Shown piece after piece: positions 1-20,000 of a stretch of 20,000 bases of DNA. The first letter of the stretch is position 1. The number at the start of each line of letters is the position of its first letter. The notes beneath the pieces are model-generated. The model was given only the letters and a program-made list of their open reading frames with translations, did no database searches and was not told the DNA's origin. Both the position numbers and the translations under genes were made by a program. The DNA lies in the IMG/VR virus record IMGVR_UViG_3300032073_000001; one strand, written 5' to 3'. The DNA is from an uncultured virus (IMG/VR IMGVR_UViG_3300032073_000001) (taxonomy: Duplodnaviria > Heunggongvirae > Uroviricota > Caudoviricetes).

Positions 1-896
1 TCAAATCTTTGAGATTTTTCGTGTAACGCGATGTTTTCTTCTGTGGTTTTATTGAGTTGTTCTTCAAGCTCAGAAACTTGATCGGCCATATCGTCGATTA
101 AGTTTTCTTTACCATCTGGTACATCAATATAATGTTCCTTGAAGACAGTTTGTAAAGAATCCATAAATGATTCTGCAATTTCAGTCCTAAGACCAGTTGT
201 AACTGCAACTTCATTTTCTTTCATCCAATTTTCAACAACATAGTTCAGATAGTTATCAACTTTCTCAACCATTGATGTTTGAATTTCACCAACTTCTTCT
301 TCAAGATTTTGCGCGTATTCGCCTTCCATTCTTTCGATTTCTGCACTTAGTTTTGACTTAAGTGTTGCTTCGAAGATTGCTTCAGCCTTCGCTCTAAATC
401 CTTCAGACAATGTAGCTTCATCAGATACTAATGCATCTAAATCTTCTGAATAATCAAATTCCACTGATTCTGCTTTAGCAGCAGCATCACTTTTCTTAGC
501 TTTGATACTTTTATCACCAGCTTTTGGTGCAGCAGCAATAGCTTTAGCAACGGAACCATCATCTTCAGACTCATCGACTTTAGTCATTTTAGCAAACATA
601 GCTTGCGCTTCATGTTTTTTTGCTTTCTTTAGCATCTCGACTGCAGCGTTAATAACACCAGCTTTAGTTGAAGGAGTTTTTAAAGCAGGAGCAGTTTCTT
701 CTACTTCTTCTTTTTCTTCTTCTTCGTCTTTAGCTTCTGTTACTTCTTCAGTTTCTGCGTCTTCAGAAATTTCCTCGTTTCCAACTTCGTTTTCAACGAG
801 CTCTTCTGAAGTTTCCACTTCAACTTGCTCTGCATCTTGAGATTCTGCTAAATCGGCAGCAGTTTCTTCAACTGCATTTTTGTCCAATTCTGACAT
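1..896 (-). CDS. gp22: Prohead core scaffold protein (T4 gp22-like), 3' end runs off the window
   Basis: Not in the ORF track; read manually. ATG at 896-894 with GGAGAG SD at 901-906. Acidic N-terminus MSELDKNAVEETAADLAESQDAEQ, followed by gp22-typical segments LSEGFRAKAEAIFEA, VEKVDNYLNYVVENWMKENEVAV, GLRTEIAESFM and FKEHYIDVP. Lies directly downstream of gp21. Confidence 0.93.
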   Translation of the reverse strand, partial: MSELDKNAVEETAADLAESQDAEQVEVETSEELVENEVGNEEISEDAETEEVTEAKDEEEEKEEVEETAPALKTPSTKAGVINAAVEMLKKAKKHEAQAMFAKMTKVDESEDDGSVAKAIAAAPKAGDKSIKAKKSDAAAKAESVEFDYSEDLDALVSDEATLSEGFRAKAEAIFEATLKSKLSAEIERMEGEYAQNLEEEVGEIQTSMVEKVDNYLNYVVENWMKENEVAVTTGLRTEIAESFMDSLQTVFKEHYIDVPDGKENLIDDMADQVSELEEQLNKTTEENIALHEKSQRF

Positions 897-916
897 TTTT
901 CTCTCCTTTATAGAGT

Positions 917-1564
917 TTAAAGTTTAGAGAGGAAATTTTTAAACGCTCGAATCTGCGCCTCAGCTAAATGCTTCGACGGAGTACGCTTAATTTCAGTCTC
1001 AATCTTTTCAATTTCTTGCGCTTCCAATATACCGTTATTCCATATCCAATCTACTCCTTCCATAATTCCATTGACAAATGCCTCTGGAGCGGAAGGATCT
1101 TGAACGATATCTACTGTGGCTAACATAAAGTCAGACCCAACATAACTAGTACCATTTTTCTGTACAAGACTACCCATACCACGACTTGATACACCAAGCT
1201 TAACACCTCCATCTAACAAACCTTCAACGATTTGTCCCATAGGGGTTTTAAGGATTGATGCTTTTCCTACAACATTATTTCCCTCAAATCTGAGTTCAGT
1301 AATTTTGTGTGAAACCTTATCTAAGTTAATCGTAGGTCCTTCTGGGTGATTTAACTCACCTACAGCTCTACCACTTTTAACTTGTTCAGCAACGTATTTA
1401 TTTACCGCTGCTTCTAAAATCTTTTTCTCATATATGCGACCGTTTCGATTTTTCTTATCGGCTTGCATAAACACGCCTTCAATAACGTGTTGTTTGCCAC
1501 CTGTTTTGGTAGCTTCAGTGTAACATTGAATGTTACTATCTGTGTATTCGGCTATTAGCTTCAT
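917..1564 (-). CDS. gp21: Prohead protease (T4 gp21-like)
   Basis: MKLIAE start, IEGVFMQADKKNRNGRIY, catalytic-region motifs GELNHP and LGVSSRGMGSL, DIVQDPSAPEAFVNGIMEG; canonical position. Confidence 0.97.
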   Translation of the reverse strand: MKLIAEYTDSNIQCYTEATKTGGKQHVIEGVFMQADKKNRNGRIYEKKILEAAVNKYVAEQVKSGRAVGELNHPEGPTINLDKVSHKITELRFEGNNVVGKASILKTPMGQIVEGLLDGGVKLGVSSRGMGSLVQKNGTSYVGSDFMLATVDIVQDPSAPEAFVNGIMEGVDWIWNNGILEAQEIEKIETEIKRTPSKHLAEAQIRAFKNFLSKL

Positions 1565-1566
1565 AT

Positions 1567-1737
1567 TTAATCTTCTTGTTTTTCTTTAACTCGATCGATA
1601 ACGCTAGAGCCCAGTTCAACTTTCTTAGCATCCATCACAGCATTTATTTTCTGCGACATCAGCTGATCGAAAGCTTTATTTGCACTCACAAGATCGTCAT
1701 CTTTCACGTTAGTAATTAACTCTTCAACGTTACTCAT
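1567..1737 (-). CDS. gp67: Small prohead core protein (T4 gp67-like), 56 aa
   Basis: Manual translation MSNVEELITNVKDDDLVSANKAFDQLMSQKINAVMDAKKVELGSSVIDRVKEKQED*. Preceded by an AAGGA SD and a TATAAATA promoter; located between gp20 and gp21. Confidence 0.75.
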   Translation of the reverse strand: MSNVEELITNVKDDDLVSANKAFDQLMSQKINAVMDAKKVELGSSVIDRVKEKQED

Positions 1738-1757
1738 TCTTCTTGTTTCCTTTAATA

Positions 1758-1765
1758 TATTTATA
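1758..1765 (-). promoter_or_regulatory. T4-type late promoter TATAAATA upstream of gp67/gp21/gp22
   Basis: Plus-strand TATTTATA in the gap between the gp20 stop and the gp67 start. Confidence 0.85.
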
Positions 1766-1770
1766 ATAAT

Positions 1771-3258
1771 TTAGATGTCAAGGTCTAATTCCATGTCTCC
1801 CCCAGCAGCTTTTTCAGCATTTATTTGCTTATCAAGCTCTTTTATTTCAAGGTCGGACTGTCTTAAGATCTTTTTTCTAATCCATTCATCTGAAACATAC
1901 TTACCAACATACTCATCAAGTGTTGATAACATTTCAAATCTTTCTCTATACATTTCAGATTCTTTTAATTCTGCAAAATAGTTATCTTCAATAAAATCAA
2001 AAACAATATCTTGTCTAAACTTTTTCCAATCATCTTTTGTAATTACGCCCTTAAGCAACAGCTGAGTTTTCAGTATTTGCATAAAGACATCTGAGAATCT
2101 TTTACGAAGTCTATCAATAAACTTCTTAAATTTCACTTCGTCACGTGTTATTTCTGTACTTCTTCCTAAACTAAATTGAGCTTCTTGTTCTAACCTATTT
2201 AAAGGTACATTTAAACTTCTATATAGTTTTTTCTGAAAATATAAAATATCATCGATTTGCCCAAGATTTTCTCCACCAGGTAAAGTACTAATTTCAGTAC
2301 CTCTACCGCCTTCACGTCTAGGTAAGAAGAAGTCTTCTAACATTGACATGTGTTTACGATCATCTTTGACTGCACCAGTGCTAGCATCATATACTAATTT
2401 GTTACGATACTTATTCATAATGTTGGTTAAGTATTCTTCAGCTTTACCCTTAGGTAAATTACCAACATCAATATAAAATATACGTCTTTCAGGCGCACGC
2501 GATATTCTATAAATTACAAGTGAATCTTCCATCATTCTAAGTTGATTCACAGGCTTAATTGCTTTATGCAAATAAGATAAAATTCTTCTTCGTGAAGGAT
2601 CTAACATTCCAGATGTGCCATATATAATAGCGTCTGGATGTATTTTTAAACCTTCGTTTGCTTTACCCATTTTATCGTCTTGAAATAAGAAATATTCTTT
2701 TTGTTTAACGATAACCTCAGCTCCGGTTTTAGGATCTGCCTTTGATTCTATCTCTTTCACTTTTCTAAGTTTAATAGGATCAATATATCTAAGTTCTCTA
2801 ATACCACCTTTAGGATTTTTTTCGTCTATAATAACATGAAATGGTAATCTACCATCTACATACCATTTTCTAAAAATGTCTGAGCCGTATTGCGTAAAAT
2901 CCAATAATCGCAATGCTACTTTAAATTCATTTCTGATACTATCTTTTATTTTATCAGATATATCTACTTTATCTAAAACGATATTTACTGGAGCACTATC
3001 TCCATCACCAATGATAGATTCATTAACAATATCATCAATAGCTGCATCCGTTTCAGGTTGAGTAGCTACATCTCGATATTTAATAATTAAATCAATTTCA
3101 TTTTTTACTTTATCGCCATCTAAATCAATATATGCACCAAAATGACCGCCGCTAGAAATAACTCCAGCACCGTCTTGCTCGGTGTTAGGTACAAAAGAGA
3201 CCGGCTCTGCGGCTTTTGAACCTTTTCTATTAATTTCGAATCCGAATAATTCTGCCAT
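1771..3258 (-). CDS. gp20: Portal vertex protein (T4 gp20-like)
   Basis: MAELFGF start, FRKWYVDGR, LRYIDP, SYLHKAIKPVNQLRMMEDSLVIYRISRAPERRIFYIDVGNLPKGKAEEYL, MLEDFFLPRREGGRGTEISTLPGGENLG. Confidence 0.98.
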   Translation of the reverse strand: MAELFGFEINRKGSKAAEPVSFVPNTEQDGAGVISSGGHFGAYIDLDGDKVKNEIDLIIKYRDVATQPETDAAIDDIVNESIIGDGDSAPVNIVLDKVDISDKIKDSIRNEFKVALRLLDFTQYGSDIFRKWYVDGRLPFHVIIDEKNPKGGIRELRYIDPIKLRKVKEIESKADPKTGAEVIVKQKEYFLFQDDKMGKANEGLKIHPDAIIYGTSGMLDPSRRRILSYLHKAIKPVNQLRMMEDSLVIYRISRAPERRIFYIDVGNLPKGKAEEYLTNIMNKYRNKLVYDASTGAVKDDRKHMSMLEDFFLPRREGGRGTEISTLPGGENLGQIDDILYFQKKLYRSLNVPLNRLEQEAQFSLGRSTEITRDEVKFKKFIDRLRKRFSDVFMQILKTQLLLKGVITKDDWKKFRQDIVFDFIEDNYFAELKESEMYRERFEMLSTLDEYVGKYVSDEWIRKKILRQSDLEIKELDKQINAEKAAGGDMELDLDI

Positions 3259-3284
3259 ATTATATTTTACTCCGTAACATTATC

Positions 3285-3307
3285 GGAGAGGCCTTTTCGG
3301 CCTCTCC
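3285..3307 (-). promoter_or_regulatory. Perfect 9-bp GC-rich stem-loop in the gp19-gp20 intergenic region (5' leader hairpin or weak terminator)
   Basis: Minus strand GGAGAGGCC-GAAAA-GGCCTCTCC. No U-tract follows on the coding strand. It starts 8 nt downstream of a late promoter. Confidence 0.7.
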
Positions 3308-3315
3308 TCTAATAT

Positions 3316-3323
3316 TATTTATA
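3316..3323 (-). promoter_or_regulatory. T4-type late promoter TATAAATA upstream of gp20
   Basis: Plus-strand TATTTATA, intergenic. Confidence 0.85.
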
Positions 3324-3333
3324 CAACTTATTT

Positions 3334-3861
3334 TTAGCTAGTTGTGTCAGATTCCCAATAAGTACAAGCTAAATCAACTGCGAATTCTTCGATTGCATCG
3401 GCAGAATCGTAGTTAAGATCGATTGCAGCTACTGAGACAGGCCAACACCCTCTCATATTATAAGTTTTAACGGTTTCGCCAGCTTTATCAAGCTGTTCAA
3501 TTACGATGTCGGATGAATAATCAGTAACATTGGCTATACCAGTATTACTTTCATGTCCATTAATTCCGTTCATCCATCTTTCGAACGCGTTCCTAACAGC
3601 AAAGTCAACATCATTGATAATAGTTAGTCCTACATTTTCGAACGTTCTATCACCAGCAACTTGAAACTTTCTTCCTCTAAATGCAACTTCTACAGTACCA
3701 AGCGTTGATGCTGGTATTGCGATTTGTTTACACATAAATGAAGTCAATTCAACATCTCCCTGAGCATAAGCTGGGAAATTAACAGTTGCTTTGAACATAT
3801 TAGGACGTGCACCGCCACCAGTAAGTTTAGATTTAAAATCGTCTACTCCTAAAATTGCCAT
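3334..3861 (-). CDS. gp19: Tail tube protein (T4 gp19-like)
   Basis: FKSKLTGGGARPNMF, FRGRKFQVAGDRTF, TIINDVDFAVRNAFERWMNGIN, IEQLDK, IEEFAVD; AGGAGG SD; follows the sheath gene. Confidence 0.97.
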   Translation of the reverse strand: MAILGVDDFKSKLTGGGARPNMFKATVNFPAYAQGDVELTSFMCKQIAIPASTLGTVEVAFRGRKFQVAGDRTFENVGLTIINDVDFAVRNAFERWMNGINGHESNTGIANVTDYSSDIVIEQLDKAGETVKTYNMRGCWPVSVAAIDLNYDSADAIEEFAVDLACTYWESDTTS

Positions 3862-3873
3862 GATGTCCTCCTA

Positions 3874-5568
3874 TTATGTACCGGAGATTTCAGAGAAATC
3901 TACACCGGTTCTAGTTGCAATAAAGTTCAAAGTTATGAAGTTAATCGATCTCGCAGGTTTGATAAAGATATCAGCTACGAATTGATTAGTGTCAATGATT
4001 TGACCTGTGTTATTAGTTGTATCGCAGACAACAGAAAAATCTGTTATTCCTCTACGACCCTTAACGTCTCTCAAAAACGGCTCAACCAAGTTTTTAAACT
4101 GAGCTCTTGTGAATTCGTCATTGAATTCGAAGAGTTGTGCTTTTGCAGCAGTTGAGATTGCTTTTTCTAAAGTATTAAACAATCTACGTACGTTAATACG
4201 ATCAAATGCTGAAGGCTTAGAAAGCAATGTTTTGTCACCAAAAAGAAGTGTTCCTTCTCCTGGGAATGAGACAATTGGATTAACCCTTGCTTTATAGAGA
4301 GTATCTCTATCAGCTTTCTTAGGATTATGTGCCAATTTCGTTACACCAAATAGTTGACCTCTTGTTGCTCCTGCAGGTGAGAACCATGCATCAGCAGTTC
4401 GATCAGTTGCTGCACAAAGACCAGCAATGTGGCCAGCTGCACCAATCCATCTATATACGTCATTATATTTGTCATAAACATAAATCGCAGTAGAATCGGC
4501 TGAAGCATAAGAACTTGAAGTGAGCGTGTCAGCCCAAGCTTTTACATCAGCAGCAGGTGTAGTTGCGTTAACTGTGTCATCTAGTGGTGGTGATACAAAT
4601 GCCATACAATCTTTTCTTGCAGCTGCAATAGAGATTAAGTCATTTGATATCGTGTTTCCTGATGCATCTGGATATGCAAATAGGAGTTGTACATCAACAG
4701 TTTCAGCATCTTCTAACAGATCGAAACCTGTTTGAATTTCTGCGGCTGTTGGTGTATTATCATCAGAACCACCGCCCAAAGATCTACCTAAGTAGTCTTG
4801 GTCAGAGTTTGATGAAAGTCCAGTAAATGAAGCTGACGCAGAAATTGCGTTACCTGCTTCAGATAATGTACCGTGATGATCCATCCATCTAATGTAGTTT
4901 GAACCTTGATTGATTACATCTACATAATAGTTAGAAGTTCCATCGTCTTTTTTAGCATCTGAACCTTGCGATACAAATGCGAATGTTTCTAAAACTGTTC
5001 CAGCAGTTCCAGAAATTAAACCGTCTTCATCAATGACAATTACGTGAAGTTCATCACCAATACTACCTTTATTTAATGAAGTAGCATAATTAGATGTTCC
5101 AGGAGCAGAATCAAAGCTTGATGCGTGCGTCCAGCCGGCAAATAAGTTGCCTTCTGTACACATTGCTACTTTTAAACTATTTCCTAAAGCACCTGGGTAT
5201 TTTGCTGCCCATAAACCTATAGAACCTTGACCGGTTGCATAGTTGTTGGTGTAATGATCGTCATTTTTGATAAGAAGGCCCGAACCGTCAGCAGTCGCGT
5301 TATCGTGACCACTGGCAACTCTTACTACTTTCAGCGCGTTACCGTATTTTAAAAATCCGGCAGCGGTTAGAAAGTATTTATAAGTACTGTTATCCGGTGT
5401 TCCGAAGACTTCAGCAAGCTGCTTTTCAGAGCTTACATCTATTACTTCTTCCACAGGACCCCAGTTAAATGAACCAACAGTTCCGCCAATACTGGTGGAG
5501 ACCGCAGGTACTACGCCCGTTGCGTCAATTTCCTTGACTTGGACGCCTGGTGATACTTGAAATGCCAT
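3874..5568 (-). CDS. gp18: Contractile tail sheath protein (T4 gp18-like), 564 aa
   Basis: MAFQVSPGVQVKEID, FNWGPVEE, FLKYGNALKVVRV, AKYPGALGNSLKV, WFSPAG, LFGDKT, FDRINVRRLF, FEFNDEFTR, IKPARSINFITLNF. Confidence 0.98.
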   Translation of the reverse strand: MAFQVSPGVQVKEIDATGVVPAVSTSIGGTVGSFNWGPVEEVIDVSSEKQLAEVFGTPDNSTYKYFLTAAGFLKYGNALKVVRVASGHDNATADGSGLLIKNDDHYTNNYATGQGSIGLWAAKYPGALGNSLKVAMCTEGNLFAGWTHASSFDSAPGTSNYATSLNKGSIGDELHVIVIDEDGLISGTAGTVLETFAFVSQGSDAKKDDGTSNYYVDVINQGSNYIRWMDHHGTLSEAGNAISASASFTGLSSNSDQDYLGRSLGGGSDDNTPTAAEIQTGFDLLEDAETVDVQLLFAYPDASGNTISNDLISIAAARKDCMAFVSPPLDDTVNATTPAADVKAWADTLTSSSYASADSTAIYVYDKYNDVYRWIGAAGHIAGLCAATDRTADAWFSPAGATRGQLFGVTKLAHNPKKADRDTLYKARVNPIVSFPGEGTLLFGDKTLLSKPSAFDRINVRRLFNTLEKAISTAAKAQLFEFNDEFTRAQFKNLVEPFLRDVKGRRGITDFSVVCDTTNNTGQIIDTNQFVADIFIKPARSINFITLNFIATRTGVDFSEISGT

Positions 5569-5649
5569 CGCGTTTACCTCTCAATGAGTTATTAGTTATA
5601 TTAAGTCCACATTATACGTTAATTAACCTTTCGGTTACATTCATACTTA

Positions 5650-5657
5650 TATTTATA
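5650..5657 (-). promoter_or_regulatory. T4-type late promoter TATAAATA upstream of gp18
   Basis: Plus-strand TATTTATA, 13 nt past the gp17 stop; about 80-nt leader containing a GAGAGG SD. Confidence 0.85.
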
Positions 5658-5669
5658 ATATTCTATATT

Positions 5670-7283
5670 CTAGAAAACACCTGTATGTGGACCGTTTTGT
5701 GTTTCAAACCATACTTGACCATCTTCATCTACTTCCATTTTCACTTCTTCGGGGTCGTCATTTACATAACCAAATGGAATTACGTCATCTTGTATAGCTT
5801 TTAATTGTTCTTTATATAACATCTTTTTCATTTCGATATCTGTCATACCTAAAAAGATGTCTGTTGTAGTAAACCAACCAAATAAAACGAGATTCATCAT
5901 TAAATCATCGTGATTTGTTAACGATGCTTCATATGACTGACCTTTTGCCACAAAGGTACTCATTTCTACGATTGTATTTGCGTCCACTATATGTATTTTT
6001 CTTTGTTCTATTAAATCTTTAATATTTGAACATCCAATACGTTTTACTCTTCTCGTCATTGTAGCACCAATTGCATTTGACTTAACTGAAGATTCTACAA
6101 ACATATTTTCATATTCTAAATCATAATATAAACCATTACATACTAATTGACCAGCGTCATTCGATTCTATTATAACATAGGCTTTATTAAATAATTCAGC
6201 GTACTTATATATAAGATCTGGAAATAACAATGGAGATATTGTGTTATCTCTAAATACTGCTACTTGTTTAAACGGATTTACACTAATATCAATAACTGTA
6301 AAAGTTGAATAATCTTGCCCTCTTCCTTTTGCAACATCAACTGTCATTACATATTCATGATTTTGTAAAGGCATTTCGTAAACATATACGTTTTCTTTTA
6401 CCAATACAGGTTCATGCATCTTTTGTTCTAATAATGCATTCGCATCAATAAGTGTCCCGCCCCGGCCTAGGAAGGTATTTCCAAATTCTTGATCGAATTG
6501 TAGTTCAGATGTGTTAGCAATTGTTAATGCTTTCCAATCATCGTCTCTACCTGGAACATCCCACCAGTCAACTCTAAAGGGCTTAAACTCATTATCCCCA
6601 GAAACTGCACCTTCCCATAATTTATGGAATATATTTCCTACACCATTTGCAGTAGATGTGATTATAATTTTTGTATCAGTACCAGATGAAATTACCGGAT
6701 ATGTTGATGTATAGAATTCTGCATCGTTTTCTACAAATGCAAACTCATCCAAAAATAATAGGTTAACAGATAATCCCCTAATTGATGAACCAGATGTTGC
6801 GGTTGCAATTATACGAGAATTGTTTGAGAATTCAATTGAGCCTTTATTAAGAGCCTTTGTTCCAGGTTGTAAAAAGAAAGGAATATGTTCTAATGCTAAT
6901 GTTACACGTGCTAACATCTCTCTTGCAACAACACCCTTATTTGCAAGAATAGCAATAGTTTTTTCAGAATGAAATAAAGCATACCATAAAAGATATACTA
7001 CACTTGAAATAGATTTACCACTTTGTCGACATGCTAAACACATACTAAAGCGATTAGCATTAAAGTGATGAAACATTTGTTCTTGATATGGATATAATTC
7101 AAATGGCACTAAACCATCATCAAGAGAAATAATTTTTACATACTTAGTTGCAAAATATGCAGGATCTTCCATGCATTTTTTATATTCTCTGACTTGTTCA
7201 GCTGTAAAACCTTCTTCGACACCATCACGTTTTACATTGACATTGCCAAGATATCCAAACTCGTTATTCTTTATTCTCGGCAT
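5670..7283 (-). CDS. gp17: Terminase large subunit (T4 gp17-like)
   Basis: Walker A ACRQSGKS, Walker B LLFLDEFAF, ITSTANG coupling motif, nuclease motifs VDVAKGRGQDYS and HDDLMM. Confidence 0.98.
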   Translation of the reverse strand: MPRIKNNEFGYLGNVNVKRDGVEEGFTAEQVREYKKCMEDPAYFATKYVKIISLDDGLVPFELYPYQEQMFHHFNANRFSMCLACRQSGKSISSVVYLLWYALFHSEKTIAILANKGVVAREMLARVTLALEHIPFFLQPGTKALNKGSIEFSNNSRIIATATSGSSIRGLSVNLLFLDEFAFVENDAEFYTSTYPVISSGTDTKIIITSTANGVGNIFHKLWEGAVSGDNEFKPFRVDWWDVPGRDDDWKALTIANTSELQFDQEFGNTFLGRGGTLIDANALLEQKMHEPVLVKENVYVYEMPLQNHEYVMTVDVAKGRGQDYSTFTVIDISVNPFKQVAVFRDNTISPLLFPDLIYKYAELFNKAYVIIESNDAGQLVCNGLYYDLEYENMFVESSVKSNAIGATMTRRVKRIGCSNIKDLIEQRKIHIVDANTIVEMSTFVAKGQSYEASLTNHDDLMMNLVLFGWFTTTDIFLGMTDIEMKKMLYKEQLKAIQDDVIPFGYVNDDPEEVKMEVDEDGQVWFETQNGPHTGVF

Positions 7284-7686
7284 TTACTTCTATTACGTCA
7301 TCCTTTGCGTTTAACATTCTTTGTAAGTCTGCTGTACTTCCAACAAACACGTTGTTATTTGTGACGTTTCTTTCCTGTTCATCTTTTTCTTTATTTAATT
7401 GTTTTTTAGTTTTTTGAAGGGCCATCAATTTGTCAGTAACATCAGCAATGTTCTTAATTGAATTACTTAATACCTCAAATGCTCTTGGATGTTCAGACTC
7501 TCTGGCTAATTCAGCCATCACATCTAATGATCTTGTTCCAGTATGTATTAAATCTTTATATGTGGCTCGTGAAAAATCATAATCATCTTTTATGTCTTTT
7601 TGATCAATAAGCTGAGTACTTAACGAGGTTTTTTTGCTAGGCAAATTTTTTGCGAGACTATCTTCTATTTTCTTTTTCTTATCCAT
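7264..7686 (-). CDS. gp16: Terminase small subunit (T4 gp16-like)
   Basis: DDYDFSRATY, ARESEHPRAFEV, TNNNVFVGSTADLQRML; overlaps the gp17 start by 20 nt. Confidence 0.95.
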   Translation of the reverse strand: MDKKKKIEDSLAKNLPSKKTSLSTQLIDQKDIKDDYDFSRATYKDLIHTGTRSLDVMAELARESEHPRAFEVLSNSIKNIADVTDKLMALQKTKKQLNKEKDEQERNVTNNNVFVGSTADLQRMLNAKDDVIEVNAENKE

Positions 7687-7697
7687 AATATTTAACC

Positions 7698-8714
7698 TTA
7701 TGTGTATGATGCAACTGTGATTGTCGCTCCAGACGTTGATCCAGTTAACACTTCACCAATATTCAACCATCCGCTAGGAGCAGCAACAGTAATAGTACCA
7801 GCTGTAGGATTAGTTGTATATGCAGTATTACTTACTTCCATTGTATTGTTTGATACGTTAGAAGTTATAGTTTCACCCATTTGAAAAGTACCGCTTAATA
7901 CAGTACCATATATTGCGAACGATTCAGGAACTCCAATAGGATCATACGTTGTAGTAATTTTGTACTCGTTTGCTCCTGGAGATCCAGCTGTGATTAATGT
8001 ATCATCTGCATCTGCAGTTGTTGGATTAATACCTATATTAATTCCATAATATTTTTCTGCAGTATTATCTTTATCGTAATAATCGATATCAATTTCTTTT
8101 ATAACTTTGCTATTTGTTGTAGGCCCAAAGAATCTCATCTTCATTGTAAAATCTAATGTATATGTAAGTACTCTTCTCGATACAAAATCCCCTTCGTACT
8201 CATCATTAATAGCAGTTCCTGTTAATACGATAGGAACATCTTGTTTATATGACCAACCATTAATTGGTTTTATAGTAACCGTGTATTCTGGTTGAAAATA
8301 CGGTAGAATTTGTTCTAATATTTGTAAACCATCATCTTGGTTTTTAGCCATAATAGTCAATTGCATATTAATATTATATGGCGACATATGCTTAACTGTT
8401 TTCTTTTTATAAGAATCTGTGGCATGTTTCTCAGAAACTACGGCCATTTTATTTAATTTTGATGCGCTATCTTGTTCAATACCGGTAATTTCAAATGACA
8501 TTCTTGGTAATTTTAATGCCATACTTGAATCAATTCCATCACCGTCTAATCTGGCCAAAAACTTTTGTTTAGGTCCATAAGATAGTGGTACTTTAATTTG
8601 GTTTAATACTCCACCAGATCCGTCTAAACGAATTACTGATATATTATTAAAAATTGTACCGAATACCGCTACAGATTTTCTTAAAGTTGAATGATAGAAA
8701 TGAGTTCCAAACAT
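7698..8714 (-). CDS. gp15: Tail sheath stabiliser / tail terminator (T4 gp15-like) with C-terminal beta-rich extension
   Basis: MFGTHFYHSTLRKSVAVFGTIFNNI, KVPLSYGPKQKFLARL, LPRMSFE, QILEQILPYFQP, DVPIVL; TAATG-coupled to gp14. Confidence 0.95.
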   Translation of the reverse strand: MFGTHFYHSTLRKSVAVFGTIFNNISVIRLDGSGGVLNQIKVPLSYGPKQKFLARLDGDGIDSSMALKLPRMSFEITGIEQDSASKLNKMAVVSEKHATDSYKKKTVKHMSPYNINMQLTIMAKNQDDGLQILEQILPYFQPEYTVTIKPINGWSYKQDVPIVLTGTAINDEYEGDFVSRRVLTYTLDFTMKMRFFGPTTNSKVIKEIDIDYYDKDNTAEKYYGINIGINPTTADADDTLITAGSPGANEYKITTTYDPIGVPESFAIYGTVLSGTFQMGETITSNVSNNTMEVSNTAYTTNPTAGTITVAAPSGWLNIGEVLTGSTSGATITVASYT

Positions 8715-9652
8715 TAGTAATTATCCGATGGATCACCAAATGGATTTGATTCAGTGAAGTCTAAGAAACCGTCGGCTTCAACTTCAAATGTAACACTTCC
8801 AGATTGATCGTCTGTTGGGTCAACGTATATACTATTATCACCTATATCGTAAACCTTAGTTATAGTAATTGTATTTGCTGATGTTCCTCCAACTGCTGTA
8901 AGAGTTGAAGACTGTATAAAGTCTCTTGCTTCTGCAACACCAGATACACCAATATTTGATACTCCTATTCTTCCTGTAGTAGTAGACAGTTTAGTGAGTG
9001 TTTGTATTTCACCGAATACAGAAGTTGCAGGATCTGTAGTTAGTATTTGTGTTAACACTTCACCTTGTTCTGGATGTGCATTTGCGTTACATGTATAATC
9101 GATCGTAACTTGATATGCATTAGTTACTTGTGCTACATCTATTTCTCCTACACCAGTTTCGAAATCTTCATCGTTATATTCGTATAAGCTACATTGTAAT
9201 TTATAAACGGGTAAGTTAGATAATTGATAAAAAGGCTGTTCGTGTTCGACAAAAGTAATTTCGAAGAATTTATTTGTCATAGGCATAAATAATATATCGC
9301 CTTCTAAAGGTCGTGGGCTTACAATGTTAGAAACATTCCAAAATCCAACATATTTTTCCCATTGTCTTTTAGAAATAACAAATGTGGCTTCGTCTCTTAT
9401 TTCTAAACCAAATTTAGAGAATAGATCACCTTCTCCTTCAAAACCTTCAGCGTTTTCAATATAAGCTTCAATCATATACGCATCATTGAATTTAGATGCT
9501 CGATCTTCGCCTAATACAAAGTCACGACTAACCATAGTTCGAGGCATATAATATACATCTTGGCCATAAATCTTTAATGATTCAATTACCAAATCTTCGT
9601 ATAAATTTTGCTCGGACTTTACGGCCTGAGAAAAGTAAACTGATCTTGCCAC
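8714..9652 (-). CDS. gp14: Neck protein (T4 gp14-like), GTG start
   Basis: EQNLYEDLVIESLKIYGQDVYYMPR, FSKFGLEIRD, RPLEGDILF, FEITFVEHEQPFYQL, C-terminal DFTESNPFG. Confidence 0.95.
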   Translation of the reverse strand: MARSVYFSQAVKSEQNLYEDLVIESLKIYGQDVYYMPRTMVSRDFVLGEDRASKFNDAYMIEAYIENAEGFEGEGDLFSKFGLEIRDEATFVISKRQWEKYVGFWNVSNIVSPRPLEGDILFMPMTNKFFEITFVEHEQPFYQLSNLPVYKLQCSLYEYNDEDFETGVGEIDVAQVTNAYQVTIDYTCNANAHPEQGEVLTQILTTDPATSVFGEIQTLTKLSTTTGRIGVSNIGVSGVAEARDFIQSSTLTAVGGTSANTITITKVYDIGDNSIYVDPTDDQSGSVTFEVEADGFLDFTESNPFGDPSDNY

Positions 9653-9655
9653 GTT

Positions 9656-10630
9656 TTACCCCGTCATGAAGTCAATTGGATCTTCCCAATTGAGTCTTGC
9701 TTCTTCTTCTAATTTTAGTATCTCTTCGTTTGCGTCATCAAATAGTTGTCGACCGTTAAATGTCACACCTCCAGGCATTACCATACCTTCGAATTTGATT
9801 AAGTTCGCTCCCCATTGTCTTTTTATTAATGCTGTCGCGTATCTTTTCAAATAATAATCGTTATAAACATCAGTGTATGTTGCTGGATCTAGTATTCGCT
9901 GACATTCTAATATTAGATATGTTTCTCCTGCAACAGCTTCTTTTTCCCAATTCATATCAATTCTAATCGTATTTCTATGACGATTGAAATCATAATGATG
10001 ATCATCGCTATCGATAATAAGATCTACCATTGATAACCATTGTTGTGAAATTTCATAATTAACTAAGCTTCCTAAATAACCTAATGAATATATATCATTT
10101 AAGTGTAATTGATACTTGATATCAAATAAGGATGCTGTAGTTGAGGTATCACTAATTGGAAATATACGAGTTACATTTGTAACCAAATCAGGAACATCTA
10201 AATATCCTTTTTCTATATCACCAAGTGTTATACTACTTACGGTTGCAGTTGTTCCAGAATCTCCACCTGTTATTGTTTCATTTGCTGTAAATGCAGTAAC
10301 AGTTTCATGAGTAATATAAGGATAATACAATTTAGTACCGGTAGAATCTTTATGAACAACAGCAGTTGCTCCTGATGTTCCTCCAGTTATTGTTTCTCCT
10401 ACGTTAAAGTTACTTGCAACAGAAGTTGTTAATGTTAAATACGAAGCTGTTACTAAATGCTTTAAAAACACTTTTTCTACGGCATCACTGTGATATTCGT
10501 TATAAAATTGAAATGCTTCATCGATTCTGTCATCGACTTGATCATCATCAACATTAATTTCAATCACAGGATGACCTAAAGCTCTTTTGCAATAAGTTAT
10601 AAACGTCGCTCTTGAATTTGGTTTTGCCAT
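9656..10630 (-). CDS. gp13: Neck protein (T4 gp13-like) with an internal inserted domain
   Basis: MAKPNSR, YCKRALGHPVIEINVDDDQVDDRIDEA, VYNDYYLKRYATALIKRQWGANLIKFEGMVMPGGVTFNG. Confidence 0.96.
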   Translation of the reverse strand: MAKPNSRATFITYCKRALGHPVIEINVDDDQVDDRIDEAFQFYNEYHSDAVEKVFLKHLVTASYLTLTTSVASNFNVGETITGGTSGATAVVHKDSTGTKLYYPYITHETVTAFTANETITGGDSGTTATVSSITLGDIEKGYLDVPDLVTNVTRIFPISDTSTTASLFDIKYQLHLNDIYSLGYLGSLVNYEISQQWLSMVDLIIDSDDHHYDFNRHRNTIRIDMNWEKEAVAGETYLILECQRILDPATYTDVYNDYYLKRYATALIKRQWGANLIKFEGMVMPGGVTFNGRQLFDDANEEILKLEEEARLNWEDPIDFMTG

Positions 10631-10649
10631 ATTATTCTCTCTATATTCT

Positions 10650-10657
10650 TATTTATA
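10650..10657 (-). promoter_or_regulatory. T4-type late promoter TATAAATA upstream of gp13, overlapping the stop of the 398-aa ORF
   Basis: Plus-strand TATTTATA about 20 nt upstream of the gp13 ATG. Confidence 0.8.
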
Positions 10658-11849
10658 CGTCCCAATCGAGAAATACAAAATTGTATTGTACTCCACTTTC
10701 AAATGTCATACCGACAGATGGCCAAACAACATCAACATAATCATTTGATGCATCATACGCAGTTATGGTTGCATCGTCCATATCTAATACGACATAACCG
10801 CGTTGCCCAGTGTTGGTGTTCAAGTTGGTATAGTCGGTTGCAACTAACAGCTGATGCCAGCCTGCAGTACTGCTATTGCCGCTTTGCGCTGTACCACTAC
10901 TAGATGCTGAAAGACTGCCAAGTCCATTCCAATAATTATTTGTTCCACCAGTATTAAATCTTATATGTAATTTATTACCAGTTACATTTGCTGAATAATC
11001 ATTTGTAGATGATTGAAACCAGTTTCTTGTCATAAAGGCGGTAATTGCTCTATCAGAATTTCCTCCGCCTAAACCATTTTCGCCTAAACCGACATAACTT
11101 GGATTAGGCATACTGCCCATATTTTCTCCCCAACTAGAAGAAGTTGCATATCCTATATCGTATTCGTGGTTATATAAAACTGTGCCTTTCCCGCCTCCCT
11201 GAGTCCAAGTTCTATTAGTACTTTTAGCTCCGGCAACAAAATATCCACCATTCAATTGATCTAAATCGCCATTAATATCACTCGCAATACCTTGCGGCTG
11301 ATTGAAATCGCTGGCCGATATTTCTCCTTCATTAGAAACTGTACCAGAATCTTTCCATCCCGGACGTATACCCGCCCCCGGGTACATATCTGAAAATGAA
11401 ATTTCATCTGCACTGGCCAATGTTCCTTTGTATTTGGCTCTTGCAGTGCTTATCGACGGATTTGTGACCAATGCATTACCAGGAACAATACTTTGTCTAT
11501 GATAATAATATAAAAACCCGCCAAAAAAACCAGTGTAGGTTGTTTCTTGAAATGTTACAGACCAATTGGTCGCGCTATTGCCGATCGTTACATACCATAA
11601 ATAAATACTATCATCTCCGTTATACATGGTCCTCTTAGTACCCACAGTACAACCAACAGAACTAATAGTGGAGGGCGCACCTGTAGTTGTACCATATGCA
11701 TTATTATCAGCCATAGTTCTCCATATTACTAGCAACTTTTGTCCAGGCTGGACATCTTGTGTTATGTTAGCTGTAGTTGTCGGGGCAAGAGCAATTCCTG
11801 TAACGGGAGAAACTCCTACACACATGACTACTGGCGTTACTAAACTCAT
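10653..11849 (-). CDS. Putative virion / adhesin-like protein, 398 aa (Gly/Ser/Thr/Asn and aromatic rich)
   Basis: Long ORF with beta-rich structural-protein composition. Internal EISFSDMY...GEISASDF motif is followed by IGY...GSM, resembling the 159-aa ORF. ATGA overlap with the upstream ORF. Confidence 0.55.
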   Translation of the reverse strand: MSLVTPVVMCVGVSPVTGIALAPTTTANITQDVQPGQKLLVIWRTMADNNAYGTTTGAPSTISSVGCTVGTKRTMYNGDDSIYLWYVTIGNSATNWSVTFQETTYTGFFGGFLYYYHRQSIVPGNALVTNPSISTARAKYKGTLASADEISFSDMYPGAGIRPGWKDSGTVSNEGEISASDFNQPQGIASDINGDLDQLNGGYFVAGAKSTNRTWTQGGGKGTVLYNHEYDIGYATSSSWGENMGSMPNPSYVGLGENGLGGGNSDRAITAFMTRNWFQSSTNDYSANVTGNKLHIRFNTGGTNNYWNGLGSLSASSSGTAQSGNSSTAGWHQLLVATDYTNLNTNTGQRGYVVLDMDDATITAYDASNDYVDVVWPSVGMTFESGVQYNFVFLDWDV

Positions 11850-12454
11850 ATGTTAAACTCCAATTTTTTCCAAACAACCGAATTAAATGTAACATCTGAC
11901 CAAATCGGTGTTTTAAACAAATCATCAGAAGATCTTATTTCGGCTTGTACATTAACTGCATCTATATATGTTGTACCTGGTTTCATTAAACAATGCCATT
12001 TATTAACACCTAAATTTTTAAAATGTACAGCTTCTATTTTTAACCAATCTGGGTCATAATACCAAGATTTAGACCCTGCTGTGTTTTTTCTAAGCAATTC
12101 AATATGTGCCCAGAAATAATTACTTTGATCTTCTTCCTCATCTATCCAAGGTTTTTCTTCTCTTAAATTTCCTATACGTAGGCCTACTATTTTTTCTGGT
12201 GAATTAATTGGTTTTTCTATAATTACAAGAGCATGATACGTGCTCTTATTTTCTAAATTTATTGCTATGCCTCTAATTTCGTTATGCAGCTGATAATTAT
12301 AAATTTGTGCACCAGTTAAATGATTTACATCATATGTTGGTTTAGTATCATGTGATAAAGCTGGCAAAGAAGATTGATATAAACTAGAAAAAGTTCCATC
12401 ATCTATCAATGCTTGTACATCTGATGCCGTTATTTGTTTTAATTCATATTCCAT
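11846..12454 (-). CDS. Hypothetical protein, 202 aa, possible GNAT-like acyltransferase fold
   Basis: The ORF is well supported by its own late promoters and coupling to the next gene. The fold guess rests only on the strand/helix pattern ALVIIEK..IVGLRIG..FWAHIELLR..GSKSW..helix..KNLGVNKWHCLM. Confidence 0.4.
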   Translation of the reverse strand: MEYELKQITASDVQALIDDGTFSSLYQSSLPALSHDTKPTYDVNHLTGAQIYNYQLHNEIRGIAINLENKSTYHALVIIEKPINSPEKIVGLRIGNLREEKPWIDEEEDQSNYFWAHIELLRKNTAGSKSWYYDPDWLKIEAVHFKNLGVNKWHCLMKPGTTYIDAVNVQAEIRSSDDLFKTPIWSDVTFNSVVWKKLEFNI

Positions 12455-12508
12455 AGGTCTATTTATACTCAGGTTTCTTTAGTAAATCTACACTTAGATC
12501 TATTTATA
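12454..12508 (-). promoter_or_regulatory. Tandem late promoters TATAAATA (12460-12467 and 12501-12508) within a 14-bp direct repeat
   Basis: Minus strand TATAAATAGATCTA ... TATAAATAGACCTA; one mismatch, 41-bp spacing. Confidence 0.8.
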
Positions 12509-13208
12509 ATTTCCAATTTCCTGGATGCGTTTCTTTTAATTTTTTTATTTGATCGTCTGGAAATACATAACAAACATCCATATTCCATGCCAAAATAGTT
12601 TTACGAGTATCTTCTACTATTATTGGAGCACGATGTAATAGCCATGATGGAAATATTAACATATCACCGGCCTTTGCTTCTGGCCGCATTACTTCTTGAG
12701 TTTCTGGATCCAAAAATTCAGTAATATATTTTTGATCAGATACCTCTACAAAATATACTGCTGACCATTGACACCACTGATGATTATCCCAACCAATATA
12801 ATCCGCGGTACGCATTTGATGATACCACATATGCATAATATTAAATTTATAATCTAAACCGGTTATTTCAGGTTGTATATGAAAATTGGCGTGTTCTCTA
12901 AATTTGTTTTCGGCAGCATCTAAGAATATTCTTTTATAATCACACCATGGGGCTTGTTCTAATATCTTAAACCATGGCATACGCTCTAATTCTTGTCCAG
13001 ATTCATCAAAGGTATTTAATACGTCTTGATATTGCCACTCTGGAGGTAAAAATGGAGAAGAATAATGATTATGCCCGTCAAACTTACTAATACCTAAATT
13101 ATATTCTTGAGTTCCAATTTTATTTGGTAAAGTATCAAAGAATTCTAAAAGTGTTTTGTTAAGTTCTTCATGATTATCAATAGTATACTTATAAATTAGG
13201 TTCTTCAT
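12504..13208 (-). CDS. Putative 2OG-Fe(II) oxygenase (DSBH fold, TIGR02466-like), 234 aa
   Basis: MWYHQM..YIGWDNH..WSAVYFV..TEF..EAKAGDMLIFPSWLLH..RKTILAWN matches the small phage 2OG oxygenase pattern W-x-(N/Q)..HxH..S.VYY..GD...FPSWL.H..R.....N. Confidence 0.85.
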   Translation of the reverse strand: MKNLIYKYTIDNHEELNKTLLEFFDTLPNKIGTQEYNLGISKFDGHNHYSSPFLPPEWQYQDVLNTFDESGQELERMPWFKILEQAPWCDYKRIFLDAAENKFREHANFHIQPEITGLDYKFNIMHMWYHQMRTADYIGWDNHQWCQWSAVYFVEVSDQKYITEFLDPETQEVMRPEAKAGDMLIFPSWLLHRAPIIVEDTRKTILAWNMDVCYVFPDDQIKKLKETHPGNWKL

Positions 13209-14460
13209 TAAATGTCCAATCAGTAGTTTCTTCTATTTCTTTTATAAATTCCTTAGGTATATCATGATCTGCAATTACGGTTCCTGCTCCAGTTATTTTA
13301 TCATTATGATTTGTTACGCCAAAATTACTACAAACGTATTTTCCATGTACATCTATATGTAAATTGTTAGGATATGATACATTATATTTGTTATGTAAAT
13401 GTATAGGATATTCAATTGAGTTATCTTCAATAGTTATTAATAGCTTTTGAATATTTTTATTTTCCCATGCCGTTTCAAACATAGACACGTCATCAAACAT
13501 ACCATCTAAATATTCATCTCCTGTCATAAAGGTAGGTGTACTATTAAATATATCAGGCCGGACATTTAACTCTAAGAAATACCATTTATTGTCTGGAGTT
13601 ATTGCTCCGCAAAAGCTTCCTTCCCAATATTCTCCACGTTTAGCTATTTGTTTTAAAAATTTAGCTGCCTCTTTTCGTACAAGCTCATCGTATTCTTTAC
13701 TAAGAGGTTTTATATAAGATCCTAAATACCACACATTTCCATCAACTGTTTTATTTAAATTTTCACCTATAATTTGTTGTGTATGTGTTATAGCAAATTT
13801 ACCGTTAGAAACAACGAAAAAAACATTTGTTTCTAATATATCGTGCAAATATTCTTCTATATAATAATGCATATCTTTATATTTTGGATATTCTCTATTT
13901 TTAAATAATTCAATTGCACGATCTGCATCTTTTTGCGAATTCATTATACATGCAGGATTCCATATATAAGAAGGTTTTTCTATACAAGGAAATTGTAAAT
14001 CTTGACAATAATTATCATCTGAATATTTACCGCTTCTAATAATTCGAGGAACATTAAAACCCATATCATGTGCTAGAAATTTAGCATAGGCCTTATCAGT
14101 TTCTAATCTGCTTGATTCTTCAGAAGGCCCGATATATTTTACTTTATCAGCAAAATGTTCATATAGATACGCTGCAGTAGGAATACACACTTGTAAAACA
14201 TCGATATTATGTTCATCGATAAGTTTTTCAGTAATATCTATTAATTTTTTTTTAATTTCTTCATATTGTTCATCGCCATAATTAGGCATTGCGCTTAAAC
14301 AAACGATATTATTAATTTCGTTATCAATTAAATTAATACCGAAAGAAGGTTCGTATGTATATGTATCGTGAAAATTAGTATAAACAGTATGTCCAGAATT
14401 AACTAATTCTATAAGTGTGTGAAAGTGTGCCTTAGGCAAATTGTAGTTCAATATGTTCAT
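13189..14460 (-). CDS. Divergent ATP-grasp ligase related to PurD (GAR synthetase) fold, 423 aa
   Basis: IGPSEESSRLETDKAYAKFLAHDMGFNVP resembles PurD FGP..AA.LE.SK.FAK......IP. FPCIEKP, YYIEEYL and FLELNVRP match the ATP-grasp K, EE and ExNxR motifs. The PurD GxGGREHA and GPNTGGMG motifs are missing. Confidence 0.8.
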   Translation of the reverse strand: MNILNYNLPKAHFHTLIELVNSGHTVYTNFHDTYTYEPSFGINLIDNEINNIVCLSAMPNYGDEQYEEIKKKLIDITEKLIDEHNIDVLQVCIPTAAYLYEHFADKVKYIGPSEESSRLETDKAYAKFLAHDMGFNVPRIIRSGKYSDDNYCQDLQFPCIEKPSYIWNPACIMNSQKDADRAIELFKNREYPKYKDMHYYIEEYLHDILETNVFFVVSNGKFAITHTQQIIGENLNKTVDGNVWYLGSYIKPLSKEYDELVRKEAAKFLKQIAKRGEYWEGSFCGAITPDNKWYFLELNVRPDIFNSTPTFMTGDEYLDGMFDDVSMFETAWENKNIQKLLITIEDNSIEYPIHLHNKYNVSYPNNLHIDVHGKYVCSNFGVTNHNDKITGAGTVIADHDIPKEFIKEIEETTDWTFNEEPNL

Positions 14461-14474
14461 AATATTTCTTTCTG

Positions 14475-14954
14475 TTAAGTGTTAAATGCAACAGTAATAG
14501 ATGTTCCTGAGCTATTTGGTATATAAGATCCGCTAAAAATGTGGTGTGTACTACCATATGTGCCAAAAGATGATCTATTAATAGTAGTGCCATGGACTTC
14601 AACAGAAGTCCAATCAGTGGGTAATCCTGAATTCCAGACTATATAAAGACCTGTACCACCAAATCCTGTACGAAACTCATTAATTTGTGGTGTTCCGCTC
14701 AATGTATCTACTGTTCTATCATTCATAGAACCAGCACTTACACCAGCAATATATCCATAACGAGTTCCTGGTTTAGCGCTTTGTGTCCCAATTGTAAGAG
14801 TTGTCGACCATTGTGCAGATAATCCTTTAAATTCTGCCAAACCGTCTGGTGTAGATAACCCTGCGGCCGCTGCAGCAGCTCGCATAGAACCACCTCCGCC
14901 AAATTCTGCGGTTACTACACTTAATGAAGTGGGATTACTATTAGGAACTCCCAT
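14475..14954 (-). CDS. Putative tail-fibre tip adhesin (gp38-like N-terminal attachment module), 159 aa
   Basis: N-terminus ..SLSVVTAEFGGGGSMRAAAAAAGLSTPDGLAEFKGLS resembles, from memory, the T2/S16 gp38 attachment helices (M.AA....L..P..(M/L)..F.G.S). Gly/Thr/aromatic-rich C-terminal part; lies downstream of an S74-bearing fibre; AGGA SD. Confidence 0.6.
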   Translation of the reverse strand: MGVPNSNPTSLSVVTAEFGGGGSMRAAAAAAGLSTPDGLAEFKGLSAQWSTTLTIGTQSAKPGTRYGYIAGVSAGSMNDRTVDTLSGTPQINEFRTGFGGTGLYIVWNSGLPTDWTSVEVHGTTINRSSFGTYGSTHHIFSGSYIPNSSGTSITVAFNT

Positions 14955-14966
14955 GTTTTATTCCTA

Positions 14967-15254
14967 CTAACTAGCGGGTGCTATAACACCATTAGCTACT
15001 TTATGTGCGACACCTAATGCTACTTCTTCAATTCTAGCTACTGTTGCATCGGCGTCATATGTAGTACCATCAGCTTTATAACAAACGTTAACGTTTCTAG
15101 TATGAGTAAGAGCCGGAGAGTCTGAAGTAAATGTTACTATAACATCTCTAACATCATTTACTTCATCAACAGTTTCACCTTCATTATCTGGATCAGGCAC
15201 CTGTGTTGTTCTTTTACCAGTAAAGGTTTCGTCTATTTTATATGTAATTGCCAT
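14967..15254 (-). CDS. Small hypothetical protein in the tail-fibre locus (possible fibre assembly factor), 95 aa
   Basis: GAGG SD, same strand, tightly packed between the fibre and adhesin genes; function inferred only from position. Confidence 0.6.
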   Translation of the reverse strand: MAITYKIDETFTGKRTTQVPDPDNEGETVDEVNDVRDVIVTFTSDSPALTHTRNVNVCYKADGTTYDADATVARIEEVALGVAHKVANGVIAPAS

Positions 15255-15274
15255 TTTATTTTTCCTCTATTATA

Positions 15275-15451
15275 TTAGCTAAAGCAAGCATTATATATTG
15301 CTTTTACTTTTGTTGCTTCGGCAGAGACATCGCTGTCTTTGTCAAAAGTCTTTTGTGTGTTATCATCGTAATCGATAATAAGTTTATCGTCATCATCGTC
15401 GGTAGGCGTTGCAGGCCCATCGTAAAATGTTGCTGTTCTCATTGTTGCCAT
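15275..15451 (-). CDS. Small Asp-rich protein, 58 aa, translationally coupled to the tail fibre
   Basis: Manual translation MATMRTATFYDGPATPTDDDDDKLIIDYDDNTQKTFDKDSDVSAEATKVKAIYNACFS*. TAATG overlap with the fibre stop; GAGG SD within the last codons of the fibre gene; fills the gap. Confidence 0.75.
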   Translation of the reverse strand: MATMRTATFYDGPATPTDDDDDKLIIDYDDNTQKTFDKDSDVSAEATKVKAIYNACFS

Positions 15452-15766
15452 TATTTTTCCTCTAGTTTTTTCTCTAATTCTTTTACTTTATCACTTAGCT
15501 CTTTGATTGCTTCGATAAGTACACCTGTTAAATGGCCATAAGAAACACCGTATCGATCGTTTTCTTTATCATGTGTTACAACTTCAGGTACTATATCTAT
15601 GATTTCTTGAGCAATAACACCCATTCTTTCTGGGGTTACATTATTTCCTTCTGAACCAGATTCTTTAGAATCTTTCCATTCGTATGTAACACCTCTTAGT
15701 TTTTCGACCTTAGCTAAACCATTCTCAATAGTATTTATATTCTTTTTCAGCCTTCTATCAGAAGAA
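15451..15766 (-). other. Peptidase S74 autocleaving chaperone domain of the fibre
   Basis: S-D-x-R-L-K cleavage signature (SSDRRLK), GVIAQE and a terminal coiled coil. Confidence 0.9.
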
Positions 15767-18700
15767 CCTACAACATCACCGGTTGCATAAATTGCTCCTC
15801 CTACGTAAAGTGAATAACTAGAGGAAGTAGTAGACCCTGCAACAGCTAAACAAGAATTACTTCTATGCCAATACCATTGCCAACCATTTGTACCATTCCA
15901 GTCACCTCCATTACCTGCTGAATCATACATACCACCAACAACATCACCACCATTATCATGCAGTATTCCGGAATAACCACCTCTTGACCCGGCCAATCTC
16001 CAAGAACCGTAACTTCCTAATGTATTTGGGTACCAGTGAGAACCATTAATACTTGATGAATATAAACCAGATCCACCAACTTGTGTCCAGTTATTTAATT
16101 GTGAATATCCATTGGTTTCAGTTCTCATTATAATACTATTACCACTAGCGGCAGAATTCATACCATCGAGTAAGTCAGCATCAAGACCTGAACCTGAGCC
16201 ATCGTTACCAGAGGACCACATTGTAGACCAACTTCCCCAAGAGTTATTTGAAACTTGTCTGTGGTATAATTTTCCTGCTTGGTTATATTGACCGAATAAT
16301 TGCCATCCATAGTGTGTACTTGTATTGTGTCGTACTTGAAGGCCTTGAATATGTGTAGTACCTGGTGGGAAATTACTTCCTGACCAAGCATCAATAAATC
16401 CTGCACGTGGTGTAGAAGTAAATACATCGTTTAGGTTATGACCACTAGATCCTGGGAATACTCCACTAGTATTAGTTCCACGATTAAAATATGTACTATC
16501 AATGCCATCAAGTAAGTCAGCATCTAGTCCTGAACCTGAACCGTCATTTCCGTCTGTCCAAATCTTCTGCCATCCATAACCAGAACCACCATTCGCCCAC
16601 CAACCTCTAAGATATGTAACACCAGGATTACCTGCTGACATAGCCATCTGCATACCATGGAAATAACTACTGCCACTTGCATAATGCATTGCTTGAAATC
16701 CATTATAATGTGATCCGCTTGGTGGTTTTCCTGCACCACTATTCCAGTTATCTATAAATCCACAACCTCTTTGAAGTAATTCGTTAAAGGTTACATCATT
16801 ATGAGAGTTAGCACCTGTCATATAGGCATCGCCTGACGTATAATTTTGTCTATCATAATCAGTTTGGCCTGACAGTCCCGCCTTCACTTTGAAATGCTTT
16901 AAAGTCATATATCTTAGATAACCATCATCCGAACAATAAACTCTAGCAAGATCAGTAGCTACAGCCAAAGCTCCAGAAGTAGTATTAATCCAACCTGCTT
17001 GAATGTAACCATTAGAATCTGTTCTTACAACTTTGTTTACTTCGTTGTTTCTTCCAGTATGTAAATCTAAACCATCAAGTAAATTAGAGTCTGCTGCTTT
17101 AGCACCAGCTGCTAAGAAAGCAGATGCCTGGTTTCCATCAAGTAGATCAGCATCTAAGCCTGAACCTGAGCCATCATTACCTGAATCCCATATAGTTCTA
17201 AAAGCGGTCCAAGAATCTGTTGGAGAAGCACTGTTATCAGCATTTCTAACTCGTAAATAATTTCCGCCGTTTGCAGCACCATGACCAGAAAAGAGTTGGA
17301 AATCACCTCCCGCATCACTACCGCCTCTACCACCTACGTGTAGAACCGTTCCGTATTCAGGCCATCCATCACTACTTCTTACAAATGAAGTCGATATACC
17401 AACAGGAGAATAACCACTAGCCGCGGTACTTGCACTCCATTGATAATTTCCTGTAGTGGGTAATATTTTAGGCATTTGACCAGTTGGAACTGTACCAGCA
17501 TTTAAATTACTTGCACTTCGATAATATGAACCATGCTGTCCATCAAGCAAATCTGCGTCTAATGTAGAACCGGATCCATCGTTACCTACATGCCATACAT
17601 GATTACCTATAGAACCAACATGAGGAGCTGTAGTAAAATACCATGTCTTATCAATATACATGTAACCATTATTATCTGGGTGAATTTGGTATGTATCTGT
17701 TCCATCATTGGAAACCAGTCTAATTCCGCCATCCCAACTATTTGTGTGAGAATTGAACTGAACATATCCTGTATTATCAATTTGTATTCTAGGTTGTCCA
17801 TTAGTTCCAATATGTAAATCGGTATTTGAAACAGTATCAATACGTGCAGCATTTCCGGTGTGTACATATAATCTTAATTTACTATCATCTGCATCTTCAA
17901 ATAAATCTAAACGAGCATGAGAAGTACCAGAAATATTTACTCTTGCGTTCCAACTTCCATCATTACTAACTGCACCTGTATTATTACCAAATTCATTATA
18001 GACATTAGTAAAACTATTTGAACCACTAAGTGTTGCAAAAGTGCTACTTGATGGGACTGAGATATAACTTGACCAGTTGGCTTCGTTAAGAACTCGTTTT
18101 AAACCTGAACCTTCATCAACTTTGAATGTACCATTCTTAATCTTCTGGATATCCCAAGCGCCCCAAGCAGCATCTAAGAATCCGTAATTTGCTCCACTAC
18201 CATCAAAATACATCTGAATACCATGTGTGCCATCAGATCCTTGTAATACTAAACCACCGTAATCTGTATGACCCATGTTTCTAATTGTTAAACTATGAGT
18301 TGAGTCAGCGCCGACATATTGATTTTGAGAAGCACTTCCATCTAAATAAACAGCACTACCTAAGAATCTACCACTTTTTGTAATAGCAGCAACATTAGTT
18401 CCGCTATTTTTAAATACGAATCCTCTATCTGTTCCACCAGACATTTTGAAATACATATTATAATCGGATGTACTATCTAATGAATGTCTTCCAGCATTAC
18501 CATTACCTTGACTGGCCATTGCAATTGCATATGAACCACCTAAAACTGTACCTGTTCCTCCCCAGAATCCAATACCTTGACCGTCACCAGCTTCTATTGT
18601 TAAATTTCGTGCAGCAACTGCTTTTGTTTGTGTTCCCCAAGTTGATCCATCAAGATTATCTGCATCAAGTCCTGAACTTGCACCATCATTTCCGCTGTGC

Positions 18701-20000
18701 CATAATTCGACCCAGCCTCCCCATGTTCCGCCATATCGTGTTCTAAAGTATGGACCTGCATCGTTGTGTGCATATGGAATTGCAAATTGTGCCATATTTC
18801 CATCGCCATCATAACTAGCATACTCGAATGAGAATGGATGATAGTATTTTCCACTTAAGCTTGAGTCTGGGCCATTTGTTGCATTCCCATAAAGTAGAGT
18901 ATGTCCACTTCCTGAACGTGCATTTGTTGAATGATTCCAGTCTGTAGTTCCGCCAGTTGTTATGGCTCCAAAACCACCAATAATTTGGCCGTATTTTGCA
19001 TTTAATGTGTTACCTGTTCCTGAAGTTCCTAAATTGAGGTCTCCACCCATATCCAAGTTATCTCTGAGCCACATTGTTCCATCACCACGAACAATCATAT
19101 TCGTAGTAGTGTCATCTTTAAATGCGATATCTTCGCCGCCAGAAGTTCGTAAAACTAAATGTTCATCATTAGTATCTGTGGCATACATATAACCTCTAAG
19201 ATTACCAGCAGAAGTATATGCATAATAAACACCACCATTAAGCGCCTTAAAGTTTGTTCCTCTTATTTCACCTGCATTATCATGACCTAATCTTGCAAGG
19301 CCTGATAGTTGTACACCATCTACTGTATCAGCATCTAGTCCAGAACCTGAACCATCGTTAGAAGTAGTAAATAAACCTAGCTGACTTATAAAAGTTGCTG
19401 GTGTAACATATCGAATATAATCATCATTAGAAGAATATATTTTGTTAATAGTGGAAGTTGTTACACCACTAGAAGTATTAATCCAACCAAGGTGAGCATA
19501 ACCATTGTTTTGAGTTCGTAATATTGTATTTGCAGTGTTTTGACTGCTTTGAGTAGTATGTACTTGTAAACCATCAAGAGTATCTGCATCTAGACCAGAA
19601 CCTGCTCCGTCATTTCCGGCATGCCATACAGTATTACCATTAACCCTAGCTACATTTTCACTTATCTCAAAATCAGGGGTCCCAGAAACCAAGTTGTTTG
19701 ATACGTCAAATTTAAACGAATCGGGCGAACCTTCAACATAACCAAAACCGTATCCATGATGACTGGCGTTATATTGCCAAATAGGCAGCATTGAACTCCC
19801 GTGACCAGTTCCATATAGTCCAGTTGTAATAATTCTATTTGCGGTTATTAGTCCACCGCTTGTTACATTTAAATTAGCATCTATAATTGTATTACCATTT
19901 AAATATGTTAAACTATTATTATATAAATGATATGTGGCATGAACTCCGGTCTGACCAGTTCCAAATGCTCCTTTTGTTGAAGCAATACCTGTAGATAATA
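15451..20000 (-). CDS. Long modular tail fibre with knob-like domains and C-terminal peptidase S74 intramolecular chaperone; 5' end outside the window
   Basis: The frame stays open from 19791 to the window edge (LSTGIASTKGAFGTG...GHGSSM), so Met19791 is internal. Repeated GNDGSGSGLDADLLDG linkers; knob-type Q....Y.R.....W..W segments; SSDRRLKKNI..LRGVTYEWK..MGVIAQE..VPEVV..LIEAIKEL coiled-coil tail. Confidence 0.93.
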   Translation of the reverse strand, partial: LSTGIASTKGAFGTGQTGVHATYHLYNNSLTYLNGNTIIDANLNVTSGGLITANRIITTGLYGTGHGSSMLPIWQYNASHHGYGFGYVEGSPDSFKFDVSNNLVSGTPDFEISENVARVNGNTVWHAGNDGAGSGLDADTLDGLQVHTTQSSQNTANTILRTQNNGYAHLGWINTSSGVTTSTINKIYSSNDDYIRYVTPATFISQLGLFTTSNDGSGSGLDADTVDGVQLSGLARLGHDNAGEIRGTNFKALNGGVYYAYTSAGNLRGYMYATDTNDEHLVLRTSGGEDIAFKDDTTTNMIVRGDGTMWLRDNLDMGGDLNLGTSGTGNTLNAKYGQIIGGFGAITTGGTTDWNHSTNARSGSGHTLLYGNATNGPDSSLSGKYYHPFSFEYASYDGDGNMAQFAIPYAHNDAGPYFRTRYGGTWGGWVELWHSGNDGASSGLDADNLDGSTWGTQTKAVAARNLTIEAGDGQGIGFWGGTGTVLGGSYAIAMASQGNGNAGRHSLDSTSDYNMYFKMSGGTDRGFVFKNSGTNVAAITKSGRFLGSAVYLDGSASQNQYVGADSTHSLTIRNMGHTDYGGLVLQGSDGTHGIQMYFDGSGANYGFLDAAWGAWDIQKIKNGTFKVDEGSGLKRVLNEANWSSYISVPSSSTFATLSGSNSFTNVYNEFGNNTGAVSNDGSWNARVNISGTSHARLDLFEDADDSKLRLYVHTGNAARIDTVSNTDLHIGTNGQPRIQIDNTGYVQFNSHTNSWDGGIRLVSNDGTDTYQIHPDNNGYMYIDKTWYFTTAPHVGSIGNHVWHVGNDGSGSTLDADLLDGQHGSYYRSASNLNAGTVPTGQMPKILPTTGNYQWSASTAASGYSPVGISTSFVRSSDGWPEYGTVLHVGGRGGSDAGGDFQLFSGHGAANGGNYLRVRNADNSASPTDSWTAFRTIWDSGNDGSGSGLDADLLDGNQASAFLAAGAKAADSNLLDGLDLHTGRNNEVNKVVRTDSNGYIQAGWINTTSGALAVATDLARVYCSDDGYLRYMTLKHFKVKAGLSGQTDYDRQNYTSGDAYMTGANSHNDVTFNELLQRGCGFIDNWNSGAGKPPSGSHYNGFQAMHYASGSSYFHGMQMAMSAGNPGVTYLRGWWANGGSGYGWQKIWTDGNDGSGSGLDADLLDGIDSTYFNRGTNTSGVFPGSSGHNLNDVFTSTPRAGFIDAWSGSNFPPGTTHIQGLQVRHNTSTHYGWQLFGQYNQAGKLYHRQVSNNSWGSWSTMWSSGNDGSGSGLDADLLDGMNSAASGNSIIMRTETNGYSQLNNWTQVGGSGLYSSSINGSHWYPNTLGSYGSWRLAGSRGGYSGILHDNGGDVVGGMYDSAGNGGDWNGTNGWQWYWHRSNSCLAVAGSTTSSSYSLYVGGAIYATGDVVGSSDRRLKKNINTIENGLAKVEKLRGVTYEWKDSKESGSEGNNVTPERMGVIAQEIIDIVPEVVTHDKENDRYGVSYGHLTGVLIEAIKELSDKVKELEKKLEEK
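16163..19628 (-). repeat. Seven dispersed ~57-bp coding repeats, consensus W-x-x-GNDGSGSGLDADLLDG
   Basis: Copies at approximately 16163-16221, 16505-16563, 17135-17192, 17540-17597, 18647-18703, 19316-19370 and 19571-19628, e.g. ccatcaagtagatcagcatctaagcctgaacctgagccatcattacc; plus a partial AADSNLLDG near 17070-17097. Confidence 0.9.

Follow-up and report, generated by a model that had tools for sequence, protein, structure and literature searches.

Candidate enzymes for acylation and tailoring of adhesin-tip lysines in a late-promoter cassette of an uncultured marine phage

Receptor recognition by phages is usually assumed to be encoded in the amino-acid sequence of their fibres and adhesins. 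According to the available text of PMC7917993 and 10.64898/2026.05.12.724579, T2, T6 and S16 encode a fibre with a self-cleaving intramolecular chaperone and then a small separate protein, gp38, in which a variable head follows a short N-terminal part for attachment. In marine T4-like phages the pelagimyophage host recognition cluster is an enzyme-rich variable island just 5' of the neck genes, and the accessible part of PMC7029224 reads the island enzymes as acting on host LPS. Structural proteins of marine phages carry phosphorylation and acetylation, as described in the available portion of PMC12014285.

The window is the whole stretch of DNA analysed, 20,000 nucleotides from an uncultured virus. 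There is a cassette of seven co-oriented ORFs on its minus strand, between a fibre gene ending in S74 and a gp13-like neck gene (phrog_211). The order of the cassette is repeated in a second phage lineage (L002/L003), with an ATP-grasp that is 69% identical. The features are:

15451..19791, minus strand: long tail fibre of 1446 aa, counted from the first start codon in frame, with a C-terminal Peptidase_S74 domain (PF13884, E 1e-17); likely docking partner of the 159-aa protein
15732..15739, minus strand: T4-type late promoter TATAAATA within the coding sequence for S74, 280 nt 5' of the 58-aa ORF; L002 has it at the same place
15275..15451, minus strand: 58-aa acidic ORF, no family match, kept in the L002 lineage only
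14967..15254, minus strand: 95-aa ORF, small fibre-associated protein
14475..14954, minus strand: 159-aa adhesin-like protein, candidate substrate of the ATP-grasp
14772..14774, minus strand: codon of Lys61, in the turn of the beta56-60/beta63-69 hairpin of the AF2 model; candidate modified residue
13189..14460, minus strand: 423-aa ATP-grasp ligase with a PurD/PurK/biotin-carboxylase-type three-domain fold
12504..13208, minus strand: 234-aa 2OG-Fe(II) oxygenase (PF13759, TIGR02466-like), 20-nt overlap with the 423-aa gene
12501..12508, minus strand: late promoter TATAAATA over the oxygenase stop, conserved in L002
12460..12467, minus strand: late promoter TATAAATA just 5' of the 202-aa start, conserved in L002
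11846..12454, minus strand: 202-aa protein of predicted GNAT fold, candidate acyltransferase for the 398-aa protein
10653..11849, minus strand: 398-aa adhesin-like protein, ATGA overlap with the 202-aa gene
11187..11189, minus strand: codon of Lys221; G219-G220-K221 is invariant in 6/6 homologues and its neighbours are variable
10650..10657, minus strand: late promoter TATAAATA over the 398-aa stop, serving the neck gene gp13

The seven ORFs, the two overlaps and the late promoters are all present where the original prediction put them. There are eight copies of TATAAATA in the window, every one on the minus strand, where 3.8 are expected; 7 of 200 shuffled windows reached eight copies. Four of the eight, at 15732, 12501, 12460 and 10650, are inside the cassette or next to it, which bears out its description as a late-promoter cassette. 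The promoter at 15732, 5' of the block encoding the 58-, 95-, 159-, 423- and 234-aa proteins, had been overlooked. Contigs from two sequencing runs that are not flagged as a possible source match positions 12820-14975 with no differences and 10172-13327 with one, which rules out an assembly artefact. RNA-labelled runs also contain the stretch as contigs; these are oligo-dT libraries and the contigs are not a sign of transcription. The portal proteins nearest to that of the window phage are 57-59% identical to it.

The module had been expected to be confined to the tail-fibre locus, which is not the case, as many copies lie instead among nrdB and exonuclease genes. At 12 loci with the module among nucleotide-metabolism genes, TATAAATA is found 17-24 nt before a leading 87-88-aa gene. 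The module travels between genomic sites with its own late promoter. The 58-aa and 95-aa ORFs are not required for it; the 58-aa peptide, once proposed as a modification substrate, is confined to the window lineage and the L002 type.

According to its AF2 model (pLDDT 92), the 423-aa protein is a full three-domain ATP-grasp with intact catalytic residues. The ATP/Mg residues K123, K162, E202, E297, N299 and R301 (ExNxR) are invariant in 47/47 and 8/8 aligned sequences, and the proposed identity is upheld by fold, ATP-binding lysines and ExN(xR) motif alike. PurD is the closest match in both fold (Foldseek TM 0.64-0.65) and sequence (E 1.5e-5 against PDB sequences), and the structure alignment to it extends over 373 residues (Z 25.6, rmsd 4.2; 12-16% identity). 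This could be taken to mean that the protein is a purine-synthesis auxiliary gene product and the oxygenase a general 2OG-consuming one, both placed here by chance, and the available text of PMC3037559 does count the 2OG oxygenases of cyanophages among the genes of nitrogen metabolism. Against this, the identity to PurD is low and TIGR00877 (GAR synthetase) scores 15.6 bits, far below its cut-off of 288. In the alignment to 2yw2, QDHK is replaced by QQII and NTGGMG by NVWYLG, and we take the replaced motifs to be those for the PurD substrate. A true cellular copy of the ATP-grasp was not found; the only genome matches are two contigs of one MAG with the same phage gene set. Reading these genes as auxiliary metabolism is thus largely refuted and has very little probability left. 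The MAG, titled Planctomycetaceae TMED10 (two GTDB matches), was not taken as the host; its contigs carry phage gene sets. By the searches made here the 423-aa enzyme is not of a RimK/graspetide type, its top matches being the PurD/PurK/biotin carboxylase group. The layout of a graspetide RiPP locus is not seen either, since the 58-aa ORF is missing from most loci and the conserved neighbour is a folded protein of 150-220 aa. Among cultured phages there is no match to the ATP-grasp, the 159-aa and 95-aa proteins, the ATP-grasp of L077, or the Tyr-linked enzyme and Coq4-like protein described below.

The 234-aa protein was correctly predicted to be a 2OG-Fe(II) oxygenase: it scores 37.9 bits with PF13759 (cut-off 27) and retains H143, H192 and R202 in 7/7 sequences, with D141 where most relatives have His. 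For the 202-aa protein the suggested GNAT identity stands at the level of fold, in a low-confidence Atlas model (pLDDT 0.60) for which 10/10 listed matches are GNAT-named clusters (TM 0.55-0.64 by query); sequence searches of Pfam, PHROG, NCBIfam and the PDB gave no match. One feature-based cluster match has PF00583 in 20% of its members. The 398-aa protein has an N-terminal domain, an internal anchor motif (~138-182) and, after it, a head in which a GGK loop is invariant; the head profile of the small adhesins does not detect this head. The GNAT and 398-aa unit is found with DNA context in two lineages only. The proposed arrangement in two adhesin-plus-enzyme units fits the finding that both adhesin-like proteins have a conserved lysine loop; the two lineages are the basis for linking the GNAT to the 398-aa protein.

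The 159-aa protein is predicted to consist of a helical anchor (~1-47, with an E-F-x-G motif at its end) and a beta-sandwich head, and it aligns with a wider family (hhalign 99.4%). Its position and architecture suggest that it is an adhesin. The gene lies 3' of a fibre with an intramolecular chaperone, a gp38-like placement that recurs in Vibrio phage PhiImVa-1, where the immediately preceding gene bears the annotation long tail fiber distal subunit. Membership of the gp38 family, implied earlier, is not borne out: neither the 159-aa protein nor 26 relatives match it, and there is no Trp in residues 1-47 that could form the Trp prongs. The model has no match in the PDB at E <= 0.001 (best Z 4.7), and the viral proteins that match it best in BFVD are either uncharacterised or without a name. 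By analogy the protein may work like a gp38 adhesin.

The proposed tie between the ATP-grasp and the 159-aa adhesin-like protein is supported. There is an adhesin homologue no more than three ORFs upstream in 48/70 ATP-grasp ORFs, none in 12, and 10 are too close to a contig end. Nine of the 12 lie in a cassette with a repeat/Hint protein; the others are L057, L058 and L145, the last of which has an anchored protein upstream without Lys in the hairpin window. L058 is a chimeric-looking contig. The divergent ATP-grasps L056 and L057 come after GK-loop proteins that the profiles missed. In the enzyme-first set, Lys is present at +20 to +23 from the anchor motif in 30/30 distinct anchored homologues upstream of an ATP-grasp, and in 20 of these it is the sole lysine of the head. 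Homologues followed by a different enzyme have the hairpin Lys in 1/40 and Tyr there instead. The aligned members are 20-32% identical to the window protein (L002 orthologue, 69%). An adhesin-first search, blind to the enzymes, yielded L077, L079 and L092, which are followed by distant ATP-grasps of the same family as the 423-aa enzyme (21-28% identity); all three adhesins have the hairpin Lys, and a SET methyltransferase (PF00856) is next in two.

Hairpin-window counts were repeated after dereplication at 60% identity with a profile-aligned anchor; five anchorless clusters were skipped and three near contig ends were set aside. Lys is found in 16/16 ATP-grasp-linked clusters, in 10/11 clusters with a cupin-like and Coq4-like pair ('cupin-like' coming from one weak Cupin_3 match, E 0.003) and in 2/2 with a 164-aa family, which has a weak likeness to the 202-aa GNAT (hhalign probability 6.6%). 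With a 260-350-aa enzyme family, Lys is found in 3/31 and Tyr in 28/31, and adhesins without a classified enzyme have Lys in 8/30. This Tyr-linked enzyme has no match in PDB, Pfam, PHROG, NCBIfam or Atlas; we presume a resemblance to ABBA-type prenyltransferases (K-x-Y motifs) and have left it unnamed.

These counts bear on the suggestion that the ATP-grasp is an assembly enzyme, forming an isopeptide staple between Lys61 and the C-terminus left by self-cleavage of S74 (or Hint). ATP-grasp chemistry is compatible with such a bond, the fibre ends in S74, whose cleavage leaves a free carboxylate, and the adhesin-less ATP-grasps adjoin Hint-domain proteins. The lysine, however, lies in the head, 20-23 residues beyond the anchor, and unrelated enzyme families go with the same hairpin position, which in other adhesins is occupied by Tyr. 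Many modules do not adjoin a fibre, and the oxygenase and SET partners are unaccounted for. We consider a staple improbable.

The difference between 16/16 and 3/31 gives a Fisher p of 6e-10 in a test that ignores kinship; the chance background of Lys within 16 residues is 0.12-0.27. Twelve of the 16 ATP-grasp clusters are in one clade. A phylogeny-corrected test, with eight enzyme-class changes on the tree and three independent pairs on starred branches, has low power and gives a sign-test p of 0.5. This non-significance, together with the lysines in adhesins that have no classified enzyme, speaks for an unmodified lysine that binds the host directly, with the enzymes inherited alongside as island genes whose products change the host surface (superinfection exclusion) or synthesise a small molecule. 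In their accessible parts, PMC7029224 takes island glycosyltransferases as modifiers of the host O-chain and PMC7824862 assigns the 2OG/cupin clusters of cyanophages to capsule or metabolite pathways. An unmodified lysine leaves unexplained why Tyr replaces Lys when the enzyme family changes, the recurrence of lysine-type enzymes (SET, GNAT fold) beside Lys tips and the joint movement of adhesin and enzymes under one late promoter. We regard it as unlikely, if the most credible of the alternatives.

Taken together, the data suggest that the phage enzymes probably acylate and tailor adhesin-tip lysines. Late in infection two small tail-tip proteins would be made, in each of which a beta-hairpin or Gly-rich loop exposes a single lysine. 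The ATP-grasp would activate a small carboxylic acid (an amino acid is the most likely) by converting it to an acyl-phosphate, and would couple it to the epsilon-amine of Lys61 in the 159-aa protein. In line with this, PylC, which makes a lysine-N-epsilon amide, belongs to the same fold group (Z 20.9). The oxygenase would next hydroxylate or otherwise oxidise the Lys61 adduct, and the GNAT would acylate Lys221 in the 398-aa protein. The anchor domain would dock on the fibre end exposed by S74 self-cleavage, and a host receptor, for example a transporter or porin, would meet the decorated lysine as a ligand resembling a small molecule. Prediction of a complex of the ATP-grasp with the adhesin head, ATP and Mg reached 0.29 and 0.04, where the mark is 0.32; made without controls, it counts neither way. 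An iron-chelating ligand mimic, as first speculated, is possible but not favoured; the SET methyltransferase in a sister branch points rather to a methylated amine. None of the genes of a hydroxamate/citrate siderophore pathway (IucA-D, with lysine N-hydroxylase, IucB acyltransferase and IucA/IucC synthetase) is named among the scanned neighbours of the module; one Atlas row for the 202-aa protein, below the naming bar, is an Acetyltransf_8/IucA cluster.

The cassette may be one case of a wider design in marine phages in which a tip residue is paired with a writer enzyme. More tentatively, and with the balance slightly against it, a large family of marine phage tip adhesins would share a chemical code in which exchangeable enzymes make a hairpin Lys or Tyr resemble a nutrient or metal ligand taken up by host transporters. 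The enzyme sets may comprise the ATP-grasp with 2OG oxygenase or SET, the GNAT, the cupin-like and Coq4-like pair and the Tyr-linked enzyme. Under such a code, post-translational chemistry would set the host range, for which protein sequence alone would not suffice, and many of the 2OG oxygenases at present classed as auxiliary metabolic genes would serve to tailor virions. If tip lysines are modified, the host range of abundant uncultured marine phages is not readable from the adhesin alone, and some of the many oxygenases, acyltransferases and ligases that lack an explanation in the tail regions of phages, treated as metabolic or host-surface genes in the available text of PMC7029224, PMC7824862 and PMC3037559, gain a concrete substrate. 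New site-specific protein-lysine ligases would be a further gain. The pairing of different tip residues with different enzymes in related phages suggests an undescribed mode of viral host recognition, and the accessible literature searched holds no description of the system.

The accessible part of PMC7029224 does not mention an ATP-grasp or a link to an adhesin residue in the pelagimyophage cluster. Like gp38 after gp37, the 159-aa protein is small, separately encoded, built of anchor and head and located 3' of a chaperone-ended fibre. In contrast, gp38 has Trp prongs and a polyglycine sandwich where the 159-aa protein has no prongs and a predicted beta-sandwich, no sequence or fold match between them was found, and dedicated modifying enzymes are not mentioned in the available text on gp38. 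The 423-aa enzyme shares with PurD and PylC, which are amide-forming ATP-grasps, the full three-domain fold, the ATP/Mg residues and the ExNxR motif; it differs from PurD in its replaced substrate motifs and in its proposed amine acceptor, a protein lysine. In EF-P and eIF5A (EpmA/EpmC, hypusine), one lysine at the tip of a Gly/Pro-rich hairpin is extended by a ligase and then hydroxylated; the protein and ligase are unrelated to those described here, and the target is a cytoplasmic translation factor rather than a putative virion tip protein. Mycobacteriophages glycosylate virion proteins with phage-encoded enzymes. These virion modifications of mycobacteriophages and marine phages fall on capsid, portal and tail-tube proteins, whereas the covariation described here is between a single residue in a putative receptor-binding protein and an enzyme that is dedicated to it and exchangeable.

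The window comes from an uncultured, T4-like marine phage and covers part of its late structural region; among cultured phages, the closest portal proteins are 57-59% identical to its own. The cassette is flanked by a long fibre with a terminal Peptidase_S74 chaperone and by the neck gene gp13. ORF calls bear out, on the minus strand, the gene order and overlaps of the original prediction:

Between the fibre and gp13, minus strand: ORFs of 58, 95, 159 (adhesin-like), 423 (ATP-grasp), 234 (2OG-Fe(II) oxygenase), 202 (predicted GNAT) and 398 aa (second adhesin-like)
15732, 12501, 12460 and 10650, minus strand: T4-type late promoters, TATAAATA

Most of the cassette is bridged, with 0-1 differences, by contigs of two runs that are not flagged as possible sources. 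In a second lineage, L002, the gene order is unchanged, the ATP-grasp is 69% identical to that of the window and the promoter positions of 15732, 12501 and 12460 are kept. Late promoters of the window overlap the stops of the oxygenase gene (12501-12508) and the 398-aa gene (10650-10657). The promoter at 12460 is only 5 nt upstream of the 202-aa start, which suggests that this message is leaderless.

The 423-aa protein matches no Pfam family above cut-off. Sequence searches match it to PurD and to biotin carboxylase. In structure, the AF2 model (pLDDT 92) aligns over the full length to PurD (Z 25.6, rmsd 4.2, 373 residues); Z is 20-22 for PurK, PurT, an L-amino acid ligase and PylC. Residues K123, K162, E202, E297, N299 and R301 show no variation among 47 close and 8 diverse sequences. 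PurD itself was ruled out: the score is 15.6 bits where the cut-off is 288, and other residues stand in place of the QDHK and NTGGMG motifs. The 234-aa protein scores above the PF13759 cut-off; H143, H192 and R202 are kept, and D141 occupies a position that is His in most relatives. No profile matched the 202-aa protein, for which a low-confidence Atlas model predicts a GNAT fold, matching GNAT-named clusters only (TM 0.55-0.64).

With the ATP-grasp as query, 58 loci were retrieved (some duplicates; loci carry L numbers here and below, with coordinates within each locus), and neighbourhoods were counted over 59 sources, one of them the window. The oxygenase cluster is present in 53 of the 59 and a 159-aa homologue in 38. 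An extra protein of 190-210 aa, marked by an HxD...H pattern, separates the adhesin from the ligase in 33 sources (e.g. L012:9364-9984); it is absent from the window, and its sole match is a weak one to phrog_1644. The 58-, 95-, 202- and 398-aa ORFs are limited in these sources to the window lineage and the L002 type, and for the 58-aa ORF this leaves the idea of a peptide substrate unsupported.

Many copies of the module lie away from the fibre, between what we take to be nrdB/exonuclease genes and a lysozyme-like gene. At 12 of these loci the adhesin is preceded by an 87-88-aa gene, with TATAAATA 17-24 nt upstream of that gene; in L004 and L057 the promoter is directly upstream of the adhesin itself. 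Taking the neighbourhoods together with the promoter that heads the relocated modules, the unit of inheritance therefore comprises the adhesin, the ATP-grasp and, in some cases, the oxygenase, all under a late promoter. The 87-88-aa gene is conserved at the head of the relocated module (L012:8603-8869 and 11 other loci) and has no PHROG match. Downstream of the 88-aa gene, some phages have a Lys adhesin and ATP-grasp, and others (L206, L207, L221, L223) a different adhesin-like protein and a Tyr-linked enzyme, so named for the adhesins it follows. It is possible that the protein encoded by the 87-88-aa gene partners the adhesin structurally.

Among 70 ATP-grasp ORFs, 48 have an adhesin match at most three ORFs upstream, 10 are near a contig end and 12 have none. 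Nine of these 12 are in a cassette with Gln-Pro-Tyr repeat proteins, a GT8-like enzyme and another oxygenase; the others are L057, with a GK-loop protein, L145, with an anchored protein that has no Lys in the lysine window, and L058, which is apparently chimeric. GK-loop proteins adjoining the ATP-grasp in L057 and L056 were missed by the profiles. A Hint-domain protein in the repeat cassette ends HN-GGGNKR, and therefore a Gly-flanked lysine is available there too, although as a substrate it is only a lead. Tails after HN are GGGNKR or a single K (L005:4318-5583, L008:3943-5394, L065:4820-5818), and Hint splicing or cleavage could put the lysine at the fibre tip.

In a MAG titled Planctomycetaceae TMED10, two contigs (L225, L226) carry the phage module with T4-like neighbours and are probably phage DNA binned with the MAG. 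Near the neck genes of ATP-grasp phages there is a 71-aa ORF (L005:13986-14201, L145:8302-8517), presumably acyl-carrier-like, which is a possible acyl donor.

Most homologues of the 159-aa protein show 20-32% identity with it, and the homologues share an N-terminal anchor ending E-F/W-x-G, with one lysine 20-23 residues further on. This lysine is present in 30/30 distinct anchored sequences upstream of an ATP-grasp (two 5'-truncated, unscorable ORFs left out) and is the sole lysine of the head in 20. In an AF2 model (pLDDT 75) with a mostly well predicted head and a poorly predicted anchor, K61, the residue concerned, occupies the turn that joins strands 56-60 and 63-69. Inside the 398-aa protein, an anchor-type motif scores 15.3 bits with a profile built from four segments (36.4 for the orthologue and 12.6 for the best of 1000 shuffles), and the protein's G-G-K221 is invariant in 6/6 homologues while the flanking residues vary. 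The GNAT and 398-aa unit is less secure, because the 398-aa head had no match to the head profile of the 159-aa family.

We also approached the locus from the adhesin. A profile of the 159-aa family gave 392 representatives at E <= 0.001. A second alignment, of 26 of 150 listed representatives (hhalign, 99.4% to the first set), gave 585 viral stretches. Among the best 80 of these 585, the gene downstream of the adhesin belongs to few families. They include remote members of the ATP-grasp family (L077, L079, L092; 21-28% identity), with a SET methyltransferase after two of the three, and a 164-aa family weakly like the window GNAT, a third member of which (L230) likewise follows a Lys tip. The SET trio and the other families are arranged as follows:

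L077:4001-6178 and L079:3172-5409: adhesin, ATP-grasp and SET trio, in phages without T4-like neck genes nearby
L068:4652-6226, and L071, L082, L086, L090, L095, L099, L101, L120, L137: cupin-like protein of ~235 aa and Coq4-like protein (PF05019) after Lys-tip adhesins
L064:4570-5376, and L060, L063, L074, L075, L088, L091, L111, L112, L117, L131, L146-L224: unnamed 260-350-aa family (the Tyr-linked enzyme) after Tyr-tip adhesins

The Tyr-linked enzyme has invariant W-x-G-x-K-x-D and K-x-Y motifs and presumably resembles ABBA prenyltransferases; PDB, Pfam, PHROG, NCBIfam and Atlas gave no naming match. A search with it added 80 loci. After dereplication at 60% identity (5 clusters without an anchor skipped, 3 truncated set aside), Lys is in the hairpin window in 16/16 ATP-grasp clusters, 10/11 cupin-like/Coq4-like, 2/2 of the 164-aa class, 3/31 of the Tyr-linked class and 8/30 without a classified enzyme; Tyr is there in 28 of the 31 Tyr-linked clusters. 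In a narrow window (+19 to +24) the counts for distinct sequences are 30/30, 12/17, 2/2 and 1/40 for the four enzyme classes, respectively. The cupin-like and Coq4-like pair may form a second lysine-linked pathway. Kin share traits. On a tree built without the hairpin the enzyme class changes at least 8 times, with only three independent pairs on starred branches; none runs in the opposite direction, and in a sign test with three pairs p is 0.5 and significance is unreachable.

A 63-69-aa ORF after Tyr-rich adhesins (L065:4585-4794, L076, L083, L084, L089) looks like a free-standing N-terminal part of the Tyr-linked enzyme and is perhaps a substrate-recognition element. Similar ORFs of 47-51 aa are found upstream of the cupin-like protein.

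ATP-grasp enzymes convert a carboxylate into an activated acyl-phosphate and hand it to an amine. Here the enzyme would join a carboxylate donor to K61 of the 159-aa protein, which we infer to be the simplest acceptor because the PurD motifs are gone and a lone conserved lysine is next door. The oxygenase is absent after the ATP-grasp in L057, L077 and L092, and a SET enzyme is present in other branches. As the one is dispensable and the other appears elsewhere, the pattern agrees with what tailoring of a shared amide would be expected to give. A methylatable terminal amine in the SET branch would suggest that the donor is an amino acid and that the end group resembles betaine or carnitine; for the window branch a hydroxylated aminoacyl-lysine is our first guess. 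An iron chelator had been proposed, and an alpha-hydroxy-acid iron ligand is a possible adduct, unsupported in that no siderophore enzyme was named among the scanned neighbours. On balance we consider this route, modification of the adhesin lysine by the ATP-grasp, fairly likely. The core of the original prediction, late tailoring of receptor-binding proteins, is strengthened by these comparisons and sharpened to a candidate residue, K61; the proteins are putative virion components.

Lysine modification of EF-P and virion glycosylation in mycobacteriophages are known. In the accessible text of earlier reports, the enzymes of an enzyme-rich host recognition cluster are read as host-LPS modifiers (PMC7029224), 2OG oxygenases as nitrogen-metabolism genes (PMC3037559), and phage R2K ATP-grasps and GNATs are mentioned as host-protein modifiers (PMC7824862); phosphorylation and acetylation are described on marine virion proteins (PMC12014285). 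The literature searched, whose coverage excludes most subscription journals, holds no description of adhesin-tip modification. We read the proposed modification of an adhesin lysine as new, although viruses are already known to encode modification of their virion proteins more generally.

In T2, T6 and S16, as far as the available text goes, gp37-gp38 comprises a fibre with a chaperone and a small downstream protein (PMC7917993; 10.64898/2026.05.12.724579). The window likewise has a chaperone-ended fibre and a small downstream protein, and a relative sits immediately after the distal fibre gene of Vibrio phage PhiImVa-1 and after a fibre gene of Alteromonas phage AD45-P1. In contrast, the 159-aa protein is without the sequence features of gp38, and its identification as gp38 is not supported. 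It would nevertheless work like gp38.
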